A DNA stretch of 64,000 bases, from the sequence record DRR723986_562. The stretch is one strand, 5' to 3'. The position numbers and the translations under genes were made by a program. This document shows, one piece after another, positions 1-64,000 of the stretch; within the stretch, counting starts at the first letter, position 1, and the number at the start of each line of letters is the position of its first letter. Under the pieces are notes generated by a model. It was not told the origin of the DNA and searched no databases. It saw only the letters and a program-made list of their open reading frames with translations.

Positions 1-27
1 CCCTTTGGAGGGGGACTAAGGGGGAGG
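1..27. repeat. GC-rich REP-like palindromic element, truncated by the window edge
   Basis: CCCTTTGGAGGGGGACTAAGGGGGAGG in AT-rich intergenic DNA before trpB. It resembles C-run/G-run hairpin repeats of Bacteroidota. Only one copy seen. Confidence 0.45.
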
Positions 28-73
28 ATTAAATAAGTATCATTCAATCCTAATTGAAATTGATAATTGAATC

Positions 74-1240
74 ATGAAATACACAATAGATCAAAACGGA
101 TATTACGGAAAGTTTGGAGGAGCCTTTATCCCTGAGCTACTGCATCCACCAGTTGAAGAATTAAAAGAAGCTTTTTACGGAATTCTTAAAGACCAAGACT
201 TCAAAGCGGCCTACTTGAACTTGCTTAAAGATTATGTTGGCAGACCAACACCTTTGTATTATGCACAAAGGCTTTCAAAAAAATATGATGCACACATTTA
301 TCTGAAAAGAGAAGATTTGAATCATACAGGTGCACACAAAATCAACAATACAATAGGCCAAATTCTGCTCGCTCAAAAAATGGGTAAAACCGAGATTATT
401 GCAGAAACTGGAGCCGGACAGCACGGAGTAGCTACTGCTACAGTATGTGCTTTAATGGGCATGGAATGCAAAGTGTTTATGGGGGAAGTTGATATTGAAC
501 GTCAAGCACCTAATGTTGCCAGAATGAAGATGCTAGGAGCAGAAGTTGTTCCGGCAAAATCTGGAAGCAAAACACTAAAAGATGCAACCAATGAGGCCAT
601 TCGTTTTTGGATTAATAATCCTTCAACCTATTACATCATTGGATCGGTTGTTGGCCCTCATCCTTATCCTGAAATGGTAGCGCACTTTCAATCCATCATT
701 TCAGAAGAAATTAGAACGCAACTATTTGAAAAAACAGGCAAGTTAAATCCAGATGCAGTGATAGCTTGTGTCGGAGGAGGAAGTAATGCAGCTGGAGCCT
801 TTTATCATTTCCTGGATGAACAAGTAGACTTAATCATTGCTGAAGCAGCTGGTCATGGAATTGATTCTGGTAAATCTGCGGCAACTTCTATTTTAGGAAC
901 TGAAGGAGTAATTCACGGCTCAAAAAGCTTGCTCATGCAAACTGAAGATGGTCAAATTGTTGAGCCACATTCCATTTCTGCAGGCCTTGATTATCCAGGG
1001 ATAGGACCCTTGCATGCGCATCTCATTGACACCAGAAGAGCAAAAGTTCATGCGATTACCGATCAAGAAGCTTTGGATGCTGCATTCATGCTCACTAAAA
1101 CAGAAGGGATTATTCCTGCACTTGAATCTGCCCATGCAATTGCAGTTCTTGAAAAGCAATCATTTAACAATCAAACGATAGTCATTAATCTTTCGGGGAG
1201 AGGAGATAAAGATCTATCTACTTATATGAAGTTCTTATGA
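74..1240 (+). CDS. trpB: Tryptophan synthase beta chain
   Basis: [19 protein letters not shown]-lysine motif, [35 protein letters not shown]. Confidence 0.98.
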
Positions 1241-1995
1241 ATCGAATAAATCATTTGTTTAAAACGAAATCAGAAAATGTTTGTAGTATCTTTCTTACCG
1301 CAGGATATCCGAAATTGAACGATACGGTTGAAACTGTACTGGAATTAGAAAAAAATGGCGTGGATATGGTCGAAATTGGGATGCCTTTTTCAGATCCTTT
1401 AGCAGATGGGGAGACCATCCAAGCCTCTTCATTGGTTGCTTTGGAAAACGGGATGACCATAGAATTATTATTCAGACAAATTTTGGCGATTAGGGAAAAA
1501 ACTCAAATACCAATCGTCTTGATGGGCTATTTCAATCCAGTTTTTAAATTTGGATTAGAACTGTTTTTAAGAAAGTGCCAGCTGTCGGGCGTTGACGGAC
1601 TAATCATTCCGGATATTTCGGTGGAAGAATATGAATTGAATTACAAACAAGTATTTGATGAATATGAAGTTCCGCTTACTTTCCTTGTTACGCCTAAGAC
1701 ATCTCAACAACGGCTTGAAAAGATAAAATCACATTCATCTACATTCATCTACTACGTGAGTTCTGCTTCAACTACGGGTAAAACAGGTGAGTTCTCTGAG
1801 AAGCAAAAAATTGATTTTAAAAGAATTCAGAACGAGAAAATTGAACTACCCATTTTGATGGGATTCGGGATTCATGATGCAACTACCTTCAAAACGGCCT
1901 GTGATTATTTTAATGGAGGAATAATTGGTTCAGCCTTTATTAGAAGTCAGTTACAAGCAGAATCGATCTCTAGTTTTATAAGCAAGATTAAATAA
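1237..1995 (+). CDS. trpA: Tryptophan synthase alpha chain
   Basis: [37 protein letters not shown] overlap with trpB. Confidence 0.97.
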
Positions 1996-2031
1996 AAATG
2001 AACCATTTACTCCATTTCTTGTTCTCATTGT

Positions 2032-2652
2032 ATGAGAACACTTTGTATCCTGCTGTTAACCATATCCTTCAACTTAAATGCGCAAAATCTCAATCAATTC
2101 AATGAAAAACGATTGAACATTGATAAAAAATTAATGTTGACATTAGGAGGCTGGTCTTTAACTAATGCAGTGGCTAGTGGAATTGGTTGGGGGACAACAA
2201 CAGGAGAGGCACAACAGTTTCATCAAATGAATACGATTTGGAGCGGATTCAATTTAGCTTTGGCAATTCCCGGATATATTAAAGCAAGAAAAACCGAGAC
2301 AGAAGGGATTCCACTGGGAAAAACGAATCACGAACAAAATAGAACAGAAAAAATATTCTTATTTAACGCAGGTTTAGATTTGGCTTATGTTACAGGCGGA
2401 TTTTATCTCAAGAGTTTAGCAAAGAATAACGTAGTTCAGGAGCAACGACTTAACGGCTATGGAAATTCTGTGATATTACAAGGAGGTTTTTTGTTTTTGT
2501 TTGATTTAACAGCTTACTTAATTCACGCAGCACATAGAAAGAATCAATTGCATCCAATCCTTAATAAAATTGAGTTGTCATCAACGGGTCTTGGAATCAA
2601 ATACCAATTAGGTCAGAGGCTTAACAATCAAGTAAATTATAAGGCATTCTAA
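2032..2652 (+). CDS. Exported/membrane hypothetical protein (DUF6992-like)
   Basis: Signal peptide, glycine-rich hydrophobic segments, FHQMN and NAGLDLAY motifs. Confidence 0.6.
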   Translation: MRTLCILLLTISFNLNAQNLNQFNEKRLNIDKKLMLTLGGWSLTNAVASGIGWGTTTGEAQQFHQMNTIWSGFNLALAIPGYIKARKTETEGIPLGKTNHEQNRTEKIFLFNAGLDLAYVTGGFYLKSLAKNNVVQEQRLNGYGNSVILQGGFLFLFDLTAYLIHAAHRKNQLHPILNKIELSSTGLGIKYQLGQRLNNQVNYKAF

Positions 2653-2659
2653 TTTTTTT

Positions 2660-2696
2660 TGAACCTTTTTGATGTTCGATTTTATTCAATCAAAAC
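2660..2696 (+). promoter_or_regulatory. Putative ECF sigma factor promoter TGAACC-N17-TATTCAATCAAAAC
   Basis: The same boxes, spacer length and 8-nt distance to ATG recur at 47364-47400 (minus strand). An AAC-containing -35 is typical of ECF promoters. Confidence 0.7.
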
Positions 2697-2704
2697 TGAA
2701 TATC

Positions 2705-4636
2705 ATGAAAGCAACAAAATCATTCAACTTACTATTTACTGTATTTATTTTTCTTTTTTCTACTAGCCTGAATGCTCAAATAAATGAGGGGTCAATCAAG
2801 GGCAATGTGTATGAAGTGAATAAGAAAAAACCAGTATTTAATGCGAGTATTCGAATTTCGGGAGTAGATTCCAAAATAGTTAAAAACACCTTATCGGATT
2901 CATTGGGTAATTATGAAGTAACAGGTCTGAAACCTGGGAAATACAGTGTCAAAGTTCAATCACCCAATCATCAAATTTTTAGGAGATCAAACATTGTGGT
3001 TGAGGCAGGAAAAGTTACTGTTCGTGATGTGAAAATGGAAACGCATCAAGAGGTGCCAGATATTGAGGAGGTTGATGATATTTCAATCATTGAAAATAAA
3101 GAAGAGTCCAAATCCGAACGCGATTATAAAGTCAAAAGAAATAAAAGTTATTCATACAATAATGCAAGCGCGCCAGCCAACTCTGGAGTTGGAGGAGGGT
3201 ATTATCATGAAGATCCAACAACTCACAATACGGAGTCGTATAACTCAATTACAGAAAATGGTTTTAAAGCTTCAGTTGCTGAGCCGTTATCAACTTTTTC
3301 AGTAGATGTTGATGCCGCATCCTATTCAAACACAAGAAGATTTATTTTAAATGGACAAAAACCAGAGAAAGGTGCTGTTCGGGTAGAAGAGATGATCAAT
3401 TATTTTAATTATGATTATCCAGACCCAGATAACAATCAACCTTTTTCGATTACAACAGAGGTGGGGGACTGCCCATGGTCTAAGAATAAGTTAGTGCATG
3501 TTGGTTTGCAAGGTAAACGCATTGATAAATCAGATTTACCTCCAAGCAATTTAGTTTTTCTGCTAGATGTTTCAGGTTCTATGAATAATGCGAATAAATT
3601 ACCGCTGTTAAAGAAATCATTTTCGCTTTTGGTGAATGAATTGACAGATCGAGATAAAGTAGCAATTGTTGTTTATGCTGGAGCAGCAGGGCTGGTTTTA
3701 AAGCCAACAAAAGGGTCAGATGGAACAACCATAATGGAGGCCTTGGAAAAATTATCAGCCGGTGGGTCAACTGCTGGTGGAAAAGGAATTGAATTAGCCT
3801 ACAAAACGTGCCAAGAAAATTTCATCAAAGGGGGTAACAACAGAGTGATATTGGCTACTGATGGAGATTTTAACGTTGGTATGAGTTCAGATGATGCTAT
3901 GGAACAACTAATTGTCAAGAAGCGTGAATCAGGAATATTTTTAACCTGTTTAGGTTTTGGAACAGGGAATTATAAAGATTCAAAAATGGAGACTTTAGCA
4001 GATAAAGGAAACGGGAATTACGCTTATATCGACAATCTGTTTGAGGCTAAGAAAGTACTTGTTACAGAAATGGGTGCAACGTTATTAACCATAGCCAAAG
4101 ACGTAAAAATTCAAGTTGAGTTCAATCCTGCGGTTATTGAGTCTTACCGTTTGGTAGGATATGAAAACAGGCTATTAAATAATGAAGATTTTAATGATGA
4201 TAAAAAGGATGCTGGTGAGATTGGAGCAGGACATTCTGTTACTGCCTTGTATGAAGTTGTGTTGAAAGGAGAAGGAGATGGGAAAACTGGAGTCGATCCT
4301 TTGAAATATCAAAATAGCGAGACGAACACAGCATTCAATGATGAAATGCTCACCGTTAAATTTAGATACAAAGCGCCAGATGGTGACAAGTCTAAATTGA
4401 TTGAAAGAACACTACCTAATAAGGTGGTTACCGCGGATAAATTGTCGGATAACTTCAATTTTTCGGCTGCAGTTGCGGAATTCGGAATGCTCTTAAGAGA
4501 TTCTGAATACAAAGGAACAGCAACTTTTGATCATTGTCTTAATTTGGCAGCTAAGGCCAAAGGGAAAGATAAAAATGGATATCGAGCAGAGTTTTTAAGA
4601 TTGGTTGATGCCGCTAAGGTTGTTTATAACAGCTAA
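2705..4636 (+). CDS. Secreted vWA-domain protein (YfbK-like) with N-terminal carboxypeptidase-regulatory-like domain
   Basis: Signal peptide from MKATK (start trimmed to ATG 2705). PLSTFSVDVDAASY, MIDAS DVSGSM, ILATDGDFNVG, YRLVGYENRLL, DAGEIGAGHSVTALYE. Confidence 0.9.
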   Translation: MKATKSFNLLFTVFIFLFSTSLNAQINEGSIKGNVYEVNKKKPVFNASIRISGVDSKIVKNTLSDSLGNYEVTGLKPGKYSVKVQSPNHQIFRRSNIVVEAGKVTVRDVKMETHQEVPDIEEVDDISIIENKEESKSERDYKVKRNKSYSYNNASAPANSGVGGGYYHEDPTTHNTESYNSITENGFKASVAEPLSTFSVDVDAASYSNTRRFILNGQKPEKGAVRVEEMINYFNYDYPDPDNNQPFSITTEVGDCPWSKNKLVHVGLQGKRIDKSDLPPSNLVFLLDVSGSMNNANKLPLLKKSFSLLVNELTDRDKVAIVVYAGAAGLVLKPTKGSDGTTIMEALEKLSAGGSTAGGKGIELAYKTCQENFIKGGNNRVILATDGDFNVGMSSDDAMEQLIVKKRESGIFLTCLGFGTGNYKDSKMETLADKGNGNYAYIDNLFEAKKVLVTEMGATLLTIAKDVKIQVEFNPAVIESYRLVGYENRLLNNEDFNDDKKDAGEIGAGHSVTALYEVVLKGEGDGKTGVDPLKYQNSETNTAFNDEMLTVKFRYKAPDGDKSKLIERTLPNKVVTADKLSDNFNFSAAVAEFGMLLRDSEYKGTATFDHCLNLAAKAKGKDKNGYRAEFLRLVDAAKVVYNS

Positions 4637-5223
4637 TTGTCTTTCGGGTAGTATTTGACCAGTTTACCCAACTCAGCTCGGTTTTTAAATTGGCGAAAAA
4701 GATAAATATTGGTCAAATGATTTTGCTTAAAAGTAAATCTGATTCCCAGGTCGGCGTAGAGGTAATCCGTGTAACTGAACGCTCGATCTGGGAAGAAGTT
4801 TTTTCCCAGTACTTCTTCTACTTTAGAAGCTGAAGTTCCAAATCCAAACTGGTTTCTAACACTAACTTTGTCCAGGTGTAAATCTCTAACGAATCGTGAA
4901 GTTAAATTCATGTAAATGACGCGATCATCTTTTATATAAGCTTTCCACAAGCAATAATCGTTTTGATAATCAAACACGTAAACCTGATCAAATCCTATGT
5001 GATAAACTAATGCTTTATCCAAATCATAATCAGCATCTAGCCATACTTTCTTCTCCTCTTCATAGGAAACAATTTTTTCTGGTTTTCCCATTTCTTTGAC
5101 CAACTCAGCAGTTGTCATTTCAATTTTGATGCGATCGAAACCAAAAGGTGTTTCAATGTTCGATTGACAAAAAACAAAATAGTGATGGATAGAAATTAAA
5201 GAAAGTAGAGCCAAGGATCGCAC
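4633..5223 (-). CDS. Exported hypothetical protein
   Basis: 196-aa ORF with GTG start and signal-peptide-like N-terminus; last gene of a minus-strand run. Confidence 0.6.
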   Translation of the reverse strand: MRSLALLSLISIHHYFVFCQSNIETPFGFDRIKIEMTTAELVKEMGKPEKIVSYEEEKKVWLDADYDLDKALVYHIGFDQVYVFDYQNDYCLWKAYIKDDRVIYMNLTSRFVRDLHLDKVSVRNQFGFGTSASKVEEVLGKNFFPDRAFSYTDYLYADLGIRFTFKQNHLTNIYLFRQFKNRAELGKLVKYYPKDN

Positions 5224-5234
5224 AAATGGAATAA

Positions 5235-5954
5235 TTACATTTTCTCAATATCTCCAGATCCTGTTATCTCAAAGTTTTCTTTCGGGTCACCATTATACAA
5301 GACATCTCCACTACCTGATATTGAAACATCCAACTGCTTGCTAGCAAAAGCCTCGACTGAACCTGACCCATGAATAGAAATTTCAAGAATTTTAGTTTTC
5401 CATTTGACAGCATTAATATCTCCTGATCCACTTATTGCAAATTTACCGTTCTTTGACTTACCATTAGAAAGAATAATGTCACCTGAACCACTAATACTCA
5501 TAAAGAAAGTGTTGCAATCTAAATCTCCAAATTCAATATCACCACTTCCACTTATGTCACAATTTAAATCATCTACTTTAACATAATTTTTAGCGACAAA
5601 CGAACCAGAACCATTCAAAACAATATTATTCATTTCAGGTCCCTTGACAAAAACTTTAATGTTGTCGTTTGAGCTAATATTTGTGCCATCCTTTGTTTTC
5701 AAAACGAGCTTGGAACCATCCAATTCTGTAATGATGTACTCTAATAAATTTTCATTGGTTTTAACCACAACAGAATAGTCTTTGCTCTGATCGAATACTA
5801 CATCTATAGCACCATTAATTTCTAATTCATTAAAATCTATGATACTCCTAATTTCTTCTTTTATGGGTCCTTCTCCCTCAACAGATTTTGTTGAGAAATT
5901 ACAAGAAGTTAGGATAAAAAAAGTTAAGGTGTAAAGTAGTTGAATGAATTTCAT
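5235..5954 (-). CDS. Head GIN domain (DUF2807) lipoprotein, beta-helix adhesin-like
   Basis: Lipobox LTSC; repeated ISGSGDI units. Confidence 0.9.
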   Translation of the reverse strand: MKFIQLLYTLTFFILTSCNFSTKSVEGEGPIKEEIRSIIDFNELEINGAIDVVFDQSKDYSVVVKTNENLLEYIITELDGSKLVLKTKDGTNISSNDNIKVFVKGPEMNNIVLNGSGSFVAKNYVKVDDLNCDISGSGDIEFGDLDCNTFFMSISGSGDIILSNGKSKNGKFAISGSGDINAVKWKTKILEISIHGSGSVEAFASKQLDVSISGSGDVLYNGDPKENFEITGSGDIEKM

Positions 5955-6008
5955 TTTTTGGGCTTCTGAATTAGATTTGAGTTAAGAAATTTGTGGAATA
6001 GTCGAGAA

Positions 6009-6704
6009 TTAATAATCTCCTGCGCCTACGCCAAACAATTTGGATTCATCAAATTCTTCAACTGAATAATCAGCAGGAACACTGAATAATTTTGCATCTT
6101 GAGGTCCAGGTGAAATTTCTTTAACTACTTGAGTGGCGGTAAATGAATTGCCATCTCCCATATCCATTTCAGATTCCATTTTTAGCATAACGCCTTTAAC
6201 TCCTGGGAAAAATAAGCCTGCAGATGCGCCTCCAAATTCTTCTGGGTTTACAAAATCTAGTTCAGTAGTTAACCACACATAAACAATAGTCCCGTCAGTT
6301 TTGTCTTGAATTTTATACTTTCTGCAGTTATAATCTAAAATCTTTTCTTCAGTGTTTTCGTCAGTTACAATAATGTTATTTGCTGCATCTATAGAACGAT
6401 TACTTGAAGTATCCTCATCCATGATATAGGCTTTTTTCTGAAGATCACTGATCAAATAGATCTTACCCTCATCTCCATCCATCAATGTTGCTCCCAACAT
6501 GGCTGACATTCCTCCAATCATCTCAAATCTCACATCCTTGCCTTTGAAATAATAAACAGTTCCAGTTTGCAAAAACATAGAGTATTGCTCAATTCCTTCT
6601 CCTGAATAAGAATAATCATAGGTTACTTTTCCTTCAAAAGGATCTTGTGCAATGGTACCAAATGAACCTAAAATCAAGGCTAGAAATAAGAATGTGATTT
6701 TCAT
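6009..6704 (-). CDS. DUF4412-like exported protein
   Basis: Signal peptide; FEGKVTY, EKILDYNCRKY, VWLT and LFSVPADY motifs. Confidence 0.75.
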   Translation of the reverse strand: MKITFLFLALILGSFGTIAQDPFEGKVTYDYSYSGEGIEQYSMFLQTGTVYYFKGKDVRFEMIGGMSAMLGATLMDGDEGKIYLISDLQKKAYIMDEDTSSNRSIDAANNIIVTDENTEEKILDYNCRKYKIQDKTDGTIVYVWLTTELDFVNPEEFGGASAGLFFPGVKGVMLKMESEMDMGDGNSFTATQVVKEISPGPQDAKLFSVPADYSVEEFDESKLFGVGAGDY

Positions 6705-6770
6705 AATCGAAATTTTAAAGTAAAAGTATGAATTTTAGATGATTGCTACCAATTTTCTTGCCAAGGATAA

Positions 6771-7268
6771 TTAACTGAATAGATCTTTGGATTCAGAAAA
6801 TGCCATTTCTAATTGCAATAAATGCCTCTTGCGCTCTAATCCCCAAGCGTAACCTGTTAAGCTACCATCACTGCCTATAATTCTATGACACGGAATTAAT
6901 ATTGCAATAGGATTTGCGCCATTCGCCGTTGCTATAGCTCTTATTGCTAAAGGCTGTTCCATACGTTCAGATAAGGCTTTGTAAGTTATAGATTGACCAA
7001 TGTCTATGTTACCTATTTCTTCCCAAACCTTCTTTTGAAAAGCTGTACCTTCTGGATTCATAGGAATTGAAAATGTCCTTAATTCCCCGTTGAAATACAA
7101 GTCTAGTTCTTCAATCAATCTTTTTATGATCTCTGGAAGATTTTCAGAATTTACCATCTCATTTTGATCTTCAAATTGCAGATAAATGAGTTGGTCAGCT
7201 TCTAATTTTGCTGTTAAAACTCCAATTGGCGTATTGATGAAATAGCTTTTAATTTCTGTGGATAACAT
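6771..7268 (-). CDS. ogt: Methylated-DNA--protein-cysteine methyltransferase
   Basis: GTAFQKKVW, active site IPCHRII, LTGYAWGLERK; start trimmed to MLSTEIK. Confidence 0.93.
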   Translation of the reverse strand: MLSTEIKSYFINTPIGVLTAKLEADQLIYLQFEDQNEMVNSENLPEIIKRLIEELDLYFNGELRTFSIPMNPEGTAFQKKVWEEIGNIDIGQSITYKALSERMEQPLAIRAIATANGANPIAILIPCHRIIGSDGSLTGYAWGLERKRHLLQLEMAFSESKDLFS

Positions 7269-8007
7269 ATGAATTGGCTTGTGAAAGCGAGGTGACAACT
7301 AAGTCGTTGATGCATAAATGTGCTGGTAGATTGGTAGCATAATAAACAAGTTCAGCAATGTCTTCTGCTAACATTGGTTGATAACCTTCATAAGCCTTGT
7401 CAGCCTTTTCTTTATCCCCGTGAAAACGAACGGTAGAAAACTCTGTGTTTGCTGCTCCCGGGGCTATTTGAGTTACTTTAATCCTATCTTTTAATAAATC
7501 CAAGCGCATTCCTTTCGTGATGGCATCAACTGCATGTTTTGAAGCGCAATAAACATTTCCATTCGGATAAACTTCTTTACCCGCGGTTGAACCTATATTA
7601 ATAATGTGACCATTTTGTCGGGCTACCATTCCCGGAATAACAGCTTTTGATACATACAAAAGCCCTTTTACATTGGTGTCAATCATTTTGTCCCAGTCTT
7701 CGGTTGAACCGTCCTGAATAGGGTCTAAACCTGATGCCAACCCCGCATTGTTTACCAGAACATCAATATTTTTAAAATTATTACTCAACCCTTGAATCGC
7801 CGTGTTTACTTCATGCTCATTTCGCACATCAAAACACAAGCTTTCAACGTTGATCTTGTATTGGCCTTCTAAATCAGATTTTAAAGACTCAAGGCGCTCC
7901 TTTCTTCTTCCTGTAATAATGATATCATGACCATTTTCAGCAAATAGTTCGGCCGTTGCTTTTCCAAATCCGGCTGTTGCTCCTGTAATCAGTACAATCT
8001 TTTTCAT
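7249..8007 (-). CDS. NADP-dependent short-chain dehydrogenase (YdfG-like)
   Basis: TGATAGFG, LVNNAGLASG, YCASK catalytic motif. Confidence 0.9.
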   Translation of the reverse strand: MKKIVLITGATAGFGKATAELFAENGHDIIITGRRKERLESLKSDLEGQYKINVESLCFDVRNEHEVNTAIQGLSNNFKNIDVLVNNAGLASGLDPIQDGSTEDWDKMIDTNVKGLLYVSKAVIPGMVARQNGHIINIGSTAGKEVYPNGNVYCASKHAVDAITKGMRLDLLKDRIKVTQIAPGAANTEFSTVRFHGDKEKADKAYEGYQPMLAEDIAELVYYATNLPAHLCINDLVVTSLSQANSYVIHRN

Positions 8008-8028
8008 AGAAATGAGAATAATTTATTA

Positions 8029-8037
8029 TGTGGATAA
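8029..8037. promoter_or_regulatory. Perfect DnaA box (TGTGGATAA) in a divergent promoter region
   Basis: Reverse complement of the consensus TTATCCACA, between the divergent SDR and paaG-like genes. Confidence 0.5.
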
Positions 8038-8100
8038 ATCTAATAATATTATCACCTCGTTTCATTTAAGAACTATTATTTTTAAGGCAAAAATGACTAA

Positions 8101-8877
8101 ATGAGTTCAATACAATTTGAGATACAAAACGGGGTTGCAATTATTCGATTAAATCGACCAGAAGTATTTAACAGCTTTAATAAAGAAATGGCTTTGTCAC
8201 TTCAAACTCGATTAGATGAGTGTGATGCAGATGATGCCGTACGTGCAATTTATATTATCGGTGAAGGAAAAGCCTTTTGCGCAGGTCAAGATTTGCAAGA
8301 AGTTACTGATCCTAATGGACCAGAGTTAACCTCTATCGTAAGAGATCATTACAATCCTATCATTGATCGTATTCGAAATATAGAAAAGCCGATTGTTGGA
8401 GCTGTGAATGGAGTAGCTGCAGGAGCAGGGGCAAACATTGCATTGGCTTGTGACATTTGCGTGGCAACTGAATCAGCAAGTTTTATTCAAGCTTTTAGTA
8501 AAATAGGTTTGATTCCAGATTCAGGAGGAACATTTACTTTGCCAAGATTGGTAGGTATGCAAAAAGCGGCTGCTCTGATGATGTTAGGAGATAAAGTTGG
8601 AGCTGCAGAGGCTGAAAGTTTAGGAATGATTTACAAGTATTTTTCTGATGACACCTTTGCTGAAGAGTCATTAAAAATTGCTCAGAAACTGGCTAAAATG
8701 CCAACGAAAGGAATTGGTTTAACGAAGAGAGCGCTTAATTTATCAATGATTTCAGACTTAGATACGCAATTGAAAGTAGAAGAAGAATTGCAAACGATTG
8801 CAGGTGGTACGCATGATTATAATGAAGGCGTTGCTGCATTTTTAGATAAAAGGAAACCTGAGTTTAAAGGGAGTTAG
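8101..8877 (+). CDS. paaG: Enoyl-CoA hydratase/isomerase, PaaG-like
   Basis: FCAGQDL, AVNGVAAGAGANIALACD, FIQAFSKIGLIPDSGG; near a paaH-like gene. Confidence 0.75.
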   Translation: MSSIQFEIQNGVAIIRLNRPEVFNSFNKEMALSLQTRLDECDADDAVRAIYIIGEGKAFCAGQDLQEVTDPNGPELTSIVRDHYNPIIDRIRNIEKPIVGAVNGVAAGAGANIALACDICVATESASFIQAFSKIGLIPDSGGTFTLPRLVGMQKAAALMMLGDKVGAAEAESLGMIYKYFSDDTFAEESLKIAQKLAKMPTKGIGLTKRALNLSMISDLDTQLKVEEELQTIAGGTHDYNEGVAAFLDKRKPEFKGS

Positions 8878-8948
8878 TAAATAGTTAATTTGTGATTAGT
8901 TAATTAGAAATGAACGACTTTAATCACCAATCACCAATCTCTCGAAAC
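8875..8948. repeat. Degenerate 7-nt tandem repeats forming an inverted pair
   Basis: TAGTAAA/TAGTTAA units followed by AATCACC AATCACC AATCTCT; GTGATTA (8892-8898) pairs with TAATCAC (8921-8927). Confidence 0.5.
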
Positions 8949-8951
8949 TAA

Positions 8952-9794
8952 ATGAATAAGATAGCTATCATATTGTTCCTAACTCTTAACACTGCAATTT
9001 CTATTGGTCAAGGAAGGGTTGATGGATTTCTTAAAGGAAAAAGGAATCTCGATATTGCTTTGGGTGCCAATGCAGAATTGAATCCAAAATTCTATGCAGG
9101 TTATAATCTGATAAATCTGCCAAGAACCATTGTGAGTGCTAATGCTTTTTTCGCTTATGGCATCACAAACAATTTAGATGTAAATCTATCCATTCCTTTT
9201 ATCAGTGTAAATGGGGTAGAAAATAATATTCAGGATATTGCTTTATTCTTAAAATTTCAATACGCTCAACTAAAAATCGCAGATGGCAAAAAAGGAAAAA
9301 TCAACTTCTTGATTGCTGGAGGGTTTTCTTCCAATATTACGAATTATCAAACAGAAGGTGGATCAGCAATCGGTCAACAGGCCAAAGTGCTTGATATAAG
9401 ACCAGTTATTCACTATCAGGCTAATTCTGGTTTCTTTGCAACAATTCAAGGAGGATATAATTATAAATTTGATCCGGTTCCTAATGCCACGGTTTTTGCA
9501 GCAAAAATTGGATTGGCCAAAGCAAATTGGTACGCCGATATTTGGTATGATGGTCAAATAGGAAGTGGTGGATTTGATTATCAAGGAACACCAGCACCGC
9601 CTTCGTTCAGGGAGTTAGGGGTTGATTATCACAAGATTGGCGGAACATTTTACAAACCAATAAATGATAAATTAGGTATTTATGGAGGTGCTTCATACAT
9701 GCTGGCAGGTCGAAACATTTCAAAAGGAGTAGGATTAAGCCTTGGATTAGTATTTAAACCCAATATCAAACGGAAAAAAATAACAGAAGAATGA
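8952..9794 (+). CDS. Putative outer-membrane beta-barrel protein
   Basis: Signal peptide, alternating aromatic/Gly strands, GLSLGLVF near the C-terminus. Confidence 0.6.
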   Translation: MNKIAIILFLTLNTAISIGQGRVDGFLKGKRNLDIALGANAELNPKFYAGYNLINLPRTIVSANAFFAYGITNNLDVNLSIPFISVNGVENNIQDIALFLKFQYAQLKIADGKKGKINFLIAGGFSSNITNYQTEGGSAIGQQAKVLDIRPVIHYQANSGFFATIQGGYNYKFDPVPNATVFAAKIGLAKANWYADIWYDGQIGSGGFDYQGTPAPPSFRELGVDYHKIGGTFYKPINDKLGIYGGASYMLAGRNISKGVGLSLGLVFKPNIKRKKITEE

Positions 9795-10945
9795 AAATTT
9801 CAGTACTAGGAGCCGGTTCAATGGGATCGGGAATTGCACAAGTTGCCTCACAATCAGGACACGAAGTTGTTTTGGCAGATACGAATCAAGAGGCCTTGGA
9901 TAAAGCAAAAGCTAAGTTGGCAAAGGTGATGGCAAGACTTGTTGAGAAAGGAAAATTTGGACAGGATGTTTCGGATGCCATTCAGAACCGAATTACTTAT
10001 TCCACAAACATGAATGATTTTGCTGGTTCAGGAATGGTGATAGAAGCCATTATTGAAAATCTTGAAATCAAACAAAAAGTATTCAAAACCATAGAGGAAA
10101 TTGTAGATGAAAACTGCATCCTAGCTACAAATACTTCTTCACTATCAGTAGCTTCAATTGCGGCAGCGGTGGAAAAATCGGATCGAGTAATTGGAATTCA
10201 CTTTTTTAATCCGGCGCCTTTGATGCCATTGGTTGAAATTATTCCAGCCGTTCAAACGGCTGACAGCACAACTAAAATTGCTAGAGATTTAATTGATTCT
10301 TGGAAAAAGGTAACTGTACTGGCTAAAGATACGCCTGGTTTTATAGTTAACCGTGTGGCACGTCCTTTTTACGGAGAAGCATTAAAAATTTATGAAGAGG
10401 GTGTAGCCGATTTTGCAACAATTGATTGGGCAATGACTGAGCTCGGTGGTTTCAGAATGGGACCATTCACTTTAATGGATTATATCGGAAATGATATTAA
10501 TTATACCGTGACCGAAACTGTTTTTGCAGCCTTTTATTATGACCCAAGATACAAGCCATCATTCACCCAGAAAAGGCACTCTGAGGCAGGTTGGTATGGG
10601 AGAAAGTCGGGTAGAGGATACTACAGTTATGCTGAAGGAACGGAATTGCCTAAACCCTCTATGGATAAAATAGTCGGTGAAGAAATTCTGAATAGAATTT
10701 TGGTCATGCTGATTAATGAAGCGGTTGATGCTGTATTCTTGAATATCGCATCTCCAGAAGATGTTGACTTAGCAATGACTAAAGGAGTGAATTATCCTAA
10801 AGGATTGCTTTCTTGGGCCAATGAAATTGGTTTAGATAAAGTATTAAATCAATTGGATGAATTACATCAAGAATATGGAGAGGATCGATACAGACCTTCC
10901 GTTTTATTAAGAAGAATGGTGAGAGAAGGTAAGACTTTCTTTTAA
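9791..10945 (+). CDS. paaH: 3-hydroxyacyl-CoA dehydrogenase, PaaH-like (two C-terminal domains)
   Basis: GAGSMGSGIA, EAIIENL, LATNTSSLS, GIHFFNPAP, DTPGFIVNRVARP; duplicated C-terminal domain. Confidence 0.8.
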   Translation: MKISVLGAGSMGSGIAQVASQSGHEVVLADTNQEALDKAKAKLAKVMARLVEKGKFGQDVSDAIQNRITYSTNMNDFAGSGMVIEAIIENLEIKQKVFKTIEEIVDENCILATNTSSLSVASIAAAVEKSDRVIGIHFFNPAPLMPLVEIIPAVQTADSTTKIARDLIDSWKKVTVLAKDTPGFIVNRVARPFYGEALKIYEEGVADFATIDWAMTELGGFRMGPFTLMDYIGNDINYTVTETVFAAFYYDPRYKPSFTQKRHSEAGWYGRKSGRGYYSYAEGTELPKPSMDKIVGEEILNRILVMLINEAVDAVFLNIASPEDVDLAMTKGVNYPKGLLSWANEIGLDKVLNQLDELHQEYGEDRYRPSVLLRRMVREGKTFF

Positions 10946-10965
10946 GAAGAATTAATATTTTTTTT

Positions 10966-11007
10966 AAACCTCAATTCGTTAATTAATAGCGGGTTGAGGT
11001 TTTTTTT
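10966..11007 (+). terminator. Rho-independent terminator
   Basis: Stem AAACCTCAATTCG/CGGGTTGAGGTTT followed by a T tract after paaH. Confidence 0.8.
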
Positions 11008-11085
11008 ATGCAATAAAATCAAAGATGTCGGGTTACTTATTTGAACTATTCTACATCAAGAATAGACAACTAAAAACACTGACAT

Positions 11086-12696
11086 ATGAAAAACATCATT
11101 TTAACAATCACAGTTTTATGTACCGTAGGAGTTTTCGCTCAATCTGATTATCCAATTTATAAAAACGTTCAATTTTCTGAAGCTTTTGAATGGGACAAAA
11201 TGAATGAATCTGACTTTTTAGTTCCCTCTCCATTTGCCAAACCAGATTTAAGGATTCCCAAGCCGATCGATTTTGACAATTATGACGTGAAATCTATTAC
11301 TTACTACTACTCTCAAAATAAATCCAATCCTAATTTTGGACAAACTAAACTCAGTAATGAACGTTATGAGAAGCTAATTGCAACCTATCCTGAATTAGCA
11401 TCAGAAGATATTCAATGGTCAACAAAAGTTCAAAATGTTTGCGATAACAACGAATGTGCAGAAGAACTTTTTCACGGTTTTGTTGTTTCACTCCAACCTA
11501 AAGTAAAGCTGGTTGAAGAAACAAAGTCTCCACTGGGTCATGATCAATTAGAAGATCAATCATTCAGATTTAAAGGAGAACAGGAAAACGTCATTATTGG
11601 TAAAGATGGAACTAAAATATTAATTCCTGCCAATGCCTTTGTTGATGGTAGGGGAAGGGTCGCTCAAGGGAATTTAACCTTAAAATTGAAAGAGGCCATT
11701 CATTTAAAAGATATTGTCTTGGCCAATTTAAGTACAATGACGAGTTCTGGAGAGGTATTGATGTCAAAAGGCATGATCAAAGTAGAAGCTTACAAGGGTA
11801 AGTATGCCTTGCAACTTGCTAAAGACAAGTCATTAACTATTGAAGTGCCAACAAAATTTGAAGAAGGATACAGTTATTATAAAGGGGAGAATTCGAAAGG
11901 AGACCTGACATGGACAGAGCCTGTGCCCATTTTAAAGAATCCACGAGTGAATATGAATGAGGCCAACATGAACAAATGGGGGTTCAAATATGCCACGAAA
12001 CCATACGTTGAAAAAGTAGGCGATACAGACGGATTAGATTCATTGGTCGTTCATATGTTGAATAGAGACGTGTATTTTACTAAAGATGATTTTAGTATTC
12101 AATCTGCTGTGGGGGGTGGCGTAATGGCTAAAGTGGCGCGGAAAATGGAAAAATGGTTTAAGAAAAACGAATTTGATTTTGATGATGTTGCTAATAAATT
12201 CTATGGTTCGGCCTGGTATTCTTCTAAGTTCCTTCCTTTTCTTTGGAAACCAATGAGGTGGGATGGTATGACCACCGTTCGTGAGCGAGATACAAGTGAG
12301 GTTGGTAATGTTTTAGCCATGAATGAATTAGGTTGGGCGAACATAGATTGTCTTGCTCGGAATAAACACACCGTGTATGCCAGCTTTAATGTTGATTTAT
12401 CAGGACCAGAAGAGATGAAAGATTTCTCAATATCACTAATTGTACCTTCTGTGAATAGCATGGTTCCAGGTTTTAAAAGAAAGAATGGGAACTATTCGTT
12501 TACCCATGGCGAGCAAGAGGATAAGGTGCGTATGCCATTAAACGAGAAGGTATTCGTGATGGCGTCAGGTATCAGTGATGGAAAACAATTTTTTGCCATT
12601 AATGAGTATGCTTTGGGTAAAAAACCAGTAGTCGACCTTGAAATGAGAGAAGTCAGCCGGTCTGAAATGCTTGAAGAATTGAAAAATACACTTTAA
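11086..12696 (+). CDS. Secreted hypothetical protein
   Basis: 536-aa ORF with signal peptide (VFA/Q); GKDGTKILIPANAF and LGWANID motifs resemble uncharacterised Bacteroidota exported domains. Confidence 0.7.
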   Translation: MKNIILTITVLCTVGVFAQSDYPIYKNVQFSEAFEWDKMNESDFLVPSPFAKPDLRIPKPIDFDNYDVKSITYYYSQNKSNPNFGQTKLSNERYEKLIATYPELASEDIQWSTKVQNVCDNNECAEELFHGFVVSLQPKVKLVEETKSPLGHDQLEDQSFRFKGEQENVIIGKDGTKILIPANAFVDGRGRVAQGNLTLKLKEAIHLKDIVLANLSTMTSSGEVLMSKGMIKVEAYKGKYALQLAKDKSLTIEVPTKFEEGYSYYKGENSKGDLTWTEPVPILKNPRVNMNEANMNKWGFKYATKPYVEKVGDTDGLDSLVVHMLNRDVYFTKDDFSIQSAVGGGVMAKVARKMEKWFKKNEFDFDDVANKFYGSAWYSSKFLPFLWKPMRWDGMTTVRERDTSEVGNVLAMNELGWANIDCLARNKHTVYASFNVDLSGPEEMKDFSISLIVPSVNSMVPGFKRKNGNYSFTHGEQEDKVRMPLNEKVFVMASGISDGKQFFAINEYALGKKPVVDLEMREVSRSEMLEELKNTL

Positions 12697-12721
12697 AAAT
12701 AGTCTTTTCATAGCGAGAGTG

Positions 12722-12776
12722 CCCGAATTCAGAATGGTTATCCTGGTCAAATTAACCATTCATGAATTCGGGTTTT
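12722..12776 (+). terminator. Long-stem terminator
   Basis: CCCGAATTCAGAATGGTTA pairs with TAACCATTCATGAATTCGGG (one bulge), then a T run. Confidence 0.75.
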
Positions 12777-12907
12777 TAGCTTTCTGGATTTAACAATCAG
12801 TTAACAAACTGTTTAAAATCAAACAACTATTTGGCTTTGAGGGGGTGCCCCCCTTTTTGCTTATCTAATGCGTGCATAACTTTACGGGAACTAAACGTTT
12901 AATATCC

Positions 12908-15900
12908 ATGAAAACGAGAGCCCTAATTACTGCATTATTCCTAATCTCAACCGGTTTAATAGCACAAGATAATTATAAGCGAACAGATTTTGATTTATCA
13001 GCTAATCGAGCATTTATTCCTAACGTTGGTCAGTTCAATAACCGAAATTGGCAAGACAATGAAATAAAATATGCTATAAACGAAAATCCGTTTTACGTAT
13101 TTTTTACTGACAAAGGATTGACTTATCGATTCGATAAAATCATCAAAAATCCTGTTTATAAGAACGGAGATCATACTGCTCCAAAGCGAATCAACATTTC
13201 AGAACTAGTTCACGCTACTTGGGTGAATGCGAATCCAGATGTTGAAATCAAAGCAGAAGGAATGAACTCAAATTACTATTCTTATGCCATAAGAACAGGA
13301 GTTGGTAAAGAAACTAGAAACATCAACAATATCCAAGGTTTTCAAAAAATCACTTATGTCAACTTATATGACAATATTGACGTTGAATACATTTTACATC
13401 CAGATGGTGGAATAAAATATTCTGTGATTTTACATCCTGGTGCTGATCCCAGCTTGGTCCAATTAAAATACTCTTCAGGTCACACAAATGTTCAAGACGA
13501 GAATATTTCTTACGGTTTAAATGCTAAAGGTGAATTCGAGATTAAAACATCTCTAGGAGATTTATTAGAGCATAGTCCTTTCACGTTTGAAAAAGACTCA
13601 GAAAAAGAAATTACTTCAGCTTTTAAATTTGATAATGACATCCTTTCATTCGAATTAGATAATTATGATAATTCAAAAACGGTTGTAATTGATCCTTGGG
13701 TGGTTTCTCCTGCATATAACTCTTCAACAGCGGTTTGGGAAGTAGAAACTGATGGTGCTGGTAATGTTTATACAATAGGGGGTGAAACGCCAATGGAATT
13801 GAAAAAATACAATGCAGCAGGAGCACTTCAATGGACCTACGTTACACCATGGGATACCAATTCTGTTTGGTTGGGAACTATGGCCACTGATAACGCGGGG
13901 GTAACTTATATTACATCTGGTACTTCTCCTGAGATTGAACGAATCAACACTGGTGGTGGAATGGTTTGGCACAATAACGGTGGAGGTTTAAGTACTGAAT
14001 ATTGGTCAATTACTTTCAATTGCGATAAAACCAAATTGATTGTTGGAGGTACTGGTGGTGGACTATTTAGTTTTACTGCTGAGATTTACGATATTGATAT
14101 CAATAACGGAAATGTTTTAGCGCAACAAACTGTTGGTCAACAAGGTGGGAGTTTCACTCCAATTGAAGTTAGATCAATATCATCTTCTAAAAATGCCAAG
14201 TATATTTATTTAACACATGAGCAGGCTGGAGCTATTAACCAAAACATTGGCGCTTGTCCTACAAACGCACCTTATTTTGAAGTAGATAACGCTCATCATT
14301 TAGCTTATAAATGTGAAAATTATCTTCCAACAACACAAAATGGTGGAGGCTTAAAAGCTTTAGTAGCAAATGATAATTTCTTCTACACACATGATGGTGA
14401 TGAGATTTATCAAAGAGATTTAGGAACAGGAGCCTTGATTACAAGTGTTGCATTACCAGGTGGTAGCGCCAATACAAGTTTAGGTGATATTGTTGTTCAT
14501 TGTAGTGGTTTAGCCGTTGATGATTGCGGAAATGTTTATGCAGGTGCTGATGACAGAGTAGTGAAATTTGATCAAAACTTGAATTTCATTTCTCAAGCAA
14601 TGACATCTTTCTCTGTGTATGATGTGAGTGTTAATGCTAATGGTGAAGTATTAGCCGTTGGAGCGCAGCAAGATAATAATTCAACAAACAGAAACGGAAG
14701 AATAGAATCGATTTCATTAGCTGCCTGTGCGCAGTACGCCTTGGTATGTTGTGATGCCAATATTTGCCCGCAAGACACCGTTTGTGAAACTGATGCACCG
14801 TTTAATTTATTTACAACTACTGGGGGTGGAACATTCAGTGGAACAGGAATTACAAATACTACAGCTGGAACATTCGATCCTGCAACTTCAGGCTCTGGAA
14901 CATTCACTGTTACTTATACTGCAGCTTGTGGTTCAGATAACATTGATATAGTTGTAAATCCTTGTGCTACTTTAACTCCATGTGCAAATGCTAACGGAGA
15001 TATTACAATTACAGATGGAGATGGGAATAATACTTGGCAAGAATGGACAACAGTTAATACAAGTTCAAGTGATTGTGCCACTTGCGGTGGAATTGAAATC
15101 TTAGGGATTTGTACTGTGACCTTGCCTTGTACAATTTCGGCAATGGGATGGCAGACTTTTTCAACCGGGACAACTACAGTTACACCAACCGCAAATTATC
15201 CAATTCTAGTAACTGATGGAACCGGAGCAACAGTTACTATTAACAGTTTCGCAAGTTTACCAGCTTGTACATCTACTTGTGATCCAACAATTACAGCAGC
15301 TGGTCCATTCTGTGTAACTGACCCGGCTGTTAACTTAACTGCCGTTGATCCTGGAGGAACTTGGTCTGGTACGGGAATTACAGATGTGAATGCTGGAACC
15401 TTTACACCTTCAGCTGCTGGTGCAGGTTCGCATACAATTACTTATTCACTTTCTTGTGGATCTTCGGATACAGAAACAATTACTGTGAACGCTACGGATG
15501 ACGCCACTTTCACTTATGCTCAAGCATCTTACTGTTTGACAGATGCTGATCCAAGCCCATCATCAGTGACATTACCTGGAGGTACTTTTAGCATTGACGG
15601 AACTGGAGTAATTAATGCAACAACTGGTCAGGTAGATATCGGAGCCTCAGGTGTTGGAACTTATGTGATCAGTTATTTAACGAACGGTCCTTGTCCAACA
15701 ACAGGCACCTTTAATATGACAATTACTGCAGGTGCAGATGCAACGATCACTGCCGCAGGTCCATTCTGTGAGAATGCTGCAACAGTAACTTTAGCTGCAG
15801 CTGATCCGGGAGGAACATGGACTGGAACAGGAATAACCAATGGAGCAACAGGTGATTTTGATCCCGCAACTGCTGGAGCAGGATCGCATACGATTACCTA

Positions 15901-18313
15901 CACAATTGCAGGTTCATGTGGTGATGTAGATACAGAAACGATTCAAGTAGATCCTTTAGATGATGCGACATTTGCTTATGCGCAAGGTTCATATTGTTTG
16001 ACAGATGCGAATCCATTGCCAAGTTCGGTAACTATGCCAGGTGGAACCTTTTCAATTGACAATGGAGGAACAATTAACCCAGCAACTGGTGAAATAGATA
16101 TTGCAGCTTCTGGTGCAGGTTCTTATACGGTTTCTTACTTAACAAATGGTCCTTGTCCAACGACTGGTACCTTTGGAGTTGTTTTAACATCTGGAGCTAA
16201 TGCTACCATAACACCGGCTGGTCCGTTTTGTGAGAATGATCCAGCAATCAATTTAACTGCTGCAGATGCAGGAGGTACATGGACAGGAAATGGAATTACA
16301 GATGCTACGTTAGGAACATTTGATCCTGCAACGGCGGGTGCGGGAACGCACACCATCACCTATACAATTTCTGGGTCTTGTGGAGCCGTAGGAACTGAAG
16401 ATATTACAGTCAACGCAGTAGATGATGCTACTTTCGCTTACGCCCAAGGTTCTTACTGTTTAACAGATGCGAATCCATTACCGAGTTCAGTTACAACTCC
16501 TGGAGGAACATTCTCAATTGATAATGGTGGAATAATTAACGCGGCTACAGGAGAAATCGACATTCCTGCCTCAGGAGCAGGAAACTACACAGTGACCTAT
16601 TTGACCGCGGGGGCTTGTCCGGCATCTTCAACATTCAGTGTTACTTTAACATCTGGGGCTGATGCGACCATTACACCTGCAGGACCATTCTGTGAAACAG
16701 ATGCCGCAGTGAATTTGGTAGCTGTTGATGCAGGTGGAACTTGGACAGGAACAGGAATTACAGATGCAACTTTAGGAACATTTGATCCGGCAACTGCTGG
16801 TGCAGGAACACATTCTATAACTTATACAATTGCAGGTGGATGTGGTGATGTTGATACAGAAGATATCACTGTTAACCCGGCAGATGATGCAACATTCGAT
16901 TATCCTCAAGCGGCATATTGTGTGTCTGATCCTGACCCTGCGGCGAATATCATTGGTACGGCGGGAGGAACGTTCACAATTGACGGAACAGGTGTAATTA
17001 ATGCTGCAAATGGAACGATTGATTTAGATGCAAGTGGAAATGGAAGTTATACGGTGACCTATACAACATCAGGTCCATGTCCTGCAACATCAACATTTGC
17101 AATTACAATAACTACAGCTTTAAATAGTACTATAACTGCTGCTGGTCCATTCTGTGATACAGATGCCGCAGTCAACCTCACTGCAGTAGATGCTGGAGGG
17201 ACTTGGTCTGGAACAGGAATCACAGATCCAACTTTAGGAACTTTTGATCCAAACATTGCAGGTCCAGGTACTCATACTATTACCTATACAATTGCAGGTG
17301 CTTGTGGATCTACAAGTACACAAGATATTGTTGTGAATCCGACAGATGATGCTTCATTCAATTATGCAAGTGCATCTTACTGTACAGTTGATCCGAACCC
17401 AGTTGCCAATGTTACTGGAACACCTGGAGGAACTTTCAGTATTGACAACGGAGGAACTATTGATCCTACAACTGGAGAAATTAACCTAGGTACTACAGCT
17501 GCAGGTACATATACAATAACGTATACAACTAATGGTGCATGTCCTGCAAGTTCAACTGCCACTGTGACTATTACAGATGGCTTTACAGCAGTGATAACTC
17601 AAGCTGGTCCATTCTGTTTACATCAAGGAGAATACATTTTAGAAGGATTAGCACCGGGAGGAGTTTGGTCAGGCCCTGGAATTACAGATACCACTTTGGG
17701 AATCTTCCATACAGATACAGCTGGATTAGGAACTCATGAAATTATTTATACCATTCCAGGTTCATGTGGAGATGCTGATACCATTTTAGTAGAGGTATTT
17801 GATAATCCAAATGCTGTTGTACATCCTTCGTACACTATTGACTGGGGCGGATCAGTCATCATTGATGCAGTGGGTGGATCAACTTATAACTGGTCACCTG
17901 ATTACAACTTAGACTGCAGCGATTGTCAAAGTCCTACAGCTAGTCCTACAGAAACCACAATTTATTGTGTAAGTGTAACTGAAAACGGATGTGTGGACAC
18001 CGCATGTACGAAAGTTAACGTTGAGTTAAATTGTCCTGAAATCTATGTGCCTAATGCAATCACACCTTTAAGTGATGATGAAAATGCAGTGATTTGTGCA
18101 ATGGGTGGATGTGTACTTGAAATTCACATGAGAATCTATGACCGTTGGGGAGAACTAGTATTTGAAACAAATGATTTAAATTCTTGTTGGGACGGCACAC
18201 ATATGCGAAATGGTAAACTAATGAGTTCTGCAGTGTTCGTGTACATCTTAGATGCAACACTGGCCAATGGCGAGAAGGTGAATCAAAAAGGTAATATTAG
18301 TTTAATTAGGTAA
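12908..18313 (+). CDS. Large T9SS type-B (gliding-motility-associated CTD) surface adhesin-like protein
   Basis: Signal peptide from MKTRA (start trimmed); N-terminal FIPNVGQ...VIDPW domain; propeller-like region; Thr/Gly-rich repeats; C-terminal IYVPNAITP...IYDRWGELVF...KGNISLIR; PorP/SprF gene follows. Confidence 0.92.
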   Translation: MKTRALITALFLISTGLIAQDNYKRTDFDLSANRAFIPNVGQFNNRNWQDNEIKYAINENPFYVFFTDKGLTYRFDKIIKNPVYKNGDHTAPKRINISELVHATWVNANPDVEIKAEGMNSNYYSYAIRTGVGKETRNINNIQGFQKITYVNLYDNIDVEYILHPDGGIKYSVILHPGADPSLVQLKYSSGHTNVQDENISYGLNAKGEFEIKTSLGDLLEHSPFTFEKDSEKEITSAFKFDNDILSFELDNYDNSKTVVIDPWVVSPAYNSSTAVWEVETDGAGNVYTIGGETPMELKKYNAAGALQWTYVTPWDTNSVWLGTMATDNAGVTYITSGTSPEIERINTGGGMVWHNNGGGLSTEYWSITFNCDKTKLIVGGTGGGLFSFTAEIYDIDINNGNVLAQQTVGQQGGSFTPIEVRSISSSKNAKYIYLTHEQAGAINQNIGACPTNAPYFEVDNAHHLAYKCENYLPTTQNGGGLKALVANDNFFYTHDGDEIYQRDLGTGALITSVALPGGSANTSLGDIVVHCSGLAVDDCGNVYAGADDRVVKFDQNLNFISQAMTSFSVYDVSVNANGEVLAVGAQQDNNSTNRNGRIESISLAACAQYALVCCDANICPQDTVCETDAPFNLFTTTGGGTFSGTGITNTTAGTFDPATSGSGTFTVTYTAACGSDNIDIVVNPCATLTPCANANGDITITDGDGNNTWQEWTTVNTSSSDCATCGGIEILGICTVTLPCTISAMGWQTFSTGTTTVTPTANYPILVTDGTGATVTINSFASLPACTSTCDPTITAAGPFCVTDPAVNLTAVDPGGTWSGTGITDVNAGTFTPSAAGAGSHTITYSLSCGSSDTETITVNATDDATFTYAQASYCLTDADPSPSSVTLPGGTFSIDGTGVINATTGQVDIGASGVGTYVISYLTNGPCPTTGTFNMTITAGADATITAAGPFCENAATVTLAAADPGGTWTGTGITNGATGDFDPATAGAGSHTITYTIAGSCGDVDTETIQVDPLDDATFAYAQGSYCLTDANPLPSSVTMPGGTFSIDNGGTINPATGEIDIAASGAGSYTVSYLTNGPCPTTGTFGVVLTSGANATITPAGPFCENDPAINLTAADAGGTWTGNGITDATLGTFDPATAGAGTHTITYTISGSCGAVGTEDITVNAVDDATFAYAQGSYCLTDANPLPSSVTTPGGTFSIDNGGIINAATGEIDIPASGAGNYTVTYLTAGACPASSTFSVTLTSGADATITPAGPFCETDAAVNLVAVDAGGTWTGTGITDATLGTFDPATAGAGTHSITYTIAGGCGDVDTEDITVNPADDATFDYPQAAYCVSDPDPAANIIGTAGGTFTIDGTGVINAANGTIDLDASGNGSYTVTYTTSGPCPATSTFAITITTALNSTITAAGPFCDTDAAVNLTAVDAGGTWSGTGITDPTLGTFDPNIAGPGTHTITYTIAGACGSTSTQDIVVNPTDDASFNYASASYCTVDPNPVANVTGTPGGTFSIDNGGTIDPTTGEINLGTTAAGTYTITYTTNGACPASSTATVTITDGFTAVITQAGPFCLHQGEYILEGLAPGGVWSGPGITDTTLGIFHTDTAGLGTHEIIYTIPGSCGDADTILVEVFDNPNAVVHPSYTIDWGGSVIIDAVGGSTYNWSPDYNLDCSDCQSPTASPTETTIYCVSVTENGCVDTACTKVNVELNCPEIYVPNAITPLSDDENAVICAMGGCVLEIHMRIYDRWGELVFETNDLNSCWDGTHMRNGKLMSSAVFVYILDATLANGEKVNQKGNISLIR
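15280..17800 (+). repeat. Intragenic tandem repeat, about 462-bp period (two alternating Ig-like units)
   Basis: GPFC codons start at 15302, 15758, 16220, 16682, 17144, 17606; five DDA(T/S)F units interleaved. Confidence 0.9.
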
Positions 18314-18331
18314 TCCTAAAACATTACGACT

Positions 18332-19381
18332 ATGAAATTAGCAGCAATATTAAGTACATTATTCGTGGTGATTGGAAGTTCGGTTAATGCACAGGACATT
18401 CACTTTTCACAATTCTATATGAATCCGCTTCAACAAAATCCGGCAATGGCGGGTGCGGTTTACGGAATGGAAGCCAACATTAATTATAAAGACCAATGGA
18501 GAGCCATTGGAGCCCCTTATAAGACTTTTGCATTGGGGTATCATTTAAGATTCGATAAAAAAAGAACTTCAAACGGATATTTAGCCGCGGGTGCGAACTT
18601 TTTTGCGGATAGAGCGGGTGATTCTAATATGGGAACTGGCCAAGGAAATCTGGCTTTAGCTTATCATGCAAAATTGAATGCTCATAATAGACTCGGGGGT
18701 GGAATCCAAGCAGGATATTTCCAACGTTCAATTGATTTTACAGGATTGAAATGGGGCTCACAATTTGATGGAGTAGCTTATGATGAGACCTTAGCAGGTG
18801 GAATCACATCCGGTTCATCCAACTTTACCAAATTTGATTTAGGTGCAGGATTGGTTTGGGTCTATAATAACAAAGAGGGTGATATTAAAGTAACTGATAA
18901 TCATGATTTGAATTTCAATGTCGGCTTTTCTGTTATGCATTTGACTCGACCTAAATACTCTTTTATCGGAAGTTCTGAGAGATTACCAATGCGAATCGTT
19001 GCACATGCAAACGGTGTTATCAGCTTAGCTGAGTCATCTAAAATGGCTATTGTTCCTGGATTCATGTATTATAGACAAGGTCCAGCTCAGGAAATCTATT
19101 TCGGAACATTATTCAGACATTTGATTACTCAAGATTCTAAGTTTACTGGGCTAAAGAATAGTTCAGCATTCTACTGGGGTGCTTATCTAAGAACAAGAGA
19201 TGCAATCACGGCAAAGATTTTATTTGAATATGGCGGATGGGGATTCGGTGTAAGTTATGATATTAATGTTTCAAGCCTTAAGACTGCAACAAGCACAAGA
19301 GGTGGTTTAGAATTTGGAATTAGGTACACGGCAGGAAATCCGTTCATAAAAACATACGGTGCCGATCACTCGAGATATTAA
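18332..19381 (+). CDS. PorP/SprF family T9SS outer-membrane protein
   Basis: AQDIHFSQFYMNPLQQNPAMAG, NYKDQW, GVSYDINVSSL, GGLEF; directly after the type-B CTD gene. Confidence 0.93.
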   Translation: MKLAAILSTLFVVIGSSVNAQDIHFSQFYMNPLQQNPAMAGAVYGMEANINYKDQWRAIGAPYKTFALGYHLRFDKKRTSNGYLAAGANFFADRAGDSNMGTGQGNLALAYHAKLNAHNRLGGGIQAGYFQRSIDFTGLKWGSQFDGVAYDETLAGGITSGSSNFTKFDLGAGLVWVYNNKEGDIKVTDNHDLNFNVGFSVMHLTRPKYSFIGSSERLPMRIVAHANGVISLAESSKMAIVPGFMYYRQGPAQEIYFGTLFRHLITQDSKFTGLKNSSAFYWGAYLRTRDAITAKILFEYGGWGFGVSYDINVSSLKTATSTRGGLEFGIRYTAGNPFIKTYGADHSRY

Positions 19382-19395
19382 GATTTCGTTTAGTT

Positions 19396-19432
19396 AAAAT
19401 AGGGCTGGGACGAAAGTTCCGGCTTTATTTTT
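19396..19432. terminator. Bidirectional terminator
   Basis: AAAATAGGGCTGGGAC-GAAA-GTTCCGGCTTTATTTT between convergent genes. Confidence 0.85.
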
Positions 19433-19433
19433 G

Positions 19434-19790
19434 TCAATTTTTTACAAACTTATTCGTTGAAAGTAGATTGTAATCTTTGTCTTTTCCGTTGATATAGTAA
19501 ATGCCATTTGGTAGATGTCTAATATCATATTTAACATCTGTAGGATAGCTTAATACTACTTCGCCCTTTGTATTGATGAATTCAACGAAAACTTCATTTT
19601 CATTCATTTTAGGACGATAAACAAAATCCGTTGACGGATTGGTGTAAACTGCCGATTTTATTTGGATTGGTCGAGTCAGCATGTTGGCTTCTCCAGTATT
19701 ACTTTGGTCTGAATCAGCTCCCTGATCAGTTGTTTGGCTAAAAACAACTTGCGACAAACAGATGGCACATAGACTAACAAAAAGTTTCAT
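19434..19790 (-). CDS. Small T9SS type-A CTD protein
   Basis: Signal peptide, about 28-aa linker, then VYTNPSTD...DIRHLPNGIYYI...KFVKN. Confidence 0.75.
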   Translation of the reverse strand: MKLFVSLCAICLSQVVFSQTTDQGADSDQSNTGEANMLTRPIQIKSAVYTNPSTDFVYRPKMNENEVFVEFINTKGEVVLSYPTDVKYDIRHLPNGIYYINGKDKDYNLLSTNKFVKN

Positions 19791-19807
19791 ACTAAGAATT
19801 TAGTTTA

Positions 19808-19833
19808 TAGACGAATCAAATTTTTAAGCGTTG
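19808..19833 (-). promoter_or_regulatory. Putative ECF sigma promoter CAAC-N16-CGTCTA
   Basis: AAC -35 and CGT -10 boxes with a 16-nt spacer, 17 nt upstream of ATG 19790. Confidence 0.5.
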
Positions 19834-19892
19834 TTTAAAATGTGAAAAAGGGCATCTTTAAATTAAGCGTACCTTCGCACAAAAAATACTTT

Positions 19893-21161
19893 ATGTCATT
19901 CGACAAACTTGGACTACAATCTGAACTACTTAAAGCACTTGATAAAAAAGGCTATACTGAGCCATCTCCTATACAAAGTAAAGCAATTGGCCCTATTCTT
20001 CAGGGTAGAGACGTACTCGGCTCGGCTCAAACTGGAACTGGAAAAACGGCAGCTTTTACCTTGCCAATGTTGCAAATTTTGAATAAAGCACGTCAAGGTG
20101 GAAAAAGAAAAGTAAGAGGATTAGTGCTGACGCCTACAAGAGAGTTAGCAGCTCAAGTTTATGATAATGTAAGAGCTTACAGTGAGTTTATTGATATCAC
20201 AGCAAGCGTAGTTTTTGGAGGTGTAAATATTAATCCTCAGAAACGGACATTGAAACAAGGAGTAGATATTGTTGTTGCGACTCCGGGTAGATTACTTGAT
20301 TTACACGGTCAAAAAGCAATTAACCTGAGTGAAGTAGAGTTTCTTGTTTTGGATGAGGCAGATCGAATGCTTGACATGGGCTTTCAAAGAGATATCAATC
20401 GGATATTAGCTTTATTGCCTAAGAAACGCCAGAACTTGTTGTTTTCAGCAACATTTTCAAAAGAGATTAAGGCCTTGGCAAATGGATTTTTAGATCGACC
20501 AATTTTGGTTGAAGCAACGCCAGAAAATACGGCTGTAGAGGTAATCGCACAAAAAGTTTATCGTGTCGATAAAAGTGATAAAGCGGCTTTAACGGTTAAA
20601 TTGATATATGAAGGTGAATGGTCTCAAGTATTAATCTTTACTCGGACCAAACACGGTGCTGACCGATTAAGCAGAAAACTAGATAAAAGAAAAATACCTT
20701 CATTTGCTATTCACGGCAATAAAAGTCAAGGTGCTCGAACAAGAGCATTGGCAGCTTTCAAAAAAGGAGAATGTCGTGTTTTGGTGGCTACGGATATTGC
20801 GGCTAGAGGATTAGACATTCCATTGTTACCTCATGTTATCAATTATGAATTGCCTCAAGTACCTGAAGATTATGTGCATAGAATTGGACGTACAGGTAGA
20901 GCAGGGGCAAGTGGTGAAGCCATCTCTTTGGTTGAGGTGAATGAGCTTAAACAATTGAAGGCCATTGAGAAATTAATCGGCAAATCAATTCCCTCTGAAG
21001 AAGTTGAAGGATTTGAACCTACCGATAAACCTTCTGAGAAAAAGCCTCAGCAACAAAATAATCGGAGAAAAGGACAAGGAAATTCCAAGCATAAAAAGAA
21101 AAAAGGAAATTGGGAATCAAAGAAAAAGAACTGGGAACAAAAAAGACCTAAGTCTAAGTAA
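19893..21161 (+). CDS. rhlE: DEAD-box RNA helicase RhlE-like
   Basis: Q motif, [31 protein letters not shown], basic tail; start trimmed to MSFDKL. Confidence 0.92.
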
Positions 21162-21162
21162 T

Positions 21163-22254
21163 CTATTCGATTACTATTTTCCGAGTATAAGTTGTCGAAG
21201 AATCTAAAGTGGTCAATTTCATTAAATAAAGACCTGATTCGAGACCCGATACATCAATTGAATTTCCTTTATCAGAAATCATAAGTTGAAAGCCAAGATC
21301 ATAGATTTCGATTTCAAAAGTTAAATCTGAGGCTATATTAATCAATGTGGAGGCTGGATTAGGGTAAGGTAATATCTCTGATTTCTCTAAGCCTTTATAG
21401 CCAGTAAAACCAGTAAAACTCAACCTATGCAGTTTAGAACTGCCAGTAAAATTCAATTCAGTGGTTAAATAATGCTGTGTTGCTGATATCGAACTGATTC
21501 CTTCTAATTGTGAAGATCCATTTAAAGTAATGTCGTAACGGTTGATTTGACCTGATGAAAAATTGGGACTCGTGTATTGATCAATTGTTAATATAAACGG
21601 ATTAATCGTAGCGTACCCACACAAGATGATTTGATTTGAATTAGAATCAAAAGAAGCTCCACCAACTAAGCCTTGACTATCGATACTGTCAATCTTCACG
21701 GCTGAATGTGTACCAGGTAGGTTGGATAAACTGTAAATATTCGTTTTACTATCTATCCAATTCTTAGTAAAAATAGTTAAGCTGTCACCTAAAGCAACAA
21801 AGGCTTCTGCGTCATAATTTGTATTGAATTGGTTGGATGTAAAGTCAGTTTGATCTGAATAACTAAAGTTGATGGTGTCAGTGCTAATGGTATCGTTTAA
21901 ACTTGAGAAATAATCTGAAATAGAACAACGATAAATTCTTAAATCAGTTCGGTTGCCATTGTTGTTGCCAAAATCTCCGATATAAATATAAGTATCATCA
22001 CAGGCAAGGTCTTCCCAATCCGTATGAACCGCATTTTCAATGAATACTGTTCTTGAAACCATTCCTGTCAGGCTATCAATTTCATACAAAAAGGGACCAT
22101 CTCCCGAGTCGTTGTGCGTGATGATCTTGCCATTCAAATATAATAGACCAGAAGATTCCTCAATAGAACCATTGAGGTTGCATAAGTCAATTGCTTGTTG
22201 CGAATAACTGATAGTTGTAACAAGCAGAGTTAGAATTACTAAGAGGTTATTCAT
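21163..22254 (-). CDS. T9SS type-A secreted beta-propeller-like protein
   Basis: Signal peptide; ESSGL, THNDSG, DWEDLA, YIGDFGNN, YDAEA; CTD YPNPAS...GLYLMK...RKIVIE. Confidence 0.85.
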   Translation of the reverse strand: MNNLLVILTLLVTTISYSQQAIDLCNLNGSIEESSGLLYLNGKIITHNDSGDGPFLYEIDSLTGMVSRTVFIENAVHTDWEDLACDDTYIYIGDFGNNNGNRTDLRIYRCSISDYFSSLNDTISTDTINFSYSDQTDFTSNQFNTNYDAEAFVALGDSLTIFTKNWIDSKTNIYSLSNLPGTHSAVKIDSIDSQGLVGGASFDSNSNQIILCGYATINPFILTIDQYTSPNFSSGQINRYDITLNGSSQLEGISSISATQHYLTTELNFTGSSKLHRLSFTGFTGYKGLEKSEILPYPNPASTLINIASDLTFEIEIYDLGFQLMISDKGNSIDVSGLESGLYLMKLTTLDSSTTYTRKIVIE

Positions 22255-22786
22255 TCCATTTAGGATTTAACTTCAAAATCACTTTATAAATCGGACAGTT
22301 GTCATCATGTGCACCTTTTAAATAGCCGGTGCTCATTAAAAATTCGTTGGTTATCTCACCACCTGTGAATTTAAAAGTTTTCTTAAACAATTTAACCCAT
22401 TCATCTTTTGTCAGAGGGTGCATTTTATCTAACCAATTTTTAAATGAGCCGTGCTCTTTTTGGAGGGCAATAATCTGCTGGGCATTGTAAATTGCTGCGT
22501 TAACTTTTAGTTTATTTCGGATGATGCTAGCATCAGCTAGTAATCGTTCCCTATCTTTCTCGGAGTAATTGGCGATTTTTTGAATATCAAAATGGTCATA
22601 GGCCCTGCTGAAATTCTCCTTTTTAGCCAAAATGGTACTCCAGGATAGGCCAGCCTGATTAATTTCTAAGATCAATCTACCAAACAATTTATTATCATCC
22701 TCAATAGGAAAACCATATTCAATGTTATGGTAAATCTTGTGCAGGTTGTCTTCAGGGAATTCGGCGCAATAGGTACAGTATGACAT
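22247..22786 (-). CDS. tag: DNA-3-methyladenine glycosylase I
   Basis: YH..EYG, LEINQAGLSWSTILAKKENF, IIRNKLKV, C-terminal HxxxC. Confidence 0.93.
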   Translation of the reverse strand: MSYCTYCAEFPEDNLHKIYHNIEYGFPIEDDNKLFGRLILEINQAGLSWSTILAKKENFSRAYDHFDIQKIANYSEKDRERLLADASIIRNKLKVNAAIYNAQQIIALQKEHGSFKNWLDKMHPLTKDEWVKLFKKTFKFTGGEITNEFLMSTGYLKGAHDDNCPIYKVILKLNPKWNE

Positions 22787-22788
22787 AA

Positions 22789-23919
22789 TTATTGTACTTT
22801 GTCTAAGCTAACCACAGTGCCTGATTTTCTGACACGAGCTATATAAACATCTCCCAAATTCATTTTATTCCATTCACTGAACCCTAGGTCATATTCTAAT
22901 TGACTAAATTTTGATTCTACGATTGGTTTTAAATGAACTGTGTAAGATTCCGATTCGTCACCGACTCTTTCATTATAACTCAAGTTGTATTCAGGCCACG
23001 AGACATTTTTTGTCGTCCCACTGCTCTCTGGAGACCGCACTTCGTTCCATCTGTCGATTTCGTAAGTATACCAATAATCATAAACGGGTTCTGTTCTGTA
23101 TACTTTACGCTCTACTTCTCTGGTGCCGGTTTGTTGTGATTCATAAATCGGTTCATCACAATATTGGGTTTCAAAATATCCATTTCCTTTATCAATGGTT
23201 CCGCATTCCACCTGCTGTGTACCTACCTGAACATCTTCGTAAATCGGTTCTTCTTCCCATTCAGAATGGTCGTAAACCTCTTTAGTTCCATGTTGTTTTT
23301 TGACTCTACTCTTTTGTCTTCCTCCAGAAGGGATATCCCATCCTTGTTCAGTAACAGTTTGTTTTTCTTCAATTACCACTTCACGTTCCCATGTAAAACC
23401 AGCAACTTCTACTTTTAGGGCTTCAGTTTTAAAATACTGCGCATAAATGAACCAGATAATGAGTACAGCAGCTAGAACAATTCCACCAATTTTTAAATAT
23501 TTCCCGATTTTCGACTTTTTCTGAGAAGATGTTACCGTTTTAGGCTGATAACCTGTAGGCGTTTGTCCTTTGGCGTATTTTTTGGTAGACAATTCACCGC
23601 CTAAATTGATCCATTTTTCGTATTCGGTATCTCTTACTTTATCACAATGAACGCATATGTCTGAACTTGCCTTGTTATCATAGTTACAATGCATGCATCT
23701 CCAATTTGCTCCTGATTTCGCATCTAAAATTGAAGCTTGGTCATGAACCACTTTTGCTCCTTTCGGTAAATAAAACTGAACATTTTTAGGCCTGTGTTTA
23801 TTACATTTCTCACACAATAACGCAGGTCCTGGATTTTCATGATTGCAAGCACCTTCACCAGATAGATCAATATGCGTACATCTCCATTTTCCTTCTTTGA
23901 AAACAGTATTTTTAGCCAT
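22789..23919 (-). CDS. Membrane-anchored protein with two RanBP2-type zinc fingers
   Basis: WRC...CNHENPGPALLCEKC and WRCMHCNYDNKASSDICVHC, one TM segment, beta-rich C-terminal part. Confidence 0.75.
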   Translation of the reverse strand: MAKNTVFKEGKWRCTHIDLSGEGACNHENPGPALLCEKCNKHRPKNVQFYLPKGAKVVHDQASILDAKSGANWRCMHCNYDNKASSDICVHCDKVRDTEYEKWINLGGELSTKKYAKGQTPTGYQPKTVTSSQKKSKIGKYLKIGGIVLAAVLIIWFIYAQYFKTEALKVEVAGFTWEREVVIEEKQTVTEQGWDIPSGGRQKSRVKKQHGTKEVYDHSEWEEEPIYEDVQVGTQQVECGTIDKGNGYFETQYCDEPIYESQQTGTREVERKVYRTEPVYDYWYTYEIDRWNEVRSPESSGTTKNVSWPEYNLSYNERVGDESESYTVHLKPIVESKFSQLEYDLGFSEWNKMNLGDVYIARVRKSGTVVSLDKVQ

Positions 23920-23973
23920 GAGTAGAGTTTTTCATTTGATTCCTGCTTAAATATAATTAATGTTGGCTAAATC

Positions 23974-24504
23974 TCACTGCCATTTCCAATTGGTAAATGA
24001 TTCAATCTTCACATTGATCTTGTCTAAACAATTAAGTAGATCATTCTCATTGATGCCAGATTTTGGAATAATTAGCGAATTGCCGTTCGAGATTTTTAAA
24101 AAGTAATGGTTTGGAATTTCAGCAGCACCCTCAATTTCCGAATTTTTCACTTTCCCTTCGCCAGTACTATCTTTTAGAAATATATGATTAGTATTAAATT
24201 CTATAAACTCAGCCTTGCCCACACGACTGCTGTAATTTTCGCGAATAAATTTTATGTAGTGTTTTTTAAATTTCCATCTGAAGTAGGTTGGATAAAAAAT
24301 TGCCACTATAGCAGTTACAATAGCTAAATAAACAGTCATTGGAGTATTTTCTTCGCGAACAAAATAAAGCGTGCCCATCAGTGCGAAAGTTGTTAATATC
24401 AGCCAGCCAGTTTTTTTTCTTTTTTTGATTCGATCGGATTGCGAAGCCGTAAAAAGTTGAAACTGAAGATAGTCATCTTCCTGTAAGGTATATCTGAACT
24501 GCAT
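23974..24504 (-). CDS. YcxB-like membrane protein
   Basis: Two TM segments and a C-terminal YFLK...SLIIPK motif. Confidence 0.75.
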   Translation of the reverse strand: MQFRYTLQEDDYLQFQLFTASQSDRIKKRKKTGWLILTTFALMGTLYFVREENTPMTVYLAIVTAIVAIFYPTYFRWKFKKHYIKFIRENYSSRVGKAEFIEFNTNHIFLKDSTGEGKVKNSEIEGAAEIPNHYFLKISNGNSLIIPKSGINENDLLNCLDKINVKIESFTNWKWQ

Positions 24505-24513
24505 TAAACTATT

Positions 24514-24906
24514 TTATTTTTCTAAATTACTTTTTTTAGCGAGAGTATACAGGAAAATAAAATCAAATATTCCCCAACAAAAGGCTAAGAAAATCCCAAT
24601 AAAAATTAGATAGGGATGCTGTTGTTCTTCTGGATTGGATAACAGCCAAAAAACCAAGATTCCAAGAAGGATAAAAACCCATTTTCCGAGACCAGAAAGG
24701 ATACCGTATTTATAGTGCTTTAAGTGGAAAAATCCGATTGAAGTTCCCCAAAAACTAAGAGCAAATAGAATCATGATGACAATTCCTAAAGAAGAATTAA
24801 ATAGGGTTGTAGTTTCTGTTAATTGTTCGAGCAAGGCAGAGCCTATCCATGCTGGAACTAAACTGCTAGCGGTAGCAATTAAAAGCGTTGCTTTTGTCTG
24901 CGACAT
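24514..24906 (-). CDS. Hypothetical 4-TM membrane protein
   Basis: 130-aa hydrophobic ORF within the operon. Confidence 0.65.
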   Translation of the reverse strand: MSQTKATLLIATASSLVPAWIGSALLEQLTETTTLFNSSLGIVIMILFALSFWGTSIGFFHLKHYKYGILSGLGKWVFILLGILVFWLLSNPEEQQHPYLIFIGIFLAFCWGIFDFIFLYTLAKKSNLEK

Positions 24907-24911
24907 GCTGT

Positions 24912-25412
24912 CTATGCCAGATAAGCGGTTTCGTTTTCTCCAAACTCAACCAAAATGTTATCCTGTAAAGTAGTAGAAATGTTCACGCCAACAAAGTCAG
25001 CCTTAACTGGGAATCTTCTGTGTGTTCGGTTTACGAGTGTCGCAACCTTGAGGCTTTTTAATTGGGTTGCCATTAATTCTCTGACCGCATATATTAAAGT
25101 CCTTCCCGAATTAATCACGTCATCCACCAAAATCACTGTGCAGCCTGTAAGTTGATTAACATCAATCGAGAAAGTAATATTCGAATCCAAAGGGTTTTCT
25201 TTATCCATTTTTATATTAAAAATCTCAAAATCTTGATTCCCGTGCAGATTCAATTGTGTTAACAACCTTTCGGCAAATACATAGCCATTTCCTTCAATAC
25301 CGGCAATGTAAATTTTACTTTCTTCAAAAGTGTTCTCTAAAATTTCAAAAGCAATCCTTTCGGTTTTTTGAATGATTTGAGATTTGGTTAAAACGACTGA
25401 TTGTGCATCCAT
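24912..25412 (-). CDS. PyrR-like phosphoribosyltransferase family protein
   Basis: RIAFEILE, PRPP loop VILVDDVINSGRT, LVNRTHRRFPVKADFVG. Confidence 0.85.
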   Translation of the reverse strand: MDAQSVVLTKSQIIQKTERIAFEILENTFEESKIYIAGIEGNGYVFAERLLTQLNLHGNQDFEIFNIKMDKENPLDSNITFSIDVNQLTGCTVILVDDVINSGRTLIYAVRELMATQLKSLKVATLVNRTHRRFPVKADFVGVNISTTLQDNILVEFGENETAYLA

Positions 25413-25416
25413 AATT

Positions 25417-25424
25417 CAAAGATA
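25417..25424 (-). promoter_or_regulatory. Bacteroidota housekeeping -7 box TATCTTTG
   Basis: Perfect TAnnTTTG 4 nt upstream of ATG 25412. Confidence 0.6.
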
Positions 25425-25454
25425 AAGGCTTTTACGAATTATCATATTTTGAAT

Positions 25455-25485
25455 CGTGAATAACTTATTTCAAAACTGTGGATAA
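25455..25485. promoter_or_regulatory. Two DnaA boxes (degenerate CGTGAATAA and perfect TGTGGATAA)
   Basis: 25455-25463 and 25477-25485, same orientation, in the PRT/carB divergent region. Confidence 0.55.
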
Positions 25486-25524
25486 CATTCGTTTTTTGTT
25501 AACGAATCTCCAGAATATTCTACT

Positions 25525-25532
25525 TAAATTTG
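25525..25532 (+). promoter_or_regulatory. Bacteroidota -7 box TAAATTTG (carB promoter)
   Basis: TAnnTTTG 31 nt before the carB ATG. Confidence 0.6.
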
Positions 25533-25563
25533 CAGGCAATTTAATTGCAACAAAAATCCCCCT

Positions 25564-28377
25564 ATGCCAAGAGATAATAGCATAAAATCCATCCTTATAA
25601 TCGGAAGTGGACCGATAGTTATTGGTCAAGCTTGTGAGTTTGATTATTCAGGTTCTCAAGCCTCTAAATCGTTAAGAGACGAAGGAATTGAAGTGACCTT
25701 AATCAATAGTAATCCGGCAACAATTATGACGGATCCAGTAATGGCAGATAATGTTTATTTAAAGCCATTGACTCCAGAATCGATTGTAGAAATTCTTGAA
25801 AAGCACAAAATTGACGCAGTTCTTCCAACTATGGGAGGTCAAACGGCTTTGAATTTAGCTATTAAGTGTGATGAGATGGGAATTTGGGAAGAACACGGTG
25901 TGAGAATCATAGGTGTAGATATTGACGCCATTGAAATCACAGAAAACCGTGAAGCCTTTAGAGATTTGATGGAAACCATTGATGTTCCTATGGCGCCTCA
26001 AAAGTCTGCTAAATCTTTCTTAGAAGGGAAAGGTATTGCACAAGAATTTGGATATCCTCTCTGTGTAAGAGCTTCTTATACGTTAGGAGGAGCAGGAGCA
26101 GCGGTTGTTTATAATGAAGAAGATTTTGATAAACTTCTAACAAGAGGATTACATATTTCACCTATTCATGAGGTGATGATTGACAAAGCACTCATGGGCT
26201 GGAAAGAGTATGAGTTGGAATTGTTAAGAGATGCCAATGATAATGTTGTGATTATCTGTTCGATTGAAAATTTTGATCCAATGGGTGTGCATACAGGAGA
26301 TTCAATAACTGTTGCACCAGCAATGACCTTATCAGATACTACATTCCAAAAAATGCGTGACATGGCCATCAAAATGATGCGTAAGATTGGAAATTTTGCG
26401 GGAGGATGTAATGTACAGTTTGCGGTTTCTGATGATGTTAACGAAGATATCATTGCTATTGAGATCAATCCAAGAGTATCTAGATCTTCTGCATTAGCTT
26501 CTAAAGCAACTGGTTATCCGATAGCCAAAATAGCGGCTAAATTGGCAATTGGTTATCATCTAGATGAACTGAAAAATCAAATTACTAAAACCACTTCCGC
26601 ATTATTTGAACCTACTTTGGATTACGTAATTGTTAAAATTCCACGTTGGAATTTTAGCAAATTCGAAGGAGCTGATAAGCATTTGGGACTTCAGATGAAA
26701 TCAGTTGGAGAGGTGATGGGAATTGGTAGATGCTTCCAAGAAGCTTTACAAAAGGCTTGTCAATCTCTTGAGATCGGAAGGAACGGATTGGGGGCAGATG
26801 GCAGAGAATTAACTGATCAAGATAAAATATTATATAGCTTAGAGCATCCATCAGGAGATAGATTGTTCCATGTTTATGATGCTATTAAATTAGGAATTCC
26901 ATTTAAAAAGATCCACGAAAAAACAAGAATTGATCCTTGGTTCTTACGTCAAATTGAAGACTTAATTTTACTTGAAAAGGTAATTCAAAAACATACAATA
27001 GCCGATATCCCGAAAGAATTGATGTTTGACGCTAAGCAAAAAGGGTATGCCGACAGACAAATCGCTCATTTATTGAGATGTTTAGAGTCTGAAGTCTATT
27101 CGAAGCGTGAGGAAATGGGAATCAACAGGGTGTATAAATTGGTAGATACTTGTGCTGCCGAGTTCGAAGCGCAAACGCCTTATTATTATTCGACATTCGA
27201 AGAGGAGAATGAATCTATTGTTTCAGATAAAAAGAAAATAGTTGTTTTAGGTTCAGGTCCAAATAGAATCGGTCAAGGAATTGAGTTCGATTATTCTTGC
27301 GTTCATGGAGTTTTGGCAGCGAAAGAAATGGGCTATGAAACCATCATGATCAATTGTAATCCTGAAACAGTTTCAACTGACTTTGATACAGCAGATAAGC
27401 TTTATTTTGAGCCGGTATTCTGGGAGCATATTTACGATATTATTAAGCATGAGAAACCAGAAGGTGTAATCGTACAATTGGGTGGTCAAACTGCTTTAAA
27501 ACTTGCTGAGAAGTTAGAACGTTATGGTATTAAAATCATGGGTACTTCTTACAATGCACTTGATTTAGCTGAAGATAGAGGAAGATTCTCAACCTTGTTA
27601 AAAGACTTAGGAATTCCTTATCCAAAGTTCGGTGTAGTTGAATCAGCAGAGCAGGCATTAGAATTGGCAAAAGATTTAGGTTATCCTCTATTGGTAAGAC
27701 CTTCATACGTATTAGGTGGTCAGAAAATGAAAATTGTGATCAATGATGAAGATTTAGAGCATCATGTGGTAGACATTTTAAATGAAATGCCGGATAATCA
27801 AATTCTTTTAGATCACTTTTTAGGTGGTGCAATTGAAGCCGAAGCGGATGCCATTTGTGACGGTGAAAATGTAAAAATCATTGGTGTGATGCAGCACATA
27901 GAGCCTGCCGGAATTCATTCTGGCGATTCATATGCAGTATTACCTCCGTACAATTTAGGAGATTTAGTTATGGCACAAATCGAAGACATCACGAATAAAA
28001 TTGCGGTGGCTTTGGAAACGGTTGGATTAATAAACATTCAGTTTGCCGTAAAAGATGATAAAGTTTATGTGATTGAGGCCAATCCTAGAGCGTCAAGAAC
28101 TGTTCCTTTTATTGCCAAGGCGTACCAAGAACCTTATGTAAATTATGCTGCTAAAGTAATGATGGGAGCGAAAGTGACAGATTTTACTTTTAACCCTGTG
28201 CAAGAAGGATATGCTATTAAGGTTCCGGTGTTCTCGTTCGATAAATTCCCTAATGTGAATAAGGAATTAGGACCTGAAATGAAATCAACAGGTGAAGCAA
28301 TTGAATTTATTGATAACCTTAGAGATCCTCTTTTTCAAAAGATCTATAGTGAGCGTAATCTTTATTTGAGCAAGTAA
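25564..28377 (+). CDS. carB: Carbamoyl-phosphate synthase large subunit (short form without MGS domain)
   Basis: GSGPIVIGQACEFDYSG, GSGPNRIGQGIEFDY, two ATP-grasp domains, ends shortly after LGPEMKSTGE. Confidence 0.97.
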   Translation: MPRDNSIKSILIIGSGPIVIGQACEFDYSGSQASKSLRDEGIEVTLINSNPATIMTDPVMADNVYLKPLTPESIVEILEKHKIDAVLPTMGGQTALNLAIKCDEMGIWEEHGVRIIGVDIDAIEITENREAFRDLMETIDVPMAPQKSAKSFLEGKGIAQEFGYPLCVRASYTLGGAGAAVVYNEEDFDKLLTRGLHISPIHEVMIDKALMGWKEYELELLRDANDNVVIICSIENFDPMGVHTGDSITVAPAMTLSDTTFQKMRDMAIKMMRKIGNFAGGCNVQFAVSDDVNEDIIAIEINPRVSRSSALASKATGYPIAKIAAKLAIGYHLDELKNQITKTTSALFEPTLDYVIVKIPRWNFSKFEGADKHLGLQMKSVGEVMGIGRCFQEALQKACQSLEIGRNGLGADGRELTDQDKILYSLEHPSGDRLFHVYDAIKLGIPFKKIHEKTRIDPWFLRQIEDLILLEKVIQKHTIADIPKELMFDAKQKGYADRQIAHLLRCLESEVYSKREEMGINRVYKLVDTCAAEFEAQTPYYYSTFEEENESIVSDKKKIVVLGSGPNRIGQGIEFDYSCVHGVLAAKEMGYETIMINCNPETVSTDFDTADKLYFEPVFWEHIYDIIKHEKPEGVIVQLGGQTALKLAEKLERYGIKIMGTSYNALDLAEDRGRFSTLLKDLGIPYPKFGVVESAEQALELAKDLGYPLLVRPSYVLGGQKMKIVINDEDLEHHVVDILNEMPDNQILLDHFLGGAIEAEADAICDGENVKIIGVMQHIEPAGIHSGDSYAVLPPYNLGDLVMAQIEDITNKIAVALETVGLINIQFAVKDDKVYVIEANPRASRTVPFIAKAYQEPYVNYAAKVMMGAKVTDFTFNPVQEGYAIKVPVFSFDKFPNVNKELGPEMKSTGEAIEFIDNLRDPLFQKIYSERNLYLSK

Positions 28378-28634
28378 TGATTTTGTTGAGTATCTCAGGC
28401 CTTTTTAGAACGGTACTCATAATCTTGGGTGTGTTGTTTTTGCTCCAAATTATCGGCAAAATGATGCAGGCAAGAAGAAATATTGCAGCTGAAGATCAAA
28501 TGAAGCGTGAAGAGGCTGCCGCTCAAAGACTAAAGTCAGAATCTAAAAAGAACTTTGGAAAGACCACAATTTCTAAGCCTGATTCGAATAGTATTAAAGG
28601 TGAATTCACTGATTACGAAGAGGTAGAAGAATGA
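28377..28634 (+). CDS. Small membrane protein (DUF4834-like)
   Basis: N-terminal TM, C-terminal GEFTDYEEVE motif. Confidence 0.75.
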   Translation: MILLSISGLFRTVLIILGVLFLLQIIGKMMQARRNIAAEDQMKREEAAAQRLKSESKKNFGKTTISKPDSNSIKGEFTDYEEVEE

Positions 28635-29416
28635 AATTACTTAGAAAAATTTTAGTCAAAATACTTGGTCTTCGTGGCTATTTAAGATTGGTCTCGAAAT
28701 CCTACATTCGAATGATTTCTTGGGGGTGGATGAAAGAAAAATACGCCGAACTTCATTTTATCAAAAAAATTGTAAATGACGGCGATTCTGTTTTGGATAT
28801 CGGTGCCAATTTGGCCTATTACTCTACGTTAATGGCACAATGCGCTGGTAAAAATGGTCAACTAATAGCTGTTGAACCTATTCCACTTTTTGCAGAAGTT
28901 TGGAAGAAAAATATGAGTGGTTTGGCCACTTTGAATCCCATTTTAGAGAATTGTGCATTAGGCGATACAGCAAAAGGAGCTGTTAAGATGTCTATTCCAA
29001 TTGTAAATGGTGTGGTAAGGCATGGTTTAACTAAAGTAGTAGAAGAAGGAGATACGGAAGAAACGGTCATGTCATTTGATGTACCCATGCGAGTGGGAGA
29101 TGAGCTGATCAGCAGCAATAATATTGAAACATTGGATTTTATTAAATGTGATGTCGAAGGCTACGAACAGTTTGTAATGCCTTCGTTGGATAAGACATTG
29201 AACAAATTGAAGCCCATGATTCAAATTGAATTAAGCGGTGAAGAGAATCGAAAAAATGTAGCTGAGTACCTTGTTAAATTAGGTTATCAAATTTTTATTT
29301 TGAAGGGAGAATTACTCCATTCTATTCAAAAAAGTGATATTTTTAGCGTCAATCAAGATTTTTACTTCATTCATTCTGATAATAAAGAGTCAAGAAGTAA
29401 ATTGATTCACAAGTAA
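28631..29416 (+). CDS. FkbM family methyltransferase
   Basis: VLDIGAN, AVEPIP, DFIKCDVEGYE. Confidence 0.9.
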   Translation: MKLLRKILVKILGLRGYLRLVSKSYIRMISWGWMKEKYAELHFIKKIVNDGDSVLDIGANLAYYSTLMAQCAGKNGQLIAVEPIPLFAEVWKKNMSGLATLNPILENCALGDTAKGAVKMSIPIVNGVVRHGLTKVVEEGDTEETVMSFDVPMRVGDELISSNNIETLDFIKCDVEGYEQFVMPSLDKTLNKLKPMIQIELSGEENRKNVAEYLVKLGYQIFILKGELLHSIQKSDIFSVNQDFYFIHSDNKESRSKLIHK

Positions 29417-29421
29417 AGTTT

Positions 29422-32394
29422 ATGAGCAAATTAAAAGATAAATTGTTTCAAAAGTCAAACCTTTGGCATGTTGGAGCGGTAGTAGGGTTTTTATTGATTG
29501 CCATGATTAATTTTTATCCGGCAATGAGCGGATATTCAGTTGATCAGCCAGATGTAACCAAATGGGTTGGCGCTTCTCAAGAAATTAAAGATTACGTTGA
29601 AAACGAAGGTCAACCTGGTTGGACGAATGCAATGTTCTCTGGAATGCCGTCAACTCAAATTAGAATGGCCTACGAGGGTAGAGCTGTTTCTAACGAATTA
29701 AGAAATGCTTACTCCCTATGGTTGCCGGCTCCAATCAGTCTGTTATTTGTTTATTTCTTGAGTTTTTATATTATGGCGCTCAGCTTCAAGATTAAGCCTT
29801 ACATTGCCGTAATCGGAGCAATTGCTTTCGGATTCTCTTCATCTCACATTATTATTATTGAAGCCGGACACGTTACTAAGGCAATGGCGATTGGTTATGC
29901 GCCTTTGTTGATTGCAGGTTTTAATTATGCTTATCGCTGGAAAAACTGGATACTCGGAATAGGATTATCAGCCCTTTTTATGAGTTTTGAATTGTTAGCT
30001 AACCACCTTCAAATAACCTATTACATGGCATTTTTATTAGTTGGCCTAGGTATAGTTGAGTTGGTTAAGACTTTAAAAGATGACAAAAAGACCATGGTCG
30101 ATTTTGCTAAACGAACAGCTGGAATTCTTGTGGCTTATGGTCTAGCGCTGATGATCAATATTGGAAATATTACTGGAACTCAAGAATATGGAAAGTATAC
30201 AACAAGAGGAGGAACTGATCTTACAATTACTGCATCAGGTGAAAAGAATGAAGAAATAGTCACTTCAGGATTAGACCGAGAGTATATTACTTCATGGAGT
30301 TATGGTAAAGGAGAGACATTTACATTCTTAGTACCAAATTTCAAAGGTGGAGAAACCATGAAAATCATGGATAACGAGGCCAATAAAGATGTTGTAAAAG
30401 CTATTCCGAGTCAATTCAGAAATGATGTAAAAAATCAGAACCAATACTTTGGTGATCAGCCCTTTACTTCTGGTCCAGTTTATTTAGGAGCAATTGTGTT
30501 CTTACTAGCCATTTTAGGCCTAGTTTACAGTAAAGATAAAGCGAGATGGGCTCTGTTAGGAGTGACAATTTTGACCGTAATGTTGAGTTGGGGAAAAAAC
30601 TTTATGCCGCTTACTGATTTGTTTTTAGACTATATGCCTGGTTATAACAAATTCAGGGCTGTGACTATTTTGTTAGCGGTAGCACAGCTGTGTGTACCAT
30701 TACTGGGCGTACTATTCTTGCATAAACTCGTAAAAGCTAAAGACGAAATAAAACAAAACATGAAACCACTCCTTATTGTCGGTGGTTCAGTTGCAGGACT
30801 TTTAATGGTGTTTTTAGCCGTGCCTGGACTTTTCAATAGTTTCTTGTCAAATGCTGAAACCGAAATGTTGGCTGGAATAGAGAATCCGCAACAGGCCGAC
30901 TATGTGGGCTCACTTTTTGCCGAGTTAGAGAACGCTAGAATTTCTATTTTTAGGTCTGATGTATTGAGATCTTTGTTATTTGTAATCCTTGGATTTGGTG
31001 CAATTGTAGCTTTCGTTAGAGGGGTATTCAATAAATATGCACTTTCTGGGATTTTAGCTGTGTTAATACTATTTGACCTAGGGATGATTGCTAAACGTTA
31101 TTTGGATACAGAAGCTAAAGGGAAAGGATATGCGCAGTGGACTGAAACATGGAAACAAAAATTCCCATACAAAGCTGGAAACGGAGATTTAGAAATTTTT
31201 AATAGAGAAGTTCAAAAAAATCCTGAGATCCTTGTGGCTGTGGATGATGCACTTAACAAGACAAAAGCATCATTCTCTAAAGATATGGCTGCTGGTAATA
31301 AAAATAGAATTGAAGATTGGACTAAATTCCGAACCTTGAATAGATTGACTAATTATCGTGTGTTTGATTTGGCAAATCCGTTCAATTCTTCATATTGCTC
31401 TTATTTTCATAAATCGGTTGGAGGATATCATGGTGCTAAATTAGGTAGATACCAAGAGTTGATTGAATTTCATTTAGGAAATCAAAATCCGTCTGTGATG
31501 GACATGTTGAATTTAAAATATCAAATCGCCTCACAATACGGACCTTCTCAAAAAGTTGAAAATTCTCAGTTTGTTGGCGAAAATACAACGGCAATGGGTA
31601 ATGCCTGGTTTTCTAAAAAGGTCAAAGCCGTGAATTCTGCAGATGAAGAAATTTTATCATTAAGTGCTCAAAAGGCAGTTCTTCTAGAAACTGGACCAGT
31701 ATTTCCAGTGGTAGTTAATGGAAAACAAGTGAATGGAACTGTGACAATTACTCAATCCGATAAAATCGCGTTTGTGAATATGGTACAGACCGATAGCACA
31801 ACTGTATTGGATACCATGATTATTGAAATTCCATTCCAAGCTGTGGCTGGCGATAAATTATCCTACATTCCAGATCCTCAACAGGGTACTTTAACTTGGG
31901 CTTATGATGCTATGCTTGATTCCTCTTTTATGAAAATAATCACTGTAGGAGAAGGCGGAAGAGATGGTTGGGACCCAAGACTCGAAACAGTTGTTGGGGC
32001 TGATTTTATTTCAAATGTTTCGAAAACTGAATATTCGGGTGAAGGATCAATTGAAATGACCTCTTATCATCCAGATGAATTAATTTATACTTCAAATTCA
32101 ACTGACACCCAATTAGCTGTTTTCTCTGAAATCTATTATCCAATTGGATGGAAAGCATATGTGGATGGGGCAGAGACACCGATTTCACGTGTTAACTATA
32201 CCCTGAGGGCAATAGAAGTCCCAGCTGGCGAACATGAAATCAAGTTTGTATATAGTTTACCTTCATACGAGCGCTCAGGAATGATAGCTTGGATTGGTTC
32301 AATTTTAATGCTATTGATAATTGGCTTAGGAATTTTTATGCAGTCCAAGCTGAAAGTAGAGGATCAAGAGCAAGTGGCAGAAGAATTGGCCTAA
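29422..32394 (+). CDS. YfhO family (GT-C-like) membrane protein
   Basis: WTNAMFSGMP, ANHLQITYY, GDQPFTSGPVYLG, GGYHGAKLGRYQELIE, VFSEIYYPIGWKAYVDG. Confidence 0.9.
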   Translation: MSKLKDKLFQKSNLWHVGAVVGFLLIAMINFYPAMSGYSVDQPDVTKWVGASQEIKDYVENEGQPGWTNAMFSGMPSTQIRMAYEGRAVSNELRNAYSLWLPAPISLLFVYFLSFYIMALSFKIKPYIAVIGAIAFGFSSSHIIIIEAGHVTKAMAIGYAPLLIAGFNYAYRWKNWILGIGLSALFMSFELLANHLQITYYMAFLLVGLGIVELVKTLKDDKKTMVDFAKRTAGILVAYGLALMINIGNITGTQEYGKYTTRGGTDLTITASGEKNEEIVTSGLDREYITSWSYGKGETFTFLVPNFKGGETMKIMDNEANKDVVKAIPSQFRNDVKNQNQYFGDQPFTSGPVYLGAIVFLLAILGLVYSKDKARWALLGVTILTVMLSWGKNFMPLTDLFLDYMPGYNKFRAVTILLAVAQLCVPLLGVLFLHKLVKAKDEIKQNMKPLLIVGGSVAGLLMVFLAVPGLFNSFLSNAETEMLAGIENPQQADYVGSLFAELENARISIFRSDVLRSLLFVILGFGAIVAFVRGVFNKYALSGILAVLILFDLGMIAKRYLDTEAKGKGYAQWTETWKQKFPYKAGNGDLEIFNREVQKNPEILVAVDDALNKTKASFSKDMAAGNKNRIEDWTKFRTLNRLTNYRVFDLANPFNSSYCSYFHKSVGGYHGAKLGRYQELIEFHLGNQNPSVMDMLNLKYQIASQYGPSQKVENSQFVGENTTAMGNAWFSKKVKAVNSADEEILSLSAQKAVLLETGPVFPVVVNGKQVNGTVTITQSDKIAFVNMVQTDSTTVLDTMIIEIPFQAVAGDKLSYIPDPQQGTLTWAYDAMLDSSFMKIITVGEGGRDGWDPRLETVVGADFISNVSKTEYSGEGSIEMTSYHPDELIYTSNSTDTQLAVFSEIYYPIGWKAYVDGAETPISRVNYTLRAIEVPAGEHEIKFVYSLPSYERSGMIAWIGSILMLLIIGLGIFMQSKLKVEDQEQVAEELA

Positions 32395-33299
32395 TGATTA
32401 CGGCTACTATAAGTACTTATAATAGAGAAAAGTATTTACCTCAGGTTTTAGCTTCTCTAAAAAGACAAACACTTGATAAACGTCTTTTTGAGATTGTTAT
32501 AGTTAATAATAACTCTCCAGGAAATACTGAAGAAATTTCGCGTAAATTCATTTCCGATAATCCTGATTTGGATGTCAGTTACCATCTTGAAACTAACCAA
32601 GGTTTATCATTTGGTAGAAATAGAGGAATAGAAGAGGCGAAAGGTGAATTCATCACTTTTATTGATGATGATGCTTTTTTAGCAGATGATTATCTTGAAA
32701 AAATTCTAAATTATTTTCAGAAAGATGATGCTCTCGCAGCAATTGGTAGCAAGATACATCTTCACTATGAAGACCTAGTTCCGGCTTGGGAAAACAAATA
32801 TCTTAATTCATTGCTGGGTTATTTTGATATTGGTGATGAAATCAAAGAGTTTCCTAAAAATGACTACCCCAGAGGTTCTAATATGTCTTTTAGAATGAGC
32901 GTATTTAAAAGCATTGGAAATTTTAATGTTGAACTTGGTCGTAAAGGCAATAATTTGGCTGGAAGCGAAGAGAAAGACATCTTTCTAAGGATTTACAAAG
33001 ATTCCATTCTCAAGGTGTTATACGTGCCAGACGCAATGGTGTATCATTGTGTGCCCCTCGAACGCACAACTTCAGAATTTATTAAACGCCAAGCGCTTGG
33101 AACTGGTAAAAGTGAAAGAGTAAGAGTGAAAAATGAGGGTGGCTTATCGGTAGTTAAACGATCGTTTATTGAACTTTTCAAATGGGCGGCAAGTTTCTTA
33201 CTTTACTTCGTGTATGTGTTTAAGGGGCAATCGGCCAAAGGAGTTATGATCGTGAAATTTAGGTATTGGGTAAGTAAAGGCCTGTGGTCGAAGAATTGA
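32394..33299 (+). CDS. Glycosyltransferase family 2
   Basis: ISTYNR, GLSFGRNRG, FIDDD, GSNMSFR; start at ATG overlapping the YfhO stop (TAATG). Confidence 0.92.
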   Translation: MITATISTYNREKYLPQVLASLKRQTLDKRLFEIVIVNNNSPGNTEEISRKFISDNPDLDVSYHLETNQGLSFGRNRGIEEAKGEFITFIDDDAFLADDYLEKILNYFQKDDALAAIGSKIHLHYEDLVPAWENKYLNSLLGYFDIGDEIKEFPKNDYPRGSNMSFRMSVFKSIGNFNVELGRKGNNLAGSEEKDIFLRIYKDSILKVLYVPDAMVYHCVPLERTTSEFIKRQALGTGKSERVRVKNEGGLSVVKRSFIELFKWAASFLLYFVYVFKGQSAKGVMIVKFRYWVSKGLWSKN

Positions 33300-33309
33300 A
33301 ATAAAAAAG

Positions 33310-33317
33310 TAAATTTG
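33310..33317 (+). promoter_or_regulatory. Bacteroidota -7 box TAAATTTG upstream of the Pse cluster
   Basis: TAnnTTTG in the 81-nt intergenic gap. Confidence 0.45.
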
Positions 33318-33380
33318 ATTTAGGTTTTATCCGGGAATTACTGAGTTTACGAATTATTAGAGCATAGACCTCTAGAGAAA

Positions 33381-34274
33381 ATGAAAAAAAGTATAGCTAA
33401 TTTTTATACCAATTCAATCTATTTTTTTGAAGCATTGATTAAAATTATTGTTCTCAGCAAATGGAGTGTTAAGAATAATGCGATCAGCTCAAAAAAAGAG
33501 GAGGTTGTTGTGTTGGCTAATGGTCCTTCGCTATCATCATGTTTAGACTCTGCTGATTTCATAGAAAGAATTGAAGAATGTGACACGGTTTGTGTTAATT
33601 ACTTCGTGAACACAGAATATTTTGATAAGGTGAAACCAAACTATTATGTGATAGCAGCTCCAGAAATTTGGATTGAGGAGATGTACTATGAAAACAAAGC
33701 AAAAGGATTTGTTTTTTATGAAGACTTGGTAAAAAAAGTAGATTGGGAATTAATTCTTTTAATTCCATTTAGCGCTAAAAAGTATAAATTCTGGCAAGAT
33801 ATTTTGGCTGATAACAAAATGATCAAGATTAGTTATTATAACAATGCCTCATTTAATGGCAGTGAAAAGCTAATCAATTACGTGATTGCAAAAAAACTTG
33901 GAATGCCTAAATTGCACAATGTTTTGGGACCATCTATTTTAAATATGATGTGGAATGGCTACAAAAAGATTTATCTCACCGGAGTAGACCATTCATGGCT
34001 ACCATTAGTTTCAGTCACTGATGATAATGTTGCTTTGGTTGGTCAACCTCATTTTTATGACAAAGACGCTAAGCCTGAAATTATGAAAGGTGGAGTTAAG
34101 AATCAGCGAAAGTTGCATGAGATATTGCATAAGTTTTATTTGTCCTTTAAAGGGTATTTTAATATTAAAAGCTATGCCCTTAAAAAAGACATTCAAGTAA
34201 TCAATTTGACGAAAGGCTCTTTTATTGATGCCTTTGAAAAAAAACCTTTGTCCCAATTCATTAACAAAGAATAA
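33381..34274 (+). CDS. Putative nonulosonic-acid transferase (Cst/Maf-like fold)
   Basis: VVLANGPSL, CVN, GYKKIYLTGVDH, HFYD motifs; first gene of the pse cluster. Confidence 0.6.
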   Translation: MKKSIANFYTNSIYFFEALIKIIVLSKWSVKNNAISSKKEEVVVLANGPSLSSCLDSADFIERIEECDTVCVNYFVNTEYFDKVKPNYYVIAAPEIWIEEMYYENKAKGFVFYEDLVKKVDWELILLIPFSAKKYKFWQDILADNKMIKISYYNNASFNGSEKLINYVIAKKLGMPKLHNVLGPSILNMMWNGYKKIYLTGVDHSWLPLVSVTDDNVALVGQPHFYDKDAKPEIMKGGVKNQRKLHEILHKFYLSFKGYFNIKSYALKKDIQVINLTKGSFIDAFEKKPLSQFINKE

Positions 34275-34291
34275 CCTTATTTTTACCAAAC

Positions 34292-35308
34292 ATGTTAGAT
34301 CTTAATAATAAATCAATTCTGATAACCGGTGGAACAGGTTCACTGGGTAAGGCACTTACTCGAAGAATTTTTGAAACTTATCCTGACGTTAAACGGCTGG
34401 TTGTTTTTTCTAGAGATGAACAAAAGCAGTTTGTCATGGCCCAGGAGTATCCGAAAGATGCTTACCCTGCAATACGTTTTTTTATAGGTGATGTTAGAGA
34501 TAAAGAAAGGTTATTGCGCGCATTTAAAGGGGTAGATTACGTGATTCATGCCGCAGCAATGAAACATGTACATTTGGCTGAATATAATCCATCTGAATGC
34601 ATTAAAACTAATGTGAATGGTGCTGAAAATGTGATACATGCAGCACTTGAAACCAGTGTTACCAACGTGGTTGCATTATCCACAGACAAAGCTTGTGCGC
34701 CAATAAATTTATATGGTGCAACCAAGTTAACATCCGATAAATTGTTCGTTGCGGCCAACAACATAAAAGGGCGTTCAGATATTAAGTTTTCAGTGGTCCG
34801 TTACGGAAACGTAATGGGGTCGAACGGTTCTGTAATTCCTTTCTTTATTGAAAAAAGAAAAGAAGGGTTTTTACCCATAACAGATCCCAACATGACACGA
34901 TTTAATATTTCTTTGGATGGAGGAGTGGATATGGTTCTTCATGCCTTAGAAAATGCTTGGGGAGGTGAAATATTTGTTCCTAAAATTGCTTCCTATAAAA
35001 TTGGGGATGTGGCTGAGGCTGTTGCACCAGGAATAGAACAACGTGTTATTGGAATGAGACCTGGTGAAAAGATTCATGAAGAAATGATTACGCATTCGGA
35101 TTCTTTTTACACCTATGATATGGGCAAATATTACGCAATTCTACCAACAGTTCCCAATTGGGATTTAGCCAAGTATTTGGAGGCCTTCAATGCTAAAAAA
35201 GTTCCTGAAGGTTTTGAGTATAATTCTAATCAAAATGACGATTGGGAAACGCCAGAATCATTAAGAGCATTGATTGTTAAGCATGTAGACCCGAATTTCA
35301 CAGTTTAA
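34292..35308 (+). CDS. pseB: UDP-GlcNAc 4,6-dehydratase (inverting)
   Basis: ITGGTGSLG, SRDEQKQ, LSTDKA, NLYGATKL, RYGNVMGSNGSV, RPGEKIHEEM. Confidence 0.93.
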   Translation: MLDLNNKSILITGGTGSLGKALTRRIFETYPDVKRLVVFSRDEQKQFVMAQEYPKDAYPAIRFFIGDVRDKERLLRAFKGVDYVIHAAAMKHVHLAEYNPSECIKTNVNGAENVIHAALETSVTNVVALSTDKACAPINLYGATKLTSDKLFVAANNIKGRSDIKFSVVRYGNVMGSNGSVIPFFIEKRKEGFLPITDPNMTRFNISLDGGVDMVLHALENAWGGEIFVPKIASYKIGDVAEAVAPGIEQRVIGMRPGEKIHEEMITHSDSFYTYDMGKYYAILPTVPNWDLAKYLEAFNAKKVPEGFEYNSNQNDDWETPESLRALIVKHVDPNFTV

Positions 35309-35313
35309 TACAA

Positions 35314-36459
35314 ATGAAAAAAATTCCATACGGAAGGCAGAGTATTACGGATAAAGATATTGAGGCGGTTGTTTCAACGCTTACATCCGATTATCTAACT
35401 CAAGGACCAAAAGTCAAGGAGTTTGAATTTGAATTTGCTGCCTATGTTGGAGCTAAATATGCAGTGGCAGTTTCTAATGCTACAGCAGGTTTACATATTT
35501 CGGTATTAGCGTTGGGGTTGAGGCCTGGTGAACGTGTAATTACAACACCAATTACATTTGCTGCTTCAGCCAACTGTGTGCGCTATGCAGGGGGCGAAGT
35601 GTGGTTTGCAGATATTGATCTATCATCCTATTTATTGGATATTAACAGTACCAAAGAATTAATTGAATCGAAACCTCCCGGATTTTTTAAGGGTATTATT
35701 CCTGTCGATTTTGCTGGACTTCCGGTTGATTTGGAAAAATTTAGGGAATTAGCTGACGAGCATGGTTTGTGGTTAATTGAAGATGCTTGCCATGCCCCTG
35801 GTGGTTTTTTTACTGATTCAACGGGGACACAACAAAAATGCGGCAATGGAAAATTTGCTGATATTTCTGTTTTTTCATTTCACCCAGTGAAACATATTGC
35901 TTGTGGCGAAGGTGGAATGTTGACAACTAACTCAGAAGAAATTTATAAGAGCTTACAATCTTTAAGGACCCATGGTATCACCAAGGAAGATATGTCTAGA
36001 AATGAGGGGGGATGGTATTATGAAATGAAAGAGCTCGGTTTTAATTATCGATTAACAGATTTTCAAGCAGCACTAGGAATAAGTCAATTACAAAAAAATG
36101 ATGCTGGCGTTGTCAGAAGAAATGAAATAGCTCAAAAATATAAGAAGGCCTTTGAAGGTAAATTAAAGTTTCAGTCGTTAAAACAGGGGGATTTGAATGC
36201 ACATCATCTGTTTGTGATTGAGGTGGATAAAAGAAAAGAACTGTACGACTTTCTTCATCAAAACAATATCCTTGCTCAGATCCATTACATACCAGTACAT
36301 ACATTGCCATATTATCAGTCTATTGGATACGAAAATGCTAAATTGGAAAATTCAGAATCGTATTATCGTTCTTGTATAAGTTTGCCCATGTTTCCAACTT
36401 TAACTGATGACGAACAACAATATGTAATCGATAAAGTTATTGAGTTTATTCATGGGTAG
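35314..36459 (+). CDS. pseC: UDP-4-amino-4,6-dideoxy-N-acetyl-L-altrosamine transaminase
   Basis: IPYGRQSI, YLTQGP, EDACHA, FSFHPVKHI, LGFNYR. Confidence 0.92.
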   Translation: MKKIPYGRQSITDKDIEAVVSTLTSDYLTQGPKVKEFEFEFAAYVGAKYAVAVSNATAGLHISVLALGLRPGERVITTPITFAASANCVRYAGGEVWFADIDLSSYLLDINSTKELIESKPPGFFKGIIPVDFAGLPVDLEKFRELADEHGLWLIEDACHAPGGFFTDSTGTQQKCGNGKFADISVFSFHPVKHIACGEGGMLTTNSEEIYKSLQSLRTHGITKEDMSRNEGGWYYEMKELGFNYRLTDFQAALGISQLQKNDAGVVRRNEIAQKYKKAFEGKLKFQSLKQGDLNAHHLFVIEVDKRKELYDFLHQNNILAQIHYIPVHTLPYYQSIGYENAKLENSESYYRSCISLPMFPTLTDDEQQYVIDKVIEFIHG

Positions 36460-37150
36460 TTTATGTATCATACCGGCTAGGGGAGGATCGAAAAGAATCC
36501 CTCGAAAAAATATTAAAGATTTTTTGGGTAAGCCAATTATCGCCTATTCCATAGAAACTGCATTAAAATCTGAATTGTTTGATGAGGTTATGGTTTCTAC
36601 AGATGACGAAGAAATAGCGAAAATTGCTGTTGAATATGGAGCCAAAGTTCCATTCATGCGTACAAAAGAAAATTCTAATGATTTTGCTACGACTTTGGAT
36701 GTCATAGAGGAGGTATTGAAATCATATCAAAAAATTGATAAATCTTTCAATGAAATCTGCTGCATGTATCCATGCGCGCCATTTTCGACCAAAGAGTTAT
36801 TGAAAGAATCAAAAGATTTGCTCCTCAAATATGGATACGATTCTGTTTTTCCTGTAGTTCCCTATTCCTATCCGATTCAACGCGCTTTGATATTAGGCGA
36901 TAATTCCAAGGCACAAATGATTACACCAGAAAACGCTAACAGCAGAACTCAAGATTTGGAAAACACTTATCATGATTCTGGCCAGTTTTATTGGATTCAT
37001 CCCAATCAAGTATTGAATAAAAAGAAGATTATTACAGATAACGTTGGAGTTATAGAAGTCTCCGAGTTAAGTTGTCACGATATAGATACGTTAAGCGATT
37101 GGAAATTAGCTGAGTTAAAATTCACGTTGTTGAAATCAAACCGAGTATGA
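36452..37150 (+). CDS. pseF: Pseudaminic acid cytidylyltransferase
   Basis: IIPARGGSKRIPRKNIK, SRTQDL, YHDSGQFYW, DIDT; start trimmed to MGSLC. Confidence 0.92.
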   Translation: MGSLCIIPARGGSKRIPRKNIKDFLGKPIIAYSIETALKSELFDEVMVSTDDEEIAKIAVEYGAKVPFMRTKENSNDFATTLDVIEEVLKSYQKIDKSFNEICCMYPCAPFSTKELLKESKDLLLKYGYDSVFPVVPYSYPIQRALILGDNSKAQMITPENANSRTQDLENTYHDSGQFYWIHPNQVLNKKKIITDNVGVIEVSELSCHDIDTLSDWKLAELKFTLLKSNRV

Positions 37151-38172
37151 GATTTCCAGAAAATTTCAAATGTCTTTCAAAAAACAGGTTCAAATTTGGT
37201 TCTTTTGAGATAAAACCAATCAAATATGAAGATCGAATTGCCATCCGACAATGGAGAAATGAACAGATGTATCACCTTCGTCAAAAATCAGAACTAAGTG
37301 CAGCAGATCAAGATCATTATTTTAAGACAGTAGTAAGTGACTTGTTTGACCAAATTAATCCAACTCAAATTTTATTTTCTTTTTATAAAGACAATACTCA
37401 TATTGGTTATGGAGGTTTGGTTCATATTGATTGGGATCTAAAAGAGGCCGAAATTTCCTTCATTATGAATACCAGTTTAGAAGGAGATTATTTTTTCGAA
37501 AATTGGTCGGTTTTTTTGCACTTAATAGAAAGGGTTGCGTTTGAGGAGTTGAATTTAGAAATCATCAGAACGTATGCTTACGATTTAAGACCACAATTAT
37601 ATAAGGTTCTTGAAGCTAATCATTTTTTTGAAGAGGCACGTTTGAAAGATGAAATCGAAATTGATGGAGATCCAGTTGATGTTCTTTTGCATATCAAGAA
37701 GAATCGATTTAAACATATAAACGTCAGACTTGCGGCCTTAACAGATGAAAAGGCATGGTTGGACCTCTCTAATGATCCCCTTGTTAGGGCAAATTCGTAT
37801 CATCAAGAAATGATAAAACCGACTAACCATAATAAGTGGTTTACTGAGCGGCTACAAAGCAAAGATGCCTATCTTTATATAGTTGATTTTTGCGGAGAGT
37901 CGATCGCTAATGTGAAGATAGAAGTGATGGATGAAACGGCTGTAATTGGTGTCTCTTTAGAGCCAAATGCTCGAGGGAAAGGTTTGGCGTCAGGTGTTTT
38001 AGTGAAATGTTGTCAAAATTTTCATAATGAAAGGAGTGATGCAATTTATGCCTACATTAAAACGTCAAATAAAGCCTCGGCTTTAGCTTTTAAAAAGGCG
38101 GGATTTGAGTATTTTAAAACTGAAATCATTAAGGAGAGCGAATCTTTAGTTTACGTGTTAAACAAATATTGA
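37147..38172 (+). CDS. Tandem GNAT N-acyltransferase (PseH-like)
   Basis: Domain 1: IRQWRNEQ...IGYGGLVHIDW...AEISF. Domain 2: NDPLVRANS...ARGKGLA...NKASALAFKKAGF. Confidence 0.82.
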   Translation: MRFPENFKCLSKNRFKFGSFEIKPIKYEDRIAIRQWRNEQMYHLRQKSELSAADQDHYFKTVVSDLFDQINPTQILFSFYKDNTHIGYGGLVHIDWDLKEAEISFIMNTSLEGDYFFENWSVFLHLIERVAFEELNLEIIRTYAYDLRPQLYKVLEANHFFEEARLKDEIEIDGDPVDVLLHIKKNRFKHINVRLAALTDEKAWLDLSNDPLVRANSYHQEMIKPTNHNKWFTERLQSKDAYLYIVDFCGESIANVKIEVMDETAVIGVSLEPNARGKGLASGVLVKCCQNFHNERSDAIYAYIKTSNKASALAFKKAGFEYFKTEIIKESESLVYVLNKY

Positions 38173-38175
38173 ATT

Positions 38176-39195
38176 ATGTCAAATGGTGTTTTTATAATAG
38201 CAGAATTATCGGCAAATCATGGAGGTGATATTAATATCGCCCTAGAGACTATTCGTGCAGCAAAAAGATCTGGTGCAAATGCTATTAAATTACAGACCTA
38301 TACAGCTGACACAATTACCTTAAAAAGTAAAAAGAGCCACTTTAAAATCAACCAAGGCACGCATTGGGATGGTCAATATTTGCACGATTTGTATTCTTCT
38401 GCAAGTTTACCATGGGAGTGGCATCAGAAGTTATTTGAAGAAGCTCATAAACAAGGCTTGGTTTGTTTTTCATCTCCTTTTGATAAATCAGCTGTTGATT
38501 TTCTTGAGGAATTAAATTGTCCTATTTATAAAATCGCTTCTTTTGAAATTACCGATATCCCATTGATAGGTTACGTTGCTTCAAAGGGGAAACCCATTAT
38601 TATTTCTACCGGTATTGCAGATATCAATGATGTCCAATTAGCTATAGATACATGTAAAGAATTTGGAAATGAGCAGATCACCATTCTTAAATGTACTTCT
38701 GCCTATCCTGCCGCTCCAGAAGACGCTAATTTGCTGACAATTCCTGATATTCAAAAACGATTTGGGGTTAAAGCAGGTTTGTCAGATCATACCTTGGGGA
38801 TCGAAGCTGCAGTCGTGGCAACGGCACTTGGAGCGACCGTTATCGAAAAGCATTTTATTCTAGATAAATCTATTGGTGGACCTGATGCGCATTTTTCTCT
38901 AGATGAAAAGGAATTTAAGCAAATGGTAGATGCGGTAAGAAAAACTGAGCTAATGATGGGTGAAGTTGATTATGAGATGACTGAAAAGAAAAAACTTAGC
39001 AGACAATTTTCAAGGTCTTTATTTGTGGTTGATGATATTAAGGCAGGGGAACTTATAACACATCAAAATGTGCGTTCAATAAGACCTGGATTTGGTTTGC
39101 ATCCAAAATTTCTACCAGAGGTTTTGGGTAAAAAGGTATTACAGAATTTAGAAAAAGGGACACCTCTTGAGTTAAAACATATTGATAATAAGTAG
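38176..39195 (+). CDS. pseI: Pseudaminic acid synthase
   Basis: FIIAELSANH, KLQTYTADTIT, KIASFE, GLSDHT, EKHF, SIRPGFGL (SAF domain). Confidence 0.93.
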   Translation: MSNGVFIIAELSANHGGDINIALETIRAAKRSGANAIKLQTYTADTITLKSKKSHFKINQGTHWDGQYLHDLYSSASLPWEWHQKLFEEAHKQGLVCFSSPFDKSAVDFLEELNCPIYKIASFEITDIPLIGYVASKGKPIIISTGIADINDVQLAIDTCKEFGNEQITILKCTSAYPAAPEDANLLTIPDIQKRFGVKAGLSDHTLGIEAAVVATALGATVIEKHFILDKSIGGPDAHFSLDEKEFKQMVDAVRKTELMMGEVDYEMTEKKKLSRQFSRSLFVVDDIKAGELITHQNVRSIRPGFGLHPKFLPEVLGKKVLQNLEKGTPLELKHIDNK

Positions 39196-39279
39196 CTATG
39201 CACCATAGCATGTTGTTAATTATTCTTAAATGAAATAATTGAGCAATCAATAATTCGTTTCTTAGTATAAAAATTAGGT

Positions 39280-40761
39280 TTGGGTATTATTCAAAAACAA
39301 GCGTTAAGATCTTCACTAGTCAATTTTATTGGTGTTGGATTTGGTGCTATTACTAGATTGTCAATGCCCGTTATTTTAACCGAACGGCAAATTGGACTAA
39401 TTCAGTTGCTGGATTCGGTTTCCGGTTTTTTTGTCACCATTTTCAGCCTGGGCTACACACAGATTCTTTCCATGATTTTTCCCAAGTTTAGGGATGAGGA
39501 GTCAGGACATCACGGTTTTTTGATTTTTGGAATTCTTTTATCAATTCTGGGAGTAACAGTAAGTTGGTTAATTTTTTACTTTTTTGGGGATTATTATTTT
39601 AATTCGACAAATGGAAATGACTTTTTCAAAGCTTTTTCATTTCTCATTTTTCCTCTCATATTTTTTAGGATTATTTTCCGAAATCTTGATGGATATATTC
39701 GAATGCTATTCAATACGGTTTTCGGTGTTTTTCTAGAATCATTCATCAACAAGTTACTGCTCATGCTGAGTATAATAGCATTTGCCCTGTCATGGATAAA
39801 TTTCGAATTTCTAGCATATGCATTCAGTCTAATTTTATGTTTACCCGGGTTGTTTATTAGCGCATTTGCCCTGATTAAAACTAAAAAGATTACACTACCG
39901 AGTAAAGAATTGCTTGCCCCTTCTAACCGAAAATTGATGTTGCAGTATTCTATGTTTGGTGTTTTTACAGGATTGTCAGGGTCGGTAGTTTTGTATATCG
40001 ACAGTTTAATGGTGAACAAAATGATTTCAATTGAAGCGCTCGGAATATATTCAACGTTCTATTTTGCTGCTCGCTTGATTATCATTCCTGCATTGAGCAT
40101 CAATCGAATATCTGCAGTGATTCTCGCTGAGTCATGGAAGAATAAGGACATGGATAATATTCAGTCAATTTATGAGAAGAGCTGTTTGAATCAGTTAATT
40201 TTAGGAACCTTTCTTTTTGTGTTGGGATGGGCATGTATGGACCCTGTACTGAGTTTTTCACCCAAATTATTGAATTATGCAGATTATAAATTTGTCTTTT
40301 TCTTTTTGGGAATTGGTTTATTGGTAGAAATGATGACAGGTACGAACGCGGCAATTATCTCTACATCCAAAAAATACAAATATGAAACCTATTTTAATTT
40401 AATTTTGGCCGCACTAATTATTGTATTTAATTATTTTCTCATCAAGCAATTCCAGGTGGTTGGGGCTGCTGCTGCTTCTTTTCTGGCAATGATGCTCATC
40501 AACATCATTCGGTGGTGGTTTTTGAATAAGAATTACGGATTACAGCCTTTCAACGGACGTTTTTTAAAAGCGTTCCTAATAGCAGCTAGTTTTATTTGTT
40601 TAGTTTGTTTCGTTGACTATGAAGCTCAATCTTGGGTTAAATTATTGGTAAATGCTACTTTCATTACAATTGCTTTTTGGTCGGTTATTCTTGGCTTGAA
40701 TATATCTCCTGACATGAATAATTGGATTAAAAAGATTTATGCGAAATTTGTAAAGCGATAA
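39280..40761 (+). CDS. Polysaccharide flippase (Wzx/MOP family)
   Basis: TTG start, MGIIQKQ N-terminus, many TM helices, located in the glycan cluster. Confidence 0.88.
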   Translation: MGIIQKQALRSSLVNFIGVGFGAITRLSMPVILTERQIGLIQLLDSVSGFFVTIFSLGYTQILSMIFPKFRDEESGHHGFLIFGILLSILGVTVSWLIFYFFGDYYFNSTNGNDFFKAFSFLIFPLIFFRIIFRNLDGYIRMLFNTVFGVFLESFINKLLLMLSIIAFALSWINFEFLAYAFSLILCLPGLFISAFALIKTKKITLPSKELLAPSNRKLMLQYSMFGVFTGLSGSVVLYIDSLMVNKMISIEALGIYSTFYFAARLIIIPALSINRISAVILAESWKNKDMDNIQSIYEKSCLNQLILGTFLFVLGWACMDPVLSFSPKLLNYADYKFVFFFLGIGLLVEMMTGTNAAIISTSKKYKYETYFNLILAALIIVFNYFLIKQFQVVGAAAASFLAMMLINIIRWWFLNKNYGLQPFNGRFLKAFLIAASFICLVCFVDYEAQSWVKLLVNATFITIAFWSVILGLNISPDMNNWIKKIYAKFVKR

Positions 40762-40767
40762 AAGAAA

Positions 40768-41751
40768 ATGAAATTCGAGGAAACAATTCGTGAGAATATA
40801 GCTAAGCAACACTTTTTAATAACAGGTGGTGCAGGATTCATAGGATCCAACTTGGTGGGTGAGTTATTAACTTTAGGTGCAGAGAAAGTTACCGTTTTAG
40901 ACGATTTGAGCACCGGGTATGCAGAGAACATTAGTGAGTTTCAAACGCATCCACAATTCAATTTTATTGAAGCTTCTATTACAGATTTGCACAGTTGCAT
41001 AAGTGCTTTTAAGGGAGTAGATGTGGTTTTTCAAATGGCTGCCTTAGGAAGTGTGCCTAGAAGCATAGATAATCCTCTTGCTTCTAACGCTGTAAATGTT
41101 ACCGGATTCTTAAACGTATTAGAGGCCGCAAAGATATCTAAAGTAAAAAAGGTGGTGTATTCGTCTTCTTCTTCAGTGTATGGAGATGATGAACACCTGC
41201 CAAAGATAGAACAATATACAGGTAATCCTCTTTCTCCTTACGCAGTTACTAAGAAAGCTAATGAATTGTATGCCAGAACCTTTGCTGATTTATATGACAT
41301 GTCGATAACAGGTTTGCGGTATTTTAATGTATTCGGCCCAAAACAAAGAATGACCGGGGCTTATGCTGCGGTAATTCCCATTTTCATCAATAATTTATTG
41401 AATAACGAGCCATGTACAATAAATGGTGTTGGAGATATCTCTCGCGACTTTACATACGTTAAAAACGTTGTGGAGGCCAATATTCTGGCTGCTTTCAATA
41501 CGAATGAAAAGCATGAGATTTATAATATTGCAATGGGGGGGCAATTGTCATTGAATGACTTGTATGAAATATTAGAATCTAATATTAGGTCTGGCTTGAA
41601 GCCAATTCATGCTGCGCCAAGAACAGGAGATATTCTTTCTAGTATGGCAAATATTGATAAGGCGAAAAAAGACCTAAATTACAGCCCTACAATTGGATTA
41701 GTTCAAGGATTACAAAAAACGATTGAATGGAATCGAGCTCAATCTAAATAA
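40768..41751 (+). CDS. UDP-GlcNAc 4-epimerase-like SDR (WbpP/TviC)
   Basis: ITGGAGFIGSN, AALGSVPRSI, SPYAVTK, LRYFNVFG, AYAAVIP. Confidence 0.9.
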   Translation: MKFEETIRENIAKQHFLITGGAGFIGSNLVGELLTLGAEKVTVLDDLSTGYAENISEFQTHPQFNFIEASITDLHSCISAFKGVDVVFQMAALGSVPRSIDNPLASNAVNVTGFLNVLEAAKISKVKKVVYSSSSSVYGDDEHLPKIEQYTGNPLSPYAVTKKANELYARTFADLYDMSITGLRYFNVFGPKQRMTGAYAAVIPIFINNLLNNEPCTINGVGDISRDFTYVKNVVEANILAAFNTNEKHEIYNIAMGGQLSLNDLYEILESNIRSGLKPIHAAPRTGDILSSMANIDKAKKDLNYSPTIGLVQGLQKTIEWNRAQSK

Positions 41752-41756
41752 ATAAC

Positions 41757-42863
41757 CTAACACTTCGTTTGAGAAGCCGTTCCAGCAGATTGCTGTTGTC
41801 TACTCTTTAAATACTTCGCTCTTCTTTTATCATATTGTTTGCGAGTAATTCCTGCTTTATCTAGCTCATCTTGTGTAGGATATTCTGGCCATTTTTCAGC
41901 ATCTTCAGCTTCTTGCTTTGTTTGAAAAGGTTTCTTTTCAGGGGCTGCTGTTTCATCTCCAAATTCATCATAAAAATGCTCTTCAACTAAGATTCCTTTT
42001 TTGTAAACGGCATCATATTTTTTAATATTCTTTTCGTTGTTGTAATACTCTTCGAATATTCCATGCCTTAAATCACCTTTGTAATTCTCCACCGTCCATT
42101 TACGTTGGTCTTTTGGGTAAAATCTTCTTGTTTCACCTTCTCGGCAACCATTTTCATGACTTTCTTCATAAAACAACTCACCATTGTCATAGTAATAACG
42201 CGAAAGGCCTTCTTTTTTACCCATTTTAAATTCTTGTTCTGATTCAACCATGCCTGATTCAAAATAAGTGATGTACTTTCCATTCCATTCACCATTGGTG
42301 TACATGATTTCTTTTTTCAGGGTGTTATTTGGATAATACTCTTGTTTTCTTCCACTCATTTGACCGTTGCTCCAGGTCTCAATTTTCCAAATTGAAGTGT
42401 CGGGAAAATAGTAGCGTGATTCACCATCCTCAGCGCCCATTACGTAATTCTTTTCCCACTTCAAACTGCCATCTTCTCTGTACAATTTCCACTGTCCGTC
42501 TTCTTTTCCTAATCCTTGATCATCATGACTTCTAACTAAGTTTGGTTTACCATTGTCATGCCAAATAGTGTCCTTCCCAACAGGGCGACCTCCTTGAAAA
42601 TTTAAGTACATTTCAAGATTTCCATTGATATGACAAACTTTACATTGTCCTGTAAAAGGCTTACCTGATTTCTTATGCATTACTGCTTGATTGTCCTCAT
42701 CAAAGTAAACCATATTGGCGCAGTCAGAAACCATTCTAAATCTTGCATCTCTGCATTTTAAAGGTTCTTCTTTTGGTTGTTGATTCTGGTCAATTTGATC
42801 AGGTAGTTGTCCGTAGCTTGAAAGGGATAAAAGACAGATGCTAAATAAGCTTGTAAATTTCAT
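41757..42863 (-). CDS. Exported MORN-variant repeat protein (YwqK-like)
   Basis: Signal peptide; repeated YxxGxxxG...YYxNG units; KPFTG motif. Confidence 0.85.
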   Translation of the reverse strand: MKFTSLFSICLLSLSSYGQLPDQIDQNQQPKEEPLKCRDARFRMVSDCANMVYFDEDNQAVMHKKSGKPFTGQCKVCHINGNLEMYLNFQGGRPVGKDTIWHDNGKPNLVRSHDDQGLGKEDGQWKLYREDGSLKWEKNYVMGAEDGESRYYFPDTSIWKIETWSNGQMSGRKQEYYPNNTLKKEIMYTNGEWNGKYITYFESGMVESEQEFKMGKKEGLSRYYYDNGELFYEESHENGCREGETRRFYPKDQRKWTVENYKGDLRHGIFEEYYNNEKNIKKYDAVYKKGILVEEHFYDEFGDETAAPEKKPFQTKQEAEDAEKWPEYPTQDELDKAGITRKQYDKRRAKYLKSRQQQSAGTASQTKC

Positions 42864-42906
42864 AAAAATGGTTTGGTCTATTAAAGTAATAAATCTACAC
42901 CAATTT

Positions 42907-43317
42907 TTATGCCTGCTTTACTGTGATCAGATGTTTTTTTAACACATCCAACATGAAATCGGGTATTGAACTGACCTCATTTATAGTATAGTCAAAGCAT
43001 ACAATGACTGATTCTCCTTCTGCTTTTAATACATTCTCTTGATTGAAGATAGAATAGCAAAGTGTAAAACTTGAACGGCCAATTTGATTGCAGGCAACTT
43101 CAACTCTCAATTGATCCTCAAGTCTGCCAGGTATGTGATACACAACCGTATTCTTTTTTAAAATAATGCCGTGTTTTTTCCAGTCCCAATCTGTTCCTAG
43201 TTCTGTCACGAAAAAATTCATCCTTCCAGATTCAAAGTAATGTAAATAAACAGCATTGTGGATGTGTCCTGCGATATCACAATCAGCGAATCTTACTTGT
43301 AGGGGAGTGCTAATCAT
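42907..43317 (-). CDS. Acyl-CoA thioesterase (4HBT/YbgC family)
   Basis: VRFADCDIAGHIHNAVYLHYFESGR, IGRSSF. Confidence 0.9.
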   Translation of the reverse strand: MISTPLQVRFADCDIAGHIHNAVYLHYFESGRMNFFVTELGTDWDWKKHGIILKKNTVVYHIPGRLEDQLRVEVACNQIGRSSFTLCYSIFNQENVLKAEGESVIVCFDYTINEVSSIPDFMLDVLKKHLITVKQA

Positions 43318-45188
43318 TTATCTAGCTTTTCAAATTCTGAATTGTTGCTCAAGAATTCTGGAACAATATATTTCATTAGACCAACTATTTTCTCGTTGTT
43401 CTGTCCATTAAACATGCTTGTTAATTCTTCAATATTTGAAGAGATTTCGTCAAAATCATATTCCCTCACTTTTGCAATAAGAATTTGAGGATGATGCGTT
43501 GGCATGGTGTTTTCTTCGTTAGTCAGCAGTTCTTCATACAGCTTTTCACCAGGACGCAAGCCTGTAATTTTTATTTCAATATCTCGGCCCAATACCAATC
43601 CACTCAGTTTGACCATCTTTTTAGCCAAATCATAAATACGAACCGACTCGCCCATATCAAATACAAATATTTCATTGCCTTCGCCCATGGTTTCAGCTTC
43701 AAGTACCAATGCGCAAGCTTCTGGAATGGTCATGAAAAATCGTGTAATGCGTTTATCGGTTACGGTCAACGGTCCTCCATTTTCAATTTGTTTTTTGAAT
43801 AATGGAATCACTGACCCGTTTGATCCTAGAACATTACCGAAACGAGTTGTAATAAATTTTGTATCCGAAATTTGATTGGCGCACTGAGCATAAATTTCCG
43901 CAATACGCTTAGAGCATCCCATTACATTGGTAGGATTAACAGCCTTATCCGTTGAAATGAGCACGAATTTATGCACCTTGAATTTCATAGCCAAGTCTAC
44001 CAAGTTTTTAGTGCCCTTGACGTTTGTTTGAATAGCTTCTGAAGGATTATCCTCCATTAACGGAACGTGTTTATAAGCAGCTGCATGAAATACGATTTCT
44101 GGTTGAAATGATTTGAACACATTCTCTAATCGATCGGCATTTCTAATATCCGCAATTACGGATTCAGTTAAATGGAGTAATCTTTTTTCTTTGAGCTCCA
44201 TCTCTAAATTATACAAGGGCGATTCGGCCTGATCTAGAATAATTACTTTCTCAGGATTGAACTCGACCAACTGACGTACAATTTCACTTCCTATTGAGCC
44301 TGCGGCACCGGTTACCAGGATTCTTTTGTTATCAAATTCCTCAGCCAGTTTATCATTGTCTAGTCTAATTGATTCTCGACCCAATAAATCTTCAATTTTT
44401 ATGGGTTTGATTTGGCCCGGAGTAAATTCACCGTTAATCCACTCTTTTGGTGAAGGAACGTTCAGTATCTCAACATCATGAGCCAAACAGGTTTCTATTA
44501 TGGCTCGTTTATTTTTTTTATCTGGATTCTTAATCGCCAAAATCAATCGCTTAATTTCTTTAGATTCAATGATCTCTTCTAAAGAGCTACTATGATATAT
44601 TTTTAATCCCTCAAGTGACTTACCCAATTTTGCCTGATTGTCATCAATAAAACAAATTATTCTGCCATTTAAGCTGGTTTCTTTTTCAACCGTATGTTTT
44701 GTAATGAGACCATAGGTGCCTGCTCCATAAATTACAGTCGGAATCATGTCTTTGTCACGTTTCAAACCCTCCATGTACAATAATTTTACTGCAAATCGTA
44801 AAACCAATAAGAATGAAATACAAACAAAATATTCTACTATGAAAATTGAAATCGGAAAAAGAAAATGGCCGTCTACAAATTTAAATTTGATAACTGAAAT
44901 AATGACCATTAGAAAAGTACCTGCGCTTACCCCAAATATGACATTTTTTACATCAGCAGATGCTGTGTGACGTAGCATTCCACTATACACTTTGAAAAAG
45001 AAGAAGGAAATTCCTCTGCACAAAATATAAATCGGAAGTCCGGTAATAAATATCTCGTACTCATGCTCGAATGGCAGATTTGAAGAGTCGAATCGCACCA
45101 AATAGGCCACAATTAAAGAAGCCACAGCAATGAGTATGTCAACGCTAAAAATTAGCCAACGGGGTACATTTCGTTTTGGTAAACGCAT
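43314..45188 (-). CDS. Membrane-bound nucleoside-diphosphate sugar 4,6-dehydratase (CapD/WbpM/PglF family)
   Basis: Four N-terminal TM; IEDLLGR, VTGAAGSIGSE, HAAAYKHVP, STDKAVNPTNVMG, RFGNVLGS, GLRPGEKLYEEL. Confidence 0.93.
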   Translation of the reverse strand: MRLPKRNVPRWLIFSVDILIAVASLIVAYLVRFDSSNLPFEHEYEIFITGLPIYILCRGISFFFFKVYSGMLRHTASADVKNVIFGVSAGTFLMVIISVIKFKFVDGHFLFPISIFIVEYFVCISFLLVLRFAVKLLYMEGLKRDKDMIPTVIYGAGTYGLITKHTVEKETSLNGRIICFIDDNQAKLGKSLEGLKIYHSSSLEEIIESKEIKRLILAIKNPDKKNKRAIIETCLAHDVEILNVPSPKEWINGEFTPGQIKPIKIEDLLGRESIRLDNDKLAEEFDNKRILVTGAAGSIGSEIVRQLVEFNPEKVIILDQAESPLYNLEMELKEKRLLHLTESVIADIRNADRLENVFKSFQPEIVFHAAAYKHVPLMEDNPSEAIQTNVKGTKNLVDLAMKFKVHKFVLISTDKAVNPTNVMGCSKRIAEIYAQCANQISDTKFITTRFGNVLGSNGSVIPLFKKQIENGGPLTVTDKRITRFFMTIPEACALVLEAETMGEGNEIFVFDMGESVRIYDLAKKMVKLSGLVLGRDIEIKITGLRPGEKLYEELLTNEENTMPTHHPQILIAKVREYDFDEISSNIEELTSMFNGQNNEKIVGLMKYIVPEFLSNNSEFEKLDK

Positions 45189-45246
45189 AAAATATTGAGT
45201 TTTTACTCAATTATTAATACGTAAGAAAACTAAAAAAGATAGGGTT

Positions 45247-46329
45247 CTATTTTACTTTTTCAATTTTAAAAGAATCCTTTTGTTTATCAGAGTTAATAAT
45301 TAACAGATAAGATCCTGATTCATAAGGTTTAAGATTAATGTTAAATTCTCTTAATCCTTCAGATAAATTTCCAGAATAAATCGATTTAATTTTTTTACCG
45401 TCAACAGCATATAAATAAATGTCATACATTCCTGAATGATTGACCTGTAATTGGAATTTAGCGTAATCAGAAGTGGGATTTGGGAATAGAACTCCTTCAA
45501 AATCTGGATTCACTGCTATTGTTGCTAAAGATTCAGTATTTGTTTCAGTTTGCTTAACTGCATCAGTTGTGTCTTCTAGAAAGTTGAAATATTCTGGATC
45601 TATCATCAATCCACCATCTACCATTTCATCTGTGAATAGAGTGGTGTCGGGAATTTTAGGTTCAACATAATGAACGGCGGTTCTTCCCATGACAATTTCT
45701 TCTTTCTTTTCAAGAGTATCGGTTTCAATTGGTTCAACATGATGGATGATAGGTTGACCTAAAAAGAGTTCTTCTTTTTCGTCAGGAATAAACATGATAT
45801 CACCTTTGGTGAATTCGCGCTCATCTAAATTGGTTTCTGTTTCACATGTTTTTGTTATTTCATCTTCAGATGATACCTTAATTTTTCCTTTTTTATAATT
45901 GTTGTGTTCCTCAACTGGGGCTTCTTCTTCTATGTGCGATTTATTGGGTAGCTCCGGCTCCTTGATTTGTTCTATCGCTTCCTCATAATATAATTCTCCC
46001 ACAACATGTTGATTAGATTCACAACCCGTAAATAAGGTCATTCCGAAAACGATTAAACAAGCATATAAGAATTTTGATTGTAAAGATCGTGCAGATTGAT
46101 TTTGCCAAGCAAAAAAGTCATCATTTAACTGAACCAATTGTGTTTTTTTGAATCTACCGCACATATGCTTACCAGCATTTTCGTGCAAAATTGATTTTAT
46201 CTCGTTTGGAGATTTATTACTGAAATCAATAACATCTATTTGACAGGATCCGCAAAAAGCACCTTTTTCAGTCGGTGTAAAGTCGGCCCAATTTTCATGA
46301 CAAGGTTCTGGAATACTAATCTTACTCAT
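45247..46329 (-). CDS. Cys4-domain / internal lipobox / T9SS type-A CTD protein, paralog 1
   Basis: ISIPEPCHENW...FCGSC...CGRF; hydrophobic stretch ending LFTGC (C103); CTD LFPNPT...GSYLL...FKIEKVK. Confidence 0.8.
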   Translation of the reverse strand: MSKISIPEPCHENWADFTPTEKGAFCGSCQIDVIDFSNKSPNEIKSILHENAGKHMCGRFKKTQLVQLNDDFFAWQNQSARSLQSKFLYACLIVFGMTLFTGCESNQHVVGELYYEEAIEQIKEPELPNKSHIEEEAPVEEHNNYKKGKIKVSSEDEITKTCETETNLDEREFTKGDIMFIPDEKEELFLGQPIIHHVEPIETDTLEKKEEIVMGRTAVHYVEPKIPDTTLFTDEMVDGGLMIDPEYFNFLEDTTDAVKQTETNTESLATIAVNPDFEGVLFPNPTSDYAKFQLQVNHSGMYDIYLYAVDGKKIKSIYSGNLSEGLREFNINLKPYESGSYLLIINSDKQKDSFKIEKVK

Positions 46330-46387
46330 AGCTTAAATTTTGGTACATCTATGGTGCGGTACATTCTTAGGTTAATTTGGTTCAAAT

Positions 46388-46414
46388 AAAAAGAGGGACC
46401 TCCCCAGGTCCCTC
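46388..46414 (-). terminator. Rho-independent terminator between the paralogs
   Basis: Minus strand GAGGGACCT-GGGG-AGGTCCCTC followed by TTTTT. Confidence 0.85.
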
Positions 46415-46443
46415 CATCCATGAAAAAACTACTTACGTAGCGC

Positions 46444-47355
46444 TTAGTTTACTTTTGAAATTTTTAAAGTCTCATTTTGGCCTTGAGAAATGATTTTTAC
46501 AATATATAAACCTGAATTTTTATCTGAAAGGTCACATTCGAATTGATTTCTCCCTTCAGGTAAAATACCTGAATGAATGGTTTGTACCAATTGACCATTC
46601 ATGTTATAGAGTACAATGTCAAATTGTCCTTCTTGTTCTATTTCTAGTGCAACTGTTGTTAAGCCTTGTGTCGGGTTTGGATAAGCAGTTGCTTCGAAAA
46701 TTCTTGAATCAATATGAATAGGATCTGCAAGTATGCTTGTCGTGTCTTCAGGTACAACCTCTTCAACATATTTAATATAATTTTCAGTGTAACCTATACC
46801 CCCTGCGACTTGTATTTCTCCTCTTGTTTCGTAAATCTGCTGAACATCATACTCTTCGTAAATCACACCTCCTAGTTCATAGTCCTTAATTTCACAAACA
46901 AATTCGGCAATCCCCGGTTCAACGATTTGCTCTTGAATGTAATCTAACAAATCAACTTGACTAATTTCAAGTTCGGTGTTGATGAATTTAGCCTTTGTAG
47001 GATTATCCTCAACCACTTCAATTTGATTGAGATCTTGGATGGCCTTTTCATTTTCACATGAGAATAGGCTTAATCCAAAGACCATGATACAAGCCAGGAT
47101 GAATTTACTCTGAAAAACTCTCGGTTGTTGATTTTTCCATTCTAAAAATCCCGCATTCAGTTCAATCAATTGTGATTTGTTGAAACGTCCACAAATGTGT
47201 TGATTTGCATTCTCTTTCACAATTTGATTGATCTGTTGATTGGATAAAGATCTAAAATCAAAAGTGTCAATGCTGCATTTATCACAAAATGCTCCTCTTT
47301 CAGTAGGAGTCATTTGGCTAAAATCTTCTTTACATGGGTCTGGAATGCTAATCAT
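46444..47355 (-). CDS. Cys4-domain / internal lipobox / T9SS type-A CTD protein, paralog 2
   Basis: ISIPDPCKEDF...FCDKC...CGRF; hydrophobic stretch ending LFSC; CTD AYPNPT...GLYIVKI...LKISKVN. Confidence 0.8.
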   Translation of the reverse strand: MISIPDPCKEDFSQMTPTERGAFCDKCSIDTFDFRSLSNQQINQIVKENANQHICGRFNKSQLIELNAGFLEWKNQQPRVFQSKFILACIMVFGLSLFSCENEKAIQDLNQIEVVEDNPTKAKFINTELEISQVDLLDYIQEQIVEPGIAEFVCEIKDYELGGVIYEEYDVQQIYETRGEIQVAGGIGYTENYIKYVEEVVPEDTTSILADPIHIDSRIFEATAYPNPTQGLTTVALEIEQEGQFDIVLYNMNGQLVQTIHSGILPEGRNQFECDLSDKNSGLYIVKIISQGQNETLKISKVN

Positions 47356-47363
47356 AATTCATT

Positions 47364-47400
47364 GTTTTGATTGAATACAAGCGTCATTGCATTAGGTTCA
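47364..47400 (-). promoter_or_regulatory. Putative ECF sigma promoter TGAACC-N17-TATTCAATCAAAAC
   Basis: Exact box, spacer and ATG-distance match to 2660-2696. Confidence 0.7.
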
Positions 47401-47589
47401 TTTTTTAGATGCTGTTTTGTTAGGGATTCCATAAAACATGCTGCATTAACAAAAAAATAACAAATACAATGCCAGATGAATTCTTGATTAATAAATCAAT
47501 TGTCAAGTTCCAGTTTAATATTGAATCCAGCAATATTTTGACTATCTTCGGCGGAGTAACCCAAAATTTATTCTTCTAAATTCCAAATC

Positions 47590-48171
47590 ATGAAAATATT
47601 CCTCTTTATTCTAGGAATCTCTGTGCTTTTTGTTTCGTGCCGTAAAAAAGAGTTGAGAGATGTTGAAACGACTGAAACCGCTGGAGCACAGCATTGTTCT
47701 AATTTTGTTAAAGATGCAGACGAGCTTGGAGTTGATTGCGGTGGAGCGGATTGTGATCCTTGTCAACAAGACACCCTGCCATGCAACATACCTGATAACA
47801 AGGTTAGATGTTTGGAGGCAAGTACAGTTACTACAGAATCATTAATTAACCAATCGCATGGGTATTTAGGAAATAACTACGTTTTTAGGGCATATACTGG
47901 TGACGGTGACTCATTAATTCTCACTTTTGACGACATTCCGGACGTAACACAAACTTATTCAGGGGTTGCGAACTCTTTTGATATTTCTTCAACTGAAGTC
48001 TTGGTTGAATATTTTCAACCTTATCCATTGAAAGATTGGATTGGAAGTGGAGCAGTCTATGTAAATTTTATTGACGGAGCTTATAAAATAGGTTCTTGTG
48101 ATTATGATTTTCATGAGTACGGTCAGCCTTCTTTTTCTATCGAACAATATTTTAGCATAACATTCTATTAG
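47590..48171 (+). CDS. Lipoprotein with a Cys-rich CxNxxxDxxExGVDCGGxxCxPC motif
   Basis: Lipobox FVSC followed by RKKE; CSNFVKDADELGVDCGGADCDPC. Confidence 0.75.
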   Translation: MKIFLFILGISVLFVSCRKKELRDVETTETAGAQHCSNFVKDADELGVDCGGADCDPCQQDTLPCNIPDNKVRCLEASTVTTESLINQSHGYLGNNYVFRAYTGDGDSLILTFDDIPDVTQTYSGVANSFDISSTEVLVEYFQPYPLKDWIGSGAVYVNFIDGAYKIGSCDYDFHEYGQPSFSIEQYFSITFY

Positions 48172-48182
48172 CCCAAATCAAC

Positions 48183-49148
48183 ATGAAAAAAATTATTATT
48201 ATCTGCGGAATTCTTTCTTTTACATCCGCTTTTTGTCAAGATGATGAAGTTGTTGAGTATTCTTTAATATATGATGAACCGGACAAGTCATGGGTTGGAG
48301 GAGGGATATCATATGATATGTCTTTAAACGAATATAATATGACAATTGCCGCTCTTGGGGTTGAAGGAAGGTTTTTTCATGAATTGTTTGCCATAGATGC
48401 TGGGTTTAAATTTCATCTGTTGGAAAACGCAGCTGATTTTGCCTATTTAAGTCCTTATGCAACTTCAATTTATGAGCCAGAAAAATCTAGAGATTTTAAT
48501 TTACTAGGAACGTATTACTTTAAACAGGATACCGAGAAAAAGAAAGCGACCGTTCGATTGAAAAAAGTTGGAAATACAATATATGTTGTAGAGGTACCCG
48601 CTAAAAGATCAGTTAAGTTCGGGGCCGAATTAGGATATGATGCTGGAGTGACTTATTACAATTTTCAAAATAATCAAATGACAGGGATTGATTCTCAGGG
48701 GAATGAGGTGTTGATTGAATCTGGTAATGGCTTGGGCAAATCAGTTGCGACATTTTATAAATACTCCATGATTCGGTTGGGAGCTAGTCGTACTCGCTCT
48801 ATGAACATGCAAATAACTACAGCTAAATACGGTGATAGAACTGTAGCCAGTTCGAGTCGTATCTATACTCAGATTTTTATCGGATTTGGCCAGTCTGTTG
48901 ATGATATTTATGTTCCTTTTGATGCTTTCATTAATCTTCAGGAAGAGCCTTATACGAGATATGATATTAATACCAATTTACCATTTAGAAAAATTGGCGG
49001 ATGTATTGGTTATCAAAATTACAGTTTAGGAAATTTTGGATTCGGTTATGGAGCTGAAATAGGAATGCTTCCGGCGCCCAAAAATAAACTGAGAACAAGT
49101 TTTTATCTCGATTTAACGCTTCGCTACCAAATTGGTAAAAAATTGTAA
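48183..49148 (+). CDS. Putative outer-membrane beta-barrel protein
   Basis: Signal peptide, amphipathic strands, C-terminal FYLDLTLRYQI. Confidence 0.6.
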   Translation: MKKIIIICGILSFTSAFCQDDEVVEYSLIYDEPDKSWVGGGISYDMSLNEYNMTIAALGVEGRFFHELFAIDAGFKFHLLENAADFAYLSPYATSIYEPEKSRDFNLLGTYYFKQDTEKKKATVRLKKVGNTIYVVEVPAKRSVKFGAELGYDAGVTYYNFQNNQMTGIDSQGNEVLIESGNGLGKSVATFYKYSMIRLGASRTRSMNMQITTAKYGDRTVASSSRIYTQIFIGFGQSVDDIYVPFDAFINLQEEPYTRYDINTNLPFRKIGGCIGYQNYSLGNFGFGYGAEIGMLPAPKNKLRTSFYLDLTLRYQIGKKL

Positions 49149-49152
49149 TTAA

Positions 49153-50316
49153 TCAATTATCAAACGGATCCGAGTAAATGGGGTTTGTGATTAGATCATA
49201 ATCGGTTAAAGTGCCCAAAAAAGCAATTAGCGCTAACTTTTCGGTATCTGTAAAATTGAATTGCTTAGGAGGCCCTCCGGTTTGAGCATTTGTGGCTAAT
49301 CTATCATCCAAATATGGATGGGCCTGAATGTCGGTTGAATAAAAATCAATTACTTCTTCTAATGTTTGGAATCGGCCATCATGCATATAAGGAGCGGTTA
49401 AACTAATGTTTCTTAATGAAACCGATTTGAATTTGCCCATATCGTCCGCATCTCCAGATATACCACCTATTCCATTATCAACAGGGTTAAGTTGAAGTCC
49501 ATTAATTTCATTTGTTACTCCTCCAAAGTTTTGCGTGGTATGGCAGTGGTTGCAATTAAAATTTCCGCTGAAATACATTTCCATTCCAGTCTTTTCTTCT
49601 TCTGAAAAATAAATGAAATTAGTTGCTAGGCCGATATCGTATTTTGATTTGAATGAGCGAATAGATTGTAAAAATTGAGAAAGTGCCAGTGAAATTCTAT
49701 CTGCGGTGATCACCGAATCCCCAAAAGCTTCTGTGAACAAATTGGCGTAATAAGGTAGTTGAGCCAATTTCAATTCTAAATCAGCTAAATCCATACCCAT
49801 TTCAACCGGATCTTGGATAGGCATCAACACCTGTTGTTCAAGCGTGGTTGCACGTTCATCCCAAAAAAATCTTCTTTGAAAATTAGTATTGACTATAGCC
49901 ATTGAATTCCGACCTGTTAAGGCTCCCTCAAATCCTGGACTTAATGCCAGTCCATCTGAAAAACCCTTATCTTGATGATGACAACTTGCGCAGGATACAG
50001 CATTATTAGCAGATAAATTTTTGTCGTAAAACAATACTCTACCTAATGTAGCGCCCTCATTGGTTATTGCATTATTATTGCCCAAGGTATTAATCAAATT
50101 GAGTAAGGGGTCATCCATAAAATGTTGTGGATATTGAATTGACTCATAATCATAAGGTGTATCAGGAAGAATTGGGAATTGGATGCTGTCTCCGCTTTCG
50201 GTAATTACTGAATCTTCAGAATTTTCAGTTTCTTCGTATGGTTCAATGGTTTTATCTTTTAAGCAGCTTGTAAACGTTGCAATGCAGATAAGCAATATGA
50301 CGGACCGAAGACGCAC
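49153..50316 (-). CDS. Di-heme cytochrome c peroxidase/MauG family lipoprotein
   Basis: Lipobox FTSC; LGRVLFYD..LS; heme motifs CASCH and CNHCH; FFWDERA; TAPYMHDG. Confidence 0.9.
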   Translation of the reverse strand: MRLRSVILLICIATFTSCLKDKTIEPYEETENSEDSVITESGDSIQFPILPDTPYDYESIQYPQHFMDDPLLNLINTLGNNNAITNEGATLGRVLFYDKNLSANNAVSCASCHHQDKGFSDGLALSPGFEGALTGRNSMAIVNTNFQRRFFWDERATTLEQQVLMPIQDPVEMGMDLADLELKLAQLPYYANLFTEAFGDSVITADRISLALSQFLQSIRSFKSKYDIGLATNFIYFSEEEKTGMEMYFSGNFNCNHCHTTQNFGGVTNEINGLQLNPVDNGIGGISGDADDMGKFKSVSLRNISLTAPYMHDGRFQTLEEVIDFYSTDIQAHPYLDDRLATNAQTGGPPKQFNFTDTEKLALIAFLGTLTDYDLITNPIYSDPFDN

Positions 50317-50347
50317 GGTTAAAATTACGAAGAAAATAGATACCGCC

Positions 50348-50707
50348 TTATCTTTTCATTTGGGCTAATCCAGTACCGGCAATTATCAGTCCACCAAAAA
50401 TGGGACCGTACATGATTAAGTAACTTCTGCCTAAATCGAAAAACCCTGAATAAGTACCTACTGTAAAAGCAAGGCCACCAACAAAGAGAAGTACTCCACC
50501 TACAAAAATGTTGCGGCCAATTTCTTTATTGGCTTTTTTTTGTGCTGCTTTTTGAAGATTATTATCAACCGCAGAAAAGACAATTTTTATTTCTTTGTCT
50601 TCAATATGTTCGCGTTCTAGCTGTTTCCTGATGTCTGATAGAGAAAGTCTATCTGAAATAATCTCCTCAGTAAAATAGTCAATTTTTTGAGCCCGATTGT
50701 ACACCAT
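50348..50707 (-). CDS. Hypothetical membrane protein
   Basis: N-terminal helical domain, two C-terminal TM segments with YGPIFGG. Confidence 0.65.
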   Translation of the reverse strand: MVYNRAQKIDYFTEEIISDRLSLSDIRKQLEREHIEDKEIKIVFSAVDNNLQKAAQKKANKEIGRNIFVGGVLLFVGGLAFTVGTYSGFFDLGRSYLIMYGPIFGGLIIAGTGLAQMKR

Positions 50708-50712
50708 TACCT

Positions 50713-51642
50713 TTATTGATAATTAATATCAAGAGGCCCGTACCATGCGGTAGTGCTGTTGTCTATGCAAATAACTCTCACATAAAAATCATATTGCGCA
50801 GGGTAACTTAACCCCGTAAAGGCTATTGTTTTACTTTCAGAGAATGAAGTTGGATTAGAAGTTGGCCCTTGGCCATTATTGACGATATTCACCTCAAAAT
50901 TTTGACAGTTTCCGGGGTCAGAGAAAGTTACTTCAACGCTTGATGGATCTCCAAAAAAGTCATAGTGCATGGTGTAATTCGCATAATCTGGGGCCATGCA
51001 TAAGTTTCTGTTTTGGTCTGCATAAAGCGAGTTTGGACCATTCCACTCACTAAAACCATAACCGTTATTGCAAAAACTTCTTACATAAAAATCATAAGTT
51101 TTTCCTTGCTCTAACATCATCTGATCAAAGCTTTTGGTATTCGTTTGAGCAACAGTTCCTGTTCCCTGTGCAAAACCAATTTCTCCATATTCTACTTCAT
51201 AAAAAGAGACATTGTTATCTTGCGGATTAGGGTCAGCCCAATAGAGTGAATAGGTGCTGGTTGAAACGTTTATTGGCGCTTCTCCACAAAGCGTACCGAT
51301 CAATATAGATTGAATACTGGTCCATTCAGATTCTTTTCCTTTGGCACTGATGGCTTTTGCTCTAAAGTAGTAGGTAGATCCTACAACCAGACCTAATTCT
51401 TCAATAGTTTTTGTTTCATTACCGCCACCATGGCTATAGACAATAGTTTTTTCATTGAGCATTTGCTCATTCTCGCCATAAGATATTTCAACGGAGCTTA
51501 TATTTTTTCCACTCGTTTCAAAATAAAAATTGATATCTGTATAGGCTTGAGAGACTTTAAAATCAATGATATCTGGATCATTTTTTTTACATGAAAAAAG
51601 CATCAGTACGAATGATGCTAGGAGAAAGACGTTTAATTTCAT
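50713..51642 (-). CDS. Fibronectin type III repeat lipoprotein
   Basis: Lipobox LFSC-KK; three FN3-like units (YYFRAKA..SEW, YDFYVRSFC..SEW, YDFYVRVIC..AW). Confidence 0.82.
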   Translation of the reverse strand: MKLNVFLLASFVLMLFSCKKNDPDIIDFKVSQAYTDINFYFETSGKNISSVEISYGENEQMLNEKTIVYSHGGGNETKTIEELGLVVGSTYYFRAKAISAKGKESEWTSIQSILIGTLCGEAPINVSTSTYSLYWADPNPQDNNVSFYEVEYGEIGFAQGTGTVAQTNTKSFDQMMLEQGKTYDFYVRSFCNNGYGFSEWNGPNSLYADQNRNLCMAPDYANYTMHYDFFGDPSSVEVTFSDPGNCQNFEVNIVNNGQGPTSNPTSFSESKTIAFTGLSYPAQYDFYVRVICIDNSTTAWYGPLDINYQ

Positions 51643-51668
51643 TTTGATGTTTTACAGAATCTTATAAG

Positions 51669-51676
51669 CAAAAATA
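51669..51676 (-). promoter_or_regulatory. Bacteroidota -7 box TATTTTTG
   Basis: TAnnTTTG 26 nt upstream of ATG 51642. Confidence 0.5.
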
Positions 51677-51705
51677 GTCCTTTCATAGGAGTAAACGAAA
51701 TTTTT

Positions 51706-52353
51706 TTATAGCGCTTTTAAATCATTTATGGTCCCAGCAGGATCATCCGATTTAAAAACGAAACTGCCAGCTACTAAGGCATGAGCTCCTGCTTCAACTA
51801 AGAGTTTACCCGTTTGTGCGTTTACGCCCCCATCAACTTCAATTAAAGTTGGTGCACCTTTATCCTCAATAAGTTTTTTCAGTTTGGCTACCTTTTGTAC
51901 CGCTGCTTTGATAAAAGTTTGACCACCAAATCCTGGATTAACAGACATAATCAATACAAGATCTAATTCCATAATAATCTCAGATAAAACTGATACTGGT
52001 GTGTGCGGATTTAAAGCTACACCAGCTTTCATACCAGCTGCTTTGATCGCTTGTATCGTTCTGTGCAGATGATTGCAAGCTTCATAATGCACGGTCAAGT
52101 ATTCTGCCCCAGCATCTGCAAATGCCTGAATGTATTGATCAGGATTCACAATCATCAAATGCACATCTAATGGTTTAGTAGCATGTTTAGCCACTGCTTT
52201 AACAGAAGGCAATCCGAATGAAATGTTCGGAACAAAAGATCCGTCCATTACATCTACGTGAAACCAGTCTGCATTACTTGCATTGATCATTTCAACTTCA
52301 CTTTGTAAGTTAGCAAAGTCAGAAGCGAGTAGAGAAGGTGAGATGATAGGCAT
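51706..52353 (-). CDS. rpe: Ribulose-phosphate 3-epimerase
   Basis: SPSLLASDF, HVDVMDG, DVHLM, MSVNPGFGGQ, EVDGGV. Confidence 0.97.
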   Translation of the reverse strand: MPIISPSLLASDFANLQSEVEMINASNADWFHVDVMDGSFVPNISFGLPSVKAVAKHATKPLDVHLMIVNPDQYIQAFADAGAEYLTVHYEACNHLHRTIQAIKAAGMKAGVALNPHTPVSVLSEIIMELDLVLIMSVNPGFGGQTFIKAAVQKVAKLKKLIEDKGAPTLIEVDGGVNAQTGKLLVEAGAHALVAGSFVFKSDDPAGTINDLKAL

Positions 52354-52359
52354 AAGTTC

Positions 52360-53319
52360 TTATTTTAATAAGCTAATAATTTGACTTGCAAGCTCTTCTC
52401 CGATTCGTGTTTGGGCTTCAGTAGTTGCAGCACCAATATGTGGAGTTGAAGCAATTTTTTCATGTTGCAATAAGTCTGCTCTTGGATTTGGTTCGTTTTC
52501 AAAAACGTCTAAAGCCGCCGCTCGTACTTTTCCAGAATCTAAGGCAGCAATTAAGGCATCTTCATCAATTACACCACCTCTTGCAGCATTGGCAAGAATA
52601 ACACCATCTTTCATTTTTGCGAACTCATTTTTTCCAATGACTGCAGAACCATCTGCTTGCTTTGGAACGTGCAATGAGATATAATCCAAATCAGCTATAA
52701 CTTCATCTAAATTTTTAGCACAATCCAATTCAATTTTAACCGAACCGTGACCTTGAATAGGCACTGCGATTGTTGCAGATTCTGTGAATAAATCAACCGC
52801 TTTTACCTTCATTCCGGCCCCTAAGGCATATGATGCCAATGATTGGCCAATTCTACCAAATCCAACAATTCCTAAGGTCTTACCTCTTAACTCTTGGCCT
52901 TTAGCATATTTCTTTTTCAGACTTTTAAATTCGCTTGCACCATTTTGAGGCATTTGCTTATATGAATCAAAAGTGGTTCTTGATAAAGTGAATAAACTAC
53001 CCATTACTAATTCAGCCACAGATTGCGAAGAAGCTGCAGGCGTATTGATCACATGTAAGCCTTTAGAACGAGCGTATTCAACGTCAATATTATCCATTCC
53101 AACTCCGCCACGTCCGATTAATTTAAGACCAGGGCATGCATCAACCACTTCTTTTCTTACAGTAGTGGCACTTCTAACTAAGACCCCAACATATCCTTCA
53201 TTGTTGATGGCATCTATTAGTTGGTCTTGGGGAACATTGGTTGTTGAAACTTCAAATCCACCAGCTTCAAGAGCTGCAACACCTTCTGGAGAGATTCCGT
53301 CATTTGCTAAAATCTTCAT
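52360..53319 (-). CDS. serA: D-3-phosphoglycerate dehydrogenase (short form, no ACT domain)
   Basis: VRSAT, GRGGVGMDNID, GFGRIG, NAARGG, TPHIGAAT; adjacent to serC. Confidence 0.88.
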   Translation of the reverse strand: MKILANDGISPEGVAALEAGGFEVSTTNVPQDQLIDAINNEGYVGVLVRSATTVRKEVVDACPGLKLIGRGGVGMDNIDVEYARSKGLHVINTPAASSQSVAELVMGSLFTLSRTTFDSYKQMPQNGASEFKSLKKKYAKGQELRGKTLGIVGFGRIGQSLASYALGAGMKVKAVDLFTESATIAVPIQGHGSVKIELDCAKNLDEVIADLDYISLHVPKQADGSAVIGKNEFAKMKDGVILANAARGGVIDEDALIAALDSGKVRAAALDVFENEPNPRADLLQHEKIASTPHIGAATTEAQTRIGEELASQIISLLK

Positions 53320-53322
53320 AGT

Positions 53323-54396
53323 CTATCCTTTACGTTGAGCAAAATCGCTCATTAATTCAGTTAATACTTTTACACTCTCAATTTCTAAGGCATTGTACAT
53401 GGATGCTCTAAAACCTCCAACATCTCTATGTCCTTTCAAACCAACTATGCCTGCCGAAGCCCATTCTTTATTGAATTCTTCTGTTAAAGCGTCATTGGTC
53501 ATGACGAACGTTGCGTTCATGTTTGATCGGTCTTCAACGGCCGTTGTACCTTGAAATAAAGGGTTGTTGTCAATTTCATTATAAAGTAAATCAGCTTTTG
53601 CTTGACTTCTTTTTTCCATTTCAGCAACACCACCATTAGCCAACATATGTTTTAAATTCAGCATAGCTGTGAAAACAGGGAATACAGGTGGTGTATTGAA
53701 CATTGAATCTTTTTTAAAGTGCGTATTCAAATTCAAGTATGTTGGGATATTCGGATGTGTTGAATTCCCTAAAATTGATTCTTTTACAATGTATAATGTT
53801 GCACCTGCAGGTCCTAAGTTTTTCTGAGCCCCAGCATAGATGATGTCAAAATCCGCTACATTGATTTGTCTTGAAAAAATATCAGATGACATGTCGCATA
53901 CAACAGGAACATTGGATTTGGAAAACTCCTTCATCTGCGTTCCAAAAATAGTATTGTTAGATGTCAAATGAAGATAATCAAGGTCTTCATTGATGGTGTA
54001 TCCTTTAGGTACATAATTAAAATTCTTGTCTTCAGATGAAGCAACCACTTCAACGTCTAAACCAGCATTTTTTCCTTCTTTAATGGCTTTAGCGGCCCAA
54101 GCACCGGTGTTTATATATCCCGCCTTTTTGTTTTTACCGCACATATTCATTGCAGTAATTAAAAATCCTAAACTGGCCCCTCCTTGGAGATACAATACTG
54201 TATATCCGTCAGGTACATTCAACGCTTTTTTTACCAATGAACGGGCATCTTCCATCACTTGAACGAAATCTGCACTACGGTGAGAAACTTCAAGGATGGA
54301 TAATCCATTAAAATCTAACACTGCGGCTGCGGCTTGTTGAAAAACTTCTTGGGGTAAGATGCAGGGACCTGCTCCGAAATTATGCTTTTTAGACAT
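53323..54396 (-). CDS. serC: Phosphoserine aminotransferase
   Basis: HNFGAGP, SHRS, LQGGAS, NNTIFG, DMSSD, YAGAQKN, FNTPP, GHRDVGGFRASMYNA. Confidence 0.97.
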   Translation of the reverse strand: MSKKHNFGAGPCILPQEVFQQAAAAVLDFNGLSILEVSHRSADFVQVMEDARSLVKKALNVPDGYTVLYLQGGASLGFLITAMNMCGKNKKAGYINTGAWAAKAIKEGKNAGLDVEVVASSEDKNFNYVPKGYTINEDLDYLHLTSNNTIFGTQMKEFSKSNVPVVCDMSSDIFSRQINVADFDIIYAGAQKNLGPAGATLYIVKESILGNSTHPNIPTYLNLNTHFKKDSMFNTPPVFPVFTAMLNLKHMLANGGVAEMEKRSQAKADLLYNEIDNNPLFQGTTAVEDRSNMNATFVMTNDALTEEFNKEWASAGIVGLKGHRDVGGFRASMYNALEIESVKVLTELMSDFAQRKG

Positions 54397-54482
54397 CTCT
54401 TTAATTTATGAGTAAAATACTGCTACAAAGGAATATTATTTTTGAAGAATGGGCACAATAATTTCTGTGAAAGTTTAGATGT

Positions 54483-54491
54483 TTATCAACA
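54483..54491. promoter_or_regulatory. DnaA box, one mismatch (TTATCAACA)
   Basis: In the serC/lgt divergent region. Confidence 0.4.
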
Positions 54492-54548
54492 TTTTAACAT
54501 CATTATAAAATTCGGCAAGAGAATCTAACCTTTAGTGCAACAAATCAT

Positions 54549-54556
54549 TAATTTTG
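54549..54556 (+). promoter_or_regulatory. Bacteroidota -7 box TAATTTTG (lgt promoter)
   Basis: TAnnTTTG 13 nt before GTG 54570. Confidence 0.55.
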
Positions 54557-54569
54557 AAAAAAACAACTT

Positions 54570-55487
54570 GTGACATTATTAGAAATCGTTTGGAATTTTG
54601 AGCCCCGGGTAGTATCAACTTGGGAAATGCCAGTTTGGTATGGTATCATGTGGGCTTTGGGCTTTTTAGTAGGATTAAAAATCTTACAAAAAATGTATGA
54701 ATCTGAAAAAGCGCCAGAGAAATTATTGGATCAATCCTTCATTTATGTTTTGCTTGGAGGAATAATTGGAGCACGATTGGGTCATTGTTTGTTTTATCAA
54801 CCGGGCCATTACTTGGCAAATCCAGTGGAGATTATAAAAATTTGGGAAGGTGGATTGGCCTCGCACGGAGGAGCAATCGGAATTATTATCACCAGTTATT
54901 TACTTACAAGAAAATATACTGACATTACTTTATTGTGGTTGTTGGATAGGTTTGTTGTACCTACCGCCTTTGCTGCTGGATTGATTCGTTTAGGAAATTT
55001 ATTTAATCATGAAATTGTAGGTAAAGCAACTGGTTCTGATTTCGGTTTTAAGTTTTTAAGACATGACATTCCACCAAGTGTTGCATCAGCAACAACTCAA
55101 ACAAATCCTGATGTTCCTGGGTTGGCTTATGATTTAATTGCAAATGATCCAGCATATGCCGAAATATTGGCGAGCATTCCGAATAGATATCCCGCTCAGC
55201 TTTATGAAGCGATCTGTTATTTCGTCATTTTTGCCGTGTTAATGTTTTTGTATTGGAAAACCAACGCAGCCAAACTCCGTGGAATGTTGGCAGGTACGTT
55301 CTTTATAATGCTTTTTGGGGCTCGATTTTTTATCGAATTTATTAAAGAAAATCAGGACGGTGTTGACCAAAACTTACAGGGGTTAAATATGGGACAATAC
55401 CTGAGTATTCCACTTGTTTTAATTGGATGTTATTTTGTGTTTAGAAAAATCAAAAGTCTTAAAAAAGGTAAAGAATCTGAGTTATAA
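54570..55487 (+). CDS. lgt: Prolipoprotein diacylglyceryl transferase
   Basis: WYG, GARLGHCLFY, IWEGGLASHG, RLGNLFNHE, YPAQLYEA, RFFIEF, MGQYLS. Confidence 0.96.
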   Translation: MTLLEIVWNFEPRVVSTWEMPVWYGIMWALGFLVGLKILQKMYESEKAPEKLLDQSFIYVLLGGIIGARLGHCLFYQPGHYLANPVEIIKIWEGGLASHGGAIGIIITSYLLTRKYTDITLLWLLDRFVVPTAFAAGLIRLGNLFNHEIVGKATGSDFGFKFLRHDIPPSVASATTQTNPDVPGLAYDLIANDPAYAEILASIPNRYPAQLYEAICYFVIFAVLMFLYWKTNAAKLRGMLAGTFFIMLFGARFFIEFIKENQDGVDQNLQGLNMGQYLSIPLVLIGCYFVFRKIKSLKKGKESEL

Positions 55488-55520
55488 AAAAAGCTGCCCC
55501 GAAAATGAGACAGCTTTTAA
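55486..55520. terminator. Bidirectional terminator
   Basis: AAAAGCTG...CAGCTTTT stem with A/T flanks between convergent genes. Confidence 0.7.
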
Positions 55521-55537
55521 TTTCGAAAATTAAGTAA

Positions 55538-56947
55538 TTACCTTATGACAAGCTTTTTGGTGATTTGACCGCTTGGACTTGTCAAATTGACAAAATAGAC
55601 TCCAGGAATCCAATCATTGACATCCAACTGAACTTTACCAGATTGATCTAATTGCCTTTGATAAATTGCTTTACCTGAGATATCTATAATACTCATGTAT
55701 TCGGCAGCTTGATAATCAAAAGTAACCTGATCACTTGCCGGGTTAGGGTAGATGTTAAATGTTGCAGCTTCCAGCTCATCAACCTGTACATCTCCACCAA
55801 TGAATTGGATATCATCAATCAATAATTTAGATCCTACAACTTCACCCGCAAAAAAGGTTAACCTCATAGAGTCAGGTGCTTCCGTGAATGTTAAGGGAAT
55901 AGAAAACTCTTGGTATGTAGTATTCAATCCTATAAATGCCTTTACCTCATAAACAATTAGGCCAGAACTTGCATTCCACATTTCTAATAGTGCATAGGCC
56001 GTGTCTATCCCCATTGGAGAATATTTAACTTGACCAACCAATGAATCTGGTTGCGCCCAAAATAAGTCTCCTCCTTCAAAATTTCCACTTGATAAGTTCA
56101 GCGTTCCGTTAGTCACTACTGGAATTAATCCGGTGCTGTCATTAGATGCTGTCATTGAAACTTCTAATGCATAAGTTCCGCTTGCAGCATCAGTTGATTT
56201 CTTTACATAAGACTCTTGATAGAGGTTGTACTGAAGCGGGTCAAAACTCCACCAATCATCTGGTGTATCTAAAGTGGTCACCACATTGTCTTCAAAACTA
56301 TGATTTGGAATTGGAGAAGGTGTTGTCATTGAACCGGTAGTAAAATCAAAAGATACATTATCAATTTCTAACCATGAACCCGGCTTTGCTACTCCAGGAT
56401 TAAAAGGGTCAGAACTTACGAATCCGATAAATACAGAGTCAGGTTCATCCATATTTCCATTGGGAATGTTTAATGTAAATTGTGTCCATGACGTTTGATT
56501 GCCATAAAATTGATAAAAAGCAGTGGCATAAACTACGTGGTTTTTAGATAACTCAACAATACATAAAGCGGTATCTCCGGTTTGAACCCCGCATTTATAG
56601 TAGCCGGATACTGAATTAATGGTATCCGTGTATGGAAAACCGTATAAATCGTTATCTCCTTTTTCTTTTAAAACGTAACCAACAATAGTATCCGTTGTCA
56701 TGCCATCAGTCCAAGTTTGCGTTTCCATATGCATAGCGTAAGTCCCATCTTGAGCACCGGTAACTCTATACGTATTGTTAATATTGGCTCCAGTATAGAT
56801 GAGGTCTGTAGTTGATGTAGCCCAAAATTCAACAGAATCTTTCACGACTGTAGATGTCCAGTTTTCAAAGCTTGCATTACTAACTGTACTTTGACTAAAA
56901 GTCACAGAAGTAATAATTAATCCAAGTAAAAAGTAAAGTGTTTTCAT
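55538..56947 (-). CDS. T9SS type-A protein with two carbohydrate-binding-like (PCMD-like) domains
   Basis: Signal peptide; duplicated NxSFE...GTYA...PDS...IDxV/I unit; CTD IYPNPASD...GVYFV...KKLVIR. Confidence 0.85.
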   Translation of the reverse strand: MKTLYFLLGLIITSVTFSQSTVSNASFENWTSTVVKDSVEFWATSTTDLIYTGANINNTYRVTGAQDGTYAMHMETQTWTDGMTTDTIVGYVLKEKGDNDLYGFPYTDTINSVSGYYKCGVQTGDTALCIVELSKNHVVYATAFYQFYGNQTSWTQFTLNIPNGNMDEPDSVFIGFVSSDPFNPGVAKPGSWLEIDNVSFDFTTGSMTTPSPIPNHSFEDNVVTTLDTPDDWWSFDPLQYNLYQESYVKKSTDAASGTYALEVSMTASNDSTGLIPVVTNGTLNLSSGNFEGGDLFWAQPDSLVGQVKYSPMGIDTAYALLEMWNASSGLIVYEVKAFIGLNTTYQEFSIPLTFTEAPDSMRLTFFAGEVVGSKLLIDDIQFIGGDVQVDELEAATFNIYPNPASDQVTFDYQAAEYMSIIDISGKAIYQRQLDQSGKVQLDVNDWIPGVYFVNLTSPSGQITKKLVIR

Positions 56948-57018
56948 AGTGTAAAAATTTATTTTTCAAATAAATGTCGATTCAAAAAATAAAACCCCTA
57001 CTACTGATGAAATAATTT

Positions 57019-57399
57019 TTATTTCAAATCAAGATCTTCCTCAAAATCTATTTCTTCATCTGGAGAATTAATGATTTCATCTAGGTAGTCTTCAGTGACT
57101 TCACCAGAAGCCTCACTGCCATCAAAACTGTTGTTTGGTGAATTGGTTTTAGACTGAATTAGAAAATAGATTGGGCAAACGATAAAAGACATCTGTATTA
57201 AGAACCACATGGTGCTGTTGATCATGAGATAATAAAGATGCTCATAATTTATCGCTGCGTATAAGATTAAAATAGACGTGCATATTAGACCCAAATAAAA
57301 AAAGATGTCGTTGTTTAATCTCCATGCAAAAACGCTGAAAAGAATGGCAGCAAATCCACACAATACGACTAACAAAAAAACGAATAACGCACCTAGCAT
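57019..57399 (-). CDS. Hypothetical 3-TM protein with acidic tail
   Basis: Hydrophobic N-terminal part, D/E-rich C-terminus. Confidence 0.65.
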   Translation of the reverse strand: MLGALFVFLLVVLCGFAAILFSVFAWRLNNDIFFYLGLICTSILILYAAINYEHLYYLMINSTMWFLIQMSFIVCPIYFLIQSKTNSPNNSFDGSEASGEVTEDYLDEIINSPDEEIDFEEDLDLK

Positions 57400-57434
57400 A
57401 TCATTAAATATACAGTTTTTTTAATCCTCAGTTA

Positions 57435-58310
57435 TTAGAGGATGAAAAGGTTTTGAGGCATTATCTGGATCAAAAATTCATTCGCTCCCTGAAAAGGTTC
57501 ACCATCAACATGATAATAAACTGTGGTGTTGGCGGCGATTTTAATCTTGATTTTATCATGAAAAGAATAACTCTGAAAATACTTTGATTTGTTAATGGAT
57601 TGAGTGAAAAATTTTGTGCCAATTCCCATGGTTTCTATAAATGGAAATTTCTTAATGAGGACGAGCTCCATCTTTTTATCTTGCGTTTTAGATTCCGGTG
57701 AGATGGTAAACCCGTTTCCAAATTGTGAAGAATTGGCCACTGCACATATTAATGCATCCAACACTATTGTTTCGCCATTAATACTTACCTCAAAGGTCAA
57801 TGGCTGGTATTTTTTATATTCTCGGGCGATTAATTTGGCATAACTTAAAAAACCTCTTTTTGGATACTTGTCGAAAAGTTCAGCTATATAGGCGTCAAAG
57901 CCAAAACCTGCTGTTCCAATAAAAAAGGTGTCATTCACATAGCCTGAATCATGAGATTGAGTTTTGAAATTGTTAATACGATCAATAGCTGTTTTAGCGT
58001 TCAGGGGTATTTTCAAATGCCGGGCAAGTCCGTTGCCCGATCCGGCCGGTATGATACCCAACGCACAAGAGGAACCAGCAAGTGCCCCAGCTATCTCATT
58101 GACAGTCCCGTCACCTCCAATAGCTATGATAGCATCAAAGTTTGATTTTTCAGCTTGAGCTATTTCTTCACCGTGTTTGCGATATTCGGTGCTTCTGATT
58201 TCGTAATTATGTTTTGTCAGATGCGTATCAATAAGTGCTGGTAAGTCACCTTTTTTACCAATTCCAGAAATTGGATTGATTAAAAACAATATGTTCTTCT
58301 TTTCACTCAT
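57435..58310 (-). CDS. YegS/DAGK family lipid kinase
   Basis: INPISG, GGDGTVNE, IPAGSGNGLAR, VDGE. Confidence 0.93.
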   Translation of the reverse strand: MSEKKNILFLINPISGIGKKGDLPALIDTHLTKHNYEIRSTEYRKHGEEIAQAEKSNFDAIIAIGGDGTVNEIAGALAGSSCALGIIPAGSGNGLARHLKIPLNAKTAIDRINNFKTQSHDSGYVNDTFFIGTAGFGFDAYIAELFDKYPKRGFLSYAKLIAREYKKYQPLTFEVSINGETIVLDALICAVANSSQFGNGFTISPESKTQDKKMELVLIKKFPFIETMGIGTKFFTQSINKSKYFQSYSFHDKIKIKIAANTTVYYHVDGEPFQGANEFLIQIMPQNLFIL

Positions 58311-60198
58311 TCAATGTCATCTCATTGTAAATCAATGCATGATTAAAGGTTTGAATTCTCGCTTCCAGTTGTTTTTTTAATTTTTGAACAACATCTTTTT
58401 TTGAATCTAATAAATTATTTTCTTGTAGACGATCGTTTAGATGATAGAGGTCAAGGGCTTTTTCGTTTTGATAGGTTAACAAATAGTGTTCATTTTGAAA
58501 CGAACCGAAACAACGCATTACTCCACCAACTTCGGCAGCAGTGAACCCTACCCCTTCTTTAAAAACAGATTCTCCAAAAGAATAAAAGGCCTTTTTGTAT
58601 CCTAAATAATCTAAAACAGAAGGGAGGATGTCAATTTGCCCTACAACTTTAGGATTTGTGCCCCTGAGTTGATCATTTTCAGGATGATAAAACAATAAAG
58701 GAATGTTCATTTGACCGATATCATTAGAAAATTGAGCTTCGGATGAGCCTGGCGTATGATCTGCTACTACAACAAATAAGGTATTTTCATACCACGCCTC
58801 TTTTTTAACAGATTCGAAAAATTGTTGAAGAGCGAAATCTGTATAGCTAATGGCGTTGTGCATGGGGGTTTTGCCTTTGTTAAATCGCGATTCATATTGT
58901 TCTGGTATCGCGTAAGGCGGATGGCTGGAGATGGTGAAAATTGTTGAGAAAAATGGCGTTTTGAATGTACTCAGTTGTTCGTTTGTCCATTGCAAAAAAG
59001 GTTCGTCATAAATTCCCCAAGTACCGTCATAGTCGGCTTCATTGTTGTATTCATTTCTGCCAAAATAGTCATCAAATTCAGCTAGGTCACAGAATGAGTC
59101 AAAGTTCATTGAGCCATTTGTTGCGCCATGAAAGAATGAAGTGTGATAACCTTCTTCATTCAGGATATTTGGTAAGGAGGTCAAGTCATTTATCATGTAT
59201 CCAGATAACAAGTATTCATCTGTCATTAATTTGGGGATGGAGGCGATAATAGAAGGCACGGCATCCATAGATTTTTTGCCATTAGCAAAGGCGTTGGAGA
59301 AATAAAGCGACTGCTGAATGAGCTCATCAAAAAAGGGTGTGGTACTAGATCCATCTTGATTTTTAGATCCAATGTATTCGGGTGAAAAGCTTTCTAGAAT
59401 AATGACCACCACATTCTCTTCTCCCAGTCCTCCTTGAGAATCAAATTGATGAATTGGCGAGTAAATTTTGCTCAACTCAGCTTCAGTAAAGTAATTTTTT
59501 TCAATTAAACCTGGACTTCCCCAGGTGTTTAGCATGGTGAACGCCGAATTTAAAACCAACTGAACATTTTCTGTTTTCGTGAATTTTGCAGCCTCTGTGG
59601 TGCGAATGGGTTTAGATACAAATCCACCTCTGCCGATAAAAATGAAGAGTGCAATGAATCCTAAATAAATCAGTGCTTGCTTTTTGATTGAGTGCTCGTG
59701 GCTGTCATCTATTCTGTTGTAAACTCTTCGAATCAACCAAAACGATAGGAATAGAAAGAGCGAGTAGAACAATAAAATGTACCAATAGTCCTTAAAAAAT
59801 GAAGGCAATTGCTGCGCCAGGTCATTTCCGAATCCTAACATGGTTAATAGCCCATAATTCGACCTGCTAGCAGAATGATGAAAATATTCTACATCTACAA
59901 GGTTGATAAAAATGCCAAGCGCAAATGGCAGAATGGTGAACACTTTTCTGAAAACAATGAAAAGTTTTGCCTCTCTATTTTTATTCGGAAAGAGTTCAAT
60001 GACAATTAGCGGGTAGAATAGGAGACAGGTAGAGATAAGGTCAAACCAAAGTCCGGCTAAAAAATCACTGAGGGCAACCGATTGAAAATGCTGACTGTTT
60101 ACGGCGAAAAATAGGAGTCTACATAAAAAGAAAATGAGCATTAAAATGCCCATTTTCATTAAAAATTTGATTAAATATTTTGGAAATACTGCTTTCAC
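58303..60198 (-). CDS. LTA synthase/phosphoglycerol transferase family membrane protein
   Basis: Five N-terminal TM; NVVVIILESF, TPFFD, FFHG, TISSHPPY, VVADH. Confidence 0.9.
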   Translation of the reverse strand: MKAVFPKYLIKFLMKMGILMLIFFLCRLLFFAVNSQHFQSVALSDFLAGLWFDLISTCLLFYPLIVIELFPNKNREAKLFIVFRKVFTILPFALGIFINLVDVEYFHHSASRSNYGLLTMLGFGNDLAQQLPSFFKDYWYILLFYSLFLFLSFWLIRRVYNRIDDSHEHSIKKQALIYLGFIALFIFIGRGGFVSKPIRTTEAAKFTKTENVQLVLNSAFTMLNTWGSPGLIEKNYFTEAELSKIYSPIHQFDSQGGLGEENVVVIILESFSPEYIGSKNQDGSSTTPFFDELIQQSLYFSNAFANGKKSMDAVPSIIASIPKLMTDEYLLSGYMINDLTSLPNILNEEGYHTSFFHGATNGSMNFDSFCDLAEFDDYFGRNEYNNEADYDGTWGIYDEPFLQWTNEQLSTFKTPFFSTIFTISSHPPYAIPEQYESRFNKGKTPMHNAISYTDFALQQFFESVKKEAWYENTLFVVVADHTPGSSEAQFSNDIGQMNIPLLFYHPENDQLRGTNPKVVGQIDILPSVLDYLGYKKAFYSFGESVFKEGVGFTAAEVGGVMRCFGSFQNEHYLLTYQNEKALDLYHLNDRLQENNLLDSKKDVVQKLKKQLEARIQTFNHALIYNEMTLNE

Positions 60199-60202
60199 AG
60201 TG

Positions 60203-61981
60203 TTATTTTTCCGTCACTCTCAACCAGTAGTTGTAGTTGTTAGCCTTCGCAGGATCAAGATCTTCCTTGGTTGAGAATCGTTGGTTTTTATCCATTCCCA
60301 TTACAATCTCATATTCTTTGATAATGTTATCTCTTGATAAAGTTACTTTGAACTTATCATCAATATCAAAGGTTCCGAGCATTTCATTGAAAGTAGAATT
60401 GTTCACTCGGTAGCCGTTTACAGCAATAATCTCGTCATTCACCGAGATGCCATACTCTTCAGCTGCGGTATTTGCATAAACGGTTGATACAATCAATTTT
60501 CCACCAGAGTCTGAAGTTCTAACCCCAAGTTTTGCTTGGGCTTGTTGTTTTTGTCGTGCAATTCCAACGCCGACACCAGCAAAGAACTTTTCATAGTCTA
60601 CTGTTTTGGTTCCGTACACATAATCATCAAAAAACCAATCCATATCTTCACCTAAGAATGATTCAAGCGAAGTTTGGAATTCTTCTTCAGTAAATCCAAC
60701 ATCAGATTTAATGTAGAAATCGGCCCATAATTTTTGAAGAAATTGGTCAAGACATTTTTCGGCATTGAATTTATTGATGATGTAAAGGTCTAACATTGCA
60801 GCTAGGATATGCCCTTTTGGATAATATGAAATGGTAGTATTTGTGCTGTTTTCGTTATGTCGATAAGCTTTTATCCATGCATCAAAACTTGCGTGTGCAA
60901 CTGGTTGCACTTTGTTTCCTGGTTGATTCTCAACATAATTGATTGTTCCCATTACTTTACCAATGTATTGATCTTCACTATAAAACCCAGCTCTTCTTAG
61001 TGCAAGTTCGTCATAATAAGAGGTAAAGCCTTCCATTACCCATAACAGGTCAGTATAATTCTCATTATCATAATCAAATGGCCCTAACGATTTAGGACGG
61101 ATTCTTTTTACATTCCATAAATGGAAGTACTCATGAGCTACAAGACTTAAAAAACCAAGGTATTCATCACCTTCATATGTCCATCTATTTACTTGTAATG
61201 TGGTAGATTTTTTATGCTCTAATCCTCCAGAACCTACAGTTAAGTTGTGAATGATGAATAAATATTCTTTGTTTGGATTGATGCCAAATATTTTAGTTTC
61301 AGCCTCAACGATTTTTGCCATGTCTTTTTTCAAGACTTCCGCATCATAATTTCCATCACCGTACATAGCTACCGTATGTTTGACTCCGGCGGCTGTAAAA
61401 TCGAATAATTCATGATTCCCAATTTCAATTGGGCTGTCTACTAACTCGTCATAATCTGTATAGCTGAATGTAGTGCCACTTTCGTTTTTAAGTGATGTAG
61501 AGATCTTTTTAAAACTTGGGTGAGGAGTGATGTTCAATTTTCCAGTGGCATTTTTGTTGTTCTCAACATACATGAAAACACTTGTTCCGTTGATATAACC
61601 GTGAGAATCATCAAGAAAACTCGTTCTTACTGATAATTCAAAAGCATACACTTCATATTGAACTTTTACTTTTTTTACTCCTTTGGTATTGATAGTCCAA
61701 GTGCTTTTATTGCATTTGTGAATTTCTAGCGGATTTCCATCTTGATCAAAAGCTTTAACGATATTTACACTTTTCGCGAACTCTCTAACTAAGTAAGAAC
61801 CAGGTGCCCACACAGGCATTTTAATCGAGATTTCTTTTGCTTTAAAGTCCGAGATTTCCATTTCCACCTCAAAATAATGCGAATTTGGACGAGACATGCC
61901 GAGTTTGTAATCGACATCCATAGCCGCAGAATTGAACGAAAAATAGATCAATGTCAACAGTAAAAAAAAGTGGTTCTTCAT
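60203..61981 (-). CDS. M61 family (glycyl) aminopeptidase with PDZ domain
   Basis: MPVWAPGSYLVREF, GGLEH, AHEYFHLWNVKRIRP, LWVMEGFTSYY, C-terminal PDZ; start trimmed to MKNHFF (signal peptide). Confidence 0.93.
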   Translation of the reverse strand: MKNHFFLLLTLIYFSFNSAAMDVDYKLGMSRPNSHYFEVEMEISDFKAKEISIKMPVWAPGSYLVREFAKSVNIVKAFDQDGNPLEIHKCNKSTWTINTKGVKKVKVQYEVYAFELSVRTSFLDDSHGYINGTSVFMYVENNKNATGKLNITPHPSFKKISTSLKNESGTTFSYTDYDELVDSPIEIGNHELFDFTAAGVKHTVAMYGDGNYDAEVLKKDMAKIVEAETKIFGINPNKEYLFIIHNLTVGSGGLEHKKSTTLQVNRWTYEGDEYLGFLSLVAHEYFHLWNVKRIRPKSLGPFDYDNENYTDLLWVMEGFTSYYDELALRRAGFYSEDQYIGKVMGTINYVENQPGNKVQPVAHASFDAWIKAYRHNENSTNTTISYYPKGHILAAMLDLYIINKFNAEKCLDQFLQKLWADFYIKSDVGFTEEEFQTSLESFLGEDMDWFFDDYVYGTKTVDYEKFFAGVGVGIARQKQQAQAKLGVRTSDSGGKLIVSTVYANTAAEEYGISVNDEIIAVNGYRVNNSTFNEMLGTFDIDDKFKVTLSRDNIIKEYEIVMGMDKNQRFSTKEDLDPAKANNYNYWLRVTEK

Positions 61982-61998
61982 TTTCTTAGATTTTGAAT

Positions 61999-62006
61999 CA
62001 AAAGTA
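61999..62006 (-). promoter_or_regulatory. Bacteroidota -7 box TACTTTTG (M61 gene)
   Basis: TAnnTTTG 17 nt upstream of ATG 61981; supports the trimmed start. Confidence 0.6.
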
Positions 62007-62063
62007 AGCATTTGAATTAAATATTGGCTAGATTTGTTATATAACTCAACACAAACAACTCGT

Positions 62064-62930
62064 ATGAAACGTACATTATTTTTAGCTTTTTTATCATTTT
62101 TATTTATTGGATGCCAAGAAGAAGGAACGACTGGTTCAGATGCAAGTTCAGGTGAAAGTGAAGAACTAGCAAGGTTGAAATCAGAAAATAGAGAGCTCCA
62201 AGACCAACTAGTAGCAAAGGATTCTGCACTGAATGAAACCATCATGCTATTCAATGAAATTGAGCAAAATCTAGCTATGATTAACATCAAAGAAGATGAA
62301 ATACGTTTCAGATCTAATGATGTTGAATTAGAAGAAGATGGAAAACAATGGATTCTTCAAGAGATTCAAAACATTAATTATTTAAGGGAAGCAAACGCAA
62401 AGAAAGTTGGAGAATTAAATGCGGCACTAGAAAACAAAAATCTTCAAATCACTGAGTTGGAGAATATGATTAGAAAATTGATGGATAAGATTCAGGTGCA
62501 AGAAGAAGAAATTGAAATGTTACGAGTAGAATTGTCTGATTTAGACCGTGAGTATGTTGAATTGCTTGAAGCTTATCAAGAACAAACAGAAATTACAGCG
62601 GAAACGTTGATGAAATTAAATCAAGCCTATTATGCTTATGGTACCTATGATGAATTAGAGCAAAACGGCGTAGTGGTTAAAGAAGGAGGATTTATCGGGA
62701 TGGGTAAAAAGACGGAGCTCAAATCAGACTTTAATGATGATTATTTTACTCAGGTGGATGTAACGAAAACGGATTTAATTGAAGTGACTGGAAAGAAAGT
62801 GAAATTTATTACCGATCACCCTTCAAGTTCTTATGAGGTTGTTTCCAATGGTAATAAGCATGCAATCAAGATTATGGACCATAAATCATTTTGGAAGGTT
62901 TCGAAATATTTGGTTGTAGTTGTTGATTAA
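62064..62930 (+). CDS. Coiled-coil lipoprotein (Cbp1-like family)
   Basis: Lipobox FIGC; long coiled coil; AYYAYGT..EL...GVV..EGGFIG, HPSSSY, FWKVSKYLVVVVD. Confidence 0.78.
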   Translation: MKRTLFLAFLSFLFIGCQEEGTTGSDASSGESEELARLKSENRELQDQLVAKDSALNETIMLFNEIEQNLAMINIKEDEIRFRSNDVELEEDGKQWILQEIQNINYLREANAKKVGELNAALENKNLQITELENMIRKLMDKIQVQEEEIEMLRVELSDLDREYVELLEAYQEQTEITAETLMKLNQAYYAYGTYDELEQNGVVVKEGGFIGMGKKTELKSDFNDDYFTQVDVTKTDLIEVTGKKVKFITDHPSSSYEVVSNGNKHAIKIMDHKSFWKVSKYLVVVVD

Positions 62931-62935
62931 ATTAA

Positions 62936-63277
62936 ATGGTTGGTGGAATAATTATATTGGCTTTAGTTGGAGCATTGTTTGCCTGGATAATTTCTGGAAT
63001 TCGGGCGCATAAAATGGCTAAAGAGAAAGGTGTAATCTATATCCTTAAACATTTTTTATTTGCGGCTTTATCCATTGTTTTTCTATGGATTGTAATTGTT
63101 GTTCCAACCCTTGATTGTTCGGGATTTTTGTGTGGTCTGGGTGCCTTTATTCTATTTTTCGTAATAGGTACAATCGTAATTTTATTGTGGCCGCTAATAT
63201 TATTAGGTACATTAAAAAGTAAATATTCAGACATTTCCGTCAGCATATCTGATGATGACGAATTACTAGATAATTAA
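62936..63277 (+). CDS. Hypothetical 3-TM membrane protein
   Basis: Three TM, CxGxxC loop, C-terminal DDELLDN. Confidence 0.65.
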   Translation: MVGGIIILALVGALFAWIISGIRAHKMAKEKGVIYILKHFLFAALSIVFLWIVIVVPTLDCSGFLCGLGAFILFFVIGTIVILLWPLILLGTLKSKYSDISVSISDDDELLDN

Positions 63278-63278
63278 A

Positions 63279-63611
63279 ATGAACAGAAAATTAATACATA
63301 TCGGACCCCTTGCTTTGATTATAGCAGGTGTATTTTGGTCTATGCACATTAACCCTGGTGCCACAATGGCTTATAACATTGGTTTTGGTTTTGGGATGTT
63401 TCTTGTCCCCGCTATTCCAGGTTTAATAATAGCGCTAATTCACCGATCAATGTCTAAAAAGAAAGTAGAGGAAAATGCGGAAGTTGATGTGATTGACGGT
63501 CCGAATGAGCAGGTAATGAAAAAGAAATCTTTCCTTTTCTACTTTTCGCTCTATACAACTATTTTAGGGGCTTTGATGTTTTTTGCCGTAATGAATTCTA
63601 AAAGGAATTAG
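63279..63611 (+). CDS. Hypothetical 3-TM membrane protein
   Basis: Hydrophobic ORF in the operon with an acidic loop EVDVID. Confidence 0.65.
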   Translation: MNRKLIHIGPLALIIAGVFWSMHINPGATMAYNIGFGFGMFLVPAIPGLIIALIHRSMSKKKVEENAEVDVIDGPNEQVMKKKSFLFYFSLYTTILGALMFFAVMNSKRN

Positions 63612-63613
63612 CA

Positions 63614-64000
63614 TTACATACTCATTACGATCAGTGTAATGTATACTACGTAGCTTCCGAACAACATCACACCTTTTAGTCTTCCAACTTTTTTCCCAAT
63701 CAGCATCATAGGAAGCAATGCTAGGGCAATTGCGATCATCCACCACATGTCGTAATTGAGAATTTGTTCATCAACATCAATCGGTTTTACCAGCGCCGTA
63801 ACACCAATTACAGCCATAATGTTAAAGATGTTTGATCCGATTAAATTTCCGATTGAGATGTCCGTTTCTTTTTTAATGGCTGCAACTGCCGAAGTTACTA
63901 ATTCTGGAACTGAGGTTCCAAAAGCGACAACGGTCACTGCAATTACACGTTCTTCCATACCAAAGGATTGAGCAATTTCAACAGCTCCTTTTATTAGCCA
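63614..64000 (-). CDS. Calcium/sodium antiporter (CaCA/YrbG), 3' part; 5' end outside the window
   Basis: Alpha-repeat VAFGTSVPEL and GNLIGSNIFN; frame stays open to the window edge. Confidence 0.9.
   Translation of the reverse strand, partial: WLIKGAVEIAQSFGMEERVIAVTVVAFGTSVPELVTSAVAAIKKETDISIGNLIGSNIFNIMAVIGVTALVKPIDVDEQILNYDMWWMIAIALALLPMMLIGKKVGRLKGVMLFGSYVVYITLIVMSM

What the first reader, a model, noticed from the sequence alone, without database searches (positions are those of the whole stretch)
45247..47355. Tandem paralogs combining an N-terminal Cys4 domain, an internal lipoprotein signal and a T9SS CTD
Seen: both proteins start with an ~85-aa hydrophilic domain with four aligned cysteines (PC-x15-CxxC-x27-CGRF; C10/26/29/57 and C8/24/27/55). 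Next comes QSKF plus a hydrophobic helix ending in a lipobox (LFTGC / LFSC) near residue 100, then an acidic linker and a type-A T9SS CTD. Established: T9SS cargo normally has an N-terminal signal peptide, and lipoprotein signals are usually about 20 aa. Inference: the Cys4 (possibly Zn-binding) domain stays cytoplasmic. After signal peptidase II cleavage it would remain on a membrane stub while the rest is exported, so it could report secretion or envelope status, for example as an anti-sigma-like or intramembrane-proteolysis-released signal. I know of no assigned function for this N-terminal domain.
Basis: partly seen in the sequence, partly recalled or inferred. Interest (0 to 1): 0.8.

Follow-up and report, generated by a model that had tools for sequence, protein, structure and literature searches.

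The report
Cys4 domain fused before signal peptide
Two neighbouring genes of a Crocinitomicaceae-like bacterium encode small acidic envelope proteins whose export signal is preceded by a conserved four-cysteine domain of unknown role, an arrangement shared by many Bacteroidota proteins that I did not find described.

Summary
ORFs 46444-47355(-) (B, 303 aa) and 45247-46329(-) (A, 360 aa) are paralogs. Each has an ~80-aa N-terminal Cys4 domain, a 15-residue hydrophobic stretch ending in LFSC/FTGC, an acidic disordered linker and a type-A T9SS CTD.

The N-domain defines a large unnamed Bacteroidota family: 5661 cluster representatives at E<=1e-3. It has no Pfam or NCBIfam model and no PDB fold match. 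It lies at the N-terminus in all members examined.

The hydrophobic stretch is followed by a lipobox Cys in 131 of 140 close relatives. In 55 distant relatives it is followed by a lipobox (24) or an [ASG]|Q site typical of Bacteroidota signal peptidase I substrates (25). This argues that the stretch is a cleaved signal peptide, so the Cys4 domain is a cytoplasmic part of a giant signal peptide.

Exported parts vary (CarboxypepD_reg, TonB_C, CTD, or 0-50 residues), while the N-domain is the most conserved part. I therefore think it has a function of its own. An anti-sigma role lacks genomic support: no conserved sigma-factor neighbour. Cleavage, zinc binding and function remain untested.

The parts
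47125..47355 (-). Protein B residues 1-77: N-terminal Cys4 domain (C8, C24, C27, C55), predicted cytoplasmic
   Evidence: ORF. AF2 model of residues 1-105: mean pLDDT 86, strands 21-24, 29-33 and 55-57, helices 39-48 and 60-74. Cys invariant in orthologs. 4 synonymous and 0 non-synonymous differing codons against the nearest strain over codons 1-100.
47056..47124 (-). Protein B residues 78-100: RVFQSK, then a 15-residue uncharged h-region ending in the lipobox LFS-C100 (proposed Lgt/LspA site)
   Evidence: F93, G94, L97 and F98 are invariant and C100 is >=90% conserved. Lipobox-like site in 73 of 73 orthologs.
46684..47055 (-). Protein B residues 101-224: acidic, mostly disordered linker; starts CENE (resembles a Bacteroidota lipoprotein export signal)
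   Evidence: pI 4.05. pLDDT <50 for residues 97-178. 64 of 73 orthologs have >=2 D/E at +2..+6.
46444..46683 (-). Protein B residues 225-303 plus stop: type-A T9SS C-terminal sorting domain
   Evidence: PF18962 47.6 bits, TIGR04183 49 bits. Beta-sandwich with pLDDT >=91.
46392..46415 (-). Terminator-like hairpin between B and A (10 pairs, then a T-run)
46090..46329 (-). Protein A residues 1-80: N-terminal Cys4 domain (C10, C26, C29, C57)
   Evidence: 2 synonymous and 0 non-synonymous differing codons against the nearest strain over codons 1-103.
46021..46089 (-). Protein A residues 81-103: SLQSK, then the h-region ending in FTG-C103 (proposed lipobox)
   Evidence: FTGC is the second most common lipobox form in relatives, 15 of 130.
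45490..46020 (-). Protein A residues 104-280: acidic linker
   Evidence: 45 D+E against 15 K+R, pI 4.29
45247..45489 (-). Protein A residues 281-360 plus stop: type-A T9SS C-terminal sorting domain
   Evidence: PF18962 32.9 bits, TIGR04183 32.6 bits
47360..47392 (.). 33-bp stretch standing where the nearest strain has 700 bp encoding a third, CTD-less paralog directly upstream of B
   Evidence: blastn of the window against L006. ORF in L004. Loose ends at 47359/47393 in runs X1, X3 and X5.

Best explanation
A and B are precursors of small acidic envelope proteins made with a giant, two-part signal peptide. Residues 1-~77 fold in the cytoplasm into a Cys4 (probably zinc-binding) domain. Residues ~78-100 (B) and ~81-103 (A) are an ordinary Sec signal: positive residues, a 15-residue hydrophobic core and a lipobox. 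Inferred steps follow. The hydrophobic core inserts N-in/C-out. Lgt lipidates Cys100/Cys103 and LspA cuts before it. The lipidated acidic linker plus type-A CTD goes on to the outer membrane and the T9SS. The ~11-kDa Cys4 domain stays behind on the cytoplasmic face, held by the spent signal-peptide helix. It would remain there until signal-peptide-degrading proteases (S2P/RseP-like, SppA-like) release or destroy it. The Cys4 domain is the best-conserved part of the family, while the exported part is variable and sometimes almost absent. I therefore think the domain has a function of its own on the cytoplasmic side that is coupled one-to-one to export and cleavage, rather than serving only as a targeting aid. 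It is not a classical operon-linked anti-sigma factor.
For: Shown: the architecture. The N-domain starts 7-10 residues after the initiator Met in the family, and its match starts at residue 1-25 in all 150 best library hits. It is under purifying selection: 6 synonymous and 0 non-synonymous differing codons in 203 N-domain codons against the nearest strain, compared with 18 non-synonymous in the remaining 460 codons. Neither gene has an in-frame ATG placed to give a short conventional signal.

Signal-peptide character: the uncharged stretch before the Cys has a median of 15-16 residues (range 13-24). A lipobox-like site follows it in 73 of 73 orthologs, 131 of 140 cluster representatives and 24 of 55 distant members. 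Of the 31 distant members without a lipobox, 25 have [ASG]Q there. The same motifs occur in 1.2% and 16.6% of 848 control windows of the same proteins. Q at +1 is the hallmark of Bacteroidetes signal peptidase I substrates, with a mean of 71% across species (PMC5837995, passages read). In the nearest genome, 12 of 15 complete conventional CTD proteins show it.

The nearest genome G001 encodes LspA, two M50/S2P loci and SprA.

The N-domain is the conserved unit. The exported parts differ: Por_Secre_tail in 91 of 142 close members; CarboxypepD_reg in 26, TonB_C in 8, CTD in 6 and OmpA in 1 of 55 distant members. Complete short forms export only ~26-50 residues, and one ORF stops right at the cleavage-site motif. 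Precedent for SPII followed by S2P processing of lipoprotein signal peptides into active products: enterococcal pheromones (PMC10202637, passages read).
Against: No direct evidence of cleavage, lipidation or metal binding. A signal core 85-100 residues from the N-terminus lies outside what I know of documented LspA substrates. F93, G94, L97 and F98 are invariant within the hydrophobic stretch, which resembles a specific transmembrane helix more than a generic signal. TonB_C and OmpA domains in relatives would also suit uncleaved, inner-membrane-anchored envelope proteins. None of 15 conventional CTD proteins examined in G001 has a lipobox, so a lipidated T9SS cargo is unusual and its route is unclear. 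No partner or target of the Cys4 domain was found. The positions of the four Cys in the AF2 model could not be inspected because no coordinates are returned. The counts involve related sequences, so the binomial values overstate independence.
Confidence: 0.42

Rival explanations
1. The signal is cleaved as above, but the Cys4 domain only serves export of the attached cargo. It would be a targeting, holding or routing device, like the N-terminal extensions of some signal peptides (ESPR of autotransporters, YSIRK, or the ~90-residue KxYKxGKxW signal that routes GspB to the accessory Sec system; all recalled). It would have no role after cleavage.
For: The same evidence for cleavage applies. The domain is always directly fused to a signal core. 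The exported parts share a style: a long disordered linker plus a small beta-sandwich, TonB_C or OmpA domain. That could mean shared handling needs.
Against: Short complete members export only ~26-50 low-complexity residues, and one ORF ends at the cleavage motif. In those, little or no cargo is left to serve. The domain is more conserved than any cargo part. In G001, 142 of 144 CTD matches do without it, and conventional CTD proteins use short signals. No dedicated partner gene lies nearby.
Confidence: 0.27
2. The hydrophobic stretch is an uncleaved signal anchor. The proteins would be bitopic inner-membrane proteins with a cytoplasmic Cys4 domain and a periplasmic linker. The C-terminal domain (CTD, TonB_C, CarboxypepD_reg, OmpA) would reach the outer membrane or cell wall, acting as a trans-envelope tether or transducer in the manner of TonB or FecR-type anti-sigma factors.
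For: Invariant residues inside the helix. TonB_C (8), OmpA (1) and SusC-NTE-like CarboxypepD_reg (26) domains among 55 distant members. Linkers long enough to span the periplasm.
Against: It does not explain why the residue after the helix is a lipobox Cys or an [ASG]|Q site in 49 of 55 distant members and 137 of 140 close members. An uncharged stretch of 15-16 residues is short for a stable anchor. A type-A CTD implies passage through the outer membrane, which an inner-membrane anchor would prevent. There is no adjacent sigma factor or ExbBD-like partner.
Confidence: 0.2
3. Mis-called start: translation begins just before the hydrophobic stretch, and the 'Cys4 domain' is untranslated leader.
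For: In-frame TTG codons exist at codon 63 (B) and at codons 48 and 65 (A).
Against: The domain is conserved at protein level in thousands of cluster representatives. Against the nearest strain there are only synonymous differences. The initiator Met sits consistently 7-10 residues before the first Cys. There is no ATG just upstream of the h-region. Contigs from RNA libraries cover the N-domain codons of both genes, although DNA carry-over is not excluded.
Confidence: 0.02

Closest known systems
T9SS type-A CTD cargo proteins (PF18962 / TIGR04183)
   Same: A and B have a C-terminal sorting domain above the family cut-offs at the extreme C-terminus. The nearest genome has SprA and 144 CTD matches.
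   Different: Known cargo has a short N-terminal Sec signal (review PMC10202324, passages). In G001, 12 of 15 complete CTD proteins show a short signal ending in x|Q. Here the signal core lies at residues ~85-100 behind a folded domain and ends in a lipobox. The 'passenger' is only a disordered acidic linker.
Enterococcal sex-pheromone precursors: lipoprotein signal peptides cut by signal peptidase II and then by the S2P Eep/RseP
   Same: The part of a lipoprotein precursor removed by SPII is itself the functional product, and S2P acts on the spent signal peptide (PMC10202637, passages). LspA and M50 proteases are present in G001.
   Different: There the product is a 7-8-residue peptide that is exported (recalled). 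Here it would be an ~80-residue folded cytoplasmic domain. Processing by S2P is not shown.
Long, two-domain or stable signal peptides of eukaryotes and viruses (NtraC model; HERV-K Env signal peptide; MMTV Rem and arenavirus SSP, the last two recalled)
   Same: The concept matches: an N-terminal extension of the signal peptide has a function of its own after cleavage (PMC2447879 and PMC2649029, search listing and start of abstract only).
   Different: Different domain of life and no sequence or fold relation. The bacterial Cys4 domain is a separate, larger, cysteine-rich fold.
Extended bacterial signal peptides (ESPR, YSIRK/GXXS, KxYKxGKxW)
   Same: A conserved N-terminal extension sits ahead of a normal h-region and cleavage site.
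   Different: Those are 20-60-residue linear motifs (recalled). No Pfam match to any of them here. This extension is a folded Cys4 domain.
Regulated-intramembrane-proteolysis anti-sigma factors (RseA, FecR, zinc-binding ZAS/zf-HC2)
   Same: A cytoplasmic N-terminal domain, one membrane pass and an extracytoplasmic part, with possible release by S2P.
   Different: No HxxxCxxC motif and no zf-HC2 hit. No conserved adjacent sigma factor. 'Site-1' cleavage would be constitutive signal-peptidase cleavage.

Membership tests
T9SS type-A sorting-domain protein | C-terminal ~75-residue domain matching PF18962/TIGR04183 above the curated cut-off, at the very C-terminus | tested here: met
   A: 32.9 and 32.6 bits. 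B: 47.6 and 49 bits. Cut-offs are 27 and 23.
T9SS type-A sorting-domain protein | N-terminal Sec signal peptide | tested here: inconclusive
   No signal at the N-terminus. A signal-like core with a lipobox lies at residues 85-100 (B) and 88-103 (A). No SignalP-type predictor was available.
T9SS type-A sorting-domain protein | The host has a T9SS | tested here: met
   SprA_N match, E 7.4e-159, in G001. This is the nearest genome held; the window's own assembly is not held.
T9SS type-A sorting-domain protein | T9SS-dependent secretion and CTD removal | not testable with these tools
   Needs experiments
Bacterial lipoprotein (SPII substrate) | Lipobox [LVI..][ASTG..][GAS]-C after a hydrophobic core that follows positive residues | tested here: met
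   B: K84, 15 uncharged residues, LFS-C100. A: K86, then FTG-C103. The site is conserved in 73 of 73 orthologs.
Bacterial lipoprotein (SPII substrate) | The signal lies at the N-terminus (Cys usually within the first ~35 residues; recalled) | tested here: not met
   Cys at 100 and 103
Bacterial lipoprotein (SPII substrate) | Acylation and LspA cleavage | not testable with these tools
   LspA is present in G001. The modification itself needs mass spectrometry or globomycin.
Bacteroidota surface lipoprotein with export signal (LES) | Acidic motif next to Cys+1: CS(D/E)2, K-(D/E)2 or Q-A-(D/E)2 (PMC6222051, passages) | tested here: inconclusive
   B has C-E-N-E-K and A has C-E-S-N-Q. 64 of 73 orthologs have >=2 D/E at +2..+6: 52% D/E there against 23% further on. 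This is similar but not the published motifs. Only 6 of 24 distant lipobox members reach that count.
Zinc-binding anti-sigma factor (ZAS, zf-HC2) | HxxxCxxC motif / PF13490 match | tested here: not met
   No such Pfam hit at E<=1. The motif is C-x15-CxxC-x27-C.
Zinc-binding anti-sigma factor (ZAS, zf-HC2) | Co-located ECF sigma-factor gene | tested here: not met
   The most widespread neighbour cluster occurs in 18 of 78 loci. Sigma70_r2/r4 occurs in 2 of 78 neighbours of 13 distant loci. None is next to A or B.
Zinc ribbon / known Zn-finger folds | Structural match to a solved Zn-binding fold | tested here: inconclusive
   Foldseek against PDB: best E 5.4. VIA-align wide: best Z 3.0. PDB profile search: best E 0.1, over 26 residues only.

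The most novel reading that the evidence does not exclude
The Cys4 domain is a signal-peptide-borne cytoplasmic effector. Signal peptidase (II or I) acts as a constitutive 'site-1' protease, and an S2P then frees the domain. The cell would receive one soluble Cys4 molecule per successfully exported and processed precursor. This would be an export- or envelope-status read-out, a class of signalling not described in bacteria and spread over thousands of Bacteroidota proteins. The exported acidic lipoprotein or CTD part would serve largely as the 'probe' of the Sec, Lgt/Lsp, Lol and T9SS routes.
Probability: 0.2. Interest if true: 0.85.

Novelty: new variant of a known kind. Interest (0 to 1): 0.7.

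Why it matters
Signal peptides are usually treated as short, disposable and poorly conserved. Here the opposite holds. A folded, cysteine-rich domain with no family assignment sits in front of an otherwise canonical Sec signal, and it is the best-conserved part of a family with thousands of cluster representatives in environmental Bacteroidota.

If cleavage is confirmed, these would be, to my knowledge, the first bacterial signal peptides that carry a folded metal-binding domain. Two questions would then become directly testable: what happens to signal peptides after cleavage in Bacteroidota, and whether export is reported back to the cytoplasm.

There is also a practical consequence. Signal-peptide predictors and annotation pipelines will probably misread these proteins, for example as membrane proteins, or simply as 'T9SS sorting domain-containing' as seen. 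The A and B subfamily additionally combines a lipobox with a T9SS CTD. None of 15 conventional CTD proteins checked in the nearest genome shows that pairing.

Tried and rejected
- Homodimer test of the N-domain (complex prediction, two copies of residues 1-88): no verdict, score 0.01. This is evidence neither way.
- Search for fused forms longer than 531 aa: none scored. This is weak evidence only.
- The search for related loci with the 150-row alignment failed for lack of a conserved stretch. It worked with a 31-row alignment.
- Foldseek against PDB, VIA-align wide and ESM Atlas returned no named or convincing relative. The Atlas gave only unnamed Bacteroidota clusters.
- PDB profile search: a 26-residue resemblance to HMGB1 box A (E 0.1). 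Rejected as chance: it covers no Cys ligand pair, and the AF2 model is not helical there.
- Pfam weak hits at E 0.02-0.05 (HNOBA, Golvesin_C, DUF7808, Glft2_N, FlgD_ig) are all below their cut-offs and were ignored.
- Anti-sigma idea: looked for sigma-factor neighbours and found none conserved.
- T9SS-specific targeting idea, including a link to the GldL cytoplasmic domain: dropped without a test. Only 6 of 55 distant members carry a CTD, and 142 of 144 CTD matches in G001 lack the domain.
- Count of Met residues between the fourth Cys and the h-region (35 of 75): not used, because my window overlapped the h-region itself.
- Paper searches for the arrangement or its motifs found nothing that describes it. 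One search failed on a too-short term and was not repeated.
- Parts of the stretch without cover in the RNA-library contigs say nothing.
Full report
**What is there.**
They are paralogs (BLASTP E 2e-53, 31% identity). A terminator-like hairpin at 46392-46415 separates them.

Cysteines lie at 8/24/27/55 in B and 10/26/29/57 in A, giving C-x15-CxxC-x27-CG. After QSKF comes an uncharged stretch that ends in LFS-C100 (B) or FTG-C103 (A). The linkers that follow are acidic, with pI 4.05 and 4.29. Both proteins end in a type-A T9SS sorting domain above the curated cut-offs of PF18962 and TIGR04183.

Identity between A and B is highest in the N-terminal part. It is 54 of 100 aligned residues there, 35 of 119 in the linker and 29 of 79 in the CTD.

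AF2 with a 150-row alignment folds residues 1-105 of B with mean pLDDT 86. The model has a small beta sheet (strands 21-24, 29-33, 55-57), helices 39-48 and 60-74, and a helix at 78-98. In the full-length model residues 97-178 are disordered (pLDDT <50) and the CTD is a confident beta-sandwich. The 'passenger' is therefore essentially a disordered acidic segment.

**The start codon is right.**
In family members the initiator Met lies 7-10 residues before the first Cys. Against the nearest strain (97-99.8% DNA identity), the N-domain plus hydrophobic stretch of A and B show 6 synonymous and 0 non-synonymous differing codons in 203 codons. The rest shows 33 synonymous and 18 non-synonymous in 460 codons.

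There is no in-frame ATG between codon 16 (B) or codon 57 (A) and the hydrophobic stretch. Only TTG codons occur there, at codon 63 in B and codon 65 in A. Contigs from two metatranscriptome libraries cover parts of both genes. One run covers the N-domain codons of A (46118-46310) and B (47129-47359). DNA carry-over cannot be excluded.

**The family.**
Full-length orthologs number 73 hits, about 300 aa each. Those that carry a name are called 'T9SS type A sorting domain-containing protein' or 'hypothetical protein'. They come from Crocinitomicaceae, Crocinitomix and Paracrocinitomix. All four Cys are invariant in a 71-row alignment. So are F93, G94, L97 and F98 inside the hydrophobic stretch.

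Residues 1-105 of B, searched against 1.84 billion cluster representatives, gave 5661 hits at E<=1e-3 and 687 at E<=1e-10. In all 150 listed hits the match starts at residue 1-25 of a protein of 106-405 aa.

The N-domain has no Pfam or NCBIfam model. It has no PDB sequence relative and no fold match: Foldseek best E 5.4, VIA-align best Z 3.0. ESM Atlas returned only unnamed Bacteroidota clusters.

In a sample of 401 Bacteroidota genomes, 48 carry the domain, with up to 9 matches per genome. One family scored 0 of 87. Tandem arrays of 2-4 same-strand copies occur in 19 of 79 loci.

**Is the hydrophobic stretch a cleaved signal?**
Four lines of evidence say yes.

1. It is short. The uncharged run before the Cys has a median of 15-16 residues. 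K/R precede it and D/E follow it, which predicts an N-in/C-out orientation.
2. A lipobox-like site follows it in 73 of 73 orthologs, 131 of 140 representatives and 24 of 55 distant members. The same pattern occurs in about 1% of control windows from the same proteins.
3. Where the Cys is absent, the site is mostly [ASG]|Q (SAQ, NAQ, TAQ, FGQ and similar). This holds for 25 of 31 distant and 6 of 9 close members, against 17% of control windows. Gln at +1 is the mark of Bacteroidetes signal peptidase I substrates, with a species mean of 71% (PMC5837995, passages). In the nearest genome, 12 of 15 complete conventional CTD proteins have a short N-terminal signal ending in x|Q. A family that alternates between the two canonical cleavage motifs at one position is hard to explain for a mere membrane anchor.
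4. A type-A CTD implies transit to the outer membrane.

The nearest genome has LspA, M50 proteases and SprA. The sequences counted are related, so these counts are not independent events. No experiment shows cleavage.

**What the N-domain is attached to.**
- Among 142 close members: Por_Secre_tail in 91 and TonB_C in 2.
- Among 55 distant members: CarboxypepD_reg in 26 (SusC-N-terminal-extension-like), TonB_C in 8, Por_Secre_tail in 6 and OmpA in 1.
- Seven of these 55 are under 200 aa. Their exported parts are low-complexity tails of about 34-100 residues, the shortest being 34 in a 124-aa member.
- Among four further loci fetched afterwards, a 135-aa open frame would export about 26 residues. 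An 87-aa ORF stops exactly at the '...FVQA' motif, though it sits among degenerate copies.
- The nearest genome has two more paralogs without a CTD (223 and 170 aa).

The constant, most conserved unit is therefore the Cys4 domain plus signal core. The exported part is interchangeable. Conversely, only 2 of 144 CTD matches in the nearest genome belong to this family. The domain is thus neither needed for T9SS export nor specific to it.

**Context.**
Neighbours of A and B are a CapD-like polysaccharide enzyme, a thioesterase, a MORN-repeat protein, two unassigned envelope proteins and a cytochrome c peroxidase. Across 78 loci, the most widespread neighbour cluster occurs in only 18. By my reading of their first 60 residues, none of the top 25 clusters is a sigma factor; this is not a family scan. 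A Pfam scan of 78 neighbours (three genes either side) in 13 distant loci found Sigma70_r2/r4 in 2. A classical anti-sigma role therefore lacks genomic support.

**Mechanism I commit to (inference).**
- The Cys4 domain folds in the cytoplasm.
- The signal core inserts through Sec.
- Lgt and LspA lipidate the Cys and cut before Cys100 (B) or Cys103 (A).
- The acidic lipoprotein with its CTD moves on to the outer membrane and T9SS. In the B subfamily, 64 of 73 have >=2 D/E at +2..+6. This resembles, but does not equal, the published lipoprotein export signals (PMC6222051, passages).
- The Cys4 domain is left tail-anchored on the cytoplasmic face until S2P- or SppA-type proteases act. The closest precedent is the enterococcal pheromone pathway, SPII then Eep/RseP (PMC10202637, passages).
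- Because the domain is the conserved unit, I favour a function of its own coupled to export (0.42) over a pure targeting aid (0.27) or an uncleaved anchor (0.20).

**Novelty.**
Long or functional signal peptides are known: ESPR, YSIRK and the GspB signal in bacteria (recalled), and two-domain or stable signal peptides in vertebrates and retroviruses (PMC2447879, PMC2649029; listings only). I found no description of a folded Cys4 domain ahead of a bacterial signal peptide, nor of this family (paper searches). The library lacks most subscription journals, and supplements were closed. I rate it a new variant of a known kind, resting on a new domain family.

Noticed in passing
window 47360-47392 vs L006 1546-2245: The nearest strain (G001/L006) has 700 bp here encoding a third, CTD-less paralog (about 223 aa). 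Its stop lies 3 nt before B's start. The window has 33 unrelated bases instead. Contigs of runs X1, X3 and X5 diverge from the window at exactly 47359/47393. Their loose end reads as the 3' end of that third gene, so the three-copy form is the one seen in those three runs.
   Followed up: partly
L003 1306-1818 (G001:C36): A fourth paralog of 170 aa: Cys4 domain, LFTGC, and a 65-residue acidic tail without a CTD. It lies directly downstream of a large protein with a T9SS type-B sorting domain (TIGR04131, E 5.2e-11).
   Followed up: partly
L038 (CP034120.1), L008/L065, L033, L042: Some records holding family members carry names outside Flavobacteriales: Glaciecola amylolytica, Arenicella sp., and MAGs labelled Chitinophaga pinensis and Chryseobacterium gleum. 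The L038 protein starts with the same 10 residues as that of a Fluviicola MAG. These labels may be mis-assignments rather than gene transfer.
   Followed up: no
window 47590-48171(+) and 48183-49148(+): Divergently transcribed pair without any Pfam or NCBIfam match. One is a Cys-rich predicted lipoprotein (signal ending LFVSC). The other is a 321-aa protein with an N-terminal signal.
   Followed up: no
G001 genome: 144 Por_Secre_tail matches at E<=1e-5 in a 3.6-Mb genome, a very large predicted T9SS secretome.
   Followed up: no
window 45670-45760 (protein A residues ~190-225): The linker of A contains two similar segments, HHVEPIETDTL and HYVEPKIPDTTL, which suggests an internal duplication.
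   Followed up: no
L165 (G212:C1:2418600-2421700): A cluster of degenerate N-domain copies with in-frame stops, next to an 87-aa ORF that ends at the signal-peptidase motif. This looks like gene decay within a tandem array.
   Followed up: partly

Follow-up and report, generated by a model that had tools for sequence, protein, structure and literature searches.

Two tandem genes in the window (the whole stretch of DNA analysed here, 64,000 nt) encode paralogous proteins that consist, in order, of an N-terminal Cys4 domain, a hydrophobic segment ending in a lipobox, an acidic linker and a C-terminal sorting domain (CTD) of T9SS type A. We read the precursor as a Cys4 domain that folds in the cytoplasm, probably binds metal and stands directly before a cleavable Sec signal peptide, with the membrane stub that cleavage would leave behind as its main product, and we give this reading about an even chance of being right. 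Conservation in the family centres on the N-domain together with the hydrophobic segment, whereas what is exported can be exchanged; for this reason we consider the stub, and not the exported polypeptide, the main functional product.

Organization of the tandem genes

Both genes lie on the minus strand. One open reading frame (46444..47355, including the stop codon) encodes a protein of 303 aa, and the other (45247..46329, including the stop codon) encodes a 360-aa paralog that is 31% identical to the first over the full length (BLASTP, E 2e-53). Of 73 full-length relatives of the 303-aa protein, all but three (70) contain PF18962. A terminator-like hairpin on the minus strand separates the paralogs (46392..46415; a 10-bp stem with 6 G-C pairs, then a T-run) and lies 29 nt past the stop codon of the 303-aa gene. 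A scan for sigma-70-type promoters remained at chance level, with 11 found and 10.0 expected.

The genome nearest to the window, G001, served as the reference for substitution counts and for checks of export machinery. Relative to G001, the two N-domains together show 5 synonymous and 0 nonsynonymous differences (4/0 in the 303-aa protein and 1/0 in the 360-aa protein). Ahead of the hydrophobic segment there is no in-frame ATG, GTG or TTG, either from codon 63 to codon 91 of the 303-aa gene or from codon 65 to codon 97 of the 360-aa gene. A translation start just ahead of the hydrophobic helix, which the earlier note had named among the observations that would undo its proposal, is contradicted by the lack of a nearby alternative start codon and by the absence of nonsynonymous change; on sequence grounds, the N-domain is genuinely coding. 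Contigs from an RNA library span the N-domain coding regions of both genes, though their support for transcription is weak, because contigs cannot show transcript ends and DNA may occur in such libraries.

Close relatives carry a third tandem paralog, of 219 aa and without a CTD, which is absent in the window. By blastn against the G001 loci, the junction falls at 47360..47392 (no strand assigned), where G001 has 700 nt in place of the window's 33 nt. Contigs of runs X1 and X3 part from the window at 47359 and 47393, and one X5 contig does so at 47359.

The N-terminal Cys4 domain

The domain comprises residues 1-78 of the 303-aa protein (47122..47355, minus strand) and, by alignment with that paralog, residues 1-80 of the 360-aa protein (46090..46329, minus strand). 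The four aligned cysteines stand exactly where the earlier note had placed them, at C8, C24, C27 and C55 in the shorter protein and at C10, C26, C29 and C57 in the longer one. Those of the 303-aa protein are invariant in an alignment of 24 relatives. Among 79 phylum-wide members of the family, the first three cysteines and one Asp are invariant, and the fourth cysteine and the Gly after it are at least 90% conserved. AlphaFold2 (AF2) models the 303-aa N-domain with a pLDDT of 90.6 as a mixed alpha/beta fold, with strands at residues 22-24, 29-33 and 55-57 and helices at 39-48 and 60-74. The Cys4 domain probably binds a metal. Positive residues before the hydrophobic segment and acidic residues after it predict that the domain lies on the cytoplasmic side, as had been proposed.

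The domain is unannotated, and it is real, translated and conserved. It had zero matches at E≤1 in Pfam and none in NCBIfam, a Foldseek search of the PDB gave 0 matches at E≤0.001 (best E 3.1), and phmmer against PDB sequences gave one chance match only (E 1.5). A search of the ESM Atlas returned Bacteroidota clusters only, at 0.89. The literature searched yielded no description of the domain, and in the accessible text of the ECF classification paper there is nothing on it.

An N-domain-first layout is common in Bacteroidota. At E≤1e-3 the domain occurs in 5,661 cluster representatives, and when 401 genomes of the phylum were sampled, 45 encoded it. Tandem copies are frequent, and arrays of up to four copies without sigma genes occur. 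Its match starts within the first 25 residues in all 150 representatives among the matches listed; conservation figures from these 150 are biased upward because the set was chosen by N-domain similarity.

The hydrophobic segment and its putative cleavage site

The earlier note had also described a hydrophobic helix ending in a lipobox near residue 100, and both proteins have one. Residues 79-100 of the 303-aa protein (47056..47121, minus strand) consist of a positive n-region (R78, K84), about 15 hydrophobic residues and the lipobox LFSC (Cys100), and AF2 places a helix at 78-99. Sequence and alignment assign residues 81-103 of the 360-aa protein (46021..46089, minus strand) to a hydrophobic segment with the terminal lipobox LFTGC (Cys103), a variant also found in relatives, e.g. 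P0070 and P0086. This is the only hydrophobic segment in the window proteins, beginning near residue 85, after the conserved folded domain. F93, G94, L97 and F98 of the 303-aa segment are invariant in the 24-relative alignment, and the lipobox cysteine itself (C100), whose lack of conservation the earlier note had named as a refutation, is kept in at least 90% of these sequences.

The position of the lipobox cysteine, residue 100 or 103 in the window proteins, is typical of the family, with a median of 102 among 224 relatives. A lipobox some 100 residues from the N-terminus is non-canonical, which counts against our preferred explanation. So does the very high conservation of the segment; signal peptides are not usually conserved to this degree, and a permanent anchor that binds a specific partner would suit it too.

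A hydrophobic segment and a cleavage-type motif follow the N-domain in 76 of the 79 phylum-wide members. Heuristic regular expressions classed the sites of the 79 as lipobox (30), small residue followed by Gln (36), A-x-A without Gln (10) and short or no motif (3); the same heuristic applied to 278 database relatives gave 224 lipobox sites, 47 small-residue-Gln sites and 7 others. Of the 46 non-lipobox members, 30 match the strict pattern [AVSTGCIL]-x-[AGS]-Q; in 1000 shuffles, 11 did so on average and never more than 19. A Gln at position +1 is given as a Bacteroidetes hallmark of signal peptidase I substrates in the accessible text of PMC5837995.

Signal-peptidase-I-type and lipobox-type sites interchange within the family. 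On the N-domain tree the site type must have changed at least 8 times, and well-supported branches by themselves force at least 2 changes, and in one supported clade two tandem paralogs of a single locus have different site types. From this switching we take it that cleavability, and not the type of site, is what is kept. The uncharged hydrophobic run has a median length of 15-17 residues and follows a positively charged n-region, with a mean net charge of about +1.9; it is short, like a signal peptide. That the segment behaves like a cleavable signal peptide is supported by the homologues, which have either a lipobox or a signal-peptidase-I-type A-x-A↓Q at the same position. The segment is therefore most likely a cleavable signal peptide, and its removal would leave the Cys4 domain on a cytoplasmic membrane stub.

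Linkers, sorting domains and exported parts

Residues 101-224 of the 303-aa protein (46684..47055, minus strand) form an acidic linker that AF2 models as mostly disordered (pLDDT 37-56 over 101-180), with a small confident strand-helix element at 182-200 (pLDDT 87-93 over 181-200). Residue composition marks a long acidic linker at residues 104-280 of the 360-aa protein (45490..46020, minus strand), with Pfam matches at chance level only. The acidity noted earlier is evident from the counts, with 29 D+E against 7 K+R in 124 residues of the 303-aa protein and 45 against 15 in 181 residues of the 360-aa protein.

Both proteins end in the T9SS type A CTD that had been claimed for them, at residues 225-303 (46447..46683, minus strand) and 281-360 (45250..45489, minus strand), respectively. 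Scores exceed the curated cut-offs for Pfam Por_Secre_tail PF18962 (47.6 bits for the 303-aa and 32.9 bits for the 360-aa protein; cut-off 27) and for TIGR04183 (49 and 32.6 bits; cut-off 23), and AF2 builds the 303-aa CTD as seven strands with a pLDDT of 95-98. A lipid anchor and a T9SS CTD on one mature protein look redundant or conflicting, a point that we count against our preferred explanation.

Mean pairwise identity in the 24 relatives, a set retrieved with the full-length protein, is 52% for the N-domain, 69% for the hydrophobic segment, 21% for the linker and 41% for the CTD. The N-domain and the hydrophobic segment are the best-conserved parts, with the segment highest. The exported part varies widely across the 79 phylum-wide members, with CarbopepD_reg_2 in 38, TonB_C in 10, Por_Secre_tail in 6, OmpA in 1 and no Pfam domain in the rest; in 6 of the 79 the predicted mature part is 27-56 residues long. 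The pairing of this N-terminal module with a T9SS CTD stands for both window proteins, but the module is not T9SS-specific, given its occurrence with TonB_C, CarboxypepD_reg, OmpA and short tails. A word-based search, which is weak evidence, found no fused forms longer than 531 aa.

Gene neighbourhoods

An anti-sigma-like signal had been suggested as one example of what the N-domain could do. No ECF sigma gene lies beside the window genes. Among ten neighbours scanned singly there was one such gene, divergently oriented and adjoining the family gene L024. A sigma family is absent from the 25 of 90 families listed for 87 neighbour ORFs of 29 phylum-wide loci, the other 65 being rarer, and no sigma-like neighbour cluster recurs in a set of 79 named loci. 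The domain itself lacks the HxxxCxxC motif of the ZAS family, with Arg or Lys at the position four before C24 where that motif has His, and Pfam gave no zf-HC2 match to it at E≤1. With no conserved sigma neighbour and no ZAS motif, we therefore regard the anti-sigma idea as unsupported; the alpha/beta fold also departs from the analogy.

Recurrent neighbours of other kinds did not converge on a partner or pathway, either in the 29 phylum-wide loci or in the 79 named loci. In the former, the recurrent genes are those for a deaminase (7 ORFs) and for DXP synthase (5 ORFs), which is housekeeping synteny within one locus group. In the latter, the top two clusters, judged by their opening residues, are an ATP-binding protein and a helicase-like protein, and the most frequent cluster is found in 19 of 79 loci only. 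Ten of the 79 have as a neighbour the CapD-like gene found after the pair in the window. The link to the adjacent polysaccharide genes is therefore local.

A proposed mechanism and alternative explanations

In the mechanism we favour, the N-domain would fold in the cytoplasm, and the short hydrophobic segment would insert N-in/C-out as the remaining chain is translocated. Lgt and signal peptidase II would modify and cut the precursor at Cys100 or Cys103, giving two products. One would be a membrane-tethered Cys4 stub of roughly 100 residues, and the other a lipidated, acidic and largely disordered polypeptide that ends in a type A CTD and is handed to the T9SS. The stub would work by contacting other proteins on the cytoplasmic face of the membrane, its production being tied one-to-one to export, and may be released or cleared by a site-2 protease. 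The topology, the cleavage, the metal binding and any activity of the stub are inferences. G001 encodes signal peptidase II (Peptidase_A8, 113.9 bits), GldL and the PorU sortase as T9SS machinery (both above cut-off) and a site-2 protease. In enterococci, according to the accessible part of PMC10202637, signal peptidase II and a site-2 protease turn lipoprotein signal peptides into active peptides. By extension, the signal-peptidase cut may serve as a built-in 'site-1' cut, with the stub, or the domain freed by site-2 proteolysis, reporting on or regulating envelope export from inside; we offer this further step as a speculation that is unlikely to be right.

Some of the same observations could describe TonB-like bitopic inner-membrane proteins with an uncleaved signal-anchor, in which a Cys4 head and a partner-docking helix would be joined by a periplasm-spanning linker to a CTD contacting the T9SS. 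No part of the protein is better conserved than the segment (mean pairwise identity 69%, four invariant residues), TonB_C ends 10 of the 79 relatives, several of them with proline-rich linkers, and the window linkers are long and disordered, as spanning the periplasm needs. An uncleaved anchor, however, would have no reason to carry a lipobox or A-x-A↓Q at its outer end, nor to switch between them, its hydrophobic core would be only about 15 residues long, and members with extracytoplasmic tails of 27-56 residues would be unable to span the periplasm, so that we hold this arrangement to be rather unlikely. Cleavage is common ground with another alternative, in which the N-domain would be a cis-acting export aid only, an extended signal peptide whose task is to target translocation, hold it back or check it, and which is degraded after the cut. 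The N-domain does always sit directly upstream of the signal peptide, and long signal peptides with extra N-terminal regions are described elsewhere, e.g. in the accessible text on the NtraC model (PMC2447879). Yet here the supposed cargo is poorly conserved, often domain-less and as short as 27-56 residues, with the helper under the most constraint, and the exported domains (CarboxypepD_reg, TonB_C, CTD) are small, ordinary and normally need no such help. We consider it a doubtful account, less probable than a permanent anchor.

If the family consisted of zinc-binding membrane anti-sigma factors, an ECF sigma factor would stay bound to the Cys4 domain until regulated proteolysis freed it. The overall layout (a Cys-rich domain in the cytoplasm, a single membrane segment, and a part outside the cytoplasm) would suit such a role, as would the divergent ECF sigma gene beside L024, the single case among ten neighbours scanned singly. 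Against it stand the missing HxxxCxxC, with Arg or Lys four before C24, the empty Pfam result at E≤1, a predicted mixed alpha/beta fold that has no PDB neighbour, tandem arrays of up to four copies without sigma genes, and the neighbourhoods, in which no sigma gene lies beside the window genes, no cluster exceeds 19 of 79 loci, and no sigma family is among the 25 of 90 listed (87 ORFs, 29 loci); we judge it highly improbable. A mis-called gene start, with translation beginning near the hydrophobic segment and the upstream 'domain' lying outside the protein, has only the rarity of such an architecture in its favour. The stretches free of start codons (codons 63-91 and 65-97), the 0 nonsynonymous versus 5 synonymous N-domain changes relative to G001, residues invariant across thousands of relatives and the N-domain's place in the first 25 residues of the 150 representatives listed make it scarcely credible.

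Implications

Bacterial signal peptides are treated as disposable address labels. In these proteins the strongest constraint falls on the folded domain and the signal peptide and the exported part varies, which suggests that in this phylum-wide family the 'label' itself is the product. If true, the export-coupled stub would define a new domain family, and it would offer a way, open to testing, in which Bacteroidota link cytoplasmic events to Sec, lipoprotein or T9SS export. Should the 'site-1' reading hold as well, thousands of Bacteroidota proteins would be the first bacterial functional signal peptides that carry a domain, and their T9SS, lipoprotein, TonB_C and CarboxypepD_reg parts would be interchangeable export-dependent triggers. 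Annotation pipelines currently name such proteins by the C-terminus only ('T9SS type A sorting domain-containing protein', 'carboxypeptidase-like regulatory domain-containing protein'), and they are likely to be assigned wrongly by signal-peptide predictors and in secretome surveys.

Comparison with known systems

The window proteins resemble T9SS type A cargo in their CTD, and G001 encodes GldL and the PorU sortase. In ordinary T9SS cargo a short signal peptide at the N-terminus precedes a functional passenger domain. Here the signal is internal, of the lipoprotein type and placed after a folded domain, and the passenger consists of disordered acidic sequence. With bacterial lipoprotein precursors they share the positive n-region, the short hydrophobic core and a lipobox (L-F-S-C or F-T-G-C). 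In those precursors the cysteine is usually within roughly the first 15-35 residues, at about 20, unlike the cysteine of the window proteins at around residue 100. Surface lipoproteins of Bacteroidetes have a negatively charged export signal, as reported in the accessible text of PMC5080379, and the acidic residues right behind the window cysteines bear a loose resemblance to it. The residues in question (ENEKA and ESNQH) do not come close to the published consensus.

Like ZAS/zf-HC2 anti-sigma factors, the window proteins have a Cys-rich N-terminal domain, predicted to be cytoplasmic, followed by one membrane segment, but they are without the HxxxCxxC motif, the helical fold and an adjacent sigma gene. 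The TonB family is approached by those relatives that join the same N-terminal module to proline-rich linkers and TonB_C; the window proteins themselves have no TonB_C match in Pfam, and the TonB anchor is uncleaved and has no lipobox. Autotransporters are described as having an extended signal peptide region ahead of the hydrophobic core. The NtraC model, in the accessible text of PMC2447879, concerns long vertebrate signal peptides of at least 40 residues, whose extra N-terminal sequence is proposed to do more than targeting. Extra sequence before the hydrophobic core is common to both systems and to the window proteins, but in the former it amounts to a few tens of residues and is not known to form Cys4 folded domains; the literature searched held no description of a domain-like signal-peptide extension in Bacteroidota. 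PorA of Porphyromonas gingivalis is a small CTD-bearing protein with a regulatory and not an enzymatic role in T9SS signalling (PMC7712824, accessible text); in that text it is set apart from the window proteins by a FimH-like N-terminal domain.

The enterococcal sex-pheromone precursors show how a signal peptide can yield a bioactive product, which is the putative case here: signal peptidase II cleaves their signal peptides, and the site-2 protease Eep/RseP makes a second cut (PMC10202637 and PMC4173765, as far as their accessible texts go), and G001 likewise encodes a site-2 protease. The pheromones, however, come from signals of normal length and are extracellular peptides of 7-8 residues, whereas what is predicted to remain of the window proteins is a domain of about 78 residues, folded and in the cytoplasm.

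Anatomy of the gene pair

The two ORFs of the pair lie on the minus strand, at 46444–47355 (303 aa) and 45247–46329 (360 aa), and encode paralogs with 31% identity over their full length (BLASTP, E 2e-53), similarity being by far the highest in the first ~100 residues. The layout described in the earlier note is present in both: four aligned cysteines (C8/C24/C27/C55 in the 303-aa protein, C10/C26/C29/C57 in the 360-aa protein), a QSKF motif and, after it, a short hydrophobic stretch that ends in the lipobox LFSC or LFTGC, respectively, an acidic stretch (D+E 29 versus K+R 7, and 45 versus 15), and a CTD, with both C-termini matching Por_Secre_tail and TIGR04183 over curated cut-offs. The N-terminal 100 residues gave no Pfam or NCBIfam match at E≤1 beyond chance-level ones. 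The two genes may be transcribed separately, since a terminator-like hairpin (10-bp stem, then a T-run) stands between them.

In an AlphaFold2 model of the 303-aa protein, built with 150 relatives, the N-domain is confidently predicted (pLDDT 89–95) and is followed by a helix at residues 78–99, disorder over ~101–180 and a seven-stranded CTD (pLDDT 95–98). Modelled alone, residues 1–78 reach a pLDDT of 90.6 with three short strands and two helices. The CxxC pair is located on a hairpin, and the four cysteines of the predicted domain may bind a metal. Foldseek comparison of the N-domain with the PDB gave no match at E≤0.001 (best E 3.1), and a PDB sequence search returned one chance match only. 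Within the otherwise disordered linker, residues 181–200 (window 46756–46815) form a predicted strand–helix element, GGIGY..Y..YVEE, at a pLDDT of ~90. This element recurs at the extreme C-terminus of CTD-less relatives (e.g. '...GGMVMDPEFIDYLEEE') and looks, by eye, like the start of the TonB_C domain of relatives.

Family breadth and distribution

A phmmer search with residues 1–105 against 1.84 billion cluster representatives matched 5,661 proteins at E≤1e-3; tightening the threshold to 1e-10 leaves 687, and to 1e-30 leaves 25. The match begins in the first 25 residues in every one of the 150 representatives listed; Por_Secre_tail is found in 99 of these 150 and TonB_C in 2. In an even phylum sample, 45 of 401 genomes have a family match, 18 of the 45 more than one, with tandem arrays of up to four copies and nine matches in one genome. 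What the earlier note had observed in two proteins is confirmed, and broadened to a phylum-wide family. GldL is present in 42 of the 45 family-bearing genomes versus 63 of the 356 without the family, a comparison confounded by kinship.

Tandem arrays are frequent among the fetched loci, with up to four copies in a row, as at L058 (G156:C28), where two adjacent copies have different predicted signal-peptidase types, L020 (G152:C4) and L035/L011 (G340:C1) of the phylum sample. Two public records that are gammaproteobacterial by name, L102 (titled Glaciecola amylolytica) and L075 (titled Arenicella sp.), combine family genes with a GldL over the cut-off, and for that reason are probably wrongly named Bacteroidota genomes or bins.

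A translated and constrained N-domain

The N-domain is real and translated. A CTD is carried by 70 of 73 full-length relatives, the named ones being mostly Crocinitomicaceae metagenome-assembled genomes, and in an alignment of 24 relatives C8, C24, C27, C55, G21, D33, F34, W73 and others are invariant, with the lipobox Cys kept in at least 90%. An N-domain HMM run over the phylum-sample loci L003 and L005–L072 yielded 79 family ORFs (L001, L002 and L004 were excluded as repeats of the window's own orthologs). All 79 retain three Cys and one Asp, and the fourth Cys, the next Gly and one Gln are each at least 90% conserved. Between the window and G001, its nearest genome, the N-domains of both paralogs show five synonymous and no nonsynonymous differences, small numbers whose direction is that of a constrained coding region. 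No in-frame start codon occurs from codon 63 (303 aa) or 65 (360 aa) up to the hydrophobic segment, inside which the next one lies; the first refuting condition of the earlier note, a start just ahead of the hydrophobic helix, therefore does not hold. RNA-library contigs span both N-domain coding regions and weakly support their transcription, as contig ends and strand are not given and DNA is possible in the library.

Among the 24 relatives found with the full-length protein, mean pairwise identity is highest in the hydrophobic segment (69%), followed by the N-domain (52%), the CTD (41%) and the linker (21%); identity figures from the 150 representatives are biased, that set having been picked by N-domain similarity. 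The exported part of the 79 members is CarbopepD_reg_2 in 38, TonB_C in 10, Por_Secre_tail in 6, OmpA in 1 and without a Pfam domain in the remainder, and in six members the predicted mature part is just 27–56 residues. Members of 170 and 219 aa with acidic tails and no CTD are also present in G001. Selection is thus strongest on the N-domain and signal segment rather than on the presumed cargo.

Predicted cleavage sites after the hydrophobic segment

By a heuristic classification of the 79 members, a lipobox follows the hydrophobic segment in 30, a small residue then Gln in 36, and an A-x-A-type site without Gln in 10, while three short ORFs have no hydrophobic segment. Of the 46 members lacking a lipobox, 30 match the strict motif [AVSTGCIL]-x-[AGS]-Q; when the same stretches were shuffled 1000 times, the mean number of matches was 11 and the highest 19. 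Gln at +1 is described as a hallmark of Bacteroidetes signal peptidase I substrates (PMC5837995). The same heuristic applied to 278 database relatives gave 224 lipobox, 47 small-residue-Gln and 7 other sites. An N-domain tree, poorly resolved and built on a short alignment, implies at least eight switches between the two site types; its well-supported branches alone require at least two, and label shuffles a mean of ~25. One well-supported clade includes two tandem paralogs of a single locus that differ in site type. The median length of the hydrophobic run is 15–17 uncharged residues, with a positively charged n-region ahead. A peptidase site at the outer end would serve no purpose in a permanent anchor, and still less would a swap of its type; comparison across the family therefore points to a cleavable signal peptide, with the N-domain as a cytoplasmic extension before it.

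Gene neighbourhood and variants of the locus

The pair is followed downstream by a CapD-like polysaccharide gene and a thioesterase. Two divergent plus-strand ORFs, 47590–48171 and 48183–49148, lie upstream; they have no Pfam family at E≤0.001 and signal-like N-termini, that of the former ending in VSC. ORF 47590–48171 is also Cys-rich (CGGADCDPC). The stretch next to the pair, ~39280–45188, holds a polysaccharide-biosynthesis cluster in which a flippase-like Polysacc_synt gene, an NAD-dependent epimerase and a CapD-like Polysacc_synt_2 protein are joined by a 4HBT thioesterase and a MORN-repeat protein. Across 29 phylum-wide loci (87 neighbouring ORFs), a deaminase (7 ORFs) and DXP synthase (5 ORFs) recurred, with no others doing so among the first 25 of 90 families, and a divergent ECF sigma factor was one of ten singly scanned neighbours. 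In the 7-kb flanks of 79 named loci, the most frequent neighbour cluster is shared by 19 loci and the CapD-like gene is found in 10. No partner or pathway is legible from either set of neighbourhoods.

In G001 a third tandem paralog lies directly upstream of the 303-aa gene; its 219 aa comprise an N-domain, an LFSC lipobox and an acidic tail, with no CTD and no Pfam match. Where G001 has 700 nt including this paralog (L004 1469–2168), the window has 33 nt (47360–47392). Contigs of sequencing runs X1 and X3 leave the window sequence at both edges of this junction, and one X5 contig does so at 47359. The form with three genes therefore seems to be common, with the window representing a deletion variant or else a collapse in the assembly at 47360–47392. 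The CTD of the 303-aa gene (46447–46683) shows a synonymous divergence from G001 (L002) of 0.46, against ~0.10 for the rest of the gene and 0.00 for the 360-aa CTD, which suggests a recombination or gene-conversion patch. A fourth member of G001 (L003 1306–1818, minus strand; 170 aa) lacks a CTD and directly follows the gene (1922–3304, minus strand) for a PKD-repeat protein whose terminal domain is a CHU_C type IX secretion signal.

Proposed mechanism and alternatives

We give the following mechanism, taken as a whole, about an even chance. The precursor would insert N-in/C-out, its Cys4 domain remaining cytoplasmic, and Lgt and signal peptidase II (the latter encoded in G001) would act at Cys100 or Cys103. 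One product would be a ~100-residue membrane-tethered Cys4 stub, and the other a lipidated acidic polypeptide with the CTD, open to the T9SS, of which GldL and PorU are encoded in G001. As the conserved part, the stub would be the main product, made in fixed ratio to export and acting via protein contacts; its net charge, computed as about −2, does not suggest DNA binding. Release of the N-domain by site-2 cleavage is conceivable, since G001 encodes a site-2 protease and in enterococci signal peptidase II and a site-2 protease are reported to turn lipoprotein signal peptides into active peptides (PMC10202637).

The leading alternative, an uncleaved TonB-like tether, would account for the conservation of the membrane segment and for relatives with TonB_C. 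It leaves the peptidase sites, their interchange and the very short tails unexplained, and we consider it unlikely. Somewhat less probable again is that the N-domain purely aids export, a role that matches its position but is at odds with where constraint falls. Of the earlier note's interpretation, the topology and the logic of cleavage hold up, whereas the anti-sigma analogy does not: a zinc-binding anti-sigma factor fails on motif, predicted fold and neighbourhood, and is in our view very improbable. Least credible is a mis-called gene start, contradicted by the absence of nonsynonymous N-domain changes relative to G001, the residues conserved in the 79 members and the lack of a nearby start codon.

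Comparison with known systems

Full-text searches (main texts, mostly open-access) found no description of the Cys4 N-domain. The known concepts that come closest include lipoprotein signal peptides that yield pheromones and the extended signal peptide regions of autotransporters. Others are the long bipartite signal peptides described in vertebrates (PMC2447879) and PorA, a small CTD protein reported to have a signalling role (PMC7712824). The C-terminal type A CTD and the lipobox of the window proteins are both ordinary; what is unusual is a folded, conserved and unannotated domain placed, phylum-wide, before a signal peptide that we infer to be cleavable.
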